From an uncultured Bacteroidales bacterium (GTDB lineage: Bacteria; Bacteroidota; Bacteroidia; Bacteroidales; CAIXZF01), in assembly GCA_964386485.1 (NCBI GenBank), contig CAYLTH010000004.1, positions 318-64,317 on the forward strand: DNA of 64,000 nucleotides, read 5' to 3'. Below, one piece after another: positions 1-64,000 of the stretch (its first letter is position 1; every line of letters begins with the position of its first letter). The position numbers were made by a program, and so were the translations under genes. The notes under the pieces were generated by a model. It saw only the letters and a program-made list of their open reading frames with translations, did not search any database and was not told the DNA's origin.

Positions 1-1269
1 GGTAGTTGATGTATGGTGGATATTTCCAGCCAGTGCCAGACCATTGATATACAGGCTGTCGAAGGTGGCTGTTTCTGCCCCACCTGAACCATTGATAACG
101 AGGTCAGTAACATTAGCTATTACGTGAACATCCATCATTTTCGCAGGAGCCATCGGATCATTCACTGATTTCATGGACAGGCGGAAAGAAGGTAAAGCCG
201 GTGTCATACCAGGGATAACAGCAATATTTACTGCTTTTGGATTAGCCGGATCTATCGCCACAGTAGCAGTTGATGTATACAAATTCATATCAATCTCAAA
301 ACCTGCCTGCCAGTCGGAAGGCAAATTTGTGGATGTCAGGGTGAATTCAAAATCAGACAAATTCTGAAGCGCACTTTCGGCAGTTGTGTTAAAAATTACA
401 GGAGTGGCAGCTGTTCCGGCCTTGATGATTTCGGTTGGAGCTGTAATCTGTCCGATATATTTGTTGGTACCGCCAACAGCATAAACAACATCGCCTGAGT
501 AGATCTTCTGTTGCGATTCGGCAACAAAAACGGCAATATGGCAATCTTCAACCAGACAATTAATATTATTGTAGGCAGTTGGAACAACATAGGTGTATGT
601 TCTGGAAACCAGTCTGCCCAAAGCAGTATTGTTAATGGTATCACCCCATTGTCCGGTAATCATATGACGAAGCATATGTTTATGATGATAATTGTTTCCG
701 GCTCCGCCATTGGTTTGCGGTCCGTAGATACTATCCTGCAGAAGTACAACATTCAGATAATTAGTTGCAGCCGGGCTGGCAGCAGTATAATAGGCCTCAA
801 CGGTGATAGTCAGCGTGCGGCTTGGTGCATCATACATTGATTCAATACCAACATTGACAGGTGAAATTTGACTCATGAGGGTTGTGGCGGCAGCTCCCCA
901 GGCACTGCGGTTGAGGGCGGTGGTAGTTGCTCCATTGAACAGATCCCGGTTAACAGTTCCGGAAGGATAGCCTGTTAAGGCAGTCTGACCAGCCAGTGCA
1001 TCACCAAAAGGAGTCCGGTAATCTGGTTCTCCGGCTGAGGGAACAGAAAAACTACCCTGATGTATATTTATCAACACAACTCTGCCTGGATTGGCATCAG
1101 CTATTGCCTGAGAAATAGCATGTCCGTCAGGACAATACTGGCAGTGAATTCCGGTATATTCTTCCAACACAACATTTTTCTGTTGAGGAACGGTTGAAAC
1201 CAAAACCTGAGCAATAGAACTATTGATTATCACCATGATAACAAATAGAGAGAGGACTAATTTTTTCAT
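1..1269 (-). CDS. Omp28-related / thioredoxin-fold outer-membrane protein (C-terminal end runs off the window start)
   Basis: Absent from the ORF track because the window edge truncates it. My minus-strand translation from the ATG at 1269-1267 stays open to position 1. It begins MKKLVLSLFVIMVIINSSIAQ (signal peptide), followed by EEYTGIHCQYCPDGH, a CxxC motif in a context I associate with Bacteroidota Omp28-related proteins. The plus-strand track ORFs at 173-840 are antisense to it. Confidence 0.7.
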   Translation of the reverse strand, partial: MKKLVLSLFVIMVIINSSIAQVLVSTVPQQKNVVLEEYTGIHCQYCPDGHAISQAIADANPGRVVLINIHQGSFSVPSAGEPDYRTPFGDALAGQTALTGYPSGTVNRDLFNGATTTALNRSAWGAAATTLMSQISPVNVGIESMYDAPSRTLTITVEAYYTAASPAATNYLNVVLLQDSIYGPQTNGGAGNNYHHKHMLRHMITGQWGDTINNTALGRLVSRTYTYVVPTAYNNINCLVEDCHIAVFVAESQQKIYSGDVVYAVGGTNKYIGQITAPTEIIKAGTAATPVIFNTTAESALQNLSDFEFTLTSTNLPSDWQAGFEIDMNLYTSTATVAIDPANPKAVNIAVIPGMTPALPSFRLSMKSVNDPMAPAKMMDVHVIANVTDLVINGSGGAETATFDSLYINGLALAGNIHHTSTT

Positions 1270-1392
1270 AGGCACAATTTAGATTTAGAATATACAAAAA
1301 TACATATTATTAAATACATCCGGTTGAAGGAGGTAAAAAGTATCCGCTGGTTTTTACCTATTTATATTCATTTTAAATTTCTGACAGATTGA

Positions 1393-1408
1393 TGTTAGCG
1401 CATTAACA
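1393..1408. promoter_or_regulatory. Candidate CRP/FNR-family operator, TGTTA-GCGCAT-TAACA (perfect 5-N6-5 inverted repeat)
   Basis: Read directly from the sequence. It lies in the divergent region between the Omp28-like gene and the 2-oxoacid oxidoreductase operon, roughly 25 nt upstream of a near-consensus -7 box (TAACTTCG, 1425-1432). A second copy is at 13117-13132. Confidence 0.3.
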
Positions 1409-1475
1409 GCTGGTATATATTCTGTAACTTCGCGGCAATAAACACATTTACTCATCATTCAACAAAAATCAGGCT

Positions 1476-1703
1476 ATGGCAAAAGTAAAAGGCTCGATCG
1501 TGATTGATACAGAGCACTGTAAAGGCTGTGAGGTATGCGTACCTGCCTGCCCGGAAGATGTCATCGCGATGGCAAAGCAAGTTAATAAAAAAGGATATAA
1601 GTATGCACAAACCGTCAACGACAACTGCACGGGATGTACAAACTGTGCGGTAGTTTGCCCCGATGGGGTTATTACTGTGTATAGGATGAAATTAGTCGAA
1701 TAA
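1476..1703 (+). CDS. 2-oxoacid:ferredoxin oxidoreductase, delta (2x[4Fe-4S] ferredoxin-like) subunit
   Basis: 75 aa with two CxxCxxCxxxCP motifs (CKGCEVCVPACP, CTGCTNCAVVCP). First gene of a tightly spaced four-gene set. Confidence 0.85.
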   Translation: MAKVKGSIVIDTEHCKGCEVCVPACPEDVIAMAKQVNKKGYKYAQTVNDNCTGCTNCAVVCPDGVITVYRMKLVE

Positions 1704-1720
1704 CAAAATACTCAGGATTA

Positions 1721-2806
1721 ATGAAAGAGCTCAGATTAATGAAAGGCAATGAAGCCATTTCAGAAGCGGCAATTCGTGCTGGATGTGACGGATATTTCGG
1801 TTATCCGATCACACCGCAATCGGAAATTCTTGAATATCTGATGGCAGAAAAGCCATTTGAGAAAACCGGAATGGTTGTTTTACAGGCAGAAAGTGAAACT
1901 GCATCTATTAATATGGTATACGGCGGTGCTGCCTGTGGTAAAAAAGTATTTACATCCTCCTCCAGTCCGGGTATCAGCCTGATGCAGGAAGGTTTATCGT
2001 ATATAGCCGGAGCAGAACTTCCTGCTCTGATCGTTAATGTTGTTCGTGGTGGTCCCGGTCTTGGTACTATTCAACCTTCACAAGCCGATTATTTTCAGTC
2101 GGTAAAAGGTGGCGGACATGGTGATTACAAACTTATCACCCTGGCACCCAGTTCTGTACAGGAAATGTATGATTTTGTTGGTCAGGGTTTTGACCTTGCT
2201 TTCAAATACCGCAACCCGGTTTTGATTCTGAGTGATGGTGCTATCGGGCAGATGATGGAAAAAGTCTATCTTGAAGATTATAAACCACGCTGGACCGAAG
2301 ATGAAATCAGAAAAATGAGTCCATGGGCTACTTTGGGAAAACCAGCTGATTCTGAACGAACTATTATTACCTCACTGGAATTGGAATCTGCAAAACAGGA
2401 AAAGGTGAATCTTCGGATTCAGGCCAAGTACCGTGAAGTGGAAGCTCATGAAGTGCGTTATGAAGAAATACATGTAGATGATGCTGATTATCTGTTTGTT
2501 GCCTATGGAACAAGCAGCCGTATTTGCCAGAAATCAATCGAGCTTGGCCGCGCAAGGGGGCTGAAAATTGGTTTATTCCGCCCGATCACCCTCTATCCTT
2601 TCCCTGCTGTACGCCTCCACGAACTGGCCGGCAGAGTTAAAGGAATGCTGAGTGTCGAAATGAGTGCAGGCCAGATGGTCGAAGATGTAAAATTAAGCGT
2701 TGAAGGCAGAACCCCGGTAGAACATTTCGGTCGGTTTGGTGGTATTATCCCCTCACCCGATGAAATCCTGCATGCAATGGAAACCAAACTGATGGGAGGA
2801 AAATAA
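1721..2806 (+). CDS. 2-oxoacid:ferredoxin oxidoreductase alpha subunit (KorA/VorB type)
   Basis: 361 aa. The N-terminus (GNEAISEAAIRAGCDGYFGYPITPQSEI) is typical of the OFOR alpha subunit. The stop is 1 nt before the beta subunit start. Confidence 0.9.
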   Translation: MKELRLMKGNEAISEAAIRAGCDGYFGYPITPQSEILEYLMAEKPFEKTGMVVLQAESETASINMVYGGAACGKKVFTSSSSPGISLMQEGLSYIAGAELPALIVNVVRGGPGLGTIQPSQADYFQSVKGGGHGDYKLITLAPSSVQEMYDFVGQGFDLAFKYRNPVLILSDGAIGQMMEKVYLEDYKPRWTEDEIRKMSPWATLGKPADSERTIITSLELESAKQEKVNLRIQAKYREVEAHEVRYEEIHVDDADYLFVAYGTSSRICQKSIELGRARGLKIGLFRPITLYPFPAVRLHELAGRVKGMLSVEMSAGQMVEDVKLSVEGRTPVEHFGRFGGIIPSPDEILHAMETKLMGGK

Positions 2807-2807
2807 T

Positions 2808-3587
2808 ATGGCTACAATTACAGAAGCAGACATCAGGAAACCCGAAAACCTGGTCTATAAAAGAACCAACGTCCTCACCGACAATGTGATGAGTTATTGT
2901 CCGGGTTGTGGTCATGGAACTGCACACCGTATCATCGCAGAAGTAATTGAAGAAATGGGCATACAGGATAAAACCATCGGAGTTGCTCCGGTTGGATGTA
3001 GTGTATTGGCTTATAATTTCTTTAATATTGATATGCAACAGGCCGCTCATGGCCGCGCTCCCGCCGTTGGTACTGCAATCAAACGACTTCTTCCCGATCA
3101 TTTTGTATTCACCTATCAGGGTGATGGCGATTTGGCAGCAATCGGAACTGCAGAAACGATCCATGCCTGCAACCGTGGCGAGAATATGACCATGATCTTT
3201 ATCAATAACGGGATTTACGGGATGACAGGCGGACAAATGGCTCCAACCACCCTGCCTGGCATGAAATCGTCAACCTCCCCCTATGGCCGCGATGTCGCTA
3301 CAATGGGTAATCCATTAAAAATCACAGAATTACTGGCACAATTACCCGGAACAATCTATGTTGCCCGGCATGCTGTTCACACCCCTGCAGCCGTCCGCAA
3401 AGCAAAAAAAGCAGTTCGTAAAGCGTTCGAAAATCAGAAATTAAACAGAGGAACTTCCTTTATAGAGATTGTTTCAAATTGTAATTCCGGATGGAAAATG
3501 ACCCCGAACCAATCGAACAAATGGATGGAAGAAAATATGTTTCCATACTATCCAATGGGCGAAATTAAAGATGTTATCGGGAAGTAA
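2808..3587 (+). CDS. 2-oxoacid:ferredoxin oxidoreductase beta (thiamine-diphosphate-binding) subunit
   Basis: 259 aa. Carries the CPGCGHG cluster motif and a GDGD...NN TPP-binding signature (YQGDGDLAAIG...FINNGIYGMTGGQ). Confidence 0.9.
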   Translation: MATITEADIRKPENLVYKRTNVLTDNVMSYCPGCGHGTAHRIIAEVIEEMGIQDKTIGVAPVGCSVLAYNFFNIDMQQAAHGRAPAVGTAIKRLLPDHFVFTYQGDGDLAAIGTAETIHACNRGENMTMIFINNGIYGMTGGQMAPTTLPGMKSSTSPYGRDVATMGNPLKITELLAQLPGTIYVARHAVHTPAAVRKAKKAVRKAFENQKLNRGTSFIEIVSNCNSGWKMTPNQSNKWMEENMFPYYPMGEIKDVIGK

Positions 3588-3619
3588 ACCCTTAGATTAA
3601 TCAGTTAAAATTCAAGCAT

Positions 3620-4171
3620 ATGACTGAAGAAATTATTATTGCAGGATTTGGTGGACAAGGTGTTTTATCCATGGGCAAAATCCTTGCCTATTCCGGAGTT
3701 ATGGAAGAAAAGGAAGTAAGCTGGATGCCAAGTTATGGTCCTGAAATGCGCGGTGGAACTGCCAATGTTACGGTTATCGTCTCCGATGAACGAATCAGCT
3801 CCCCTATTCTGAGCACATACGATACCGCAATTATCCTCAACCAGCAATCCATGGATAAATTCGAAAGCATGGTTAAACCCGGAGGATTGCTGATCTATGA
3901 CGGAAATGGAATTACCCGCCATCCCGAACGAAAAGACATTAATATTTACCGCGTTGATGCCGCTGATGAAGCCGCAAAAATTGGCCTGTCAAAAGTATTC
4001 AACATGATAGTTCTGGGTGCCTTCCTGAAACTCAAACCCATCGTTGGTGATGAATACGTTCACAAAGGACTTGAAAAATCACTCCCAAAACGCCACCATG
4101 GCATGATCCCCGAAAATGAACGGGCCATTGCTTTGGGTAAAGAAATTGTGAAAGCAATTCAGACTGTCTAA
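3620..4171 (+). CDS. 2-oxoacid:ferredoxin oxidoreductase gamma subunit
   Basis: 183 aa. The N-terminus (IIIAGFGGQGVLSMGKILA ... SYGPEMRGG) is typical of the gamma subunit. Last gene of the operon. Confidence 0.9.
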   Translation: MTEEIIIAGFGGQGVLSMGKILAYSGVMEEKEVSWMPSYGPEMRGGTANVTVIVSDERISSPILSTYDTAIILNQQSMDKFESMVKPGGLLIYDGNGITRHPERKDINIYRVDAADEAAKIGLSKVFNMIVLGAFLKLKPIVGDEYVHKGLEKSLPKRHHGMIPENERAIALGKEIVKAIQTV

Positions 4172-4217
4172 AAGGCAGGTTTTATCTATTAAAAAAAACA
4201 GTAGAGACAAGGCATGC

Positions 4218-4263
4218 AAAAAACAGTAGAGACAAGGCATGCCTTGTCTCTACTGTTTTTTTT
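4218..4263. terminator. Bidirectional rho-independent terminator (perfect 32-nt palindrome flanked by A6 and T8)
   Basis: CAGTAGAGACAAGGCATGCCTTGTCTCTACTG at 4224-4255 is a perfect palindrome. A-run 4218-4223 and T-run 4256-4263 flank it. It sits between the converging kor operon and the HTH gene. Confidence 0.9.
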
Positions 4264-4293
4264 GCCTGTGATTACTATTTTTTTGCCCCGTCT

Positions 4294-4812
4294 CTATTCA
4301 AAATTCATTACCAGGCGTTTGCCAAACCCTGCTTCTACAATTTTCCGAAGTGTAATCCACTCAATATCTGAACGATTCTTTTCAATTCGGGAGATATAAT
4401 TTTTTGTTGTCCCTGATTTTTCAGCCAGTTCCTGTTGTCCCATCCCCATGGCCAACCGCATTTCCCTAATTAATTTTCCGGGCAAGTACGGATCATCCTC
4501 GATTAAAACACTATTCATATAAAGTGATTCCGGAGATGGTTCATAAGGATAATATTGCTCATGTCCTTTATCATTTAAAAGACTGATGCTGATGTTTTTC
4601 CATGATAATGTGCCATTATCGAGCGTAAGTTGCTTAAATGCTTTAGGATCCTTTAAACCATACTCCGGATCCGGTTCTCCAACTTCCCAGACATTGAAAA
4701 GATTCGTAAAATCAATTTTGCGCTTTTCCCCGTTGTTAAACATACAAATGACCTCGAAACCATTGATTTCAAGAATTTTTAGGATTCTGGGCATTGTTCT
4801 TTTGCGTTTCAT
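4294..4812 (-). CDS. DUF2442-like domain fused to a C-terminal XRE-type helix-turn-helix (putative antitoxin/regulator)
   Basis: 172 aa. The N-terminal part (ILKILEINGFEVICMFNNGEKRKIDF...GTLSW) matches the DUF2442 pattern. The C-terminal part (LIREMRLAMGMGQQELAEKSGTTKNYISRIEKNRSDI) is a classic XRE HTH. Its ATG overlaps the upstream stop as ATGA. Confidence 0.75.
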   Translation of the reverse strand: MKRKRTMPRILKILEINGFEVICMFNNGEKRKIDFTNLFNVWEVGEPDPEYGLKDPKAFKQLTLDNGTLSWKNISISLLNDKGHEQYYPYEPSPESLYMNSVLIEDDPYLPGKLIREMRLAMGMGQQELAEKSGTTKNYISRIEKNRSDIEWITLRKIVEAGFGKRLVMNFE

Positions 4813-5045
4813 AGGTCCGGGTTTAATCGGTTAAAGTTTTTTAATATTAATTCCTTGTTTTGTTCAATCCACTTGCGGATTGCCCTTTCTTTGGATAATG
4901 GGATCGTACCGGAGATTTTCTCCAGGGTAGTAAGATCGATCGTCATTTCATATTCTGCATATAAAACATGAAAATGCGCCGGCCTGTGTTCCCGTGAATA
5001 AACACAAATACGAATTCCGTCTATATTGATTAAAGTTGGGGACAA
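4809..5045 (-). CDS. DUF4160 family protein (putative toxin partner)
   Basis: 78 aa. IRICVYSREHRPAHFHVLYAEYEMTIDL matches the DUF4160 H-x-P-x-HFH core. It has a 4-nt overlap with the downstream gene. Confidence 0.75.
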   Translation of the reverse strand: MSPTLINIDGIRICVYSREHRPAHFHVLYAEYEMTIDLTTLEKISGTIPLSKERAIRKWIEQNKELILKNFNRLNPDL

Positions 5046-5153
5046 AGTTACCTATTTAGGAAATTAAAGTCAAGTATTATTTTATATATATATGGTTTTT
5101 TTCAACCAAGTCGGAAGCAAAATCGAAAAAATAGTGAACTTTGAAGAAAAAAC

Positions 5154-6629
5154 GTGCGCTTGCGTAAACTCCTGTCAAATCATCCCCTCAGCTTTTGGAT
5201 CCTCCTTTTGGTGTTTGGGATTTTGTATGCACTGATCTCTTTGGTGAATCATTATAATTTCCGGACCTACGCGTTTGATCTGGGGATTTTCAATAACAGC
5301 CTGTACGATTATGCTCATTTCCAATGGGATAAGTGTACCGTAATGGAACCGGGTTTCAACAATGTATTAAGCGATCATTTCAACCTTATTCCGATTCTCA
5401 TCTCACCTCTATATTGGTTAACAGGCAGTTACACTTTTTTAATACTTCAGATTGCCGGTATATTGTGGGGAGCCGCTGGAATGTACCTGCTCGTTTACAA
5501 TCATGTTAAAAAAGAATGGGCCGGCTTATTGGCGATGGTACATTTTATGACCATGTGGGGTGTATTTTCTGCACTGGCCTATGATTATCATGATAATGTG
5601 ATGGCCGCCATGTTTATGCCCTGGTTTTTTCTGGCAATTCAAACCAATCGTATCCGGTATGCAGCGCTCTGGTTCAGCCTGATTCTCATCAGTAAAGAGA
5701 ATATGGCCTTCTGGATGATCTTTGTGTGTATCGGCATGATGTTGATTTACAGGCATGACCGAAACAAAATGAAAAAACTGGCGGTATTTTCCGGTTCAGC
5801 CCTTCTTTACTTTCTGTTGGTCATGATGGTAATTATGCCGGCACTGGCCGATCCGGGGAAACCCTATCAGCACTTCGATTATCAGGCACTGGGAAACTCG
5901 TTCGGAGAAGCCTTCAAACATCTGGTTACTCAGCCATTTCATTCGATTAGCCTTTTGTTTACCAATCACTTACCGGATTCACTTTACAATGGAATCAAAG
6001 GAGAACTCTGGCTCGCGGTCTTACTGAGTGGCGGACTGGCACTGCTGCTCAGACCTGCATTCTTCATCATGCTGATTCCAATCTTTGCCCAGAAATTGTT
6101 TAGTGATCATTTTGAATACTGGGGAATCAACAATCATTATTCCATCGAATTCGTTCCGGTTATTACCTATGCCGTATATTGGTTTATACAAGGTATTCAA
6201 AATCAACGCGTTCAAAAATATCTCGCGGTACTAATCCTTTTAATTTCTATTGGTGCCAGCTTTAGTTTTCTGGATCACCGGGTTTCTAAACACTATAAAC
6301 GGGCGAATCACCGTTTCTACCAACGCACTCATTATCAGCGCAATTTTGATGTTCAGGAAGTCCATAAATTCCTGAAAACCATTCCCATATCCACAAAAAT
6401 ATGCGCTCAGAATATGTTGGTTCCTCATCTGGCGTTTCGTGAAACAATCTATACTTTCCCGGTAATTAAAGATGCCGATATGATTGTTCTTCTTCCGGCA
6501 GACAGTGATACCTATCCGTTTGCAAAAGTTGATTACGATCGTAGGATTACCGAATTGCTTGAATCCGGAAAATGGAAGAAGCTGGATTCCCCCGAAAGCA
6601 TGCTGGTGCTGACATTAAAAAATGATTAA
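5154..6629 (+). CDS. Polytopic membrane protein, DUF2079-like (GT-C-like fold suspected)
   Basis: 491 aa with a GTG start. It has many hydrophobic segments followed by a soluble C-terminal domain. The N-terminal segment (NHYNFRTYAFDLGIFNNSLY) resembles the DUF2079 signature as I recall it. Confidence 0.55.
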   Translation: MRLRKLLSNHPLSFWILLLVFGILYALISLVNHYNFRTYAFDLGIFNNSLYDYAHFQWDKCTVMEPGFNNVLSDHFNLIPILISPLYWLTGSYTFLILQIAGILWGAAGMYLLVYNHVKKEWAGLLAMVHFMTMWGVFSALAYDYHDNVMAAMFMPWFFLAIQTNRIRYAALWFSLILISKENMAFWMIFVCIGMMLIYRHDRNKMKKLAVFSGSALLYFLLVMMVIMPALADPGKPYQHFDYQALGNSFGEAFKHLVTQPFHSISLLFTNHLPDSLYNGIKGELWLAVLLSGGLALLLRPAFFIMLIPIFAQKLFSDHFEYWGINNHYSIEFVPVITYAVYWFIQGIQNQRVQKYLAVLILLISIGASFSFLDHRVSKHYKRANHRFYQRTHYQRNFDVQEVHKFLKTIPISTKICAQNMLVPHLAFRETIYTFPVIKDADMIVLLPADSDTYPFAKVDYDRRITELLESGKWKKLDSPESMLVLTLKND

Positions 6630-6639
6630 AACCCTCAGG

Positions 6640-6706
6640 AAATCATCATCTCCTCATCATCAAATCATCAAATCATCAAATCTCCAAATCTTCAAATTCT
6701 CCCTCC
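6640..6706 (+). repeat. G-free tract with five consecutive 8-nt units (AAATCWTC-like, 6662-6701)
   Basis: No G occurs on the plus strand between 6640 and 6706. The units are aaatcatc aaatcatc aaatctcc aaatcttc aaattctc. The tract spans the stop codon of the minus-strand transporter and the gap to the DUF2079-like gene. Confidence 0.6.
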
Positions 6707-8031
6707 GATTTTGCAATAACCGCCGAAGCCAGGCAATTTCCGACCACATTCACGGCTGTGCGAGCCATATCCATGAGTTCATCAATACCCAGAATGATAA
6801 ATATGGGTTCGACAGGCAAACCAAAAGAGGCTGCAGTGCCCAATAATATCACAAGTGAAGCCCGTGGAACTCCGGCAACACCTTTGGATGTAAGCATCAG
6901 TGTGAGCATCATCACCAGCTGTTGTTCGAATGTAAGGTGAATCCCGGCTGCCTGCGCCACAAAAATACTGGCCAGACTGAGATAAAGAGTGGTTCCGTCA
7001 AGATTGAAACTATATCCGGTGGGTAATACGAATGCTACAATTTTACGCGGCACACCAAATTTCTCCATGTTCTCCATGGCCAGTGGCAACGCGGATTCCG
7101 AACTGGTTGTTGCAAATGCGATGGTGGCTGGTTCAGACACAGCTTTGATAAACCGTCTAACCGGAATCTTGTAAAACAATGCTATCGGAAGCAACACTGC
7201 AACCACGAAAAATAAGAGTGCCACATACAAAGTCATCAGCAATTTCAGCAGGTTCACCAGAATACCCAGTCCCATATGCCCTACGGTATAAGCAATGGCA
7301 GCACCAACCGCAACCGGGGCAAAGTACATGATCAGATTCGTGAACTTGAACATGGTTTCAGCCAGACTTTCCGAAAAACGCAACATGGGACTCCGGTATT
7401 TCTCACTTACCATGGCAAGCGCTATCCCGAAAAGAATGCTAAAAACCACGATCTGCAGGACCTGCCCTTCGTATACTGCTTTGGCAAAATTCTCCGGAAA
7501 AATATGCAAAATGATTTCCTGAAAAGTTTGCTTCTTAACCTCTTCAATTCCGGAATGTGCTACTGCCGGTAGTTGAATTCCCACACCAGCCTGACTTATA
7601 TTAATGGCAGCAAGTCCAATGAACAAGGCAATTGTGGACACAATTTCAAAATACAACAAGGATTTCCACCCCATGCGTCCTACCTGTTTCAGGCTGGAAT
7701 GCCCGGCAATTCCGACAACCAGGGTAGCGAACAAGAGCGGAGCAATGATGGTCTTGATCATCCGGAGGAATATCTTGCTGAAAATCTGGAGATTCACAGC
7801 AAATTCAGGAAAATCATGCCCGATTTCAGCACCAATAACCATGGAAATAAGAATCCAGGTTGTCAATGACTTACGCATCACAGTAAACCATATGAGTGAA
7901 CCGATAAAAACCCAGCGCATGGCGGTTAAAAAGACCGGATGAAAATCAATAACATGGAATTGATCAAGCATCTGCAGGATTGCAACAATACTCAATAGTC
8001 CAATCGTGGCAATTCCGGCTTTTCGTTTCAT
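6676..8031 (-). CDS. Dicarboxylate/amino acid:cation symporter (DAACS / GltP family)
   Basis: 451 aa. DAACS hallmarks are present: TTSSESALP, PTGYSFNLDGT, TSKGVAGVPRASLV and DELMDMARTAVNVVGN, with the substrate-carboxylate arginine retained. It starts 10 nt after the stop of the upstream Hdr-like gene. Confidence 0.9.
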   Translation of the reverse strand: MKRKAGIATIGLLSIVAILQMLDQFHVIDFHPVFLTAMRWVFIGSLIWFTVMRKSLTTWILISMVIGAEIGHDFPEFAVNLQIFSKIFLRMIKTIIAPLLFATLVVGIAGHSSLKQVGRMGWKSLLYFEIVSTIALFIGLAAINISQAGVGIQLPAVAHSGIEEVKKQTFQEIILHIFPENFAKAVYEGQVLQIVVFSILFGIALAMVSEKYRSPMLRFSESLAETMFKFTNLIMYFAPVAVGAAIAYTVGHMGLGILVNLLKLLMTLYVALLFFVVAVLLPIALFYKIPVRRFIKAVSEPATIAFATTSSESALPLAMENMEKFGVPRKIVAFVLPTGYSFNLDGTTLYLSLASIFVAQAAGIHLTFEQQLVMMLTLMLTSKGVAGVPRASLVILLGTAASFGLPVEPIFIILGIDELMDMARTAVNVVGNCLASAVIAKSEGEFEDLEI

Positions 8032-8041
8032 AGAAACATTT

Positions 8042-9856
8042 TTAATGGGTCAGGACATTGTGCTCAACAAGCGGTTTTACGGCCTGCTTGTGCATGGCCA
8101 TTACAGTTATTTCTGCAATATCGAGCGTTTTGCAAAGATCCTGATTGCCAAGTGTTTTTTTGCACAATGGACAAGCTGTAACAAGGGTATCAGGATTATT
8201 TTCCAATAAAACACCCAGTGCATGATCCTTTAGTGCATCTTTCTGGCGGGAACTCAAGCAGGTATTCCCAAGACTTCCTCCGCAGCACAAAGAAAATGCT
8301 GCTTCCTGTTCGAGGGGTTGTAAATTCCCCATTTGATGAAGTACCTGGCGGGGAGGATTATAAATGCCCAAACCACGTCCGAGTTCACAGGGATCGTGGT
8401 AACTTAACAGCATTCCGGTATGCTCCACTTTGATTTTTTCCTTTTCAATGAGAAGATGAATTAATTCGCTATGGTGCATCAATTTGGCATCAACCTGGTA
8501 ATCTTCTTTGAATGTTTTCAGGCAAATGGGACAAGATGTCACAACAATTACCGGTTTTGATGTATTGATAATCAATTGATTGTGGTCAACCAAAGCCTGA
8601 GCTTCGGAATAGCGTCCGGCCATTTTAAGCGGGCGTCCGCAACAAGCCCCGCCTTGTTCATCCATAAAAAACCAACTCAGACCCGAGGCATTCAGGATGT
8701 CTACCATAGCCTTCTTAATACCGGGATTTAAATGAGTCATGCATCCTGCAAAATACAGTATTTCAGCATGCTGTGTTTTCCCACTGAACAGGTAGGTATA
8801 TGGGTTTTCGGGGGGAGCCGGCTGATATTCAACACGTCTTTGAACCCGGATATCGAGCGTATTGATTTTTACCGGGCAAATTTCCTCGCATCGTCCGCAA
8901 AGCAGGCAATTGAAGGCCTGTTGCTCATCATTCCGGTGATCGCGGATAGAATGAAAAAAATGTCCGGGAGGTATATTTTCCTGATCGATTACAGAGGCAA
9001 GCTGACATTTGTCGATGCAAACACCGCAACGCGGGCATGAAAACAATTCCATCTGACTGAAGTGATCAAACTTTTTTGACGGTTTCAGTTCATAATGACG
9101 GATAAAAATCAATACTACCTCTGCCGGGATATGCAGGTATCGGGTAAACGGGAGGCTTACAAAAAACACACCCAGAACGATGGAATAGGCCCACCAGGCT
9201 GGCAGGATCAGTTGTTCAGCGGGCAGAAATTCAGCCAGAACACGCCCCACATTATCGGTCAGAAATCCCCCCTGGTGATTGACACTGCTGGATAAACTTT
9301 CTGAAATCAACCGAAAAGGGAAAATCGCCCACAAGGCAAACAGCGCGATCCGGTCGCCCTTGTTAATATTGGTAGTTCGCTTTAAACCAAGCAGTCGTGA
9401 ATGCGTGCGTTTAATCAGAGCCAGTACCAATGCCGACAAAACAAACAACAACAACAGATCCATGAGATAGGTAAACAGTTGGTTGAAGGGCATCGTCGAT
9501 TTATCAACCAGCCAGTACTTAAAGAAAATCGGATAATATGGCGGATTGATTTCGGAACCACTATGGATTCGTGTTTCAATATTGCCAATGAGAATCAGTA
9601 AAAACCAGCCAAAAGCAAAAGTCATGTGCATATAGCCTAAAAGTCCGTGTACTCTGAACATTCGCTTATGCAACAGGCTCTCCCGAAAAACCTCGCGGAT
9701 CGCACGCATGGTTTTCCTGGTAAAAACATTCTTCCGGATCAGCTGGCTGTGTTCGGGAGTAAGTTTACGGCTCCAGAGGTAAAAACGGGTCAGCAATGCG
9801 ACCATCATAAAGATCACACCCAGACTGAACGGTATTACAAACGGATTCCAGATCAT
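8042..9856 (-). CDS. Fusion of a NarI/DsrM-like membrane domain with an HdrD/DsrK-like FeS and 2xCCG module
   Basis: 604 aa. About five N-terminal TM helices end in LPFTRYLHIPAE, which resembles the NarI-family PF(T/S)RLxH heme-ligand motif. Next come CPRCGVCIDKCQ and CLLCGRCEEICP. Two CCG-type regions follow (CMTH...CCGRP...CPIC and HDPC...CCGGS...CPLC). Confidence 0.8.
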   Translation of the reverse strand: MIWNPFVIPFSLGVIFMMVALLTRFYLWSRKLTPEHSQLIRKNVFTRKTMRAIREVFRESLLHKRMFRVHGLLGYMHMTFAFGWFLLILIGNIETRIHSGSEINPPYYPIFFKYWLVDKSTMPFNQLFTYLMDLLLLFVLSALVLALIKRTHSRLLGLKRTTNINKGDRIALFALWAIFPFRLISESLSSSVNHQGGFLTDNVGRVLAEFLPAEQLILPAWWAYSIVLGVFFVSLPFTRYLHIPAEVVLIFIRHYELKPSKKFDHFSQMELFSCPRCGVCIDKCQLASVIDQENIPPGHFFHSIRDHRNDEQQAFNCLLCGRCEEICPVKINTLDIRVQRRVEYQPAPPENPYTYLFSGKTQHAEILYFAGCMTHLNPGIKKAMVDILNASGLSWFFMDEQGGACCGRPLKMAGRYSEAQALVDHNQLIINTSKPVIVVTSCPICLKTFKEDYQVDAKLMHHSELIHLLIEKEKIKVEHTGMLLSYHDPCELGRGLGIYNPPRQVLHQMGNLQPLEQEAAFSLCCGGSLGNTCLSSRQKDALKDHALGVLLENNPDTLVTACPLCKKTLGNQDLCKTLDIAEITVMAMHKQAVKPLVEHNVLTH

Positions 9857-9859
9857 AGG

Positions 9860-10180
9860 TTAAAGTATTCGGTTCAGTTCATGGAGCACATTCCGGGTAT
9901 TCACACCCCGCGGGCAGACCAGCTGGCATTTCCCGCACAACATGCATTTGCGAATTTCCTCTTTTAACTGTTTCAGTTCACCCCGGTTCAGCATCAACAT
10001 CATATGCCTCAGACTGAAGCTTGTATAAATTCCGGCTGTGCAGGTGGCAGTACAACTCCCGCATTGAATGCAGGTATCAGCACTTGGTTCCCGTCGAATA
10101 AGCTCAGTGTAGAGACTGTGATCATTCTCATCCCAGACTATCTGCCGGTCGGTTTTTAATCCATATCCCCAATCAGCCAT
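9860..10180 (-). CDS. Small 2x[4Fe-4S] HdrC-like protein
   Basis: I trimmed the 161-aa track ORF to the ATG at 10180 (MADWGYG...), giving 106 aa. That ATG overlaps the HdrA-like stop as ATGGCTGA. Motifs are CIQCGSCTATC and CMLCGKCQLVCP. Confidence 0.75.
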   Translation of the reverse strand: MADWGYGLKTDRQIVWDENDHSLYTELIRREPSADTCIQCGSCTATCTAGIYTSFSLRHMMLMLNRGELKQLKEEIRKCMLCGKCQLVCPRGVNTRNVLHELNRIL

Positions 10181-11213
10181 GATGCTTTTGTTTAAAATAT
10201 TCATCAATCTGAAGGGCTGCTGCCCGGGCATCCGCAAGCGTTTCTTCCACATTTTTTGGTGCTTTGCAGGCTCCGGCGAGAAAAACACCCTGAACCCCGG
10301 ATAATTGTGCACTATAATGTTCATCTGCCGGTTTGAAAAAACCATTCGGATTTAAATCCAGACCAAACATGGTACTGAGTTGAGCTGTGGAAGAAGCCGG
10401 AAGCATTCCAACCATCAGTACCATAAGATCTACATTGAGTCTCAAAGGTTTGGCAGCCAGCGTATCTTCAACCTTGACCATCACACTTCCATCCTGATTT
10501 TCAAATGATTCCGACAGGCGACCCCGGATAAAACGAATCCCATATTTTTCCTGAGCTTCTTTGTATAATTCCTCATAACCCAGTCCAAACATACGCATAT
10601 CCATATAAAAGAGAAATATCTCAGCATCCGGAAGCTGTTGCTTCATTTCTATGGCCTGTTTGACTGCTGTTACACAACACACCTTCGAGCAATGGCGTAC
10701 CCCAACCTTTTCATCACGGGATCCGACACAATGAATAAAGGCAATCCGGTTAAGATCTTCGCCATTCCGTCTTTTTGGCAGCTGATGCTGTGCAAACATA
10801 TACTCCAGATCAGCGGAGGTAATGACATGATCGTAAATGCCATACCCATATTCTTCCTTTCGATGAGCATCAAACACATCAAATCCGGTAGCAATCAGAA
10901 CGGCGTCGGCATGGAAGCTGTTACCAGGCTGATCAAGGAGGATATCAAATCCGTCGTTTACCTTTATTTCCTGGATTGAGGCACCCTTCAGCACTGCAGT
11001 ATTCCCGTCCAGTCTGGCAAGCAAATGATCCAATACTTCATCTGATTTACGAATGGAGGGAAAAAGATGATCCCATTTTCGCAGATGCCCGCCAATTTCC
11101 TGTTCTTTCTCCAGTAAAACAACATAATAACCCATCCTGTCGAGAATGGCAGCAGCCTCAATCCCGGCAGGACCGGCCCCGATTATTGCTACAGTTTTGG
11201 TTTCCGGATTCAT
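10173..11213 (-). CDS. Minimal HdrA-like FAD/[4Fe-4S] flavoprotein
   Basis: 346 aa. It has a dinucleotide-binding fold (VAIIGAGPAGIEAA...LEKEQEIGG). HdrA cluster cysteines are present (FIHCVGSRDE, HCSKVCC, LAGACKAPKN). There are no ferredoxin-type or inserted domains. Its ATG overlaps the HdrB-like stop (ATGA). Confidence 0.8.
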   Translation of the reverse strand: MNPETKTVAIIGAGPAGIEAAAILDRMGYYVVLLEKEQEIGGHLRKWDHLFPSIRKSDEVLDHLLARLDGNTAVLKGASIQEIKVNDGFDILLDQPGNSFHADAVLIATGFDVFDAHRKEEYGYGIYDHVITSADLEYMFAQHQLPKRRNGEDLNRIAFIHCVGSRDEKVGVRHCSKVCCVTAVKQAIEMKQQLPDAEIFLFYMDMRMFGLGYEELYKEAQEKYGIRFIRGRLSESFENQDGSVMVKVEDTLAAKPLRLNVDLMVLMVGMLPASSTAQLSTMFGLDLNPNGFFKPADEHYSAQLSGVQGVFLAGACKAPKNVEETLADARAAALQIDEYFKQKHHG

Positions 11214-12280
11214 ATAAAATTAAGATTCGATGTATGATGGGGTTTTCCGAGATCTTTCCCGTCGAGCCCTTTGTATTTCTTGCTTTTATCGTAAACGATC
11301 CCGATCCGGTCCATCAATGACTCTGCTCCTACCTGATGTACCTGGAGACCCAGATCCCAGGGATCATACCCCAACACCAGTCCGGCCAGTTCCTCATAGG
11401 TCATAACCGGAATGCCCTGCCCGTTGTACCCATAGGTTTTCCCTTCCATTTCACTGATGGCATATTGCCAGCGATCTAGAAACATGGGGCAGCCCGGACA
11501 ATTGGTGAGGATCAGATCAGGATGATAGGGTTCCATGGAATCAAATTTCTTCTTGGAACAGGAGAGTGAATAACCCCGATTCGCTTTTATTACATATTGC
11601 CGGAAGCCAAAACCACAGCAATGACGGCGTTCGGGGTAATCAATCACTTCGCCACCCCATTCTTCAATCATTCCAACCAGAACATAGGGATATTCGGCTC
11701 CGCCCACACCTTTTCCGGGAAACATCTTGGCATAATGACAACCAATATGCTCGACAATCCGAATGGGTTCACCTGTATCTTTATCAACCAGTTTATATTT
11801 TGCTTTAGCGGCAATTTCTTTTCTGAATTTATAGATGATATCGCTGGCATGGGCCAGATTTTCGGGTTTATTGAATTCCCGCTTGGTGGCTTTCCATAAG
11901 AATTCACGAATGCGGGCTTCAATTTCCGGGAAATGGTGCCAGGTATCGAGTACTTCGGTGTACAAACCAAATGATGTTATACAGGAAGGAACAAAATTTT
12001 TATATCCGGCTTCCGTCATCAGTGAGAACTGCCTGGCAACCACCGTCATGGTTGTATCCATTGGAACAACATCCGTGTGATATCCAATTCCGGTGCAGGA
12101 GGTATGGATTGCCTGATCACAGACATCCTTGTTCAATTCTGTTTGCAGTATCTTTAAAAAGGCAGTTTCTGAACCCGGAAAAAAAGTTTGCCGGACACAA
12201 CTGCGTACATAATAATAGTGATCATCAGCGATTTCCTTTTGATAATCCTGCCAGATTTTGCGTTTTCCTTCTTCTTTCAT
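11210..12280 (-). CDS. HdrB-like CCG-domain protein
   Basis: I trimmed the track ORF to the ATG at 12280 (MKEEGKRK...), 1 nt after the upstream stop, giving 356 aa. The C-terminal half has a complete CCG signature (GCHYAK...HCCGFG...NCPGCP). The N-terminal half is a degenerate copy (SCVRQ...SCTG...PSC). Confidence 0.75.
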   Translation of the reverse strand: MKEEGKRKIWQDYQKEIADDHYYYVRSCVRQTFFPGSETAFLKILQTELNKDVCDQAIHTSCTGIGYHTDVVPMDTTMTVVARQFSLMTEAGYKNFVPSCITSFGLYTEVLDTWHHFPEIEARIREFLWKATKREFNKPENLAHASDIIYKFRKEIAAKAKYKLVDKDTGEPIRIVEHIGCHYAKMFPGKGVGGAEYPYVLVGMIEEWGGEVIDYPERRHCCGFGFRQYVIKANRGYSLSCSKKKFDSMEPYHPDLILTNCPGCPMFLDRWQYAISEMEGKTYGYNGQGIPVMTYEELAGLVLGYDPWDLGLQVHQVGAESLMDRIGIVYDKSKKYKGLDGKDLGKPHHTSNLNFI

Positions 12281-12281
12281 A

Positions 12282-12965
12282 TCAACCGTAAATCGTTTTA
12301 AAATAAGGATTGTCCATCCCGTCATCCAGTTTCTCTCCCCGTTCAGCTGCTTTCCTCCTGGAACAATCCTCAATGTGAGCATATCGATTCAATCCGCCTG
12401 TTACTTCAAATATTTTCCTGATTTCATCCATTGATTCTTCCGGAATAGTACGCATAGCCCCGGGGCCGCTTCCCTGAAAATTTGCCCCGAGCCGTGCCAT
12501 TACATCGGGCATATTGGCCAGTTCCCATTCCCACATCGGACCCTGTTCCGGATGATTCTCAAAGCTTATCTCATTGGGAATCAGACAATAACCATGTTTA
12601 AGTATCCAGTCGCCAATTATTCGTTTGACAGCCAGTTGCTGCCGGCCTTTTTCCGACTCTGTAAAAAATCCCATTTCCTGCGAAAGATTCCGCAAGGCCA
12701 TAATGACCAGTCCTGGAGCATTATCCCGCGGGCAGCGTGTTTTACATGACATACATTCGCCGCAGTACCAGATCATGTCCGATTTCAGAAGTTCTTCAAT
12801 CTGCTGTTCATCTTTCGACTGAAGAATATCAATTAATTGTCTGGGGTCATAATTCCAAAATTCAGCCGCAGGGCAGATGGCTGTACAGGTTCCGCAATGA
12901 ATGCAGGCTTTCAGGCCTTCGATGAAGCGGACATCCTGCATCAGTTTATCATAAAGTACTCCCAT
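12282..12965 (-). CDS. HdrC-like 2x[4Fe-4S] protein
   Basis: 227 aa. Motifs are CIHCGTCTAICP and CGECMSCKTRCP. First gene of the operon. Confidence 0.8.
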   Translation of the reverse strand: MGVLYDKLMQDVRFIEGLKACIHCGTCTAICPAAEFWNYDPRQLIDILQSKDEQQIEELLKSDMIWYCGECMSCKTRCPRDNAPGLVIMALRNLSQEMGFFTESEKGRQQLAVKRIIGDWILKHGYCLIPNEISFENHPEQGPMWEWELANMPDVMARLGANFQGSGPGAMRTIPEESMDEIRKIFEVTGGLNRYAHIEDCSRRKAAERGEKLDDGMDNPYFKTIYG

Positions 12966-13048
12966 AATACAGAACTCTCTATTTATTCGTTCGCAAATTC
13001 ATAGCCTGTAGGTTTAAATTTCTAATACAGGCAGATCAGTTGGACGTT

Positions 13049-13056
13049 CAAATTTA
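13049..13056 (-). promoter_or_regulatory. Candidate Bacteroidota -7 box (TAAATTTG) for the Hdr-like operon
   Basis: The plus strand reads CAAATTTA, so the minus strand matches TAnnTTTG. It lies 84 nt upstream of the HdrC-like ATG. Confidence 0.35.
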
Positions 13057-13116
13057 GTGAATTCTCTCCAATCAGGCAATCCCATATCTAATATTTTATC
13101 GATCTGATTGACTAGC

Positions 13117-13132
13117 TGTTAGCATATTAACC
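13117..13132. promoter_or_regulatory. Second copy of the CRP/FNR-like palindrome, TGTTA-GCATAT-TAACC
   Basis: Read directly. It has one mismatch in the right half-site relative to 1393-1408. It lies in the divergent region between the Hdr-like operon and the ompA-family gene. Both copies are preceded by GATTGA. Confidence 0.3.
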
Positions 13133-13250
13133 CTCAAAAAAATTAAATATTTTTTAACAAATATGAACCAAACGGAGTGCTAAATTGTATATTTACCATG
13201 CTGTTGCCCGAACACCACATATAATATAATACTAACCAAACCCCTTTATT

Positions 13251-14333
13251 ATGAAAATTAAAGCGTTAACCCTGCTCGTGCTTTTCGCACTGTTAAGCTC
13301 AAGTCTGTTTAGCCAGACAAAAGAAAATCCAAATGCCATCGGTCTTTTTGGACTGAAACATTGCTATGTAGGAAGCCTTGGCAATGGCTTCGGTGATTTC
13401 AGCCAGCCATTTAATGGATTCGTGGGTGTTTCATTTTTGAAATACTACGATAACAATCTCAATTTCAGCCTCAACGCCGATTTTGGCAAACTGGCTTATG
13501 AAAAAAATGAGAAAAAGACCTATGAAGAAAACCTGACTCATCTGAGTTTACGGGTTCATTACAAATTTGCCAACGGATATATTCTTCCTGAAGATGCCCG
13601 TTTTGCTCCTTTCCTCACTTCAGGGATCGGACTTGCCTTTTTTGGTGGTGATGACAAAATTGAAAAACACAAAGATGTTCTTTTCCCGCTTGGAATCGGA
13701 TTCAACTATCGTATCAACGATAAATGGGCATTGCAGTATCAGGGAAATATGAACATTACCGTGATGAAATATCCCAAAGATGGCAAAGGTCAATCATCTG
13801 AAGATCATTTCTTTGGACATTCTTTGGGTGTAGTTTATTCGATGGCTTCCTGCTGCAAAAACAAAGGCACCAAAGACAAAGATTCTGATGGTGATGGTGT
13901 TATGGATCGTGCTGATAAATGTCCGGGTACTCCAAAAGGTGTAAAAGTGGATATTGATGGATGTCCGGTTGTAAGTGCCGAAACCAAAAAAATTCTCGAC
14001 GATGCCATTACCGGTGTTCAGTTTGAAACATCAAAAGATGTGATCACCACCGAATCATTCCCGATTCTCGACAATGTAGTCAATGTCATGAAAAACAACC
14101 CGGCCTACAAACTGGAAATCAACGGACACACTGACAATCAGGGAGATGATGCCATGAATCTGGATTTATCCAAACGTCGTGCTGCTGCTGTAAAGAAATA
14201 TCTGGTTAGCAAAGGAGTTGCCGAAAACCGCCTGAAAGATCAGGGATTTGGCGAAACCAAACCGATTGCTGATAACAATACTGCTGAAGGCAGAGCAAAA
14301 AACCGCCGTGTAGAGTTTAAAATCGTTTTCTAA
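13251..14333 (+). CDS. OmpA-family outer-membrane protein with thrombospondin type-3-like repeat
   Basis: 360 aa. It has a signal peptide, an N-terminal beta-barrel-like region, a DKDSDGDGVMDRADKCP calcium-binding repeat, and a C-terminal OmpA domain (INGHTDNQGDDAMNLDLSKRRAAAV...NRRVEFKIV). Confidence 0.9.
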   Translation: MKIKALTLLVLFALLSSSLFSQTKENPNAIGLFGLKHCYVGSLGNGFGDFSQPFNGFVGVSFLKYYDNNLNFSLNADFGKLAYEKNEKKTYEENLTHLSLRVHYKFANGYILPEDARFAPFLTSGIGLAFFGGDDKIEKHKDVLFPLGIGFNYRINDKWALQYQGNMNITVMKYPKDGKGQSSEDHFFGHSLGVVYSMASCCKNKGTKDKDSDGDGVMDRADKCPGTPKGVKVDIDGCPVVSAETKKILDDAITGVQFETSKDVITTESFPILDNVVNVMKNNPAYKLEINGHTDNQGDDAMNLDLSKRRAAAVKKYLVSKGVAENRLKDQGFGETKPIADNNTAEGRAKNRRVEFKIVF

Positions 14334-14355
14334 AATCTGTTTTAAATAATTGATT

Positions 14356-14391
14356 AAAAGGCTGTTCTGCGAAAGCGGGGCAGCCTTTTTT
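14356..14391 (+). terminator. Rho-independent terminator after the ompA-family gene
   Basis: AAAAGGCTG at 14356-14364 pairs with CAGCCTTTT at 14381-14389. There is an inner CTGC-GAAA-GCGG extension, and the structure is followed by T residues. Confidence 0.8.
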
Positions 14392-14392
14392 A

Positions 14393-14420
14393 GTGACGCG
14401 TGACGCGTGACGGGTGACGG
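14393..14420. repeat. Heptamer tandem repeat GTGACGC GTGACGC GTGACGG GTGACGG
   Basis: Read directly. There are four contiguous 7-nt units between the terminator and the purB promoter. Confidence 0.9.
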
Positions 14421-14430
14421 GAAGATTCAC

Positions 14431-14438
14431 TATCTTTG
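14431..14438 (+). promoter_or_regulatory. -7 box TATCTTTG (purB promoter)
   Basis: Matches the established Bacteroidota sigma-A -7 consensus TAnnTTTG. It lies 19 nt upstream of the purB ATG. Confidence 0.6.
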
Positions 14439-14456
14439 CACATAAATTGATGATTT

Positions 14457-15800
14457 ATGGATTTTCCTGCATTACATGCTATTTCTCCGGTTGATGGTCG
14501 GTATCGCCGTGTAACTGAACCTCTTGCAGACTATTTTAGTGAAGCTGCTGTAATCCGGTACAGAATTATTGTAGAAATTCGGTATTTCCTGGCACTGCAT
14601 ACGTATAAGCTTCCACAGCTACAATCGGTATCAGCCGGACAAATTCAGCAACTTGAACAACTGGAAAAGGATTTGTGCATAGATGATGCTCAAGCTGTTA
14701 AAGCCATTGAGAAGATCACCAATCATGATGTAAAATCGGTGGAAATGTTCCTCCGCGATAAATTTGATGTGTTTGGAATGCAGGCCTTTAAGGAATTTAT
14801 TCACTTTGGTCTTACCTCGCAGGATATCAACAACACGGCCTTTCCCATGGCCATGAAGGATGCACATGAAAACCTGATCATGCCTGCAATCCTGAGGGTT
14901 ATTGAGAAACTTAAAGGCATGGCAGAGGAATGGAAAGACATCCCGATGCCAGCCCATACCCATGGACAACCTGCTTCCCCTACCCGACTTGGAAAAGAAA
15001 TTCTGGTGTTTACTGAACGTCTTGAGGAACAACTGGCATATTTCAGCTACATCCCCTTTTCCGGCAAATTCGGTGGTGCTACCGGTAATCTGAATGCTCA
15101 CTATGTGGCCTATCCTGACCTTGACTGGAAGGAATTTGCCAACCGGTTTTTGTCGGACCGTCTTAACCTTAAACGCCAGCAAACCACTACACAGATTGAA
15201 CATTACGATCATATGGCGGCCTATTTCGACAATCTGAAGCGCATACATACCATCCTGCTCGACCTTTGTCGCGATATGTGGACCTATATTTCGATGGAAT
15301 ATTTCAAACAACGGGTTGTTGCCAACGAGGTTGGAAGTTCAGCCATGCCACATAAGGTTAATCCCATAGATTTTGAAAATGCGGAAGGGAATTTCGGGAT
15401 TGCCAATGCCATCCTGGAACATCTTTCGGCTAAACTGCCGATTTCAAGGCTGCAGCGCGATCTGACCGATTCCACCGTCATCCGGAATATCGGAGTGCCA
15501 CTCGGGCACAGCCTGATAGCCCTTACGAGTCTGCTTAAGGGATTAAACAAAATCACCCTGAATCAAAGTAAACTGGAGGCCGGTCTTGAGGCAAACTGGG
15601 CCGTGGTAGCCGAAGCCGTTCAAACCATTTTGCGACGTGAATGCTATCCGGATCCTTATAATGCACTCAAAGCGCTTACCCGGACAGGTGGGAGCATTAC
15701 ACGAGAAACAATACGCCAATTTATTGATCAACTGAACGTCAGCAATTCTGTTAAAACAGAGTTACACGCAATCACACCCCATAATTACACCGGAAAATAA
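14457..15800 (+). CDS. purB: Adenylosuccinate lyase
   Basis: 447 aa. Matching segments include LHAISPVDGRYR, the fumarate-lyase signature region (GSSAMPHKVNPIDFEN) and LTSQDINNTA. Confidence 0.95.
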   Translation: MDFPALHAISPVDGRYRRVTEPLADYFSEAAVIRYRIIVEIRYFLALHTYKLPQLQSVSAGQIQQLEQLEKDLCIDDAQAVKAIEKITNHDVKSVEMFLRDKFDVFGMQAFKEFIHFGLTSQDINNTAFPMAMKDAHENLIMPAILRVIEKLKGMAEEWKDIPMPAHTHGQPASPTRLGKEILVFTERLEEQLAYFSYIPFSGKFGGATGNLNAHYVAYPDLDWKEFANRFLSDRLNLKRQQTTTQIEHYDHMAAYFDNLKRIHTILLDLCRDMWTYISMEYFKQRVVANEVGSSAMPHKVNPIDFENAEGNFGIANAILEHLSAKLPISRLQRDLTDSTVIRNIGVPLGHSLIALTSLLKGLNKITLNQSKLEAGLEANWAVVAEAVQTILRRECYPDPYNALKALTRTGGSITRETIRQFIDQLNVSNSVKTELHAITPHNYTGK

Positions 15801-15817
15801 ACTGTTAGTCAGCCTGT

Positions 15818-17638
15818 TTGAAAAGTTTCATCCGCATATTTAAATATCTGATTCCATACTGGCCAAAAGCTGTCTGGAACATCGTCATGAATCTGGCCGG
15901 AGCCTTCTTTTCTGTTTTTTCACTGGCCATGGTGGTCCCTTTTCTACAGGTGCTGTTCAGACCGGCTATCATTCCCGTACCTCCTCCCCCGTTCCGGCTT
16001 GATAAAGATGTGGTAATCAGTCATTTTTACTATTTCGTTGATTATCTGAGTTTTACTCAGGGAAAATCGATGGCCCTGTTTTTTATCTGCCTGTTCGTGC
16101 TGGGAATGTTTCTGCTGAAAAATATATTCCAATACCTGGCTCTGTATGTACTGGCTCCGATCCGGACAGGCGTAGTAAAAGACCTTCGAAACGACATTTA
16201 CAAAAGGATTCTGATATTGCCCCTTGCATATTACAGTGAAGAAAAGCGCGGCGATATCATCGCCCGCATGACAAGCGATATTCAGGAAGTGGAATGGTCG
16301 GTTATGAAATCCTTCGAACTCTTTTTCCGGGAACCCATTACCATACTTTTGTTTCTGGTCAGTCTTTTTACCTTGAGCTGGTCGCTCACACTTTTTGTGT
16401 TGGTACTTTTACCCATCAGTGGCCTGTTGATCGGTCTCATTTCCAGATCCTTACGAAAACGAAGCGTAAAAACCCAGCAGAAAATGGGTGTATTGATGTC
16501 GGTGATCGAGGAAAGCCTGAGTGGTTTGAGGATCATCAAATCTTTTAATGCCATTGATCAGGCAGGCGACAAATTTGCTGCCATCAATGAGGATTATACC
16601 CGGCAGATGGTGAAGATTTCGAGAAGAACGGACCTGGCATCTCCTTTGAGTGAATTTCTGGGGATCATTATTCTGGTGATAATCCTGATTTATGGCGGAA
16701 GTCAGGTACTGAGCGGCCGGATTGGACTATCGGCAGAAGGATTTATCGCATTTATTGCCATTTTTTCACAGCTCATCAATCCTGTAAAAAACCTCACCAT
16801 GGCCTGGTATCAAGTTCAGAAGGGCGTTGCTTCACTTGACCGGATTCATCAGGTAATTGATGCTGAGGAAATCATCATTGAAAAGAATAATGCATTAACT
16901 ATCAAACAATTAGATAACAGTATTGAATTGCGGGATGTCAGTTTCCGGTATGAAGATGAGTGGGTTCTGAAGAATATTAATCTTATCATCCGGAAAGGAG
17001 AAAGCATTGCACTGGTGGGCTCTTCGGGCAGTGGAAAATCAACACTGGCGGATCTGCTTCCCCGTTTTCATGATTGTACCGAAGGCGAGGTTCTTGTGGA
17101 TGGGATTAACATTAAGGAATATAGAATTGATCATATCCGTGCGTTGATGGGCATTGTAACACAGGAGGCTATATTGTTCAATGACAGCGTATTAAACAAT
17201 ATTGCTTTTGGAAAAACTGTCTTTGATGAGGCTGAAGTTACAGAAGCTGCCAGAGCAGCAAATGCCCATGAGTTTATAAGTGGTATGGAAAACGGATATT
17301 ACAGCCGTATTGGTGACCGGGGCAGCAGACTGAGTGGCGGACAGCGTCAACGCATCAGTATTGCCCGTGCATTGATCAACAAACCGGATGTTCTGATATT
17401 TGATGAAGCAACCTCTGCCCTGGATAATGAGTCTGAGAAGCTTGTAACCGAAGCAGTGGAACAATTATTAAAAAAACACACCTCTGTTTTGATAGCGCAT
17501 CGATTTTCCAGCATACAACATGTCGACCGGATTATCGTTCTGGAAAATGGTAGAATTGCAGAAGAAGGTACGCACACAGAGCTTTTATTATTAGGGGGTG
17601 TGTATAAAAAGTTGTACGACTTACAATCACTCCCGTAG
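15818..17638 (+). CDS. ABC transporter, fused permease/ATPase (MsbA-like exporter)
   Basis: 606 aa with a TTG start. It has six TM segments, Walker A (GSSGSGKST), the ABC signature (LSGGQRQR) and Walker B (VLIFDEATSALD). Confidence 0.9.
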   Translation: MKSFIRIFKYLIPYWPKAVWNIVMNLAGAFFSVFSLAMVVPFLQVLFRPAIIPVPPPPFRLDKDVVISHFYYFVDYLSFTQGKSMALFFICLFVLGMFLLKNIFQYLALYVLAPIRTGVVKDLRNDIYKRILILPLAYYSEEKRGDIIARMTSDIQEVEWSVMKSFELFFREPITILLFLVSLFTLSWSLTLFVLVLLPISGLLIGLISRSLRKRSVKTQQKMGVLMSVIEESLSGLRIIKSFNAIDQAGDKFAAINEDYTRQMVKISRRTDLASPLSEFLGIIILVIILIYGGSQVLSGRIGLSAEGFIAFIAIFSQLINPVKNLTMAWYQVQKGVASLDRIHQVIDAEEIIIEKNNALTIKQLDNSIELRDVSFRYEDEWVLKNINLIIRKGESIALVGSSGSGKSTLADLLPRFHDCTEGEVLVDGINIKEYRIDHIRALMGIVTQEAILFNDSVLNNIAFGKTVFDEAEVTEAARAANAHEFISGMENGYYSRIGDRGSRLSGGQRQRISIARALINKPDVLIFDEATSALDNESEKLVTEAVEQLLKKHTSVLIAHRFSSIQHVDRIIVLENGRIAEEGTHTELLLLGGVYKKLYDLQSLP

Positions 17639-17668
17639 ATTTTTCTAATTTTGACCAAAATTTAAAAC

Positions 17669-18133
17669 ATGGATCTTACAAAAATTCTTACTATTTCCGG
17701 AAAAAGCGGATTGTTTAATCTCGTTGCCCAGACAAAAACCGGTGCAATCGTAGAATCCTTTACGGATAAAAAGCGTTTTCCGGTATTTGCCAATGAGAAA
17801 ATGAATTCGCTGGAGGAAATCAGTATTTTCACAACCGATGAGGATAAACCCCTGAAAGAAGTTCTGGAACTGATGTTTAAAAAAGAAAACGGTGGTCCGG
17901 CCTCAGTGGATAAAGAAAATTCTGCAGCATTGAAAGCCTATCTGGAAGAAGTATTGCCGGATTATGACAAAGAACGTGTTTATGTCAGTGACATTAAAAA
18001 GCTGATTACCTGGTATATGATCCTGCATAAGGAAGGATTATTGGAAATCAGTGAACCGGAAACAACTGAAGAAGCAGAAAAAACTGAGGATCCCGGTACA
18101 GGGGAAGAAACAGATGTCGAAAGTAATTCTTGA
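17669..18133 (+). CDS. DUF5606-like protein with acidic C-terminal tail
   Basis: 154 aa. The N-terminus (MDLTKILTISGKSGLFNLVAQTKTGAIVES) resembles the DUF5606 family as I recall it. The tail is [26 protein letters not shown]. Confidence 0.6.
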   Translation: MDLTKILTISGKSGLFNLVAQTKTGAIVESFTDKKRFPVFANEKMNSLEEISIFTTDEDKPLKEVLELMFKKENGGPASVDKENSAALKAYLEEVLPDYDKERVYVSDIKKLITWYMILHKEGLLEISEPETTEEAEKTEDPGTGEETDVESNS

Positions 18134-18917
18134 TTGCCAACTGGTTACTAACCAGGAATTAAGCCCACTTTATCATTTACTCGAATTTAGAGCACCTGCC
18201 ACATTTCCCAAAGTATTTCCAGGGCAGTTTGCAGAGATTCTGGTACCGAACGCCCCGCATACCTTTTTGCGACGGCCTTTTTCGGTATATGATGCAGACG
18301 AACAAAACCATATTATAAAGTTCATCATAAAAATAGCAGGTGAAGGTACCCGCCTTCTGTGTTCGATGAAAGCCGGAGAAATTGCCAATATTCTGTTCCC
18401 GTTGGGTAAAGGATTCACGCTGCCGGCGGGTAAAGCTTTGGTTGTCGGGGGTGGTGTTGGGATTGCTCCCATGTTTCTTTTATCGCGCTGGCTGAATGAT
18501 CATGGTTTTACCTGTGATATTTTACTGGGTGGCCGCTCCAAAGCCGATATTATTAATACAGAGGAGTTCTCTGTTTATGGGAAGCTGGGTATCACAACTG
18601 ATGACGGAAGCCTTGGGCATCATGGAATTATAACCACTCATCCCTGGCTTCAGAAAATTGATCCTGCCATAACGAGGATATATACCTGTGGTCCTGAACC
18701 GATGATGCGTGCAGTTGCAGCCATTGCGGTCAACCAAAATGTTGATTGCGAGGTTTCTCTTGAAAATACGATGGCTTGCGGGTATGGAGTTTGCCTTTCG
18801 TGCATCGTGGCAACAGATGAAGGAAACATATGTACCTGTACCGAAGGACCTGTTTTCAATACCAAAATACTGAAAGACTGGAATAATCCTCCGGTCAGCC
18901 CTACCCGATCACATTAA
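18114..18917 (+). CDS. pyrK: Dihydroorotate dehydrogenase electron-transfer subunit
   Basis: I trimmed the track ORF to the ATG at 18114 (MSKVILDC...). It has an FNR-like fold and the C-terminal [2Fe-2S] motif [11 protein letters not shown]...CTCTEGP. It lies directly upstream of pyrD. Confidence 0.85.
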
Positions 18918-18927
18918 TTGTCAATTC

Positions 18928-19839
18928 ATGCCGAAATTAACGACCCAAATACACAATCTTCAGCTAAAAAATCCAGTACTTACCGCTTCAGGAACCTTTG
19001 GTTATGGTCTTGAGCATGCTGATTTCTTTGATGTTTCACGGCTCGGAGGGATTGTTACCAAGGCTGTTTCGAAAGAACCACGTAGAGGAAATAACTATCC
19101 GCGCATGGCCGAAACACCCTCTGGCATGCTCAATGCTATTGGTCTGCAAAACAAGGGAATTGATCATTTTGAACGGGAAATATATCCGGAATTATTAAAA
19201 TTCGATACGAATATTATAATCAATGTTGCCGGACACAGTGTTGATGACTATGTGTATGTTGCTGAACGACTCAATGAACTTGAACATGTACATGCAATCG
19301 AACTGAATATCAGTTGTCCGAATGTAAAAGATGGTCTTGCGTTCGGGACCTCCTGCCCTTCGGCTACTGCACTTACAATTGCTGTACGTAAAGTTTATCA
19401 TAAAACGCTGATTGTCAAACTTTCGCCCAATGTTACCAGCATCGTGGAAATGGCCAAGGCCATTCAGGATGGCGGTGCTGACGCCTTATCGGTGATCAAT
19501 ACGCTGATCGGGATGGCCATTGATGTAGAAAAACGCAAACCGATTCTGGCAACGGTGACAGGCGGTTTAAGCGGACCGGCAATTAAACCTGTTGCCCTGC
19601 GCATGGTATATCAGGTTTCAAAAGCAGTTGACATACCGGTTATCGGAATTGGTGGAATCATGACTGGAACCGATGCAGTTGAATTTTTACTGGCCGGAGC
19701 CACAGCCGTACAGATTGGAACGGCCAATTTCATTTATCCGGATGCGTGTATGCGGATACTCGATGGTATAGAAGAATATCTCGACAGGCATAACATAGCC
19801 GATATCAACGACTTAATTGGAGGATTAAAGATTTGTTAA
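18928..19839 (+). CDS. pyrD: Dihydroorotate dehydrogenase catalytic subunit (class 1B)
   Basis: 303 aa. Matching segments are [21 protein letters not shown] and [14 protein letters not shown]. Confidence 0.95.
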
Positions 19840-19935
19840 CAATTATTTAAAATTAAGTTAACATATCCCGTTTTCACACGCAACAAACCATCCTTTTTTC
19901 CTAATTTTACCCGCGTTACCAAAATGTGACCGAAA

Positions 19936-21351
19936 ATGTTCGGATTAGATCCCCTATTGACTACACTGCTGATTGTCTGCATTGTAGCTGCCTGTGCCTT
20001 TGAGTTTATCAATGGCTTTCATGATACAGCCAACGCTGTAGCCACTGTAATTTATACCAACTCCCTGAAACCGACTATTGCTGTAATCTGGTCAGGTTTA
20101 TGGAATTTCCTGGGAGTGTATGTTGGAGGAATTGCAGTAGCCATGGGAATTGTGAATTTATTACCCATTGAAATGCTGGTAGATCAGAATGTCTACCATA
20201 GTGTTGCGATGATTATGTCGCTGGTTCTTACAGCGATTATCTGGAATCTCTGGACCTGGTATTTCGGGATTCCCTGCTCGAGCAGCCATACACTTATTGG
20301 ATCAATATTCGGAGTTGGTCTCGCTTTCATGCTGCTACCCGGAAACGGAGATGTTGCCTTAAACTGGCATAAAGTAGAGGATATCGGGCTAAGTTTGTTG
20401 ATTTCCCCCATATTCGGGTTTGGTTTAGCCATGTTCCTGATGATCGCGTTGAAAAAGATGCTAAAAGACAAACGGTTGTTTGAGGAGCCACCAAAAGATA
20501 TGCCGCCACCATTATGGGTTCGTGCAGTATTAATTCTAACGTGTACGAGCGTGAGTTTTTCTCACGGATCGAACGATGGACAAAAAGGAGTTGGTTTAAT
20601 TATGATCATCCTGATCAGCATTGTTCCTGCATTTTTTGCCATTGACCACAGCCGGACACCTGCACAGCTCACATCGGATCTTACGAGGATAGAGCAATCG
20701 ATGATGCGTGTTAATGCATCGCTTGTTGAAGATGTTGACAAAGCATATTCAGATAAGATCATTAAAATGGTGAATGAGATTCAGGATAAAATTGAAGGCA
20801 AGCAGAAATTTGTTGAACTGGAAAAAGAATCCCATTTTACTATCCGGAAGGATATGTTGCAGATCTCGAAAAAATACAACACATTTCTGGACGATATGGA
20901 TTCAGAAGGCAAATTAAAACTAAACAGGTCTGAGTATAAAGATGTTAAGTCTGATATTAAGAAACTGGCAGGGTATACCCAATACTCACCCTGGTGGGTT
21001 ATTCTGATGATATCAGTTTCTCTGGGACTTGGAACGATGGTAGGCTGGCGAAGAATTGTTGTTACCATTGGGGAGAAAATCGGGAAATCACACCTCACAT
21101 ATGCACAGGGAGCCAGTGCCGAATTGGTTGCAGCCAGTACAATCGGGATTTCGACCTGGCTTGGTCTGCCGGTAAGTACAACACATGTATTGTCATCCGG
21201 TGTTGCAGGAACAATGGTAGCAGGAAAGGGACTTAAAAATCTCCGTGCAAAAACCGTCAAAAGCATTGCTATTGCCTGGCTGGTAACACTCCCGGTTACT
21301 ATTCTATTAAGCGGGGGATTATTCCTTGCCATGTATTATCTGATCGGATAA
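19936..21351 (+). CDS. Inorganic phosphate transporter, PiT family
   Basis: 471 aa. The N-terminal FINGFHDTANAVATVIYT and C-terminal STTHVLSSGVAG are the duplicated PiT signature regions. They are separated by a long hydrophilic loop. Confidence 0.9.
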   Translation: MFGLDPLLTTLLIVCIVAACAFEFINGFHDTANAVATVIYTNSLKPTIAVIWSGLWNFLGVYVGGIAVAMGIVNLLPIEMLVDQNVYHSVAMIMSLVLTAIIWNLWTWYFGIPCSSSHTLIGSIFGVGLAFMLLPGNGDVALNWHKVEDIGLSLLISPIFGFGLAMFLMIALKKMLKDKRLFEEPPKDMPPPLWVRAVLILTCTSVSFSHGSNDGQKGVGLIMIILISIVPAFFAIDHSRTPAQLTSDLTRIEQSMMRVNASLVEDVDKAYSDKIIKMVNEIQDKIEGKQKFVELEKESHFTIRKDMLQISKKYNTFLDDMDSEGKLKLNRSEYKDVKSDIKKLAGYTQYSPWWVILMISVSLGLGTMVGWRRIVVTIGEKIGKSHLTYAQGASAELVAASTIGISTWLGLPVSTTHVLSSGVAGTMVAGKGLKNLRAKTVKSIAIAWLVTLPVTILLSGGLFLAMYYLIG

Positions 21352-21362
21352 ACCAATTTGTG

Positions 21363-21370
21363 TACCTTTG
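21363..21370 (+). promoter_or_regulatory. -7 box TACCTTTG (dedA-family gene)
   Basis: Matches TAnnTTTG. It overlaps the TTG start that the track used at 21368, which argues for the ATG at 21392 as the real start. Confidence 0.5.
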
Positions 21371-21391
21371 CGCCTTCAAATACGAAGGCAA

Positions 21392-22048
21392 ATGACTGAT
21401 TTATTTAATTTTCTGATTGATTTTGTGCTGCATATCGACAAGCACCTTGTTGAAATTGTAACAAAGTATGAGACCTGGACCTATGTCATACTATTTTTAA
21501 TCGTCTTCTGCGAAACCGGACTTGTAATAACACCTTTTCTACCAGGTGATTCCCTGTTATTCGCTGCAGGTGCCATATCTGCAATGGATGGTCAGCCATT
21601 GACCATCGCCGGCATCATGATTACCTTTTTCATTGCCGCTTTTCTGGGAGATAATACCAATTACTTCATTGGTAAATTTTTAGGACAAAAGGTATATGAT
21701 AAAAACTACCGGTTAATTAAGCGGAAATACCTGGATCAAACCCATCAGTTTTACGAAAAACATGGAGGGAAAACGATTATTATCGCACGTTTTATGCCGA
21801 TTATCAGGACATTTGCTCCTTTTGTAGCGGGAGTTGGTACGATGACCTACGTTCGTTTTATTTCGTTTAGTGTAGCTGGAAATATCATTTGGGTTGGATT
21901 GTTTTGTCTTGCCGGTTTCTTCTTTGGCAATATCCCTTTTGTTCAGAACAATTTCTCGATAATCGTACTTGCAATTATAGCAGTATCATTGGTTCCACCA
22001 GTTTTTGCGGTATTAAGAGCCTGGATAAATAATCGAAAAGCGGCTTAA
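21392..22048 (+). CDS. DedA-family (VTT domain) membrane protein
   Basis: The DedA core is present (FCETGLVITPFLPGDSLLFAAG...GKTIIIARFMPIIRTFAPFVAG). The start was moved to the ATG downstream of the promoter box. Confidence 0.85.
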   Translation: MTDLFNFLIDFVLHIDKHLVEIVTKYETWTYVILFLIVFCETGLVITPFLPGDSLLFAAGAISAMDGQPLTIAGIMITFFIAAFLGDNTNYFIGKFLGQKVYDKNYRLIKRKYLDQTHQFYEKHGGKTIIIARFMPIIRTFAPFVAGVGTMTYVRFISFSVAGNIIWVGLFCLAGFFFGNIPFVQNNFSIIVLAIIAVSLVPPVFAVLRAWINNRKAA

Positions 22049-22050
22049 AT

Positions 22051-23292
22051 TTATTTTAACATCGCATTATCCAGTCTTGCAAAAGAACGTTTCAGCAGGA
22101 ATGGGCTTGCCAGTGTTGTGACTATACCCATCACAACCAGGATGGAGTAAACTGAGGTATCGATTAACCCATTCTGCAAGGCGATATTGGCAATAACGAG
22201 TTCCATAATTCCTCTGGCATTCAAACCGATACCCAGCGTTGTTGATTCCTGTTTATTAAGTCCGGCAAGCCGCCCTCCGTAATATCCGCCAATAATTTTA
22301 CTCGAGAAAGAAGCAACAAGAACAAGTACAAGCAGCCAGATATTCGTAATCGACTGTATATTAAATTGTATACCCATTGCAGCAAAAAAGATGGGAGCCA
22401 GGAAGCCCATGGTTATACCAGATGTGGTTGATTTGACCTTTTCAAAATTCTCAATACCAAGAAAATCGCGGTTAAGCAACATCGCTCCAAAAAAGGCACC
22501 AATTACAAAGTGAAGGCCCAAGACTTCAGAAACACTGGCAAAAATGAGTACAAACACAATGATCATTGCAAATAAAGACTCCTTCCCTTTCAGGAATGTA
22601 AGCAATTTGCCAAGACTTGACTGAATAAGCGGTATTTTTGAGGTTGCGAGTCTGAATGCCTTGTAGGAAATAAACATGAGGGCCACAAACAATCCGACTT
22701 TGAATGTGGTAATCAGAACAGAAATAAGCAATGATGTAATATCGCTTTCAGCTGATCTGGAATCCAGGATGATACCAAGAATCAGCAGGGAGATAATATC
22801 GTTAAAAATGGCTGCACTAATAATCTTCTGACCGATATCGGTGTTTAATTTACCCAGATCCATGAGGATTCTGACGCTGACCGGAAGCGCAGTAATTGAA
22901 ATACACAGACTGATAAAAAGCGTTAACAACCAATCCAGTTGAAGGATTAATCCGATCATCAATCCAAAAATCATGGGGATAATAAATCCTAAAACAGCAA
23001 TGAAAAGGCTTTTCCCTCTAACAGAATTGCGCACATCTTCTGGTCTGATTTCCATACCAGCCAATACGATCAGCAGGAAAACCCCCAATTCGGAAAGGAC
23101 ACTGATTTCGCCGGAGAAGTGCACCACACCAAGCAATGAGGGTCCGAGGATAAAACCAGCCATAATCTCACCAATCATGGCCGGCTGACCAAACCGTTCG
23201 AATACCTCACCCAGAAACCTGGCAAAGAGAAGAAGAAGAAGAAGAGTTACAGTGAAGGGTAAGGCAGGTTGCAGTGCTATATTAATGATCAT
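22051..23292 (-). CDS. Cation:proton antiporter (CPA2 / Na_H_Exchanger family)
   Basis: 413 aa, polytopic. The N-terminus (ARFLGEVFERFGQPAMIGEIMAGFILGPSLLG) is typical of CPA2. Confidence 0.85.
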   Translation of the reverse strand: MIINIALQPALPFTVTLLLLLLFARFLGEVFERFGQPAMIGEIMAGFILGPSLLGVVHFSGEISVLSELGVFLLIVLAGMEIRPEDVRNSVRGKSLFIAVLGFIIPMIFGLMIGLILQLDWLLTLFISLCISITALPVSVRILMDLGKLNTDIGQKIISAAIFNDIISLLILGIILDSRSAESDITSLLISVLITTFKVGLFVALMFISYKAFRLATSKIPLIQSSLGKLLTFLKGKESLFAMIIVFVLIFASVSEVLGLHFVIGAFFGAMLLNRDFLGIENFEKVKSTTSGITMGFLAPIFFAAMGIQFNIQSITNIWLLVLVLVASFSSKIIGGYYGGRLAGLNKQESTTLGIGLNARGIMELVIANIALQNGLIDTSVYSILVVMGIVTTLASPFLLKRSFARLDNAMLK

Positions 23293-25231
23293 AAATCCGT
23301 TTCAGTTTGCTGGGAGTATCTTCTTCCAGTTGCAAGGGCACAGTTTCAACAAAAACATTACTCGTATCAAGCCCATATGCTTTCACATCTGGCACACCTA
23401 TATTCTTTAAAACCACGTAAATATCCATGATCATCTGCTCAAAAGCTTTAAAGTCGAAGTCATAGTTCTGAATCCGGTCGATAATCACAAATTTAAAATC
23501 ACCGGGAATATGATGTTTTCTGAGTGATTCATAACGACTAACAATATCAATTTCCTGATTCCTGACCATATCCTGAATAACCTGTTTAAAAAACAGGTTA
23601 ACCCGGGGTTGAATCCTGAATCCAAGTTTGAGGTCTACCCGCATGAGAGTATCAGGGATTAGCGTTTCTACACTGTAAGACATGGTATGTGGTTCATCCA
23701 CGATATCAATATGAATAAACCAATAAAGATCTGCGCGTTTGGGTTGCTTATTAAAAATGGAATAGATTATTTTCGACTCAACATCATGGTTATAGTTAGC
23801 TTTCGTCAGATAAATAAGGTTCGTTGCATATTTGATAACCGATTCGTCGGCTTTAAGGTCTTTAAACCATTCGAGATAATTATCGACCCGAACGAAGGTA
23901 ATAAACCGGTTTTTAATGAGGCGGCCACGGTACCACACATACATAATGATAAACAAGGCACCACTGATTAAGGTGGTAACCCAACCACCATGCATAAACT
24001 TATTGAGGTTTGCAATCAGAAATGAACCTTCAACAAAAAGATAGAGCGATGTAAAGATAAAAATGAGATAAACCGGAACCTTCTGATAATAGAAAAAGAA
24101 AGTCAGTAAAATTGTGGTCATCAACATTGTAATATTGATTGTAAGCCCATATGCTGCTTCCATTTTTGCGGATTCACGGGTAAACAGGATAAAGAGGATA
24201 CAGGCTACCCACAAAAACCTGTTCACACTGGGAATATACATCTGACCTTTTACGGTTGTGGGATAATTTATTCTGACTTTTGGCCAAAAATTCAGAAGAA
24301 TGGCTTCACTGATAATGGTATAAGAAGCTGTAATCATAGCCTGACTGGCGATTACTGCTGCGCCAGTAGCAATAATAATACCGGTAATCAAAAACCAGGA
24401 GGGCATGATTGAATAGAAGGAATTTACAGTTCGGATATCGATATCAGGATGGGTTAATAACCATGCACCCTGACCAAAATAATTAAGAATCAGAGCTGTT
24501 TTAACCAGCCCCCAGGTGGCCCGGATATTTTTTACTCCACAATGACCCAGATCCGAATACAAGGCATCTGCACCGGTAGTTGCCAGAAAAACAGCACCAA
24601 GCAACAGAAATCCTCCGGGGTATTCAATCAATAGTTTTATCCCGTGGACCGGATTAAGAGCTTCCAGAATCATCGGGTATTGAACTATCTGCAATATCCC
24701 TAAGGTTCCCAGCATAGTAAACCAGATAAACATAATCGGGCCAAAGGATTCTCCCAGGATATTGGTGCCAAATTGCTGCATTAAGAAAAGTAAGCAAATG
24801 ATTACCAACACAATAGGAATAATAGGAACTGAAGGAAAAACAATTTGAAGTCCTTCAACGGCAGAAACTACAGTGATTGCAGGTGTAATAATTCCATCAG
24901 CCAGCATCGTAGAACCACCGATAATTGCAAAAACAAAAACCCATCGGGCACGCTTTCGGATAAGAGCGTATAGGGCAAATATCCCTCCCTCACCTTTATT
25001 ATCAGCCCTCAAGGCAATAATAACATATTTCAGTGTGGTTTGAAGAGTCAATGTCCAGAAAATACAGGATAATGCGCCATATATAAGCGATTCTGACAAT
25101 CCCGCAGAATTGTTTACGATGGATCTGAGAACATAAAGGGGTGAAGTTCCGATATCTCCATAGACAATACCGAGTGTAATGACCAATCCTGAAAAGGAAA
25201 GCTTATTAATATGTGATTGCCCTGCTTTCAA
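23282..25231 (-). CDS. kup: Potassium uptake protein Kup (KUP/HAK/KT family)
   Basis: 649 aa. It has the GIVYGDIGTSPLYVL signature, 12 TM segments and a cytoplasmic C-terminal domain. Confidence 0.92.
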   Translation of the reverse strand: MKAGQSHINKLSFSGLVITLGIVYGDIGTSPLYVLRSIVNNSAGLSESLIYGALSCIFWTLTLQTTLKYVIIALRADNKGEGGIFALYALIRKRARWVFVFAIIGGSTMLADGIITPAITVVSAVEGLQIVFPSVPIIPIVLVIICLLFLMQQFGTNILGESFGPIMFIWFTMLGTLGILQIVQYPMILEALNPVHGIKLLIEYPGGFLLLGAVFLATTGADALYSDLGHCGVKNIRATWGLVKTALILNYFGQGAWLLTHPDIDIRTVNSFYSIMPSWFLITGIIIATGAAVIASQAMITASYTIISEAILLNFWPKVRINYPTTVKGQMYIPSVNRFLWVACILFILFTRESAKMEAAYGLTINITMLMTTILLTFFFYYQKVPVYLIFIFTSLYLFVEGSFLIANLNKFMHGGWVTTLISGALFIIMYVWYRGRLIKNRFITFVRVDNYLEWFKDLKADESVIKYATNLIYLTKANYNHDVESKIIYSIFNKQPKRADLYWFIHIDIVDEPHTMSYSVETLIPDTLMRVDLKLGFRIQPRVNLFFKQVIQDMVRNQEIDIVSRYESLRKHHIPGDFKFVIIDRIQNYDFDFKAFEQMIMDIYVVLKNIGVPDVKAYGLDTSNVFVETVPLQLEEDTPSKLKRIYDH

Positions 25232-25298
25232 GTGTATTTTATTGAAGTGAATTTATTATGCAAATATCTGTATAATTAGATAAAACCCACGTATAGAA

Positions 25299-26561
25299 TT
25301 AATGATCTTGCTGAATTATTGGTTCTTTTTCTTGTTTAACATTATGATTTGCATGGGGATGCCAGCCTAAAACCAGTATAAGCATCGCAAAACCAGCAAC
25401 ATATGCAATTGGAATATGCCAGGCCTTTTTCACATAATCAATTGTATTTCTTGTTTCAGGAAAGATTCCGGAAATGGCAACACCGGCCGACGATCCAAAC
25501 CAGATCATAGAGCCACCAAAGCCTACACTGTAAGCCAAAACGCCCCAGTCATAGCCACCCTGATCGAGGCATAATTTGGTTAAGGGAATGTTATCAAAAA
25601 TGGCAGAAACAAATCCATAGGCAAATGCAGTCCAAACTGAAGCCGGGGGAAGTTCTTCTACCGGCATCAGAGAAGCACAGGTTACGAGCGCCATGAGGAA
25701 AATACTGCCTTTCATGGCAAGTTTAGCCTCCTTCCATGGAACTGAGGTTAATATCATACCCATCAGCAGGGCTAACCAAACACCAATTGCCGGAAAATCA
25801 AAATAAAAATTGGTAAGAATAGTTGAAACAAGTATCAGAGCAACCAGAATCAGTTTCCGATATTGAATTTTTACTCCTTTGGGTGCGTCCTTCCTGATTT
25901 TTTGGAATTTATCCTGTTGCAGGGAGGCAGGAATACCAAAAATGACCAAAGCTGTAATACTCGCAACAAAGCCATGAAGCACATCCAAAGGAGAAACCCC
26001 GTCGATCCACATCAATGTAGTTGTTGTATCGCCAATAACACTCCCGGCGCCACCCGCGTTTGAGGCTGCAATTATTCCTGCAACATAACCTATATGTACT
26101 TTCCCTTTGAAAACTACCAAAGCAATGGCTCCTCCGATCATCGCAGCAGCAATGTTATCGAGGAAGGTGGATAAAACAAAAATCATCACCAGTAATACGA
26201 AAGCTCCTTTCCAGTCATTCGGGAGTATGGCAGGCAGCGTATCGGGTATTTTGGATTCTTCAAACAATTTAGCCAGAATAGAGAATCCGAGTAACAGTCC
26301 GAACAAATTAAGCAAGATAGGCCATTCGCCCTGTCGCATCTCCTTATTTAATATTTGTTGAAGAATATCTCCTTCCCCAAACAGGTGGTGATAAAAATCG
26401 AATACGGGATCAAAAAACAGTTTCAGGATTAACAGAACTGCCAGGCCGGAAATGGCGACTTCCATGGTTCGTTTGTGAAAGAGAGCAACGCCTCCGAGTG
26501 TTAGGGCAAAGAGAATAAACTCAAGCCGGATACCCAAAATTACAGGTATTGTCAGTAACAT
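25299..26561 (-). CDS. ArsB/NhaD-superfamily permease (NhaD-like Na+/H+ antiporter or anion permease)
   Basis: 420 aa, polytopic, with an internally duplicated hydrophobic architecture. The family assignment is by overall resemblance only. Confidence 0.5.
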   Translation of the reverse strand: MLLTIPVILGIRLEFILFALTLGGVALFHKRTMEVAISGLAVLLILKLFFDPVFDFYHHLFGEGDILQQILNKEMRQGEWPILLNLFGLLLGFSILAKLFEESKIPDTLPAILPNDWKGAFVLLVMIFVLSTFLDNIAAAMIGGAIALVVFKGKVHIGYVAGIIAASNAGGAGSVIGDTTTTLMWIDGVSPLDVLHGFVASITALVIFGIPASLQQDKFQKIRKDAPKGVKIQYRKLILVALILVSTILTNFYFDFPAIGVWLALLMGMILTSVPWKEAKLAMKGSIFLMALVTCASLMPVEELPPASVWTAFAYGFVSAIFDNIPLTKLCLDQGGYDWGVLAYSVGFGGSMIWFGSSAGVAISGIFPETRNTIDYVKKAWHIPIAYVAGFAMLILVLGWHPHANHNVKQEKEPIIQQDH

Positions 26562-26604
26562 AGTTTTGAATTAGTTAAATGAGTATGAGAGTTTTTGGAA
26601 TTCC

Positions 26605-29600
26605 TTACTGTATTTTATGCTTATTTCCGAACATCATCATGATTCGTTGAACTTCCTCGAGTTTTACCGGTTTGCTGATGTATTCATCCATTCCTACTTC
26701 AAGACATTCTTCCCGGTCACCCTGCATGGCATTGGCAGTCATGGCAACTATTACAGGTCGTTTATCACCGTAGATCTCAATCACTTTGCGTGTGGCCTCA
26801 AACCCATCCATTTCCGGCATTTGAATATCCATAAAAATGATATCATAGGATTGACGCTTTAGTGCATCCAGCACTTCCAGACCATTCGCTGCAACATCAG
26901 GCTGATATCCCATCAGTTGAAAAACCTTCACGATAAGCTTCTGATTTATCATATTATCTTCAGCAATCAGAAGATTCATCGGCAAATCTTTAGCGATATT
27001 AATTAAAATATCTGTCGGTTTGGTTTTAAATGAAACTGGTTTTGTCCTGGCCAGAACCCCGGTTAATATATCAAAGAGCTGAGATTGCTTGATCGGTTTG
27101 GTTACATAATAATTAAAAAGTTCATCAATCTGAGCTGTATCCTCCCGGTATCCAAGCGATGTAAGCATAATCATCGGAAATATTTCCTTTGTCAGGTTGA
27201 TCCTGAGTATTCTGGCAAGCGTAACACCGTCCATTTCAGGCATTTGCATATCGATGATGCCAACATCAAATTTTTTGTTTTTAAGAACTTCAATGGCTTT
27301 AGGTCCACTTTCGACAGCCGTAGGAATTAATCCCCAGTTTTTGCAGTGAAGGCTTAGAATCTGTCGGTTGGCTTCATTATCATCAACAATAAGTACCGTT
27401 TTCCCGGGTAGAAAGGGATGTGATAGTTTTTGTTGCGATTCTTTTGAACCCACAACATTCTGATAGGAGGTCTGGAAAGTAAATTTAAATTCTGACCCTT
27501 TTCCATCCACACTTTCAACCCAGATTTTACCCCCCATCAGGGTAATCAATTTCGAACAAATGGCGAGTCCAAGTCCGGTTCCGCCAAAACGCCTTGAGGT
27601 AGAAGCATCTACCTGGGTGAAGGGTGTAAATAAGTTTTGAATCTTATCCGAAGGAATACCTATTCCTGTATCTTTTACAGCAAATTCGAGAATAACATTA
27701 TCTCCATCACGCTGAATTTCATTTACATAAATGATAATTTCACCGGATGAAGTAAATTTGATTGCATTTCCAACCAGATTGACCAATACCTGCCTTAAGC
27801 GGGTTATATCGCCAAGTATATGGCTTTCAATTTTCTGATCTACCCAGAAAAGCAGATCAAGTTTCTTCTCAAAAGCTTTCGTGGCAAGCAGGTCAAAGAC
27901 ATCTTCAATACAAAGGCGTATTGAGAAGGGGTGAATTTCGAGTTCCATTTTCCCTGATTCAATCTTGGAAAAATCGAGTATATCATTGATAATACTGAGT
28001 AGATTTTCTCCGGAAAGCCGGATTGTATCTGCATAATCACGTTGCTCAGAAGTCAGCGGTGTTTGAAGAAGCAGGCTTGTCATTCCAATGACCCCATTCA
28101 TCGGAGTTCTTATTTCATGACTCATAACGGCCAGGAAATCGGATTTGGCTTTATTGGCTACTTCTGCATCATTACGGGCTTTAACCAGTTCTAATTCAGC
28201 CAGTTTTCGTTTTGTAATATCTTCAAAACTTTCAACTCCTCCAACAATATTCCCCATGGAGTCTTTAATATAATCAACATTTTTCAAAATGAACAGGCGT
28301 TCACCTGATTTGGATTTTATCGTGCATTCCTTCCCGGTCACCGGTTTGGGAACATCGGAAGCAAATAAGCCACATCGTTCAACGCAGGGTGTTTCTGCAA
28401 AAACATAACAATCATTGCCAATCACTTCATCTGCAGTAAAACCTGTAATTTCTGCTGCTTTCCGGTTCCAGCTCGAAATCTTCTGATTCATATCCACTGT
28501 GAACAGAGCACTTGGAATAACCCGGGTAATCATTTCAGCTGTTTCTTTGGCTTCGATCAGGAGTTCCTCTGTTCTCTTTAACTCTGTAATATCGATCAGC
28601 ACAGTAAGTCCAACATATTCCTGATGATACATAATTCGCTGACCCCTGACAATCACAGATCTCCGGGAACCTGCTTTGGTTGAAAACTGCATTACATAAT
28701 CATCCAGTTGCTGACCCGACATCCGCAGGGCGATTTTTTGCTTTGCCAGATCACTTATATCTTTATCAAGGAAATCCACAATAAAGGCTCCGACCATTTC
28801 CTCCATCGAATAACCTGTAATATCGCACATGGCTTGATTTCCAAATAAGATGACCCCATTTTTGTGAATAAAAACAGCCTCCGGAAGCTGAGCGATCAGC
28901 TCTTTATATAGTGTTTCCGATTCAGAAGCATTTAATTCTGCAATATTGCGTTTTGCTACTTCTTGCTCCAGATCAAGTTTTTGCTTAAAGAACTTTGCTA
29001 CCAGATTGGATAATGTTCCGAATTCATCCTTTTTTTCTACAAAATTCTGCAGCAATGAAGGATCATTTTTCTCAAAGCTGGAAGCGATGGCTTTGATGGG
29101 GCGGGTGATCCATCTGAATAAAAACCAGGCAACAACGAGAACGAAGAAAATGGAATAAAATAAAAAAACATACAATTTCACACTCTGCATACCCTGAAAA
29201 TGATCCAAAACAGAATTAGAAAAGGAAAAAACAACCCGACAAGTTGATTGACCTTTATAGTCCGGTAGTGAAATCACAACATCATCTGTTCCCACGGAAT
29301 GACCATCCGGTTTCGAGGCATTTGGAATAGAATCGTTTGACAGAAAATTAATTTTCGAATCTGTAAGATTCTCCAATTCCTTCACATACCGTTTATCCCA
29401 AAGCCGGGCTGCTCCAAAATAACCTTTTGGTTCTGACTTACGCCCAGGGTCATTGGTGCTGTGAACAGATGCAATGCGCAACTCCAGAACGCCTGTTGGA
29501 GTATTAACATAGAAATTGTTGGTTCTGTTATTCTTTAACAGATTGATTAAAGCCGGAACCGGAATGAGAGGTTTGTTGGTTATACCAGAAGAATCAAGCG

Positions 29601-29952
29601 GATGATGATTAGAATAAACCAGATTAAACGAATCATTCAATACCCAAATAGCCGAAAAATTGTAACTTTCAAAAAGAAGTTCAAGGGCTTCCTTTTCAAA
29701 GACCTCATTCGGCTTCTCAATATATTCCACCATTTCATCCCAAATCGAATACTCATTGTTGACAACAATCTCGAGAGAGCGTGAGTTAAGATGGAGTAAT
29801 TTCTGAAAAGTTTCTTCCTTTTCTTTGTTAATATCCTGCGTAATCGCTTCTATTTGTTTGTCCTCGTACAGGCGTGACCCGTAAAAAAACATTAAAAAGA
29901 AAACAAGCATCAGGCTTAGAATCAGGATGATCTTTGTACTAACTGATTTCAT
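26605..29952 (-). CDS. Hybrid sensor histidine kinase: periplasmic sensor, HAMP-like, 2 PAS, HisKA, HATPase, 2 receiver domains
   Basis: 1115 aa. It has two TM segments flanking a region of about 230 aa. H-box: MSHEIRTPMNG. ATPase boxes: DTGIGI and GGTGLGLAI. Two REC domains are present (LIVDDNEANR...DMQMPEMDG and LIAEDNMINQ...DIQMPEMDG). There is no DNA-binding output. Confidence 0.9.
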   Translation of the reverse strand: MKSVSTKIILILSLMLVFFLMFFYGSRLYEDKQIEAITQDINKEKEETFQKLLHLNSRSLEIVVNNEYSIWDEMVEYIEKPNEVFEKEALELLFESYNFSAIWVLNDSFNLVYSNHHPLDSSGITNKPLIPVPALINLLKNNRTNNFYVNTPTGVLELRIASVHSTNDPGRKSEPKGYFGAARLWDKRYVKELENLTDSKINFLSNDSIPNASKPDGHSVGTDDVVISLPDYKGQSTCRVVFSFSNSVLDHFQGMQSVKLYVFLFYSIFFVLVVAWFLFRWITRPIKAIASSFEKNDPSLLQNFVEKKDEFGTLSNLVAKFFKQKLDLEQEVAKRNIAELNASESETLYKELIAQLPEAVFIHKNGVILFGNQAMCDITGYSMEEMVGAFIVDFLDKDISDLAKQKIALRMSGQQLDDYVMQFSTKAGSRRSVIVRGQRIMYHQEYVGLTVLIDITELKRTEELLIEAKETAEMITRVIPSALFTVDMNQKISSWNRKAAEITGFTADEVIGNDCYVFAETPCVERCGLFASDVPKPVTGKECTIKSKSGERLFILKNVDYIKDSMGNIVGGVESFEDITKRKLAELELVKARNDAEVANKAKSDFLAVMSHEIRTPMNGVIGMTSLLLQTPLTSEQRDYADTIRLSGENLLSIINDILDFSKIESGKMELEIHPFSIRLCIEDVFDLLATKAFEKKLDLLFWVDQKIESHILGDITRLRQVLVNLVGNAIKFTSSGEIIIYVNEIQRDGDNVILEFAVKDTGIGIPSDKIQNLFTPFTQVDASTSRRFGGTGLGLAICSKLITLMGGKIWVESVDGKGSEFKFTFQTSYQNVVGSKESQQKLSHPFLPGKTVLIVDDNEANRQILSLHCKNWGLIPTAVESGPKAIEVLKNKKFDVGIIDMQMPEMDGVTLARILRINLTKEIFPMIMLTSLGYREDTAQIDELFNYYVTKPIKQSQLFDILTGVLARTKPVSFKTKPTDILINIAKDLPMNLLIAEDNMINQKLIVKVFQLMGYQPDVAANGLEVLDALKRQSYDIIFMDIQMPEMDGFEATRKVIEIYGDKRPVIVAMTANAMQGDREECLEVGMDEYISKPVKLEEVQRIMMMFGNKHKIQ

Positions 29953-29984
29953 GATTACCCATTAACCGGATTAATAATTGTATT

Positions 29985-29992
29985 CAAAATTA
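29985..29992 (-). promoter_or_regulatory. -7 box TAATTTTG (hybrid kinase gene)
   Basis: The plus strand reads CAAAATTA. It lies 33 nt upstream of the kinase ATG. Confidence 0.5.
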
Positions 29993-30030
29993 CACAAATT
30001 AGCGGCTAAAAACAGCGTTTGCTGAATAAT

Positions 30031-31053
30031 TCAAATAATATTGACTTCTGTTTCTATTCTTATCTTAAATTTTTGGAATACAGATTCAATGATTTGTTCT
30101 GCTAATTGAAATATCATTAATCCGCTTGATTGTCCATAATTTACGAGAACCAGCGCCTGATTGACATGAACGCCGGCATCTTTTTCACGATATCCTTTCC
30201 AGCCACATTGATCAATCATCCAGGCCGCCGCCAGTTTAAATTTATCATCTTTCTGAGGAAAGGCAATGATCTGAGGATATTTTACCAGTAAATTTCTGAA
30301 AACATCTCCCCCGACTACAGGATTTTTAAAAAAGCTACCGGCATTTCCAATCAATTCAGGATCAGGCAATTTGCTGCGTCTGATTGAACAAACTGCTTCC
30401 CTAATATCTGAAACAGTGATGGATTCATCGGGTATTCCTGCTTTTTGAATTTCAGCTTTGATGGCACCATAATCCAGCTTTGGAACCGGATGTATATCCA
30501 GACGAAAGGTGACTTCAAGAATAATATATTGTCCTTTCCCTTCCTGTTTAAAAAAGCTGTCACGGTATCCAAAGCGGCATGTTTTGGCATCAAAGGTCCG
30601 GATCGATCCATCACTGATATTTAAGGCCCTGAGAGAATGGAATACATCACACAGTTCAACACCATAGGCACCAATATTTTGAATGGGTGAAGCACCTACA
30701 GTTCCGGGAATCAGGGATAGATTTTCCAAACCTCCATATCCCAGATTCACTGTATATTGAACAAACTCATCCCAAATTTCTCCAGCCATCGCAGCTACCA
30801 GGATATGTCCGTTTTCCTGCTGACAAACCCGTATTCCCCTGGCAGATATTTTCAGAATGAGACCTTTATAATCGGATGTAAAAAGCATATTACTGCCTCC
30901 ACCGAGGATTGTATATTCCGGGAATTTCTGCAGGTCTGTTTTCACAAAATCTACAATGGCCTGTTCTGAATCCAACTCTATAAAATGACTGCAGCTGACA
31001 TCAATCCCGAAAGTATTGTACTTTAAAAGTGAAAAATTTTGTTGAATGTGCAT
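30031..31053 (-). CDS. murB: UDP-N-acetylenolpyruvoylglucosamine reductase
   Basis: 340 aa. It has an FAD-binding PCMH domain (NTFGID...ILGGGSNMLF) and a MurB C-terminal domain (GYRDS, GSFFKNP). Confidence 0.92.
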   Translation of the reverse strand: MHIQQNFSLLKYNTFGIDVSCSHFIELDSEQAIVDFVKTDLQKFPEYTILGGGSNMLFTSDYKGLILKISARGIRVCQQENGHILVAAMAGEIWDEFVQYTVNLGYGGLENLSLIPGTVGASPIQNIGAYGVELCDVFHSLRALNISDGSIRTFDAKTCRFGYRDSFFKQEGKGQYIILEVTFRLDIHPVPKLDYGAIKAEIQKAGIPDESITVSDIREAVCSIRRSKLPDPELIGNAGSFFKNPVVGGDVFRNLLVKYPQIIAFPQKDDKFKLAAAWMIDQCGWKGYREKDAGVHVNQALVLVNYGQSSGLMIFQLAEQIIESVFQKFKIRIETEVNII

Positions 31054-31092
31054 CTTTACAGTCGCTGTTAACCAAATAAATAATTTATTTCT

Positions 31093-31100
31093 TATTTTTG
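31093..31100 (+). promoter_or_regulatory. -7 box TATTTTTG (T9SS-substrate gene)
   Basis: Matches TAnnTTTG. It lies 43 nt upstream of the ATG at 31143. Confidence 0.5.
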
Positions 31101-31142
31101 TAAATGCAAAAATGAATGTTTAACCATTAAAAACAAAAGAAG

Positions 31143-32492
31143 ATGAAGAAAATCTTTACATTAATTATCGTTTTAACCGCTGTGGCTTTTACACTGAAAG
31201 CACAATGGATGCCACAAGTTACCGGTTTTTCACAACCCTCCGTGGGAATTAACTATATCAGTGCTGTAGACCAGAATGTACTTTGGGCTACCGGATATGA
31301 CGGAAGCGGCGGCGGTGCCAATCTGCAGGTGTATACCCGCACTAACAATGGTGGAGATACCTGGACTGCAGGTGAAATCCCCGGTTATTCTGCTTATGGT
31401 GTTGCCATGATCAGTGCAGTTGACTACAATACAGCCTGGGTTCCATTGTATACAGAAAATGCTCAGGGTGGTGTTTTAGTAAAAACTACAGATGGTGGCG
31501 CAACCTGGACTGTACAACCAGGTGCAGCGTTTTCTGCCCCGGATGGTTTCCCGAATGTTGTGCATTTCTGGAATGCCAATGATGGTTTCTGCATGGGTGA
31601 CCCAAATGGCGGATATTTTGAAATTTATACTACTGTCAATGGTGGGACAACCTGGGAAAGAACACCACAGGCAAATATTCCTGCTCAACTCAGCGGAGAA
31701 TGGGGCGTAGTTGGTTATTATTCTGTAGCAGGTGACAATGTTTGGTTTGGTACCAACAAAGGACGTGTTTACAAATCAACCGACAAAGGCCTGACATGGG
31801 CTGTTTATGCTACCGGTTTTGCTGCTACTGTTTTTACAGATGTTCGTTTCCTGGATGCCAACCATGGTATAGCTCTTGACCGTGGTCAGACCACAACCGG
31901 TGCCAAACGCGAAACCTTTGATGGTGGTGCTACCTGGGCACTTATTAACCAGACTGGTACTGTTTTCAAAGAAGGATTTTCATGGGTTCCGGGATTGGCC
32001 AACACTTGTGTTGCTACGGGTTCTGATCAGGCCTTACCAGGCGTTGCTTATAGTATTGACGGAGCACATACCTGGACTGAATTCAATGGTACTGCCGGTA
32101 CTCAATTTTTATTTACCAAATGGGTTGATAACAGCCATGGCTGGGCCGGTGATTTTACCGATGCCGTTACACCTTCAACACTTGGTGGTATGTATAAATA
32201 TAATGGTATCCTGACCGACATTTTAAACGTTGACCCAAAACAGGGTGATGTAAAAATCTATCCGAACCCTTCAAATGGCGAATTTACATTTGCCATCATT
32301 GGCTTCGAAGGTAAAGATGTTGAACTCAGCATTTACAATGCCGTAGGACAGAAAGTTTACAACAAACTGAGTAACGAGAGCCTGGTTTCTTACAATCAGG
32401 TTGTTGATCTTACCCAACTCGGAGCTGGCATCTATGTTGCTGAAGTTCAGTGTGGTAAAAAATTAATTCAGCAGAAACTTATTGTTGAATAG
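31143..32492 (+). CDS. Secreted BNR/Asp-box beta-propeller protein (Ycf48/sortilin-like) with T9SS C-terminal sorting domain
   Basis: 449 aa with a signal peptide. It has six Asp-box-like motifs (NNGGDTW, TTDGGATW, TVNGGTTW, STDKGLTW, TFDGGATW, SIDGAHTW). The C-terminus (VKIYPNPSNGEFTF...GIYVAEV...KLIVE) is typical of a T9SS CTD. Confidence 0.85.
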   Translation: MKKIFTLIIVLTAVAFTLKAQWMPQVTGFSQPSVGINYISAVDQNVLWATGYDGSGGGANLQVYTRTNNGGDTWTAGEIPGYSAYGVAMISAVDYNTAWVPLYTENAQGGVLVKTTDGGATWTVQPGAAFSAPDGFPNVVHFWNANDGFCMGDPNGGYFEIYTTVNGGTTWERTPQANIPAQLSGEWGVVGYYSVAGDNVWFGTNKGRVYKSTDKGLTWAVYATGFAATVFTDVRFLDANHGIALDRGQTTTGAKRETFDGGATWALINQTGTVFKEGFSWVPGLANTCVATGSDQALPGVAYSIDGAHTWTEFNGTAGTQFLFTKWVDNSHGWAGDFTDAVTPSTLGGMYKYNGILTDILNVDPKQGDVKIYPNPSNGEFTFAIIGFEGKDVELSIYNAVGQKVYNKLSNESLVSYNQVVDLTQLGAGIYVAEVQCGKKLIQQKLIVE

Positions 32493-32519
32493 GCTCTGCA
32501 CCAAGTATTTATAAGGAAG

Positions 32520-32557
32520 CGCAGAGAACCATCAGGCTCTCTGCGTTTCTTTTTTTT
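32520..32557 (+). terminator. Rho-independent terminator
   Basis: CGCAGAGA at 32520-32527 pairs with TCTCTGCG at 32538-32545. It is followed by TTTCTTTTTTTT. Confidence 0.85.
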
Positions 32558-32590
32558 GTTTTCAATTCATTATTCCATTTCTCCACTTTT

Positions 32591-33703
32591 ATGAATAATC
32601 CATTCCGTATCCTGTTGACACTGCTTCTTTTAACAACATTTCAGGTGTTACAGGCACAAGAGACCAAAAAAGAATCTGAGCTGAGTCCTGAAGAAATCCG
32701 GTACCGGGATTCTATTGCCGGAATCAATGAACAGGCCCGCATTCTGCAGGCTTCCCAGGAAGCTTATAATTCAGGAATAAGTCAATTCGAAAACAAAGAA
32801 TATCAGTCAGCTATCAGTTCATTCGACAAAGCCATCGCTCTGAATCCAGTTTTTGCCAAGGCCTATTATAACCGTGGAATGGCTCATTTTCAGACAGGTG
32901 GATATCAAAAGGCAATTACTGATTATACCAAATCTCTGGACCTTGAACCCGAAAACACAGCTGCTCTATACAAACGGGCAGATGCCTTTACACAATTGAA
33001 TGATTTGGATAAGGCACTAACAGATTATCAAAAACTTATACAAAAAGAAGCAAATTCATATAAACCTTATTATCATGCAGGAGAAGTCTTGTTTCTGATG
33101 GGGAAATATGATGAAGCATTGCAATCTTTTTCAAAATCCATCAGTCTGAAGGCAGACCATGCAAGATCATATAATGACAGAGCAAGCTGCTACCGCAAGC
33201 TGGACAAGCTCAGTGATGCACTGAATGATCTCAATAAAGCGATTCAATTAAACTCCAAAGAGGCCCTGTTCCACAATAATCTTGGCAGTCTCAAGTATTT
33301 TATGAAGGATGAAGCCGGAGCAATTACAGCCTATACAAACGCCATTACAGCCGATGGCACCTATTATCTGGCCTTTAACAACAGAGGTGTTGTATATCTG
33401 GATAAAGGTCAGACTGACAAAGCATTAGCAGATTTCAGCACTTGCATCACCCTCAATCCGGAATATGCACCTGCGTACAATAATAAGGGCATTATTGCCC
33501 ATCAGAAAGAAGATTATTCTTCTGCGCTGAAAGAATTTGACAAAGCAATCAAGCTGGATCCGGAATATGGTATGGCCTACCTGAACCGGGGTATTACCAA
33601 AGAAATGCTGAAAGACGGCGACGGAGCCTGCAGCGACTGGCACAAAGCCGAAGAAGCCGGAATAAAGCTGGCTTCAAAATATTATATGATTGATTGTCAA
33701 TAA
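32591..33703 (+). CDS. Tetratricopeptide-repeat protein (secreted)
   Basis: 370 aa with a signal peptide. It has about eight tandem TPR units (recurrent AxxxYxxAIxLxPxxAxAYxNRG pattern). Confidence 0.85.
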   Translation: MNNPFRILLTLLLLTTFQVLQAQETKKESELSPEEIRYRDSIAGINEQARILQASQEAYNSGISQFENKEYQSAISSFDKAIALNPVFAKAYYNRGMAHFQTGGYQKAITDYTKSLDLEPENTAALYKRADAFTQLNDLDKALTDYQKLIQKEANSYKPYYHAGEVLFLMGKYDEALQSFSKSISLKADHARSYNDRASCYRKLDKLSDALNDLNKAIQLNSKEALFHNNLGSLKYFMKDEAGAITAYTNAITADGTYYLAFNNRGVVYLDKGQTDKALADFSTCITLNPEYAPAYNNKGIIAHQKEDYSSALKEFDKAIKLDPEYGMAYLNRGITKEMLKDGDGACSDWHKAEEAGIKLASKYYMIDCQ

Positions 33704-33706
33704 TTA

Positions 33707-35785
33707 ATGATGGATTACATTATGAAAAATATTATTACAGCCTTGCTAATTATACTGTTTATTCCGTTTGTAAACAGTCAGAATATTGATTTTAAAGCAT
33801 CCAATTTTAAGGATGATAAAGAAGGTTTTAAAGCAGCTGAAAGCAATCTTGATGCTGGCAATGAACTTTTTAAAAAGGCGCTGAAACTGCAGGAAGAGGC
33901 GGGAGACCCGACTGCCCTACTCACTGAAGCGCTGATTCCGCTGCAAAAAGCCAATGAATTCAACCCAAACAATGCCGAATTAAATTATCGTATCGGCAAA
34001 TCTCTGTTTCTAACCAATCAGAAAGCTGAATCCATCCCTTTTCTCACAAAAGCCATCAAACTTGACGAAAAAAATGCAGAACCGGATACATATTATTATT
34101 TGGGTATTGCCTTAAAACTTGATGCAAAATTCACTGAAGCCAGAGAACTGATACAGAAATATAAAAGCCTTGAAAAGTCAAAAATTATTGAAGCCAGAAA
34201 TGAAGAAATAAACCGGGAACTGAACCAATGCACAATTGCAGCAGATATGATCAGCAAACCTCTGGCAAGAACCTGGGTTGAAAATGTTAAGGAATGGAAC
34301 AGTGAATCAAATGAATATGGAGCAACCATCACCGCCGATGAAAGCACTGTTTTATTTAATTCTAAAAAACAATCTGCCGCAACTGTTATGTCATCTGTCA
34401 GAGAAAAAGGGAAATGGAGTCCTGTGAAACCCTTTGGAGAACCCTTTAAAGAACCAGGTCAATTTGAAGTGGCCTCCTTTAGTTTTGACGGTCAAACCCT
34501 GATTATGTATAAACCCGGGCTTAATGGTGATATTTATTTATCTGATCTTGAAGGAGATAAATGGGGTATCCCTCAAAAACTCCCGGAAAAGATTAACACA
34601 ACAGCGAACGAAACACAGGCTTGTCTTTCAGGTGACAGAATCCGTCTGTATTACATTACGACACAGGAATATGGTAACAAGGGAGGCAGTGATATATATT
34701 TTAGTGGAGTTATGAATGCACGAACCAATACCTGGGGACAAGGCATGACCATCGGCTCAGAAATCAATACAACCCTTAACGATGGGTATATTTTTCTGCA
34801 TGCTGATGATAAAACCATGTATTTTGCCTCACAAGGGCATAATTCGATGGGCGGCTACGATATCTTCCGGTCGGAACGATTAGCCGGTCGCTGGTCTGCC
34901 CCGGAAAACCTTGGATATCCGATAAATACACCCTTTGATGAAACATCTTTTGTGATGTCGGCAAGTGGTAAGCGTGCCTATGTAACATCTAACCGAAAAG
35001 GTGGAAAAGGGGGACTGGATATATACCGTGTAACATATCTGGGTCCGGTAAAAAAGCCCCTGCCAGATATCCGGGACCAGCTTATGGCGGATATTGCTTC
35101 ACCCCAGCGGGATACTAAACTCGAAAGCGCAGTAAAAGTAGAATCAAAAAATTTAACCATACTAAAGGGCAGGATTTTAGATGATTTTAGTGGAAACCCG
35201 GTGAAAGCTGATATCGAAATATTTGATAACCAGAAGAATGAATTGATAATGACTGTGAAGTCTAACAGCAGCACCGGTAAATTTCTTTTGTCATTACCGG
35301 CCGGTAAAAACTATGGAATTGCCGTAAAAGCCACAGATTATCTTTTCCATTCTGAGAATTTTGATCTGCCATTAACCAGTGAATATCAACTGGTTGAAAA
35401 AGATATTCGCCTAAAAGGTGCCTGTATTGGCTGTAAAATAATTCTTCGGAATATCTTTTTTGATACCGGAAAATTCACCCTTCGCCCGGAATCCTCCTCG
35501 GAGTTGAATCGTTTGGGTGAATTAATCAATGATATCGCCCGTGTAAAACCGGGAATAAAAATTGAGATCTCGGGTCATACAGATAATGTTGGTTCAGAAT
35601 CTTCAAACCAGCAGTTAAGCGAAAACCGGGCAAAGGCCGTTGTAAAGTATCTTGTTGATCATGGAATCGCGCAATCCAAACTCGTATCGAAAGGCTATGG
35701 CTCGAAAGAACCGGTCAGCAACAATGCAAGTGCAGAGGGTCGTCAGGAAAACCGGCGTACGGAATTTAAAATTCTGGAAGACTAA
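33707..35785 (+). CDS. OmpA-family protein with TPR, TolB-like WD40 repeats and carboxypeptidase-regulatory-like domain
   Basis: 692 aa. It has N-terminal TPRs and repeated GGxDIY(F/R) beta-propeller-blade motifs. The C-terminal OmpA domain reads ISGHTDNVGSESSNQQLSENRAKAV...NRRTEFKIL. The true start may be the ATG at 33722 (MKNIITALL). Confidence 0.85.
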   Translation: MMDYIMKNIITALLIILFIPFVNSQNIDFKASNFKDDKEGFKAAESNLDAGNELFKKALKLQEEAGDPTALLTEALIPLQKANEFNPNNAELNYRIGKSLFLTNQKAESIPFLTKAIKLDEKNAEPDTYYYLGIALKLDAKFTEARELIQKYKSLEKSKIIEARNEEINRELNQCTIAADMISKPLARTWVENVKEWNSESNEYGATITADESTVLFNSKKQSAATVMSSVREKGKWSPVKPFGEPFKEPGQFEVASFSFDGQTLIMYKPGLNGDIYLSDLEGDKWGIPQKLPEKINTTANETQACLSGDRIRLYYITTQEYGNKGGSDIYFSGVMNARTNTWGQGMTIGSEINTTLNDGYIFLHADDKTMYFASQGHNSMGGYDIFRSERLAGRWSAPENLGYPINTPFDETSFVMSASGKRAYVTSNRKGGKGGLDIYRVTYLGPVKKPLPDIRDQLMADIASPQRDTKLESAVKVESKNLTILKGRILDDFSGNPVKADIEIFDNQKNELIMTVKSNSSTGKFLLSLPAGKNYGIAVKATDYLFHSENFDLPLTSEYQLVEKDIRLKGACIGCKIILRNIFFDTGKFTLRPESSSELNRLGELINDIARVKPGIKIEISGHTDNVGSESSNQQLSENRAKAVVKYLVDHGIAQSKLVSKGYGSKEPVSNNASAEGRQENRRTEFKILED

Positions 35786-35796
35786 GCTTTTACAAG

Positions 35797-36306
35797 ATGA
35801 ATATTTATCTCATCGGATTTATGGGTAGCGGGAAGTCAGTGATTGGCAGGAAACTGGCTCATGAACTTGGTTTAACGTTTCTGGATCTGGATGAAGAATT
35901 TGAAGGAAAATTCCGTATTACAATCAGCAGTTTCTTTCAAAAATATAGTGAAGACGAATTCCGTATTCTCGAACGAAAGATTCTTCTGGAAACAAAAAAA
36001 CTTGATCGTTATGTAATTTCAACAGGCGGCGGGACTCCCTGCTTTCATGACAACATGGCTTTTATAAAGGAAAATGGAATCTCTATCTATCTGAAAGTAA
36101 GCACCCCTACCCTGATTCACAGATTGGTTAGCAGCAGGAAACCAAGGCCAGTTCTTAAAAGCAGAACACCGGAAGAAATGGAATTACGGATTGGTGAGCT
36201 TCTTGAAAAACGTGAACCCTATTACCTTCAGGCTAACTACACAGTTGATGAAGAGCATATTGATATTGCCCTTCTCAAAAAAATATTATTAATTCAGCCT
36301 GATTAA
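35797..36306 (+). CDS. aroK: Shikimate kinase
   Basis: 169 aa. It has a Walker A motif (GFMGSGKSVIG), then DLD, then the STGGG motif. Confidence 0.9.
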   Translation: MNIYLIGFMGSGKSVIGRKLAHELGLTFLDLDEEFEGKFRITISSFFQKYSEDEFRILERKILLETKKLDRYVISTGGGTPCFHDNMAFIKENGISIYLKVSTPTLIHRLVSSRKPRPVLKSRTPEEMELRIGELLEKREPYYLQANYTVDEEHIDIALLKKILLIQPD

Positions 36307-37718
36307 AGTGGTTTACGAACCAAAAGTGCTACATTTTCCACATGATGTGTATGCGGAAACATGTCGACTGGCTGTATGGCCTTAACCTCATACAATTCCT
36401 GCATCATGGCGATGTCGCGGGCCTGTGTAGCCGGGTTACAGCTTACATATACAACTTTTTCCGGCTTCATTTCGAGTATGCGGAATACTACTTTCTCATG
36501 CAGGCCTGATCTGGGTGGATCGAGCACAACAACATCCGGAAAACCATATTCTTCGCACAGTTCAATGGTCAGGGTTTTAGCAAGATCCCCTGCTATGAAA
36601 TGAGCATTGGTAATTCCGTTGTAAGCGGCATTGGCAAAAGCATCTTTTACTGCCGGTTCAACATATTCGATGCCCAATATCGATTTTGCCTGTGCTGCCA
36701 GGTATAAACCTATTGTACCAGTGCCGGTATAAAGATCATACACATTTTCATTCCCTGTAAGTCCGGCATAATCGCGGACTATCGCATATAAACGGGCTGA
36801 TTGTTCAACATTTACCTGATAAAACGAAAGCGGACCGATCCGGAACTCAAGATTTTCGAGATATTCCGGCAAGTATGCCTTCCCGCTATACAGTATTGGC
36901 TCCAGATCGGAATAGGTATCATTTTTCTTTGAATTAATGATGTAATACAATGAAACCACAGCCGGAAAACGATTGTGGATAAAGTCCATTAATAAAGCTA
37001 TTTCTTCTGGCTGATCAGAGGAAAATACTACAATTACCATGGTCTCTCCACGACTGTTATTCCGAATAACCAGATTCCTCATGAACCCTGTATGATTCCT
37101 CGGATTGTAATAGGTATATCCCTCTTTCAGTGTGAATTCGCGAACAGCATTCCGTATTTCATTTGAGGGTTCCGCCTGGAGGTAACAATGTTCAATGTCG
37201 AGAACCCGATCAAACATCGTGGGCAAGTGAAAGCCGAGGCCACGGGTATCTTCCACTGCTTCAAAGGATTCGCCAACGGGTGCAACCAGCCACCGTCGGT
37301 AAGAGAAAGTATATTCCAGCTTATTGCGGTAATACTGAATCTTTTCAGAAGCCAGAATCGGATTCAGGGGTGGATGTGGGAATTTCCCAATCCGGTCGAA
37401 TGCATCGGACACCTGTTTCTGTTTATACTCTAACTGACTGGCATACTGCATGCTTTGCCACCTGCATCCTCCACAAATACCAAAATGGGAACAAAATATT
37501 TCTGCCCTTAATTTGGAATGTGTGTGAAACTTAACAGCCTTTCCTTCCCCAAAATTCCGCTTTTTCTTTAACAGCTGAATATCCACAACATCACCCGGTA
37601 CCACAAAGGGAACAAAAATCACCAATTCTCCATGTCTGGCAATACACTTTCCTTCACTGCCTGCATCGAGTATTTCCATATTCTCCAACAATGGCAATGG
37701 TGCTTTTCGTTTATTCAT
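36303..37718 (-). CDS. rlmD: 23S rRNA (uracil-C5)-methyltransferase, RlmD/RumA family
   Basis: 471 aa. It has a TRAM-like N-terminus and an FeS cysteine cluster (CSHFGICGGCRWQ). The SAM-MTase motifs are DLYTGTGTIG and DPPRSG, with a C-terminal catalytic VSCNP. Confidence 0.9.
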   Translation of the reverse strand: MNKRKAPLPLLENMEILDAGSEGKCIARHGELVIFVPFVVPGDVVDIQLLKKKRNFGEGKAVKFHTHSKLRAEIFCSHFGICGGCRWQSMQYASQLEYKQKQVSDAFDRIGKFPHPPLNPILASEKIQYYRNKLEYTFSYRRWLVAPVGESFEAVEDTRGLGFHLPTMFDRVLDIEHCYLQAEPSNEIRNAVREFTLKEGYTYYNPRNHTGFMRNLVIRNNSRGETMVIVVFSSDQPEEIALLMDFIHNRFPAVVSLYYIINSKKNDTYSDLEPILYSGKAYLPEYLENLEFRIGPLSFYQVNVEQSARLYAIVRDYAGLTGNENVYDLYTGTGTIGLYLAAQAKSILGIEYVEPAVKDAFANAAYNGITNAHFIAGDLAKTLTIELCEEYGFPDVVVLDPPRSGLHEKVVFRILEMKPEKVVYVSCNPATQARDIAMMQELYEVKAIQPVDMFPHTHHVENVALLVRKPL

Positions 37719-37729
37719 ATCAATTTATA

Positions 37730-38848
37730 TTATTCGGTATTCCGTTGACGGTAATGTTTTGAATCTCCCCATTCTCCATAGCCCACTTCAGCGCCGGCAA
37801 TGTGAATACGGGCTTCCAGACAACCCCGGCATTGCTCTGCTTCTTCGTCAATACAGGGTTTGTCTTCATACAAAAGGTAATTCTCACGGTATTTAACGGG
37901 TGTCAGATTGGGCATAATTACATTGGACCCAACCATAATTGCCTTTTCCCTGCCCTGCGGATCAATAGCCTGCATAGCAGTGGTTGCAGCAATATTGATA
38001 TCTTTCATCATAATTCGTAGTAGTGCAACCATTTTTAAAGATAACTGAAACCTTTCCTCCCGGGTAAGTAACTGATCTTTAAATTGATAAAGCGGAGTTT
38101 GCGGATGTTCAATATAAGGTCCCATGCCTGCCATATCAATATCCAGTGCTTTAAAAAACAACAAATCATCAGCCAGGTGCTCAATTGTTTGGAAAGGCAA
38201 GCCAATCATCACTCCGGTACCTACCTGATAACCAAGACGTTTCAAGGTATAAAGACAATCAATACGAGCCTGGAAATCATGGGTTTTATTGTTGGGATGC
38301 AGTTTCAGGTATAATTCCGGATTGGATTCTTCAATCCGAAGCAGATAGCGGTGAGCACCCGCATCATACCATTGTTTATATACCGATTCGGATTGCTCTC
38401 CAAGCGACAGGGTAATATGCAATTCCGAATTTGTTGCTGCATGAATCGCTTCAAGCAATCGTGAAATTTTTGCCGTAAATGATGCAGAACTCCGCTCTCC
38501 GGCCTGAATGACAATAGAAGCAAAACGATTGGAATGAGCAAATTTTGCTGCTTCAATTACTTCACTGTCTGTAAGTTGATATCGTTTTACAGCTTTATTT
38601 CCTCCTCTGACACCACAGTAATAACAATTCTTGGAACATCGGTTAGAATATTCAATTAACCCCCGGTAGTAGACTTTATTACCAATACATTCTTTTTTAA
38701 TTTCAGCTGCTTTGGCAAACAAAAGTTTTCGATCAACCTCCCCTGCGTTTAGCAAATGAATTAAATCCCCGCGGGAAAATTCAGAATTTGTTAAAATATT
38801 CTCAAAATTCATTTTGTGGCTTATTTGCTTTGGCATACATTTGACCAA
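37730..38848 (-). CDS. Radical SAM protein, HydE/BioB-like
   Basis: The radical SAM motif is CSKNCYYCGVR. A C-terminal CX7CX2C (CIDEEAEQCRGC) matches the auxiliary cluster site of HydE. The track start at 38848 is TTG. Alternative ATG starts are at 38836 and 38812. Confidence 0.75.
   Translation of the reverse strand: MVKCMPKQISHKMNFENILTNSEFSRGDLIHLLNAGEVDRKLLFAKAAEIKKECIGNKVYYRGLIEYSNRCSKNCYYCGVRGGNKAVKRYQLTDSEVIEAAKFAHSNRFASIVIQAGERSSASFTAKISRLLEAIHAATNSELHITLSLGEQSESVYKQWYDAGAHRYLLRIEESNPELYLKLHPNNKTHDFQARIDCLYTLKRLGYQVGTGVMIGLPFQTIEHLADDLLFFKALDIDMAGMGPYIEHPQTPLYQFKDQLLTREERFQLSLKMVALLRIMMKDINIAATTAMQAIDPQGREKAIMVGSNVIMPNLTPVKYRENYLLYEDKPCIDEEAEQCRGCLEARIHIAGAEVGYGEWGDSKHYRQRNTE
38836..38843 (+). 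promoter_or_regulatory. -7 box TACATTTG (nnr)
   Basis: Matches TAnnTTTG and lies 29 nt upstream of the nnr ATG. A TTTG at 38813-38816 sits 19 nt upstream, a plausible -33 element. Confidence 0.5.
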
Positions 38849-38856
38849 AGCTTCGG

Positions 38857-38864
38857 CAAAATTA
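38857..38864 (-). promoter_or_regulatory. -7 box TAATTTTG (HydE-like gene)
   Basis: The plus strand reads CAAAATTA. It lies just upstream of the minus-strand start candidates. Confidence 0.45.
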
Positions 38865-38871
38865 CGTAATT

Positions 38872-40407
38872 ATGCAAAAAGTATTAAGTATCCCGCAAAT
38901 AAGAGAAGCGGATGCCCTGACCATTCAACTTGAACCTGTTTCATCTGTTGATTTAATGGAGCGGGCAGCCACTCAATGTTATAATTGGATACAGGATCGA
39001 CTGAAGCCGGATGTCCGGATTAAAATTTTCTGCGGAACCGGAAACAATGGCGGAGATGGCCTTGTTATTGCCCGTTTACTGGCTGAGGCTTCCTTTCCGG
39101 TGTCTGTTTATATTGTTCATTGTATGTCATCAACAAGTCCGGATTTCCTGACAAATCTGCAGAGACTAAAAGAACAGGACATCGCAGAGATTATCAATAT
39201 TGAAACAGAGAAAGAAATACAAGATATTGATCCTGAAGATATTCTGATAGATGCATTGTTTGGTTCAGGTTTAACCAGGGCATTGGATGGTCTGGCTGCC
39301 ACCCAGGTTGAAATAATGAATAAAAGCGGGGCTGTAATCATCAGTATTGATATTCCATCCGGTCTTTCGGGGGATGCCCCGGTCAGCGGACCCGTAATAC
39401 ATGCTGATTATACCCTTGGATTCGAAGTTCCGAAGCTGGCATTTTTCTTCCCTGAGAATGAGCAATACCTGGGAGAATGGCACATTCTTCCGATTGGGCT
39501 GTTACCACAGTATTTACTGGATGTTGGATGCCAGGACTATCTTTTGGAAACGGATGATCTGTGTCGTTTAATGAAACCCCGAAGAAAATTTGACCATAAG
39601 GGTAGCTATGGCCATGGTTTGCTGATTGCCGGCAGCTATGGAAAAATGGGAGCTTCCATTCTGGCCTCAGAAGCTGCTTTAAGAAGTGGAGCCGGTCTGA
39701 TAACCACCCATATCCCGTCGTTGGGAAATGCTATTATTCAATCGTCAGTCCCTGAAAGCATGGTGAGCATCGATCCCTCTCCGACTCATTTTTCGATGCT
39801 TCCTGACCTGAAACCTTACAATGCAATTGCATGCGGTCCCGGTATAGGAACTCAGGATGTAACAGCAGCCAGCTTAAAATTACTGATCCAAAATGCAGGC
39901 ATGCCTTTGATACTGGATGCTGACGCACTCAATATTCTGAGTGAGAATCCAACCTGGCTTTCGTTTCTACCGGAAAACACAATTCTGACACCTCATTTAA
40001 AGGAATTTGAGCGTCTCGCCGGGAAATCGGCCGATTGGAAAGAACGGCATGAAAAGCAACGTGCTTTTAGCTTAAAATATGGTGTGTATATTGTATTGAA
40101 AGGAGCTTTCAGTTGTATTTCATTTCCTGACGGCAGCTGTTATTTCAATCCAAATGGCAATCCCGGTATGGCTACCGGAGGAAGTGGAGATGTTCTGACC
40201 GGCATATTACTGGGTTTACGCACAAGAGGATATTCAAATGCAACTTCCTGTTTATTAGGAACATATCTGCATGGTTTAGCCGGGGACATGGCCGCTCAGA
40301 AAAAGGGGATGGAATCGCTGATTGCAGGCGATATTATTGAAAACCTGGCTGACAGCTTTTTATTTCTACAGGATTTCTATAATGATAATACTACAATACC
40401 TCAGTAA
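38872..40407 (+). CDS. nnr: Bifunctional NAD(P)H-hydrate epimerase / ADP-dependent dehydratase
   Basis: 511 aa. The YjeF N-terminal domain has [15 protein letters not shown]. The C-terminal carbohydrate-kinase domain has [14 protein letters not shown] and [11 protein letters not shown]. Confidence 0.92.
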
Positions 40408-42238
40408 CCAGTTCATCTTCAACTTTTAACCTCTCGATAATAAACTGTTGACGCTCCGGTGTATTCTTTCCCATGTAAAAAGTCAGAATTTTCGAGATCG
40501 ACATATCTTTCAGCAAAATTACAGGGTCAAGGCGTATCGAAGCCCCGATAAAATGCCTGAATTCATCCGGCGAAATTTCACCTAAACCTTTGAATCGTGT
40601 GATTTCCGGTTTCACACCCAATTCATTGATCGCAGAAATTCGTTCAGCATCATTGTAACAATAAATGGTTTTCTGCTTATTTCTTACCCTGAAAAGAGGT
40701 GTCTGTAAAATATAGATATGTCCTGATTTAACCAGATCCGGATAAAACTGCAGAAAGAATGTCAGCAACAACATCCGGATATGTGAACCATCAACATCGG
40801 CATCGGTTGCAATTACAATGTTGTTATAGCGCAGATTTTCAATATCTTCCTCAATATTCAGCGAAGCATGAAGCAGGTTAAATTCCTCATTTTCATAAAC
40901 GATACGCTTGCTCAGTCCATAAACATTAAGTGGCTTTCCTTTCAGGCTAAATACCGCCTGGGTGTTTACATCCCTGGCTTTCGTGATACTGCCGCTGGCT
41001 GAATCCCCTTCTGTAATAAACAAAGTTGTTTCATAGCGGCGTTCATGGTTATCATTGTAATGAACCCGGCAATCACGAAGTTTTCGATTATGAAGACTGG
41101 CTTTTTTTACACTTTCCTTTGCAAGTTTCTTGATTCCGGCCAGATCTTTGCGCTCCTTTTCTGACTGCATAATTTTCCTCAACAAGGCATCAGCAGTTTC
41201 CGAATTGATATGCAGGTAGTTATCCAGATTTCGTTTAACAACCTCTGTAATAAAATTACGGATGGTCTGCCCGTCCGGTGCCAGGTATTGTGAACCCAGT
41301 TTGGTTTTTGTCTGCGATTCAAAAACAGGCTCCTGAACTTTGATACTCAAGGCTGCCACCACACTGGAACGTATATCACCCGGATCAAAATCTTTTTTGT
41401 AAAACTCACGAATGGTCTTCACGAGTGCTTCTCTGAATGCCGCCTGATGCGTACCTCCCTGGGTTGTATTCTGGCCATTTACAAAGGAATAATACTCTTC
41501 ACCATACATTTTTTCGCTGTGGGTGAAAGCAAACTCAAAATCACCTTCCTTTACATGGATAATCGGATACAGAACGGGACCATCAATGTAAGTCTCCAGT
41601 AAATCGAGGAGTCCGTTTTTGGCAACAAAGCGTTGCCCGTTAAAAAGAATGCTGAGCCCGTTGTTGAGAAATGCATAATTCCACAACATCTTCTCCAAAT
41701 ATTCCTGAATGAAATGATAATTCCCGAATACCTGCTCATCAGGCCGGAAACTAACAACAGTACCACTCCGGAGATCGCATTCCTTTTCATTCTCTTCAAC
41801 AAGCAGATTCCCCCGTTCAAATTCAACAACTTTTGTTTTTCCGTCGCGAATTGATTGAATTCGAAACCAGGAAGAAAGGGCATTCACGGCTTTGGCCCCT
41901 ACCCCGTTTAGTCCGACTACTTTTTTAAATACATTTGAATCGTATTTTGCCCCGGTATTGATCTTGGCTACGCAATCCACAACTTTGGTAAGCGGAATCC
42001 CGCGTCCATAATCTCGAATCGTAACAGCCTGATCCTTAATAGTTACTTCAATAGTTTTTCCAAATGCCATGGTAAATTCATCCACAGCATTGTCGATAAT
42101 TTCTTTAATGAGGACGTATATACCATCATCGTGGGAGGCCCCATCACCGAGTTTCCCGATATACATTCCCGGTCTCAACCGGATGTGTTCCCGCCAGTCG
42201 AGTGACCTGACGGAATCATCAGTATAGGCATCAGACAT
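40391..42238 (-). CDS. parE: Type IIA topoisomerase subunit B (topoisomerase IV ParE type)
   Basis: 615 aa. It has a GHKL ATPase ([22 protein letters not shown]), a Toprim domain ([24 protein letters not shown]) and no long GyrB C-terminal insert. Confidence 0.8.
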
Positions 42239-42258
42239 AATTCTTCTTTATCATCCCA

Positions 42259-42266
42259 CAAAGATA
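42259..42266 (-). promoter_or_regulatory. -7 box TATCTTTG (parE), inside the palindrome ACAAAG-ATA-CTTTGT
   Basis: The plus strand reads CAAAGATA. It lies 21 nt upstream of the parE ATG. Confidence 0.55.
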
Positions 42267-42339
42267 CTTTGTAAAACGATTATTCTTTATCTTCGTTTCC
42301 CGAATAATCAACTACTTGCCGTTAATTATTAACTATACT

Positions 42340-43071
42340 ATGAGTTCTTTTTCAAAACATTCTGCTTTCATCCGTTATTTCTCAATAATGGCTTTTGTTT
42401 TTCTATTCAGTGCCTGTAATGTAGCCTATATTCCTTCGATGCACAATGTTCCCCTGCTTAAAAAAGAAGGAGATATTGCAATTCACCTGACTCCTGCCAA
42501 TGTACAGGGAGCGTATGCCGTTACCAATAATATAGGTGTCATGGTCAATGGGCAATGGGGTGGATCCACCTGGGAGGAAGGCAGCACCGGAGATACTCAA
42601 TATAAATCACGCCGCAAGTTTGCAGAAGCCGGAATTGGTTACTACTCCTATAAAAATGAAGAAAAATCATTCGAAATCTATGGTGGTGGCGGAATTGGCA
42701 GCCTGAGTTTTGATAACAGACTTGATTACACGGATCCGCAAAAGTTTAATGCCATGGCCACCAAGTTCTTTATTCAGCCATCGGTTGGGATCTCAAAGGA
42801 ATACTTCGATCTGGCATTTGCCGTGAAAGCCGTCAACCTGAAGTTTTATGATGTCAATATTCAGAATTATACAGACGATGATCTGATAGCAAAAAAGTTG
42901 TACCGTATTGACAGAGAGCCTTTGCTTTTCATCGAACCCTCATTTACAGCACGTGCCGGCGTGAAAAATATCAAAGCGCATTTTCAGTACTTGTATTCAT
43001 CAAAAATTTCGGGTCCGGAGATTAATTATATGGGATATTATATTTTCCTCGGATTGTCAATTTATTTCTGA
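42340..43071 (+). CDS. Hypothetical lipoprotein, probable small outer-membrane beta-barrel
   Basis: I trimmed the start to the ATG at 42340. A lipobox-like signal (FVFLFSAC) is present. The body has alternating aromatic/glycine-rich beta-strand patterns and ends LGLSIYF. Confidence 0.6.
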   Translation: MSSFSKHSAFIRYFSIMAFVFLFSACNVAYIPSMHNVPLLKKEGDIAIHLTPANVQGAYAVTNNIGVMVNGQWGGSTWEEGSTGDTQYKSRRKFAEAGIGYYSYKNEEKSFEIYGGGGIGSLSFDNRLDYTDPQKFNAMATKFFIQPSVGISKEYFDLAFAVKAVNLKFYDVNIQNYTDDDLIAKKLYRIDREPLLFIEPSFTARAGVKNIKAHFQYLYSSKISGPEINYMGYYIFLGLSIYF

Positions 43072-44336
43072 TTTTTCTTCTGAAGTAACTTTTTCGTTTC
43101 CCTTACTATCATATCCACATCAGATCGTGAAATCAATAATTCGCGGTAATTTGCTTTCGTATACCAGAAAAACAGAATCACCAGATAAATCGTAGATGCT
43201 GTGTAAGATATTGAAGCAGTGATCCCTGCACCGATAATCCCATATTCAGGAATCAGCCAATACCCGAATGATAAGGTAAAAACAAGTCCGGTCAGCGCTG
43301 AAAAGAAATTATACTGAGGTTTTCCAATCCCTGAGAAATAATGTGAAAACATCATTGAACAGGCATTCATAATTATTCCAATTGAAAGGGAAAAGATTAC
43401 CATGCGTGTTTCTGTAAAGTCCTTACCCAGAAACAAATACCAGCTGTCCGGAATAGAAAGCATACAGGCTAAAACCAGAAAAGTAACCACAAACGTCAGC
43501 TTCAGCAGATTCAGACTAAAGCGACGGGCATATTCCTTATCTGTTGTATTGCTGACAGTTGAATACTGAACTGTTGCGATACTCCGGCCAATAACCCAGG
43601 TTCCCTCTGCCAGCTGATTGGGAGCATGATATAATCCGACACCTGTGACCCCCAGAAATTGTTTGATGATATAATAACTCAAACGGTAATTCAACATGGC
43701 AATAAAATAGGAAACCTGAATAATGGCTCCAAATCGGAACACATTGGAAAGAACTGTTTTCCAGCCCGAAAAGCTCGTTCGCTCTATCATGCCCGCAATG
43801 GAGCTGAAACTCAGAATAAATGTTAACCCATACGCAAGATAAAGAGAATAAATAAATGCCATTACATTATTCATTCCCAATACTTTATAAAAAAACAGCA
43901 GAGCCAATAACTGAGTAAAGGTCTGGAGAACTGTAATTGTATTGTAATTTCGGATTTTCTGTTTTCCCAATAAGATATTCAGGTTTACAGACGCCAGTGA
44001 AAAAATCAGTGCGAGGGCAACTACATGCATGTTGTATTCAGGAGGCACCATATCAAGGAACCCAACAAGCCCGACAAAAACCGTACATACCAGAAATGCC
44101 CAGGCATACGACTGAATAAGAATAATATACAGGTTTGTCCGTGAAGCCCAATACACCAGTGCTGTTCCGCCAACAAAACTATTAACCAGTAAAATGATGG
44201 TTATTGCGATCGTAATCAGCCCGGTAATTCCAAACCCTTCAGCACCCAATGTTCTGGTATTCAGAATCATGGAGGTAAAACCAAGAATGGCAATGAGTAT
44301 TTTCGAACCTGTAGTACCCAGTATGGATTTAAGCAT
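43062..44336 (-). CDS. Polysaccharide flippase (Wzx / MOP superfamily)
   Basis: 424 aa with about 12 TM segments. It is adjacent to a glycosyltransferase. Confidence 0.7.
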   Translation of the reverse strand: MLKSILGTTGSKILIAILGFTSMILNTRTLGAEGFGITGLITIAITIILLVNSFVGGTALVYWASRTNLYIILIQSYAWAFLVCTVFVGLVGFLDMVPPEYNMHVVALALIFSLASVNLNILLGKQKIRNYNTITVLQTFTQLLALLFFYKVLGMNNVMAFIYSLYLAYGLTFILSFSSIAGMIERTSFSGWKTVLSNVFRFGAIIQVSYFIAMLNYRLSYYIIKQFLGVTGVGLYHAPNQLAEGTWVIGRSIATVQYSTVSNTTDKEYARRFSLNLLKLTFVVTFLVLACMLSIPDSWYLFLGKDFTETRMVIFSLSIGIIMNACSMMFSHYFSGIGKPQYNFFSALTGLVFTLSFGYWLIPEYGIIGAGITASISYTASTIYLVILFFWYTKANYRELLISRSDVDMIVRETKKLLQKKNQK

Positions 44337-44340
44337 ATTC

Positions 44341-45489
44341 TCAGAATTTCAGGTGATCAAGATACAACTGTTTGAATTGAGCAGCTACAGCAGAAGTAGA
44401 AAATTTTTCTTCTATACTCTGCCGCATAAGTACAGGGTCGTATGAAAGAAAGTTTCCCGCCATTTCACAGATCGCCGCACTCAAAGCATCGTCATCCTCT
44501 TTCGGAATCAGCAGCCCGTTTATACTGTTCACAAAGAATTCAGGTCCGCCTGATCGGGTGGCGATGACTGGCAATCCACAGGCAATCGCCTCTGCAGTCA
44601 CCACAGAAAAGGTTTCGACCCGGCTGTTCACAACCAGAAAATCACTTTCGCGAAAATAGTTATACACCTGCTCATTCGAAACCCGTCCATGAAAAATCAC
44701 CTTCCCGTTTAAGGATGAAAACGAGGCTGCCAGTTTTTTCAATACCTGCTCATCCTCTCCCCCGCCAACAATATGATATTGAAATTCAGGGAGTTTATCT
44801 GTATGTGTTGACAAGACCCGTATGACACCTGAAACGTTTTTGTTGGCATCAGCCAGATCGGCAACCGTAAGAATCCGGATTACTCCGCTATGTTCCCGAA
44901 CCGGAAATCTCTCCGGAAAATCAACCACATTGGGTATAATCCGCAGATCCCTGTTTCGTAGATTGTTGTTATTAAAACTTTGTAACAGTGAGGAAGAAAC
45001 CACGCTGACTCCCCTGGCCTTCTGAACCATCAACCTTGTTATCCACTTGTATAGCAATGATTTACGCTGATAGGCTCCATGAATATATCCTGTCCAGTGA
45101 TCCGTAATAAAGTAGGGAATCTGCCATTTCTTTGAAAAAAGAAATGCTAACACGAAAGGTCGCAACAACACATGTGCATGAATCAGATCTGGTTTCCCGG
45201 ATGTTCGGACCATCATTTTTATTCCCTGTTGCATGGCAAGGAAATAGTGAAATAAGGCCATCAAAGCACCAGACTTCTTATAATAAACAACACAGCTATG
45301 ATATTGATTTTCTGACACTTCTTCAATCCTGTATCGCTTCCCTGCCGTTTCTCCGGGGAAAGCTGCAACCACCCATACTTCGGCAAATGTAGCTACAGCC
45401 CGGGCATGTTTTTCAACAAATACACCGAGTTGTAAATCCCTTTCATTGGGATACCAACGTGTTAGAAAAAGTACTTTCAATCTATTCAA
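44341..45489 (-). CDS. Glycosyltransferase family 4 (GT-B)
   Basis: 382 aa. The C-terminal motif region (SRVETFSVVTAEAIACGLPVIATRSGGPEFFV) is an EX7E-type GT4 signature. Confidence 0.85.
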   Translation of the reverse strand: MNRLKVLFLTRWYPNERDLQLGVFVEKHARAVATFAEVWVVAAFPGETAGKRYRIEEVSENQYHSCVVYYKKSGALMALFHYFLAMQQGIKMMVRTSGKPDLIHAHVLLRPFVLAFLFSKKWQIPYFITDHWTGYIHGAYQRKSLLYKWITRLMVQKARGVSVVSSSLLQSFNNNNLRNRDLRIIPNVVDFPERFPVREHSGVIRILTVADLADANKNVSGVIRVLSTHTDKLPEFQYHIVGGGEDEQVLKKLAASFSSLNGKVIFHGRVSNEQVYNYFRESDFLVVNSRVETFSVVTAEAIACGLPVIATRSGGPEFFVNSINGLLIPKEDDDALSAAICEMAGNFLSYDPVLMRQSIEEKFSTSAVAAQFKQLYLDHLKF

Positions 45490-45513
45490 AACGACACCTG
45501 ATATAATTCATTG

Positions 45514-46035
45514 CTATTGATCTGTAAAATATTCAGTTATGGCATTGATGGCATTATTTGTCCTGTGATCACCCGAACCTCGTATCACAACAAAGGGCAT
45601 CTTATTATTTGTCAATTCATTATGAAACCAATTAAAAAAGAAGCCTCCATCCAGCGGATGTTCCCGCAGTGGATCCGGTTCCCAGGGAAGATCAACATCA
45701 CACAAGAGGTACAAGTCGTAAAGGTGTGTATGAAACTTTTCTTCAATCCAGCCGGGACAGGTTTTGTAGCAAAATTCACTCCATATTTTAGTAACAAGAA
45801 AATCCGTATCAACAAACAAATACTTATTGGCCTTTTGTAGAGCAATATTTTCCTGATCAAACTGATTTTGAGCAATTTGGAGAATATCAGTCTGTGTATA
45901 GGGTCTGTTGAGAGAATTCAGGTATTCACGCGCATACTCCGGAACCATTATCGTTTCAAAATGCGCAGCCAATTCGGCAGTCAGTCTGCTTTTTCCGGTG
46001 GATTCAGGACCTGTTATGGCAATTCTTCTTATCAT
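45514..46035 (-). CDS. NadR-like ATPase / ribosylnicotinamide kinase domain protein
   Basis: I trimmed the start to the ATG at 46035 (MIRRIAITGPESTGKS, Walker A). That ATG overlaps the pnuC stop as ATGA. Confidence 0.75.
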   Translation of the reverse strand: MIRRIAITGPESTGKSRLTAELAAHFETIMVPEYAREYLNSLNRPYTQTDILQIAQNQFDQENIALQKANKYLFVDTDFLVTKIWSEFCYKTCPGWIEEKFHTHLYDLYLLCDVDLPWEPDPLREHPLDGGFFFNWFHNELTNNKMPFVVIRGSGDHRTNNAINAITEYFTDQ

Positions 46036-46652
46036 AAAACCGGATTCATTTTCGAGCGTTTCCACCATTCTATTAAACCTGCAACGGCAAGTGCCAGAAA
46101 TACAAGGTATTGAAAGCCGGAGAATACCAATCCTTTATAGCTGAATAAGAAAACAGCCAGTACGTCTCCAATGATCCAATATATCCAGTTTTCAGTTTTC
46201 TTAAGCGCCATCAGCCACATGCCCGTAATAAAGATCGCTGTACTAAGAGAATCCAGAATGGGAACCGAACTATCAGTGTAGGTAGAAAGTATAGCATAAA
46301 TTATCCCGAATAATACACAGGTTAACAGTGCGAACATCACATTCTGCTTTGGTGTACAGAAACTTACAGGAATTACTTTATGTGTCTCCTCATCATGGCG
46401 GGTCCAGTTATACCAACCATAAACACTCATAAAAAAGTAAAACAGGTTTATTCCCATATCAGCATAGAGGCCCGAAATGAAACACAGATAAACATAGATC
46501 AGAACACTCACAATACCAACAGGATACACCAGAATATTTTCTCGGCGGGCATACCAGACACTTAAAATACCAGTGATAACAGCAATAAATTCGCTGAAAC
46601 GGGTGTCTTTGGCATTTTGAACGAGGGTGTGGAATAAATCAGTGTATACCAT
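46032..46652 (-). CDS. pnuC: Nicotinamide riboside transporter PnuC
   Basis: 206 aa with seven TM segments. The tryptophan-rich motifs (YGWYNW, IYWIIGD) are typical of PnuC. Confidence 0.85.
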   Translation of the reverse strand: MVYTDLFHTLVQNAKDTRFSEFIAVITGILSVWYARRENILVYPVGIVSVLIYVYLCFISGLYADMGINLFYFFMSVYGWYNWTRHDEETHKVIPVSFCTPKQNVMFALLTCVLFGIIYAILSTYTDSSVPILDSLSTAIFITGMWLMALKKTENWIYWIIGDVLAVFLFSYKGLVFSGFQYLVFLALAVAGLIEWWKRSKMNPVL

Positions 46653-46691
46653 ATGCTCCGGAATGGGACAAAGGTACAGAAATCACAGATA

Positions 46692-47171
46692 TTAGCCTTT
46701 ATTTCTGAATTCCTGCAGACGTTTCAGCAGGATTTTCTTGAACTGCCGGTCGGCTTCATACAATTGTATGATTTTTTTCGGGGATAAAATCGTTTTAAAC
46801 CGGGCATGGTATTCTTTTTTCAAATCGAGCTGACGCTGTTCGAACACGATTTCTGCATCAGCCAGTTCTTTGAGTTCCTGCTCACTGAGATTATCCAATC
46901 CTTCCCTGGTCTGCTGTTTCTTTTGCTGAAGCTGCTTATTAATTTCCTTGCGTTTGGCTGTATACTCATTGTAAACCGGCCAGAATTCACGGGCCTCTTC
47001 GGGAGTCAGATTTACTTTTTCGGTAATGAAAGCAGTATGCCTGGCTTCAATTTTTTCGCGTAAAGCCTTGCGGACCGGCTGGCGTTGGGCCTGACTTTCA
47101 GACACAAATACGAAAATAAAAAGGATCAGAAGTGCACTGATCAGATTGGCTGAAATAGTATTTTTTTTCAT
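46692..47171 (-). CDS. Periplasmic coiled-coil protein, Spy/CpxP-like
   Basis: 159 aa with a signal peptide. It has repeated LTPEEAxxFWPVYNEY-type helices. It overlaps the anti-sigma gene by 4 nt. Confidence 0.45.
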   Translation of the reverse strand: MKKNTISANLISALLILFIFVFVSESQAQRQPVRKALREKIEARHTAFITEKVNLTPEEAREFWPVYNEYTAKRKEINKQLQQKKQQTREGLDNLSEQELKELADAEIVFEQRQLDLKKEYHARFKTILSPKKIIQLYEADRQFKKILLKRLQEFRNKG

Positions 47172-47698
47172 GGCTGATAAGATAAATCGATGACATCAAA
47201 ACCTTCATCTAAAAGGTATTCAATGATATCATCATCGGTAATACCTTCATTCACAAGGGCTTCTATTGAATTATCGCTTACAATACCTGTTAATGCAGGT
47301 GTTTTAACTTCAGGATTTACGGACTTGGGCACAGAAGGGTTTTGTATTGCCTTCCCGCTCGTGTCTGCTTTATTGGTAACGATTTTCTTTTTAATGGGTT
47401 CCTGGTTCCGGCTCAATTGATCCGAATACTGTTCAGGTACAGGACGGTTCATGGTAAAAATTAAAAGGACACCCAACGACACCAAGCCCAGCATTACAGC
47501 TGCAACTGCAAATCGTTTAACTTTCTGCCTGAAGGCAGGAACAAATTGCACATTTTTAACGCTATCCTTCTGTACATCAAGTTTTTCGGCAAATTTTTCA
47601 AAATAATCATCCGGTACATTAAAGGGATTCTCCTTCAAAACCGGGTCCTTTAACGGGCGGTTCTCATCGGCTTGTGTGTATGTTTTTTTTGTTTTCAT
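47168..47698 (-). CDS. Putative anti-sigma factor (single-pass membrane protein)
   Basis: 176 aa with one central TM segment (FAVAAVMLGLVSLGVLLIF). It lies immediately downstream of the ECF sigma gene. The call rests on position only. Confidence 0.45.
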   Translation of the reverse strand: MKTKKTYTQADENRPLKDPVLKENPFNVPDDYFEKFAEKLDVQKDSVKNVQFVPAFRQKVKRFAVAAVMLGLVSLGVLLIFTMNRPVPEQYSDQLSRNQEPIKKKIVTNKADTSGKAIQNPSVPKSVNPEVKTPALTGIVSDNSIEALVNEGITDDDIIEYLLDEGFDVIDLSYQP

Positions 47699-47732
47699 CG
47701 TTTCTCTTTTGACTGATAATCATCATAAAGGT

Positions 47733-48284
47733 TTAAACTGATGTTAATTCTTTTTCAATTTTTTTTACAGCATGATGATAAGATGCTTTCAGGGCACCAA
47801 CACTGGTTTCCAGTAATTCACTCAGCTTATCAAAAGTCATTTCTTCATCAAAATATTTCATATTGAACACGAGGCGTTGCTTTTCGGGTAAAAGCAGAAT
47901 CGCTTTTTGCAGGCGCAATTGGATTTCGTTTCCGGCAAACCAGGGATCAGCCTGAAGTGTATTTGCAAGCTGATGCTCATAATCGGTTAATGAAAAGAAA
48001 AAGCGTTTTTGTTTTTGTTTAAGAAATGTAAGGGTTTCATTGATACTGATCCGGTAAATCCAGGTATAAAGAGACGAATCTGAACGGTAATTGTCTAAAA
48101 AACGATACACCTTTATAAAGACTTCCTGACACAGATCATCTGCATCATCATGGTTTACAACCATCCGCCGGATATTCCAGTAAATTTTCTTCTGATATTT
48201 CTGAATAAGACAATTAAATCCCTGACGTCGAGACTGTTCATCGCGTATAAGGTCTAGTATCTCCTGATCAGAGGGTTCCTGCAT
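47733..48284 (-). CDS. ECF-type RNA polymerase sigma-70 factor
   Basis: Region 2 (DADDLCQEVFIKVYRFL...YTWIYRISINE) and region 4 (LPEKQRLVFNMKYFDEEMTFDKLSELLETSVGALKASYHHAVKKI) are present. I moved the start from the track's TTG (48314) to the ATG at 48284. Confidence 0.88.
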   Translation of the reverse strand: MQEPSDQEILDLIRDEQSRRQGFNCLIQKYQKKIYWNIRRMVVNHDDADDLCQEVFIKVYRFLDNYRSDSSLYTWIYRISINETLTFLKQKQKRFFFSLTDYEHQLANTLQADPWFAGNEIQLRLQKAILLLPEKQRLVFNMKYFDEEMTFDKLSELLETSVGALKASYHHAVKKIEKELTSV

Positions 48285-48329
48285 ATAAAAATGGATTACC
48301 TTGTTTAGACGCAAAAAACAGGCAATGGT

Positions 48330-49352
48330 TTAATCCTTTGTTCCTGATCGAGAATAGGGAATGCAATCCTGTCCGGAAAATTCACCTTTCAGGAATTTAA
48401 AATATCCGGCAACTGCAATCATGGCAGCATTATCAGTGGTAAAAGAAAATTCAGGAATAAATACACGCCATCCATGATCTTCTCCCGTTTTGATGAGTGT
48501 TTTCTGCAAAAATGAATTAGCCGAAACACCACCGGAAATAGCAATATCCCGGATGCCGGTTTGTTGAGCCGCCACTATAAGTTTTTTCATTAGTGTGTTT
48601 ACAATGGCAAGCTGAATTGAAGCACACAAATCATTTTTATGCTCCTCGATAAAGGATGGATTTTCTTTCAGGCGATCTCGCAGGAAATACAAAAAGCTGG
48701 TTTTCAAACCACTAAAGCTATAGTCCAGACCCGATATTTTCGGTTCTGCAAATCGGAATGCATCCTTGTTTCCTTCGCGGGCAAGCTTATCGATAACAGG
48801 ACCACCCGGATAGGGTAAACCCATTATTTTTGCTGCTTTATCAAATGCCTCTCCGGCAGCATCATCAATGGTTCTGCCTATAATATGCATCGAAAAATGA
48901 CTATCTATCCGAACAATCTGGGTATGTCCACCTGAAACCGTCAGGCAAAGAAACGGGAAATCGGGTAAAACTTTCACTTCTCCCGGGCGCTCAATAAAGT
49001 GTGCCAGCACATGTGCCTCCATATGATCCACATCAACCAGTGGTATGTTAAGAGCCTGAGCCATTGCTTTGGCAAACGAGGTTCCGACCAGCAGAGAACC
49101 CAGTAATCCCGGTCCACGCGTAAATGCGATGGCTTTTATCTGGTTTTTACTTACATTTGCCTGACGCAAGGCTGCTTCCACAACAGGAATGATATTCTGC
49201 TGATGTGCCCGCGAAGCCAGTTCCGGTACTACTCCGCCATATTTGCGGTGTACATCCTGATTCGCAATCACATTGGCAAGGATTTTGGTATCCAGTGTTA
49301 CAGCTGCTGATGTATCGTCGCAGGATGATTCAATACCTAATATATAATTCAC
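48330..49352 (-). CDS. tsaD: tRNA N6-adenosine threonylcarbamoyltransferase
   Basis: 340 aa with a GTG start. Matching segments are ILGIESSCDDTS, HMEAHVLA and VSGGVSAN. Confidence 0.93.
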   Translation of the reverse strand: MNYILGIESSCDDTSAAVTLDTKILANVIANQDVHRKYGGVVPELASRAHQQNIIPVVEAALRQANVSKNQIKAIAFTRGPGLLGSLLVGTSFAKAMAQALNIPLVDVDHMEAHVLAHFIERPGEVKVLPDFPFLCLTVSGGHTQIVRIDSHFSMHIIGRTIDDAAGEAFDKAAKIMGLPYPGGPVIDKLAREGNKDAFRFAEPKISGLDYSFSGLKTSFLYFLRDRLKENPSFIEEHKNDLCASIQLAIVNTLMKKLIVAAQQTGIRDIAISGGVSANSFLQKTLIKTGEDHGWRVFIPEFSFTTDNAAMIAVAGYFKFLKGEFSGQDCIPYSRSGTKD

Positions 49353-49370
49353 GTTTCTGATTCATTTAGA

Positions 49371-52300
49371 GTGACAAAAATACCATTTAATATCAAACCC
49401 GGAAAAACATGGTATCGGATCATTAACGTAATTGTGGTCTTGTTCGTCATTATACCCTTTTTATCATATGTCACTTTACGGTCCCCTAAGGTTCAAACCT
49501 ATGTTACATCATTAATTACCAGTTATTTACAAAAAGAACTTAAAACAAAAATCGAAATCGGTGGTGTCGATATTTCCCCGGGGCTTGATGTGATACTGGA
49601 GAAAGTATTCATGGAAGACCGGAATCAGGATACTTTATTGTTTACTAAAGCTCTCCAGATCGATGTGGGGCGTTTCAATTACAAGCGGAGGATACTGCAT
49701 GTCAGCAATATAAGTCTTTCTCAGGGAGTTGTCAGGCTTATCAGGTCTCAAAATGATTCAAGCTTTAATTACCAGTTTCTGGTTGATTATTTCAGTCCTT
49801 CTGATACAACAAAAACGAAAACAGATAATCACTGGAATATCAGGGTACATGGTGTTGAAGTACGAAGTACCCGTTTCACATATCAGATTGAAGGCAGGGA
49901 GGCTCCGAAAAGTGGTATGGATTATAACAATCTTGTTTTCAGCGACATCAGCATAAATTTATCCAATATACACCTTGATGGTGATACGATCTATTCCAAA
50001 ATAAACCGGATTTCTGCCAATGAAAAATGCGGATTTCATGTTGAAAATATGAGTGGAGAAGCCAGCATTGCTCCGGATCGCTGGCAAATCGACAAGTTAA
50101 AGGCCAAAACCGATTTTTCGATGGTCTCCATGGAAAAACTGATCCTTGGATTTGAGAGCATCCGCGATTTCGACGATTTCATCCCAAAAGTCAGACTGGA
50201 AGCAACAATAAATCCTTCGGTTTTGCACAGTGCTGATATTGTGTATTTTGCACCAGAACTGGCCGGAATGAATGAACGGGTTGACTTACACGGCAACGTA
50301 AAAGGGACCATTGCACAACTCCGGTTGAAGGATTTTTATTTTGATTATGGTGAAAATACGCATTTCAAGGGGAATGTCCGGTTGAACGGCCTGCCTGTTA
50401 TTGAAGAAACCTTTATCCTGCTTGATGCAAAAGAACTTGTTACGCATCCTGATGATATTGCCGGTCTGAGTTTACCAGGGGGTGGAAAAATTACAATTCC
50501 CGAACAGATTGCCAAATTCGGAAAGGTAACTGTGAAAGGGAATTTTACCGGATTTTACAATGATTTTGTATCCTATGCGAACTTCCAGACTGCCCTGGGC
50601 GGAATCAAAACAGATCTTTCCGTTAAAAATGATGCCCAAACCGGAAAAATCAGTTACCAGGGAAAGCTTAATTCAAGCGGGTTTGAACTCGGTCAGCTGA
50701 TCAACCTGCCGGCAAATGTCGGAAAACTGAATCTTACCTCAGAAATTACAGGTTCGGGGCTTACACTCGAAGAACTGGATATTCATCTTAACGGGATAGT
50801 AGATTCTCTCTATCTTCAGGGCAATGTTTACCGCATGCTTACCATCGATGGCGACGTTAAAAACAAACGATTTACCGGACAACTGGCAGTTCGCGATCAA
50901 ACAATAGATCTGGATCTTGACGGATATGCCGATTTTTCAACAAACTCTCCGTCGTTTAATTTTATTTCTTCAATCCGTCATGCCAATCTGAACCGCCTGA
51001 AACTCATTCAGTCGGATACCACCTTTGTCCTGAACACCGATTTAATGGTTCACCTTACCGGTATTCAACCCGATAGCATGTATGGTAATCTTACTGTAGA
51101 TAAAACAGCTTTACTGATGAATCGTTCGGTTTATAAAATGGAGCAACTGACGCTTGATTTAAAACCAATAGCAGGTATAAAGTATATCGATCTTCATTCC
51201 GACTTTTTAGACCTCAATCTGAAGGCATCCACCCGTTTTTCAGATGCACCCCGGTTTCTTGGCAGTATCATAAACCGGTATCTCCCTTCTATTAAATTAA
51301 ATTATCAGAATCAGGATGAACTTCCTCCTGACCAATGGATAGATTTTAACCTTATACTCAGGAATACGAGTGTATTAAGTAAGGTTTTTGCGCCCGGGAT
51401 ACTACTTGGTAAAAATGCAACAATCTCGGGATTAATCCGGAATGGCGACACCGGAATAGCGATCGACGGGGAATTCCCGGGGATAATGCTCAACAGTACA
51501 TTGCTGAAATCTATCCATTTTGGCCTCCGCTCCGAAAACAATCAATTGCAGTTTAACTCTCAATTTAATCATATTCTGTTTAACGACAGCATCGGAATGG
51601 ATAGCCTTGTACTCACAGCCGGTATTGCAAACGACAGCATCCGTTTCTTTCTGAATTGGAATAACGAAGATAAAGCATTAAAAAACAGAGGCGATTTCCA
51701 GGGAATTTTCGCCCTAACAGAATACCCAAAACTGACCTTAAATTTATTGGAATCCGAAGCCTATATTAACGATTCTCTCTGGAAAATTCCGGAAACAAAC
51801 ACTATCGTATTTCACAACAAACTCATTCAGGTACAAAATCTTACGATTCATGGAAATGATGAAATCATCAACCTGAATGGATTAATTTCCGACAATCCGC
51901 TGGATCATATGATTCTGGATTTGCAGAATTTCAATCTCGACAACCTTGACCTGTTGACCCGTTCCATCGATTTTAATTTTGACGGGTTAATGAGTGGCCG
52001 GATCGATTTGTCCAATATTTACCAATCACCGAATCTTATTTCATCCATACATATAAAAAATCTGGTGGTAAATGACGATAAACTCGGAGATGCTGATATT
52101 GTAACAGTATGGGATCCGGCAACGGCAGCATTATCAACCAAAGCAGAAGTGATTTACAAGGGAAACATCGGTGAAAACAAACCCATTGCTATCCAGGGTT
52201 TTTACTATCCCCAAAACAAAGACAGCAGCCTCGATTTCACCATTGAAGTCGCCAATTTCAAGCTCAAAACCATCTCAAACTTCCTGTCCAGTTTCAGTTC

Positions 52301-53846
52301 TGATTTTACCGGGAAAGCGAATGGGAAAATCAAATTGCTGGGTTCACTGCAAAAACCCTCCCTGGTTGGAACTATCACGGTTAACCGGGGTGAGTTATTG
52401 GTTGATTACCTGAATGTATCCTATTCTTTCAGCCATGATGTTCGTTTCGACAAAAATCTGATCAGTGTAGATAATATGACCGTGTACGATTCTATTGGAA
52501 ACAAGTCGGTTTTTAACGCAAAAATCAGACACAATTATTTCAAAGATTTCGACCTGGATATTGACATACAGCCAGAAAAACTTCTTGCACTCAATACAGA
52601 TTTTATTCAGAACGAACTCTTTTACGGGACTGCTTTTGCAACAGGTAAAGTTCGCATTTTTGGTCCGGTGACAAATCTCAAAATGGATATTACTGCCACT
52701 ACTAATAAAGGTACTGATTTTTATGTTCCGATTAACACAGCCAATGAGTTGGGAAACAATAACTTCATCACTTTTGTCAAACCTAAAGACCAGGATTCAG
52801 CAGCCGAACTCTTCCCTGAATATAAAGCAGATTTTTCGGGTATTAGTGTAAATCTGGATCTACGGGCGACACAAGATGCCTGGGTTAAGATTTTTATGCC
52901 CGACGGACTTGGAAATATTAGTGCAAATGGTGAAGGGAACATCAGAATGAATGTCAATACCCGGGGTGAGTTTGATATTTATGGTGTGTATGAAATCCGG
53001 CAGGGTGATTTCAACTTTACCCTTCAAAATGTAATTCAACGACATTTCAACATCCAGCAGGGAAGTAAAATTACGTTCAACGGCAGTCCGTACGATGCTC
53101 AGGTTGATATCAACGCAAACTATAATATTGATGTTCCGCTGAGCGGGTTGAATGCACAAGCCTACAACGCCGACCTCAGCGGAGCAAAAGTACCGGTAAG
53201 TTGTGTCATTGACCTCAAAGGAAGTCTGTTTAATCCGGATATTCTTTTTAAACTCCGGCTTTCCAATAACAATCCGGATATAAACCGGGTTGTCTATTCA
53301 CAGATTGACACCAATAACCAGCAACAAATGGCGGAACAAATGATTTTTTTATTGGTATTGCGTCAGTTCAAACCGCTTGACCGCACCAATAATATCACGA
53401 TTGGCAACAGTGTGGGAAGTTCTTCCTGGGAGTTGGTTTCCAATCAGTTAAGCAATTGGTTATCCCAAATCAGCAAAGATTTTGATGTTGGTGTTAACTA
53501 TAAACCAGGTGATAAGCTTACCAGTGATGAAATTTCGGTTGCACTTTCCACCCAGCTGTTCAATGAACGTCTCATTATCGACGGAAACATCGGTGTACAG
53601 GGGAATAATACACCTGCAGCCGCTACCAACCAGAATCCAAGTAATATAGTCGGAGATGTCAATGTGGAATTCAAACTCACCCGCGACGGGCGTTTCCGTG
53701 TAAAGGCATATAATCGAAATAATAATACTGTATTGATTGAAAACAATTCACCTTATACCCAGGGACTTGGATTGTTCTACCGCAAAGAATTCGATTACTT
53801 CAGCGATCTTTTTAAACGTAAAAACAAGCAGCCTTTAAAACAGTAA
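49371..53846 (+). CDS. tamB: Translocation and assembly module protein TamB (DUF490 C-terminus)
   Basis: 1491 aa with a GTG start. It has an N-terminal signal-anchor helix and a very long beta-rich repetitive body typical of AsmA/TamB proteins. Confidence 0.8.
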   Translation: MTKIPFNIKPGKTWYRIINVIVVLFVIIPFLSYVTLRSPKVQTYVTSLITSYLQKELKTKIEIGGVDISPGLDVILEKVFMEDRNQDTLLFTKALQIDVGRFNYKRRILHVSNISLSQGVVRLIRSQNDSSFNYQFLVDYFSPSDTTKTKTDNHWNIRVHGVEVRSTRFTYQIEGREAPKSGMDYNNLVFSDISINLSNIHLDGDTIYSKINRISANEKCGFHVENMSGEASIAPDRWQIDKLKAKTDFSMVSMEKLILGFESIRDFDDFIPKVRLEATINPSVLHSADIVYFAPELAGMNERVDLHGNVKGTIAQLRLKDFYFDYGENTHFKGNVRLNGLPVIEETFILLDAKELVTHPDDIAGLSLPGGGKITIPEQIAKFGKVTVKGNFTGFYNDFVSYANFQTALGGIKTDLSVKNDAQTGKISYQGKLNSSGFELGQLINLPANVGKLNLTSEITGSGLTLEELDIHLNGIVDSLYLQGNVYRMLTIDGDVKNKRFTGQLAVRDQTIDLDLDGYADFSTNSPSFNFISSIRHANLNRLKLIQSDTTFVLNTDLMVHLTGIQPDSMYGNLTVDKTALLMNRSVYKMEQLTLDLKPIAGIKYIDLHSDFLDLNLKASTRFSDAPRFLGSIINRYLPSIKLNYQNQDELPPDQWIDFNLILRNTSVLSKVFAPGILLGKNATISGLIRNGDTGIAIDGEFPGIMLNSTLLKSIHFGLRSENNQLQFNSQFNHILFNDSIGMDSLVLTAGIANDSIRFFLNWNNEDKALKNRGDFQGIFALTEYPKLTLNLLESEAYINDSLWKIPETNTIVFHNKLIQVQNLTIHGNDEIINLNGLISDNPLDHMILDLQNFNLDNLDLLTRSIDFNFDGLMSGRIDLSNIYQSPNLISSIHIKNLVVNDDKLGDADIVTVWDPATAALSTKAEVIYKGNIGENKPIAIQGFYYPQNKDSSLDFTIEVANFKLKTISNFLSSFSSDFTGKANGKIKLLGSLQKPSLVGTITVNRGELLVDYLNVSYSFSHDVRFDKNLISVDNMTVYDSIGNKSVFNAKIRHNYFKDFDLDIDIQPEKLLALNTDFIQNELFYGTAFATGKVRIFGPVTNLKMDITATTNKGTDFYVPINTANELGNNNFITFVKPKDQDSAAELFPEYKADFSGISVNLDLRATQDAWVKIFMPDGLGNISANGEGNIRMNVNTRGEFDIYGVYEIRQGDFNFTLQNVIQRHFNIQQGSKITFNGSPYDAQVDINANYNIDVPLSGLNAQAYNADLSGAKVPVSCVIDLKGSLFNPDILFKLRLSNNNPDINRVVYSQIDTNNQQQMAEQMIFLLVLRQFKPLDRTNNITIGNSVGSSSWELVSNQLSNWLSQISKDFDVGVNYKPGDKLTSDEISVALSTQLFNERLIIDGNIGVQGNNTPAAATNQNPSNIVGDVNVEFKLTRDGRFRVKAYNRNNNTVLIENNSPYTQGLGLFYRKEFDYFSDLFKRKNKQPLKQ

Positions 53847-53847
53847 A

Positions 53848-55071
53848 TTATTCCCAGGGCAGGTCATGTCCCATTTTTACCTTTTTTGTACGCAGGTATT
53901 CAGCATTAAAAGGATTCGGAGTAATGTGCAAAGGAATATTTTCGATGATTTCGATGCCATATCCCATGAGACCGGCTTTTTTTGTAGGATTATTTGAAAT
54001 AAGCCTGATTTTTGTGGCCCCCAGGTCACGAAGAATCTGAGCACCAATGCCATAATCGCGTTCATCCGGTTTGAAACCAAGTTCAACGTTGGCTTCAATG
54101 GTATCCCGTCCCATTTCCTGCAAGTGATAGGCTTTCAGTTTATTAAGCAAGCCAATTCCTCTTCCTTCCTGGTTCATATAAAGAACAACCCCTTTCCCGC
54201 TTTCTTCCACCATCTTCATAGATTCATGCAGCTGATCACCACAATCACACTTCGATGAATGAAAAATATCCCCGGTAACACAACTCGAATGAACCCTGAC
54301 AAGAATCGGTTCGCCATCATGCCAGTTTCCTTTAACCAGGGCAAGATGAAGCAGATCATTGTTGATTTGTCTGAATGCAATCAACTTAAAATGACCGTAA
54401 TCCGTTGGCATTTCAACACTTTCAACCCTCTGAATGAGACTTTCATTCTTCAGGCGATATGCGATAAGATCCTGTATTGAAGCTACTTTCAACCCAAATC
54501 GGTCTGCAATGCCAAAAAGATTGGGTAAACGTGCCATTGTGCCATCTTCGTTCATAATTTCTACCAAAGCACCGGCAGGCTGCAAACCGGCAAGCCGTGC
54601 AAAATCAATGGTGGCCTCGGTATGGCCGGCGCGTTGTAAAACACCCGACTTTTTAGCCTTTAAAGGGAATATATGACCAGGACGTCCCAGATCCTCTGCC
54701 CTTGTAGCAGGATTGGCTAAAGCCTTTATTGTTTTAGCCCTGTCGGAAACTGAAATACCTGTTGTGCATCCCTGTCCCAGTAAATCTACCGAAACCGTAA
54801 AAGGTGTTTCATGAAGCGAGGTATTTGTACTTACCATCAACTGCAAATTCAGGTTCTCGCAAACTTCTTCCGTAACTGGTGTACAAATCAGTCCCCGGCC
54901 ATGTGTGGCCATAAAATTCACGATTTCAGGGGTTATGGTCTCTGCTGCACAAATGAAGTCACCCTCATTTTCGCGGTCAAAATCATCCACAACAATAATA
55001 ACTTTGCCATTTCTGAAATCCTCAATGGCTTCCTCAATAGTATTCAGTGTACGATCCGTCATAGCATCCAT
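53848..55071 (-). CDS. ribBA: Bifunctional 3,4-dihydroxy-2-butanone-4-phosphate synthase / GTP cyclohydrolase II
   Basis: RibB half: [10 protein letters not shown] and GHTEA. RibA half: [15 protein letters not shown] and EGRGIGL. I moved the start to the ATG at 55071 because the -7 box at 55090-55097 lies inside the longer track ORF. Confidence 0.93.
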
Positions 55072-55089
55072 CCCGGCAATTATTTTGTG

Positions 55090-55097
55090 CAAAGGTA
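55090..55097 (-). promoter_or_regulatory. -7 box TACCTTTG (ribBA)
   Basis: The plus strand reads CAAAGGTA. It lies 19 nt upstream of the ATG at 55071. Confidence 0.55.
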
Positions 55098-55166
55098 ATA
55101 AAAGCCTTTGAAGTCCCATGTTGAAAACAAAACCTTCTTTTCCGGTGTTCAGGTTATCATGTTCTG

Positions 55167-55174
55167 TATTTTTG
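55167..55174 (+). promoter_or_regulatory. -7 box TATTTTTG (mqnA)
   Basis: Matches TAnnTTTG. It lies 21 nt upstream of the mqnA ATG. Confidence 0.55.
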
Positions 55175-55194
55175 CAACAAACTGAACCTGCCTG

Positions 55195-55944
55195 ATGAAA
55201 ACCTTAAGGATTTCTGCCATATCGTATCTTAACACCATTCCCTTTATATATGGAATAACCCATTCCGGATTTCTGAACGATTATCTGCTTGAATTTGATG
55301 TTCCGTCGCAATGCGCAGAAAAGCTGATTCATGGACAAACTGATATTGGGATTGTTCCGGTTGCAGCCATTCCTCAAATGCCTTATGCCAATATAATGAC
55401 AGACTATTGCATCGGGGCCGTCGGGAAAGTCCAAACCGTGATCCTTATCGCCAATACTCCGCTTGAGAACATAAAGCGGATTTATCTTGACACAGATTCT
55501 CGTACTTCGGCTATGCTTACCCGCATTTTATTCCGGCATTACTGGAAAAAACAATGTGAATTTCTGCCTTTGACCCAAAAAACGCAGGATTATCTGGCAG
55601 AAAATGAAGGCATGGTATTAATCGGAGATAAAACTTTTCAACTGGATCAGCCCTATTCATTGCATCTTGATCTGTCAGAAGAATGGATGAATTTTACAGG
55701 ACTTCCCTTTGTTTTTGCATGCTGGGTCAGCAATGTACCCCTTTCAGCAGAACAAAAAAACCTTTTTGAAAAATCAATCCAATGGGGAATTGATCACCGG
55801 CCTGAGGCTATCCTGAATATAGAGCAGCAACGTTATCCGGGAATTGATGTTTCGGAGTATCTGCTACACACCATTTCCTACAACCTGGATGAAGCCAAGC
55901 GGGCCGGAATGGCGCTTTTCCTTAAATATTGTTCTGAAATGTAG
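55195..55944 (+). CDS. mqnA: Chorismate dehydratase (futalosine-pathway menaquinone biosynthesis)
   Basis: 249 aa. The N-terminus ([18 protein letters not shown]) and the periplasmic-binding-protein-like fold pattern are typical of MqnA. Confidence 0.8.
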
Positions 55945-55945
55945 C

Positions 55946-57898
55946 TTATCGTTTCGGATTATAGCCTTGTTTCTTGGCCATATCTTCAAGCCTTTTCTGA
56001 AAACCTGATTTCTTAACCGGTTTCTTTTTGTTTTCCTGAATCTGAAGATGAATTTTATCTTCATTTACCAGTTTGCGGAATGCATACATCTGGGCAAAGG
56101 TAAACAGGTTTGCAAGCAGATAATAATAACTCAGACCCGAGGCATAGCTATTGAAGAAACCCAGAAACATAATGGGCATCAGATACATAACTGTCTTCAT
56201 CCCTGGCAATTGCTGCGTTCCGGAAGCCATCATATCATTGCTCATTTTGGTATAAATGATGGTGGAGATGGTCATCAGCAGGGTAAAAAGACTCACATGG
56301 TCACCATAGAACGGAATGGTAAACGGCAGATCCAAAATGGAATCATAAGACGACAAATCGTGCGCCCACAGGAATGATTGCTGACGCAATTCGATTGATG
56401 CAGGGAAGAAACGGAACATGGCGATCAGAATCGGCATCTGAAGCAACAACGGTATACAGCCGGCCATGGGATTAATTCCTGCCCGCTTGTACAGATCCAT
56501 GGTTGCCTGCTGCTTTTTCATGGCATCTTCCTTCTTCGGGAACTTGGCTCCAATCTCATCAATCTCCGGTTTCAAAACCCGCATTTTTGCCGATGACATA
56601 TAGGTTTTGTATGCTATCGGAAACAATACTATTTTGAGTAAAACGGTAAGAATCAGAATGATAATACCATAATTCAAATTAAAAGTACTCAAAAAATCGA
56701 ATACCGGGATAACAGCATAGCGGTTTATCCATGCCATCAGAAAGAAACTCCAGCCAATGGGAATCTGTTTTTCCAGATCCAGTCCATAGGCACGGTAGGC
56801 TTTGAATTTGTTTGGTCCCAGATACAGATTCATCGGAATATTGGTGGAGGTCTGCATAGGATCAAACGGCAATGTAATAACAGCCGACATCGATTTCAGG
56901 TATCGTTCTCCCTTCCCTTCCGAATAGGTCTGAATCTCAGCACTTCCAAAGGATTCGCGTGCAATAAGTGTTGTAGTAAAAAACTGCTGCTTGAACGAAA
57001 TCCATTTTACTTTTGTATTCAGTTGCTTTTGTTCATCCTTCCGTTCCGAAAGATAATCCACATCGTCGCTGAGGTACTTATAATATATGGTACTAACCAG
57101 TTTTTCGTTTTCCAGACTCATTTCCTGCTGACGCAGATTCATGTTCCAGTCGAGATTGATATAATTGGCATTCGCAGCCAGAATATCATTCATATTCTGC
57201 AGGCGGATATCCAATCCGCTCATATATTCATTTCCATGAATAACATAATGAAACTCAATGTACTTCCCTGTAACAAATCCGGAATCAGCTGCATCAGGAT
57301 ATAGCCGCATTGAGAATTCCAGAGAGTCGGTTCCGCTTACATAAAGACTGTCCTTACCCTGCAATGACTTATTATTCCAATATGGGTGAAATGAAAGCTG
57401 GGTGGTGTTGAGACTGCGGTTATTTACAAAAAAATTGAATCCCAAAACGGCTGTATCCGATTTAAATAAATAAACCGGCAACGTATCAAAAGTTTTATAC
57501 TGCTTGAGTTCTGCAGATACAAGACTTCCTCCTTTTTCAGAGATCTTCAACTTAATAACATCATTTTCAATGATATAGTACTTATTTTCCTGTTTTACGG
57601 ATCCGGCATAAATACCATATTTTTCTTTCAGAAGCGAATTAGCCTGACTTACTTCGGCTCCTGAATCGGAAACAGCGCTGAGTGTCTGTCCGGATATTGC
57701 TACACCGCTGTCAGGTTTGTTGATTTTTGCTGCCTCGGCTTTACGGACCGAATCAAGCTGGTCCTGTTGCACCTGAGCGATGGAATCAGACTTATGTTTA
57801 CGCTGTTGTAATTCTTCTTCTGAAGGGGACATCCAGATACTATATCCGATGAGAATCAGGAATATAATAACCAGGCCGAAAATTGAATTTCTATCCAT
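55946..57898 (-). CDS. yidC: Membrane protein insertase YidC (long Bacteroidota form)
   Basis: 650 aa. It has an N-terminal TM segment and a large periplasmic domain. The C-terminal conserved core includes GCIPLLLQMPILIAMF. Confidence 0.92.
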   Translation of the reverse strand: MDRNSIFGLVIIFLILIGYSIWMSPSEEELQQRKHKSDSIAQVQQDQLDSVRKAEAAKINKPDSGVAISGQTLSAVSDSGAEVSQANSLLKEKYGIYAGSVKQENKYYIIENDVIKLKISEKGGSLVSAELKQYKTFDTLPVYLFKSDTAVLGFNFFVNNRSLNTTQLSFHPYWNNKSLQGKDSLYVSGTDSLEFSMRLYPDAADSGFVTGKYIEFHYVIHGNEYMSGLDIRLQNMNDILAANANYINLDWNMNLRQQEMSLENEKLVSTIYYKYLSDDVDYLSERKDEQKQLNTKVKWISFKQQFFTTTLIARESFGSAEIQTYSEGKGERYLKSMSAVITLPFDPMQTSTNIPMNLYLGPNKFKAYRAYGLDLEKQIPIGWSFFLMAWINRYAVIPVFDFLSTFNLNYGIIILILTVLLKIVLFPIAYKTYMSSAKMRVLKPEIDEIGAKFPKKEDAMKKQQATMDLYKRAGINPMAGCIPLLLQMPILIAMFRFFPASIELRQQSFLWAHDLSSYDSILDLPFTIPFYGDHVSLFTLLMTISTIIYTKMSNDMMASGTQQLPGMKTVMYLMPIMFLGFFNSYASGLSYYYLLANLFTFAQMYAFRKLVNEDKIHLQIQENKKKPVKKSGFQKRLEDMAKKQGYNPKR

Positions 57899-57924
57899 TG
57901 ATAATATTTTCTATTAAGGGGGTG

Positions 57925-57932
57925 CAAAGATA
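57925..57932 (-). promoter_or_regulatory. -7 box TATCTTTG (yidC)
   Basis: The plus strand reads CAAAGATA. It lies 27 nt upstream of the yidC ATG. Confidence 0.55.
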
Positions 57933-57964
57933 GGAGAAAAAGTATCCGGTTCGGTAAGGGATTG

Positions 57965-59593
<1,629 letters not shown>

Positions 59594-59603
59594 TTATGAT
59601 ATT

Positions 59604-61094
59604 TTAGTAATACCGGTAACTTTTCACCTGAGCCAGATGTTTGGCCAGACGAAGCACCTGGATTGAATAACCGAATTCATTGTCGTACCATGCATACAAC
59701 ACAACATTGCGTTTATCGTCGGAAACCAGAGTGGCTGCCGAATCGAATACACAGGCACAGGAATCACCGATAACATCCGTGGAAACAAGCTCACTGGAGG
59801 TTGAGTAGCGGATCTGTTCGATCAGATTGCCCTTCAGAGAAGCATTCCGCATCAGTTCATTAACCCCGTCACGATCGATCTCCCGGGCAACATTCAGCGC
59901 AAGAATTACCAATGAAACATTGGGGGTTGGAACCCGGACAGAGTTTGCAGTGAGTTTGCTCTTGAGGCTGGGAATGGCTTTAACGGCAGCGGTTGCAGCA
60001 CCGGTTTCGGTAATAACCATATTCAGAGGAGCTGAACGGCCACGCCTGGTTTTTTTATGATAATTATCGAGCAGGTTCTGGTCGTTGGTAAAGGAGTGAA
60101 TTGTTTCGATATGACCTCTGACGATGCCCAATTCGCGCTCAACAACTGATAAAACAGGAACAACGGCATTGGTCGTGCAGGAGGCGGCAGAAAAAATCTG
60201 TTCTTCTTCAATATTCAGATTGCATGTTTCCTGATTCACACCATATACAATATTCGGGATATCACCTTTACCCGGAGCAGTAAGCAGAACGCGGCTAACC
60301 CCTTTGGATTTCAGGTGGCGTGATAAGCCTGCCCGGTCGCGGGAGGCTCCTGTATTGTCTATCAACAAGGCATCTTTGATTCCATATGCCTCATAATCAA
60401 TTTCTTCCGGATTATTGGCTGCAATCATTTGTACAACATGCCCATTGATATAAAAGATCTGTTTTTCAGTATCTTCAATGGCAATGCCCTGAAAACGACC
60501 ATGAACACTATCATGGCGGAAAAGAGAAGCCCGTTTGCGGATATCTTCGGGTGAATTTGAGCGGGTAACGATTGCGCGTAAACGAAGCTGGGAGCCATTC
60601 CCTGCCTGATGAACCAGTTCGCGGGCAAGGATACGACCAATACGGCCAAATCCATAGAGTACCACATCCTGATAATGATCACTGCGGGGTTTTACATCGA
60701 TAAAGTGAGCCAGTTTGGCGGCTATAAAATTCTTCTGACTGAACTCATATTTTTCTTTTTCAGCAATCCACTCTGAATTCAGACGTCCGATATCCACGCG
60801 TGCAGGAGCAATATTGAGTTCGGCCATAGCCCGTGCCAGAAGCAAAGAATCCTGAATAATCAGTGGTTTTTTGATGATATTGTTAACATAGGAATGCTTA
60901 TGCAGAATGGAACTGGCACTGCGGTCGAGCATTTGCCGGCGAAACAGAATCAACTCAATTGACTTATCGTACCACATTTTGTGGGCGATATCGATGAGTT
61001 CATTGGCGGCCTTCATGTCATCAATCCAGACTTTGAGATTCTCTTCATAAGCCTGCTGGCCTTCAATAATTTTTACGGGAGAATAGTTTTCCAT
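59604..61094 (-). CDS. Glyceraldehyde-3-phosphate dehydrogenase, long form with an N-terminal extension of about 140 aa
   Basis: 496 aa. The Rossmann motif (YGFGRIGR) begins only around residue 147. The catalytic segment SAASCTTNA is present, as is a C-terminal WYDNEFGYS. Confidence 0.85.
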   Translation of the reverse strand: MENYSPVKIIEGQQAYEENLKVWIDDMKAANELIDIAHKMWYDKSIELILFRRQMLDRSASSILHKHSYVNNIIKKPLIIQDSLLLARAMAELNIAPARVDIGRLNSEWIAEKEKYEFSQKNFIAAKLAHFIDVKPRSDHYQDVVLYGFGRIGRILARELVHQAGNGSQLRLRAIVTRSNSPEDIRKRASLFRHDSVHGRFQGIAIEDTEKQIFYINGHVVQMIAANNPEEIDYEAYGIKDALLIDNTGASRDRAGLSRHLKSKGVSRVLLTAPGKGDIPNIVYGVNQETCNLNIEEEQIFSAASCTTNAVVPVLSVVERELGIVRGHIETIHSFTNDQNLLDNYHKKTRRGRSAPLNMVITETGAATAAVKAIPSLKSKLTANSVRVPTPNVSLVILALNVAREIDRDGVNELMRNASLKGNLIEQIRYSTSSELVSTDVIGDSCACVFDSAATLVSDDKRNVVLYAWYDNEFGYSIQVLRLAKHLAQVKSYRYY

Positions 61095-61126
61095 ATTATG
61101 AGGGATTTGATTGTTCTGAAAGCACG

Positions 61127-61134
61127 CAAAGTTA
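61127..61134 (-). promoter_or_regulatory. -7 box TAACTTTG (GAPDH gene)
   Basis: The plus strand reads CAAAGTTA. It lies 33 nt upstream of the ATG, immediately after the rpoD terminator. Confidence 0.5.
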
Positions 61135-61135
61135 T

Positions 61136-61177
61136 AAAAACAAAGGGATTACCCAACCATAATCAGGTAATCCCTTT
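61136..61177 (-). terminator. Rho-independent terminator after rpoD
   Basis: AAAGGGATTACC at 61142-61153 pairs with GGTAATCCCTTT at 61166-61177, a 12-bp stem. On the minus strand it is followed by GTTTTT. Confidence 0.85.
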
Positions 61178-61190
61178 GATAATTATTTTA

Positions 61191-62057
61191 TTATTGTCCG
61201 AGGTATGCTTTCAGGAGCTTACTGCGGGATGTATGTTTGAGCCGGCGAATCGCCTTTTCCTTGATCTGGCGCACTCTTTCACGGGTCAGATCGAATTTGG
61301 CACCGATTTCTTCCAGGGTTAATCCGTGGGTCATACCAATGCCGTAATAGAGATTGATAACATCCCGTTCTTTTTCGGTCAGGGTAGCCAGTGACCGCTG
61401 AATTTCGCGCATCAGTGATTCCTTGATCAGGTTATTATCGGTTGCAGGGGTATCATCAGTTACAAAAAGATCTACAAACTTGGTATCTTCATCCGGTGAA
61501 ATCGGAGCATCCATCGAAATAAAACGGGTTGAGATCTTCATCGCCGCTATAACTTTTTCTTCGGGCATATCCAATGCTTCGGCTAATTCATCAGCAGAAG
61601 GCTGGCGCTCAAAGCGTTGCTCAAGACGGGATGATTCTTTCGAAATTTTATTGAGCGATCCTACCTGATTCAAAGGTAAACGTACGATACGGGATTGTTC
61701 TGCCAAAGCCTGTAAAATACTTTGACGAATCCACCACACTGCATAGGAGATAAATTTGAACCCGCGGGTCTCATCAAAACGTTTTGCTGCTTTTATCAGA
61801 CCCAGATTTCCTTCATTGATTAAATCGGGCAGACTTAATCCCTGATTCTGGTATTGCTTGGCAACTGAAACCACAAAACGAAGATTCGCTTTAGTCAGTT
61901 TTTCAAGAGCCTGCTGATCACCTGCCTTAATGCGTTGCGCAAGCAACACTTCTTCATCGGCGCCAATCAGTTCCTCTTTACCAATTTCCTGTAAATATTT
62001 ATCCAGGGAAGCAGTTTCCCTGTTTGTAATCGATTTCGTGATTTTTAACTGCCTCAT
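61191..62057 (-). CDS. rpoD: Primary RNA polymerase sigma factor (Bacteroidota sigma-A, short form)
   Basis: 288 aa. Region 2 has [12 protein letters not shown] and YAVWWIRQ. Region 4 has [29 protein letters not shown]. There is no long region 1.1, as expected for Bacteroidota. Confidence 0.93.
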
Positions 62058-62117
62058 TCTAAATCTCCCCTTCTATATCAATAAGTTAATGAAACAAATA
62101 CATTATTTCTCTATTTT

Positions 62118-62125
62118 CAAAGGTA
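62118..62125 (-). promoter_or_regulatory. -7 box TACCTTTG (rpoD)
   Basis: The plus strand reads CAAAGGTA. It lies 61 nt upstream of the rpoD ATG. Confidence 0.5.
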
Positions 62126-62165
62126 ACAAAAAAAGTATTCCTTTGTTGCCCCTGTTGAAAATTTT

Positions 62166-63605
62166 TTACTTAATTACAACCAGATAATATGCTCTCATCC
62201 GGTTGGGGTATATTCCTTCAACAACTACACCACCCTTCTTGTTTTCTAAAAGTTTTGTTAAATCTGCAACTGATTTCACAGGACGTTTTTCGATACCGGT
62301 AATAATAAAATTTTTCCGGACACCCTGGGCTGAGAGCAAACCATCGCGTAATTCCGAAATCTTTAAACCACCTTCAACCCGCAGGAAGCGTTTTTCATCC
62401 TGATTTAATTCCTGAAAATCGGCACCCAGTAAATCCACAACATTGACATCTTCCTTTTTCAGGATACTGGTTTTGCCGTCTTTATTCCGTAGTAAGAGAT
62501 TGGCTGATTTATCATTCCCATCCCGCAGATAGTCAACCGCAACGATTTCACCGGGCCTGTGCTGTCCTATTACTTCCAGCATTTCAGCAACACTATTAAC
62601 TTTTATACCGTTTATTCCGGTGATTACATCGCCTTTGCGCATTCCTGCTTCATTTGCGGAGCTATTTTCTGCAACACCATATACATATACACCACGCCTT
62701 ACATCCAGTCCGTTTTCGCGGGCAAATTCGCTGGTGATATCAGCCGGAGTAATCCCAAGATATCCACGCTGCACCAGGCCGTATTGCATCAGGTCCTCTA
62801 CCACCTTCTTTGCAATATTAGCCGGAATGGCGAATGAATATCCTGTGTAAGAACCTGTATTGGAAGCAATTGCTGCATTGATTCCGATGAGTTCACCGGA
62901 AGTATTCACAAGTGCACCTCCGCTGTTTCCGGGATTCACAACAGCATCGGTCTGAATAAAAGATTCGATGGCATTTTTACTCCCGAGGATGTTGATATTC
63001 CTGGCTTTCGCACTGACAATACCGGCTGTAACGGTACTGGTCAGGTTAAACGGATTCCCGACTGCCAGTACCCACTCTCCTATCTTTACATCATCAGAAT
63101 TGGCAAAACTCAGAAATGGAAGGTCCTCTTCACTCACTTTTATGAGTGCAATATCCGTTGAAGGGTCTGATCCCACAAGCTTTGCTTCAAAACTCCGCTT
63201 ATCATTCAGCGTTATTTCGATGTAATCAGCATCCTGAACTACATGGTTATTCGTAACAATATAACCATCCGCGGTAATTATAACCCCCGAACCAGTGGCC
63301 TGATAAGGGCGGCTTCCCTGTTGATTAAATCCGAAGAAATCCTGAAAGAAATAATCATAAACATTGCTTTTTTGCTGGTATTCTGTCTTGATATGCACCA
63401 CTGCATGGATACTTTTTTCGGCAGCCTGCACAAAATCAGGTCCATTTACTGCTGCACCCGGGCGAAAAGCAGCCTGCTGAACAGGCAAATCCTGACTGCT
63501 ATATAATGAGGATTTGCGGGCTGAGCCTTGAAAAGCCCGATACGAAGCCAGGGTGATTACCCCCCCGACTATAAAAACAACAACCAACAACAATATCTTT
63601 TTCAT
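62166..63605 (-). CDS. HtrA/DegP/DegQ-family periplasmic serine protease with two PDZ domains
   Basis: 479 aa with a signal anchor. The catalytic triad context is TNNHV, DIALIK and GNSGGAL. Two PDZ-like regions follow. Confidence 0.92.
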   Translation of the reverse strand: MKKILLLVVVFIVGGVITLASYRAFQGSARKSSLYSSQDLPVQQAAFRPGAAVNGPDFVQAAEKSIHAVVHIKTEYQQKSNVYDYFFQDFFGFNQQGSRPYQATGSGVIITADGYIVTNNHVVQDADYIEITLNDKRSFEAKLVGSDPSTDIALIKVSEEDLPFLSFANSDDVKIGEWVLAVGNPFNLTSTVTAGIVSAKARNINILGSKNAIESFIQTDAVVNPGNSGGALVNTSGELIGINAAIASNTGSYTGYSFAIPANIAKKVVEDLMQYGLVQRGYLGITPADITSEFARENGLDVRRGVYVYGVAENSSANEAGMRKGDVITGINGIKVNSVAEMLEVIGQHRPGEIVAVDYLRDGNDKSANLLLRNKDGKTSILKKEDVNVVDLLGADFQELNQDEKRFLRVEGGLKISELRDGLLSAQGVRKNFIITGIEKRPVKSVADLTKLLENKKGGVVVEGIYPNRMRAYYLVVIK

Positions 63606-63763
63606 CGTGTTATTTTTTATGATACTTAATTTTATAGAACTTTGTTGACTTTCTGCAATTTTTGTGCCTTGAATATAAAAGGCTGAAAAAATTGCAGAAT
63701 TTTAACGGGATCAATCAGAGGTTCGTATGAATGTGAAGGTTAAGAAGTGTTAAGATTTCGAAA

Positions 63764-64000
63764 ATGAGTAAAAAAAGAAACCGGATCGGATTATTGTTAG
63801 TAGGGATGTTTTTAGGCATCATCGTTGGCATCAGCATTATGTGGTGGGGTATCAACTTCAAACAGAATGACTGGATATCCTTTCAAAAAATCAAACACTA
63901 TATAGGTCAGATTATGCCCGGAGACGATGCAGACGAGGAATTACTAATCCCTTCAGCATCCGGAAACAGAGGCTCTCAAAGTCAAAAATACAATAGTCCG
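63764..64000 (+). CDS. Hypothetical single-pass membrane protein (5' part only, runs off the window end)
   Basis: My translation from the ATG at 63764 reads MSKKRNRIGLLLVGMFLGIIVGISIMWWGINFKQ... It stays open for 79 codons to the window end. It is not in the track because it is truncated. Confidence 0.5.
   Translation, partial: MSKKRNRIGLLLVGMFLGIIVGISIMWWGINFKQNDWISFQKIKHYIGQIMPGDDADEELLIPSASGNRGSQSQKYNSP

Follow-up and report, generated by a model that had tools for sequence, protein, structure and literature searches.

A conserved Hdr-like operon of Bacteroidales that may supply sulfite for cysteate

Which reaction is carried out by a cluster of Hdr-like redox genes and a transporter gene in an uncultured Bacteroidales bacterium? 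We addressed this question for six minus-strand genes in a 64,000-nucleotide stretch of DNA (the whole stretch analysed, hereafter the window). Considered together with its gene neighbours in other genomes, the operon may make sulfite for cysteate, a building block of sulfonolipids.

Layout and distribution of the operon

All six open reading frames at 6676-12965 on the minus strand are intact and tightly packed. The junctions C1/B1/A/F/MK/T, recomputed from the sequence, are +1, -4 (ATGA), -8 (ATGGCTGA), +3 and +10 nt, and coordinates and gaps are identical to those of an earlier note on this DNA that had proposed one operon-like unit. Alignments with homologues from other genomes begin at residue 1 of B1 (356 aa) and of F (106 aa), in support of the shorter starts. 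The features are as follows.

12966-13250, minus strand: probable promoter region, intergenic, common to the operon and a divergent OmpA-like gene
12282-12965, minus strand: C1, 227 aa, HdrC-like ferredoxin subunit with two [4Fe-4S] motifs
11210-12280, minus strand: B1, 356 aa, HdrB-like putative catalytic subunit
10173-11213, minus strand: A, 346 aa, short HdrA-type flavoprotein (FAD fold and one [4Fe-4S] site)
9860-10180, minus strand: F, 106 aa, two-[4Fe-4S] ferredoxin of the HdrC N-terminal-half type
8042-9856, minus strand: MK, 604 aa, membrane protein
9095-9856, minus strand: N-terminal part of MK (aa 1-254), a membrane domain of five long helices with a putative haem b/menaquinone site
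8042-9064, minus strand: cytoplasmic part of MK (aa 265-604), HdrD/HdrCB-like, with two [4Fe-4S] and two complete CCG motifs
6676-8031, minus strand: T, 451 aa, DAACS (DctA/GltP-type) symporter, lineage-specific sixth gene

At 285 nt, the upstream gap is the sole long one in the cluster and is probably the promoter region of the operon. A single Bacteroidetes-type -7-like motif, TAAATTTG, lies within it at minus-strand positions 13049-13056, which we regard as weak evidence; the motif is not enriched across the whole window. A search of the gap against Rfam matched no family.

The arrangement is neither rare nor unusual in Bacteroidota. HdrA relatives occur in at least 597 species genomes, nearly all labelled Bacteroidales or Bacteroidota, and in a gene-neighbourhood survey of the 80 best species loci among these the five-gene order C1-B1-A-F-MK was complete in 72. 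The order is thus not unique to the window genome and recurs far beyond chance. Carriers include Rikenellaceae, Odoribacter, Butyricimonas and Culturomica, gut genera among them; a few loci (L019, L054 and L102) have A-F-MK without adjoining C1-B1. The conserved unit consists of five genes rather than the six previously proposed, since T is missing downstream of MK in all 80 species loci. T matches PF00375 (391 bits) and stays below the model cut-offs for DctA (376 bits) and GltP (360 bits). It is an addition retained solely in the near lineage of the window, down to 64% HdrA identity (relative P0004). It starts 10 nt after MK in the window and overlaps MK by 4 nt in L167. The suggestion that the complex acts on an imported (di)sulfide or dicarboxylate therefore depends on a lineage-specific transporter. 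A literature search found no paper describing the operon or its function, in line with the earlier note, which knew of no described equivalent in Bacteroidota.

Subunits and their relation to known systems

C1 scores 71-86 bits on NCBIfam HdrC models, matches several Pfam Fer4 dicluster families and contains two CX2CX2CX3CP motifs. Across 68 homologues its eight cluster cysteines are 99-100% conserved and Cys127 is invariant; its median identity to the species loci is 57%. B1, the most conserved subunit (median identity 69%), aligns over its full length with HdrB (139 bits with NCBIfam and 102 bits with PDB 9sfi_C), its Pfam CCG match being confined to the C-terminal domain. This domain is complete, with C181, C221, C222, C261 and C264 present in 98-100% of homologues, and the N-terminal CCG domain is atypical, keeping only C28, C62 and C100 together with the conserved H59 and H68 (97-100%). 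Cysteine conservation agrees with the one intact and one degenerate CCG domain originally described. A aligns with the thioredoxin-reductase-like core of methanogen HdrA (229 bits, covering only HdrA residues ~141-203 and ~310-568) and runs collinear with Hyphomicrobium denitrificans sHdrA (PDB 6tjr, 191 bits) across residues 6-335. It is a minimal HdrA devoid of the N-terminal, inserted and C-terminal ferredoxin domains of the methanogen protein; C162, C175, C179 and C180 are invariant in the homologue alignment. F is always located between A and MK, matches Pfam Fer4_17, Fer4_8 and Fer4_9 and NCBIfam HdrC models, and has two [4Fe-4S] motifs, with no variation in their eight cysteines across 60 homologues.

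No Pfam or NCBIfam model recognised a NarI-type domain in MK residues 1-255. The AF2 model of MK (pLDDT 86.6) has helices at residues 5-30, 71-99, 125-151, 166-193 and 213-237, and Foldseek aligned it full-length with EtfD (PDB 9ojn; E = 3.4e-21, TM 0.74 (TMq), 17% identity). In EtfD, haem b is ligated by His78 and His241 with menaquinone adjacent (PMC13083937). Of the invariant MK residues His63, His77 and His242, the last two fall at these ligand positions, and because the predicted fold matches EtfD we regard residues 1-254 as a putative haem b/menaquinone domain. The soluble part matches Pfam Fer4_8 and twice CCG (70 bits); its best NCBIfam matches are TfrB (117 bits), then LdhH, GlpC and DsrK (56 bits against a cut-off of 400), all far below cut-offs. 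Its 8 + 10 cysteines are all invariant in 74 homologues, and the median identity of MK to the species loci is 42%. In all, the domain calls of the earlier note hold, including a five-TM NarI/DsrM-like domain fused to an HdrD/DsrK-like module, except that the NarI-type domain is backed by the predicted fold instead of a profile match.

The C1-B1-A order and the short HdrA collinear with 6tjr match the core that defines sHdr systems, which suggests a complex of the sHdr kind. For such systems, an oxidation of protein-bound sulfane sulfur that yields sulfite has been proposed (PMC11094781; PMC6067878). Type I sHdr (shdrC1B1AHC2B2; H. denitrificans, Aquifex aeolicus, Acidithiobacillus) also has in common with the window a second arm made of a ferredoxin and a protein with two full CCG motifs. 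In the window, however, the counterpart of B2 forms a single protein with a ferredoxin domain of its own and the putative five-helix haem-b membrane domain, and hosts of window-type operons are anaerobic heterotrophs, not sulfur lithotrophs. Moreover sHdrH, present in type I, is absent from the operon loci, BLAST or motif searches of limited sensitivity around ~160 loci revealed neither an LbpA/GcvH-like gene nor a TusA-motif ORF, and DsrE-type sulfur transferases are not among the recurrent flanking gene families, as the earlier note had already observed for LbpA, TusA and DsrE. Without these components the operon is neither a type I nor a type II sHdr. Type II (shdrC1B1AHB3-etfAB-emo) has the C1-B1-A core in common and includes EMO, which we take to be an EtfD-type membrane protein. 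Its electrons are proposed to reach (methyl)menaquinone via EMO (PMC11094781). The window operon differs in lacking EtfAB, B3 and H and in having an EMO-like MK inside the operon, joined by the 106-aa ferredoxin and with catalytic-type CCG cysteines kept.

Mycobacterial EtfD has the full-length fold of MK but is larger (1042 versus 604 aa), pairs with ETF and has degenerate, non-catalytic CCG sites (Thr539, His583) (PMC13083937), whereas MK retains its ten cysteines and is partnered by Hdr subunits. HdrDE of Methanosarcina and DsrMK of sulfate reducers resemble MK in combining a membrane cytochrome b with an HdrD-type subunit bearing two noncubane-cluster motifs, and in their link to the quinone or methanophenazine pool. 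They are however made of two separate subunits that are fused into one in MK, and the window operon gives no sign of their substrates, CoM-S-S-CoB and DsrC trisulfide. The A, B and C subunits of methanogenic HdrABC are homologous to those of the window, the differences, besides the ferredoxin domains that A lacks, being the degenerate N-terminal CCG domain of B1, NCBIfam scores that are all far below cut-offs and the absence of an Mvh or Fdh partner.

Closest by sequence are C1-B1-A-C2-B2 clusters, as yet uncharacterised, in cyanobacteria (Picosynechococcus, Planktothrix, Phormidium) and in Ca. Altiarchaeales (B1 42-48%, A 43-46% and C1 46% identical), which have the same atypical N-terminal motif in B1. 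Most of them have a soluble C2-B2 arm in place of F-MK; the non-Bacteroidales locus L169 also has F (46% identical) and MK orthologues. Because the layouts of relatives vary after C1-B1-A (C1-B1-A-C2-B2, C1-B1-A-B3-like fusion and C1-B1-A-Fd-F-MK-C2-B2), the second arm is an exchangeable module, which fits the earlier description of an sHdr-like order whose B2 slot is taken by a membrane-anchored quinone-module fusion. These closest non-Bacteroidales relatives sit in sulfur gene contexts. The Picosynechococcus cluster is followed by an SQR-like gene, and directly upstream of the L171 cluster are genes for a metallo-beta-lactamase-fold/rhodanese fusion built like persulfide dioxygenase fusions, for a rhodanese-YgaP protein and for a member of the TauE family.

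Cysteate synthase and other gene neighbours

Cysteate synthase, which acts on O-phosphoserine and sulfite, is encoded 3' of MK on the same strand in 7 of the 80 species loci, with gaps of -14 to +219 nt (484.8 bits on TIGR03844, cut-off 324.9). In L083 the MK/cysteate synthase and the cysteate synthase/SulP gene pairs both overlap. An independent start from metagenomic cysteate-synthase loci found Hdr-like genes directly upstream in 17/80, mostly as the full operon. Operons with cysteate synthase form one deep clade, within which the cysteate synthases are 58-75% identical, and the adjacency may be a single ancestral event confined to this clade. No cysteate synthase gene is present in the 64-kb window, the adjacency is also missing in the Rikenellaceae-type clade, and in human-gut cysteate-synthase loci (probably Alistipes) the operon does not adjoin. 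In the human gut, sulfonolipids are produced by Rikenellaceae (Alistipes) and Marinifilaceae (Odoribacter) (PMC11525784), and the presence of the operon in Rikenellaceae and Odoribacter supports the link; the word 'sulfite' does not occur in the sulfonolipid papers text-searched for it.

In three syntenic loci (L096, L108 and L133) an FNT-family anion channel replaces the operon between MarR and cysteate synthase. Slot and flanks are alike, and this swap fits both channel and operon as routes to sulfite. That the operon is repeatedly fused with cysteate synthase likewise points to sulfite, an option missing from the earlier note. In other lineages a SulP gene lies next to the operon, with DauA as its best model (520 bits). 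A 2-oxoacid:ferredoxin oxidoreductase cluster also adjoins the operon, indicating that the hosts are anaerobes.

Proposed function and competing readings

We propose, with a probability of roughly 45%, that the operon encodes a menaquinone-coupled sulfane-sulfur oxidase making sulfite; we infer substrate, direction and product solely from homology and neighbourhood. The complex would be a membrane-bound, five-subunit flavo-iron-sulfur enzyme of the sHdr kind, wired straight to the menaquinone pool. At its Fe-S site, B1 would oxidise thiol-bound sulfane sulfur (persulfide or polysulfide from sulfide or cysteine) to sulfite, and electrons would flow from B1 through C1 to the FAD/[4Fe-4S] subunit A, then through F into MK and along its Fe-S chain and haem b to menaquinone. 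Menaquinol would be re-oxidised by fumarate reductase, which we assume for Bacteroidales in general. The physiological role would be an anaerobic supply of sulfite to cysteate synthase, for cysteate and sulfonolipids. Against such a sulfite producer speak the confinement of the cysteate-synthase adjacency to one clade, the missing sHdr partners and the few loci that have A-F-MK without C1-B1 beside it. It also counts against it that oxidation of sulfane sulfur to sulfite with menaquinone is slightly uphill under standard conditions. The potentials reportedly given by Thauer in 1977 are about -116 mV for HSO3-/HS- and about -74 mV for menaquinone, so that menaquinone-linked sulfite formation would be near equilibrium, and fumarate reduction and sulfite consumption can pull it.

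An unlikely alternative, although the best of the remainder, is that the complex works in the HdrDE/DsrMK direction as a menaquinol-driven reductase, quinol electrons reducing a low-molecular-weight or protein disulfide, persulfide or polysulfide in respiration or thiol recycling of anaerobic Bacteroidales. MK alone has the complete HdrDE/EtfD architecture, and its ten CCG cysteines are invariant as in catalytic HdrB, the EtfD sites being non-catalytic (PMC13083937). This direction also suits anaerobic hosts and the imported-disulfide idea of the earlier note. It leaves unexplained, however, the need for C1, the atypical B1 and A, which are more conserved than MK (69% versus 42% median identity), and it gives no reason for the fusion with a sulfite-consuming enzyme or the replacement by an anion channel; nor is any candidate gene for a disulfide carrier conserved near the operon.

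The neighbourhood ties the operon to sulfite without fixing direction, and a siroheme-independent, reversed-sHdr-type sulfite reductase that detoxifies or respires sulfite, as a second sink co-regulated with cysteate synthase, could be accommodated. The TauE family proteins next to the cyanobacterial relatives would agree with this, as would the presence, within the FNT family, of hydrosulfide channels linked with operons for sulfite reductase. We nevertheless hold it very unlikely: we know of no Hdr-type enzyme that reduces sulfite, reduction of sulfite by quinol is endergonic under standard conditions, and two competing consumers, one sometimes swapped for a channel, are less parsimonious than a producer and a consumer.

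Equally improbable is a CCG-domain organic-acid oxidoreductase of the TfrB (thiol:fumarate reductase), SdhE, GlpC, GlcF or LutA type, acting on a C4-dicarboxylate or hydroxy acid imported by T or, in other lineages, by the DauA-like SulP. The order of matches of the MK soluble part (TfrB, LdhH, GlpC) and the best models of both transporters suggest it, but the scores are all far under the family cut-offs (385, 800 and 278 bits), flavoprotein partners of the Sdh/Frd, Glp, Glc or Lut kind are missing, the transporters are not conserved with the operon, and C1, B1 and A are specifically Hdr-type. We give as little credence to a flavin-based electron-bifurcating or confurcating module outside sulfur metabolism, coupling menaquinone to low-potential ferredoxin or NAD(P)H, since A lacks the ferredoxin domains of methanogen HdrA and none of the conserved neighbours is an MvhD, Flx, hydrogenase, formate dehydrogenase or NAD(P)H-binding partner, even if HdrA is the bifurcating flavoprotein of methanogenic HdrABC (PMC6085437; PMC13083937) and the host a ferredoxin-based anaerobe.

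Within the proposed sulfane-sulfur oxidase, the complete catalytic-type CCG pair of MK may in addition act on a dithiol/disulfide carrier in turnover, as has been suggested for sHdrB2. In the window lineage T may import a C4-dicarboxylate or an acidic amino acid, the least supported step of the scheme, and its cargo would be an electron-acceptor precursor or a cysteate-like solute.

Composition and distribution of the operon

Six intact minus-strand ORFs fill positions 6676-12965 of the window, and all six products were searched with Pfam and NCBIfam profile models:

6676-12965, minus strand: operon C1-B1-A-F-MK-T
C1: 227-aa HdrC-like protein; HdrC models match (NCBIfam HdrC 86 bits, cut-off 350); two [4Fe-4S] motifs
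B1: 356-aa HdrB-like protein; full-length HdrB match (NCBIfam HdrB 139 bits, cut-off 450); Pfam level reached by the C-terminal CCG domain only
A: 346-aa short HdrA; match limited to the flavin core of HdrA (NCBIfam HdrA 255 bits, cut-off 1100)
F: 106-aa ferredoxin with two clusters, HdrC N-terminal type
MK: 604-aa membrane/HdrD-like fusion; soluble part with a ferredoxin domain and two CCG domains
T: 451-aa DAACS symporter; PF00375 (SDF domain) 391 bits, gathering score 27.9

Re-computation from the sequence gave junctions from C1 to T of +1, -4 (ATGA), -8 (ATGGCTGA, the 8-nt overlap of A and F), +3 and +10 nt, as in the earlier note, which had described six packed minus-strand genes. The short starts of B1 and F are supported because the homologues of other genomes align from residue 1. 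The domains that had been called from the sequence were all recovered by the profile searches, except for a NarI-type domain in MK. All Hdr-type scores lie far under the NCBI equivalog cut-offs and, judged by these scores, the operon proteins are not orthologues of the methanogen Hdr enzymes. The A protein is collinear with sHdrA (6tjr_A) over residues 6-335 (191 bits) and has four invariant cysteines. The N-terminal site of B1 is atypical, with C28, C62 and C100 plus H59 and H68 conserved in 97-100% of homologues and 'TSFG' in place of the second half of a CxxC. Upstream of the operon, Rfam revealed no riboswitch or other RNA element above noise; sigma-70 promoter and terminator scans gave counts at chance level with no site at the operon junctions, and a single copy of the Bacteroidetes -7 motif, which is not enriched, lies ahead of C1.

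When one genome per species was scanned by pattern, an HdrA relative turned up in at least 597 genomes. The best 80 of these are nearly all labelled Bacteroidales, Bacteroidota or families within (among them Rikenellaceae, Odoribacter, Butyricimonas, Culturomica, Muribaculaceae, Marinifilaceae, Prolixibacteraceae, Lentimicrobiaceae and Gaoshiqia), the exceptions being one Syntrophothermus and one plain 'bacterium'. A gene-order survey across genomes had been proposed in the earlier note, and C1-B1-A-F-MK was found in that order in 72 of these 80 best species loci; six others end at contig ends and two carry A-F-MK without adjacent C1-B1. Median identity to the window in these loci falls from 69% (B1) through 57% (C1), 50% (A) and 49% (F) to 42% (MK); by this measure B1, the putative catalytic subunit, is the most constrained of the five. 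No Bacteroidales Hdr-like system is described in the literature searched, which agrees with the earlier note, whose author knew of no described equivalent in Bacteroidota. The five-gene system is widespread and, within the literature searched, undescribed. Hundreds of Bacteroidales species, gut inhabitants of humans and animals among them (Rikenellaceae, Odoribacter, Butyricimonas and Muribaculaceae), possess this conserved respiratory-type complex. Databases name its genes only 'heterodisulfide reductase subunit' or '(Fe-S)-binding protein', labels that metagenome surveys can mistake for methane metabolism.

Operons with A-F-MK and no adjacent C1-B1 were observed at three loci, where either C1-B1 is encoded elsewhere or a reduced complex exists:

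L102:6343-11272, in the order MarR-A-F-MK-cysteate synthase-SulP
L054:8001-11206, A-F-MK
L019:880-4035, A-F-MK

The Syntrophothermus sp. case (JBLNAN010000251.1) is a 3.7-kb contig with a Bacteroidales-type B1-A-F-MK whose B1 is 76% identical to that of the window; this Firmicutes-labelled MAG probably contains a binning contaminant and not a true occurrence outside Bacteroidota.

Relation to known Hdr-type systems

Type I sHdr is defined as shdrC1B1AHC2B2 and type II as shdrC1B1AHB3-etfAB-emo, and sHdr systems are always accompanied by LbpA and TusA/DsrE/rhodanese sulfur transferases (PMC11094781). The operon has the C1-B1-A core in common with sHdr systems and contains the short sHdrA-type flavoprotein (FAD and one [4Fe-4S], ~340 aa) of both types, but it lacks the H gene and separate B2 of type I as well as the B3 and H genes of type II, nor was an etf-like gene noticed, either in the window or among the 80 species loci. 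The EMO of type II is presumably of the EtfD type, the fold that MK has. In about 160 loci and the 64-kb window neither a GcvH/LbpA-like gene (tblastn) nor a TusA-motif ORF (motif search) was found, both searches being of limited sensitivity, and none of the recurrent flanking clusters is a DsrE-type or similar sulfur transferase, in line with the earlier remark that lipoate-binding, TusA and DsrE genes are missing nearby. With H and a separate B2 or B3 missing and no LbpA-like gene or TusA-motif ORF found at these loci, the operon is a member of neither sHdr type, though it is built like one.

The other systems differ as well. Methanogenic HdrABC has a full-length HdrA with ferredoxin domains, whereas A is the HdrA core only. 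DsrMK/HdrDE is not matched either, the DsrK model giving 56 bits against a cut-off of 400, with no dsr genes noticed either in the window or at the loci. QmoABC combines two HdrA-like subunits with QmoC, an HdrC-HdrE fusion, beside aprAB; in contrast the operon has a single HdrA-like gene, the QmoC model reaches 48 bits (cut-off 300) on the ferredoxin part of C1 only, and no apr genes were noticed nearby. The claim that no characterised Hdr, sHdr, Qmo or Dsr system matches thus stands against the gene-set definitions of sHdr, HdrABC, DsrMK/HdrDE and QmoABC.

HMM searches matched no NarI-type domain in residues 1-255 of MK, an outcome that the earlier note had itself named as counting against its claim. 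An AlphaFold2 model built on 40 homologues (pLDDT 86.6, pTM 0.80) nevertheless has five long N-terminal helices and, in a Foldseek search, aligned at full length with the cryo-EM structure of Mycobacterium smegmatis EtfD (9ojn; E = 3.4e-21, TM 0.74), HdrB chains ranking after it. EtfD holds a single haem b on His78 and His241, beside a menaquinone site and an Fe-S cluster chain, and its CCG domains, which have lost ligands (Thr539, His583), are described as non-catalytic (PMC13083937). MK is predicted to share with EtfD/EMO-type proteins a haem-b membrane domain, a ferredoxin and two CCG-type domains in one chain. Unlike EtfD, which works with EtfAB and has degenerate, shielded CCG clusters, MK keeps ten invariant CCG cysteines, and no etf-like gene was noticed adjoining the operon. 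Among 74 MK homologues, conservation is 99-100% at His63, His77 and His242, at the eight cysteines of the ferredoxin domain and at all ten of the two CCG motifs.

The B1 family is small: a search of 1.84 billion representatives gives 695 clusters at E <= 1e-3 and 66 at 1e-30. Outside Bacteroidales, the nearest members that carry a name belong to Ca. Altiarchaeales and cyanobacteria, which are not known sulfur oxidisers and have the atypical N-terminal motif in common. C1-B1-A-C2-B2 clusters were found in Picosynechococcus, Planktothrix and the probable cyanobacterial contig L171, and locus L172 joins C1-B1-A to a ferredoxin-CCG (C2-B2-like) fusion. Both exit arms occur together on a non-Bacteroidales contig (L169:4552-11511), where C1-B1-A is joined by an additional ferredoxin of 83 aa, by F and a 632-aa MK orthologue, and by C2-B2; B1 of this contig is 80% identical to a Ca. 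Altiarchaeales cluster, and its F and MK show 46% and 36% identity to their counterparts in the window. The clusters of the relatives show a constant C1-B1-A core with exchangeable second arms (C2-B2, B3-like fusion, F-MK), and the earlier view that a quinone module occupies the B2 slot is therefore sound. Two of these clusters have neighbours of their own:

L165:8242-13982 (Picosynechococcus sp. PCC 7003 plasmid NZ_CP016476.1): plasmid-borne C1-B1-A-C2-B2
L171:4099-11659: C1-B1-A-C2-B2, directly preceded on the same strand by four sulfur-related or other genes

In L165 a 428-aa FAD oxidoreductase begins 5 nt after the cluster, its top NCBIfam match being type III sulfide:quinone reductase at 83 bits, far below the cut-off. 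Ahead of the L171 cluster come genes for a Lactamase_B-rhodanese fusion, which has the architecture of persulfide dioxygenase fusions, for a rhodanese-YgaP and a TauE family protein, and for an unassigned protein of 155 aa. With their SQR-like, rhodanese and TauE genes, the cyanobacterial relatives add an independent sulfur context for the operon family. Remoter B1 relatives from Methanomassiliicoccales (P0279, P0407) and Methanosphaera (P0314, P0416), at 29-33% identity (alignment A4), have N-terminal CCG motifs grading from single-Cys to fully classical and look like ordinary or near-ordinary HdrB paralogues.

Cysteate synthase and the proposed reaction

The operon flanks are variable across loci, with cysteate synthase as one exception. 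Its gene (TIGR03844 484.8 bits, cut-off 324.9) directly follows MK on the same strand in seven of the best 80 species loci and lies close to the operon in two more. In L083, a Muribaculaceae MAG, MK and cysteate synthase share 14 nt, cysteate synthase and a SulP permease gene share 1 nt, and 3 nt separate C1 from a MarR gene upstream. The reverse search, from cysteate synthase in metagenomes, found Hdr-like genes directly upstream in 17 of the 80 best loci, mostly as the full operon (four end at contig ends or are without C1-B1). Cysteate-synthase-linked operons form one deep clade in the MK tree and their cysteate synthases are 58-75% identical to each other; the link is old and retained, yet may go back to a single event. 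The window has no cysteate synthase within its 64 kb.

At three metagenomic loci that are syntenic with Hdr-carrying loci, a 279-aa FNT-family anion channel (TIGR00790 246 bits, cut-off 232) stands exactly in the operon's place between MarR and cysteate synthase; its gene shares 8-17 nt with MarR and stops 3-4 nt short of cysteate synthase:

L096:9154-9993, FNT channel
L108:9160-9999, FNT channel
L133:9149-9994, FNT channel

The FNT and operon loci have the same flanks, with carB-MarR on one side and, on the other, cysteate synthase-SulP-EamA and a common set of downstream genes. What may be a further sulfur-handling neighbourhood of cysteate synthase was seen at another locus:

L156:11353-12843, cysteate synthase; after it the genes of an ArsR/SmtB regulator (faintly similar, at 29 bits, to BigR, which senses sulfite), of a 129-aa protein with a rhodanese domain and of a 260-aa membrane protein (TauE/SafE-like by eye; no NCBIfam match)

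Cysteate synthase condenses O-phosphoserine with sulfite, and cysteate is the sulfonolipid precursor. Cysteate-making strict anaerobes require sulfite, for which a putative producer operon fused to the cysteate synthase gene is a concrete candidate source. Human-gut sulfonolipid producers belong to Rikenellaceae (Alistipes) and Marinifilaceae (Odoribacter) (PMC11525784), and both families carry the operon in the species genome scan. The word 'sulfite' is absent from two sulfonolipid papers searched for it, and the literature searched holds nothing that ties Hdr-like genes to the cysteate/sulfonolipid pathway. The system belongs to the Hdr/sHdr kind, and its link to anaerobic sulfite and sulfonolipid biosynthesis is testable.

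From cofactor motifs, fold, gene order and neighbourhoods we infer a substrate, a direction and a product. The complex would be a sulfane-sulfur oxidase making sulfite, a reading to which we give a probability of about 0.45. B1 would convert thiol-bound sulfane sulfur to sulfite, the oxidation also proposed for sHdr (PMC6067878), and electrons would pass through C1, A (FAD/[4Fe-4S]) and F to MK and through its haem b to menaquinone, while the intact CCG pair of MK may additionally handle a dithiol/disulfide carrier. The adjacency of cysteate synthase and the sulfur-gene contexts of the relatives point indirectly to a possible oxidation of protein-bound sulfane sulfur. Standard potentials are about -116 mV for sulfite/sulfide and about -74 mV for menaquinone, so that sulfite formation would be near equilibrium and could be pulled by fumarate reduction and sulfite consumption. 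A quinol-driven disulfide or polysulfide reductase, for which the intact CCG pair could likewise be considered, seems unlikely. The earlier observation is confirmed, and the interpretation given with it is partly supported. Sulfite reduction, the reverse of this near-equilibrium reaction, is distinctly less probable, and we give as little credit to a bifurcating module without sulfur chemistry.

A broader version of sulfane-sulfur oxidation is more tentative: C1-B1-A-F-MK might be an anaerobic sulfide/persulfide:menaquinone oxidoreductase that forms sulfite, the sulfite source of cysteate synthase in strictly anaerobic gut Bacteroidales and a third, directly quinone-coupled, LbpA-independent sHdr type. 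If true, gut Bacteroidales would have a candidate sulfite source for sulfonolipids, which are immunomodulatory, sHdr chemistry would reach beyond lithotrophic sulfur oxidisers to fermenting or fumarate-respiring heterotrophs, and the systems would form a modular family with a constant C1-B1-A core and exchangeable electron-exit arms.

The transporter and other flanking genes

The sixth gene, T, is downstream of MK in none of the 80 best species loci, but the lineage of the window retains it, in relatives with as little as 64% HdrA identity and in one case with a 4-nt overlap. As T is absent from the 80 loci and lineage-specific, the unit consists of five genes and the sixth is a stable lineage-specific addition; of the six-gene operon first described, the five-gene core is conserved and the transporter is confined to this lineage. 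T scored best with the DctA (376 bits, cut-off 513) and GltP (360 bits, cut-off 638) models, under cut-off with both. A TcyP-like cystine importer was set aside, the DctA and GltP scores being like those of a close relative and SstT giving only 98 bits. Both transporters, T (DctA/GltP-like) and the other clade's SulP (top match DauA), resemble C4-dicarboxylate/aspartate carriers and could supply electron acceptors or transport cysteate-like solutes. This resemblance is what an organic-acid CCG oxidoreductase supplied by dicarboxylate-type transporters would build on, which we consider improbable for a unit that mostly occurs without T.

Two neighbours are kept along with T and are syntenic with the operon in L167/L168 and at the locus of P0004, the 64%-identity HdrA relative:

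1428-4171, plus strand: four-gene 2-oxoacid:ferredoxin oxidoreductase cluster (small ferredoxin, POR_N/PFOR_II, TPP-binding subunit, gamma subunit)
5154-6629: DUF2079 membrane protein gene

Among other genes after MK or cysteate synthase in further lineages, KAS, MscS, MiaA, radical SAM, CinA, nitroreductase and [FeFe]-hydrogenase look unrelated to the operon. Two further genes follow MK:

L065:11929-12477 and 16 other loci, same strand as MK: 182-aa predicted lipoprotein
L008:7023-8204, one Bacteroidales MAG: Cys/Met-metabolism PLP enzyme (PF01053, 524 bits), 11 nt after MK

The lipoprotein, for which neither Pfam nor NCBIfam has a match, is a feature of the whole Rikenellaceae-type clade (17 loci), where a convergent purL usually comes next. 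The PLP enzyme, a single case, could be a source of sulfide or persulfide.
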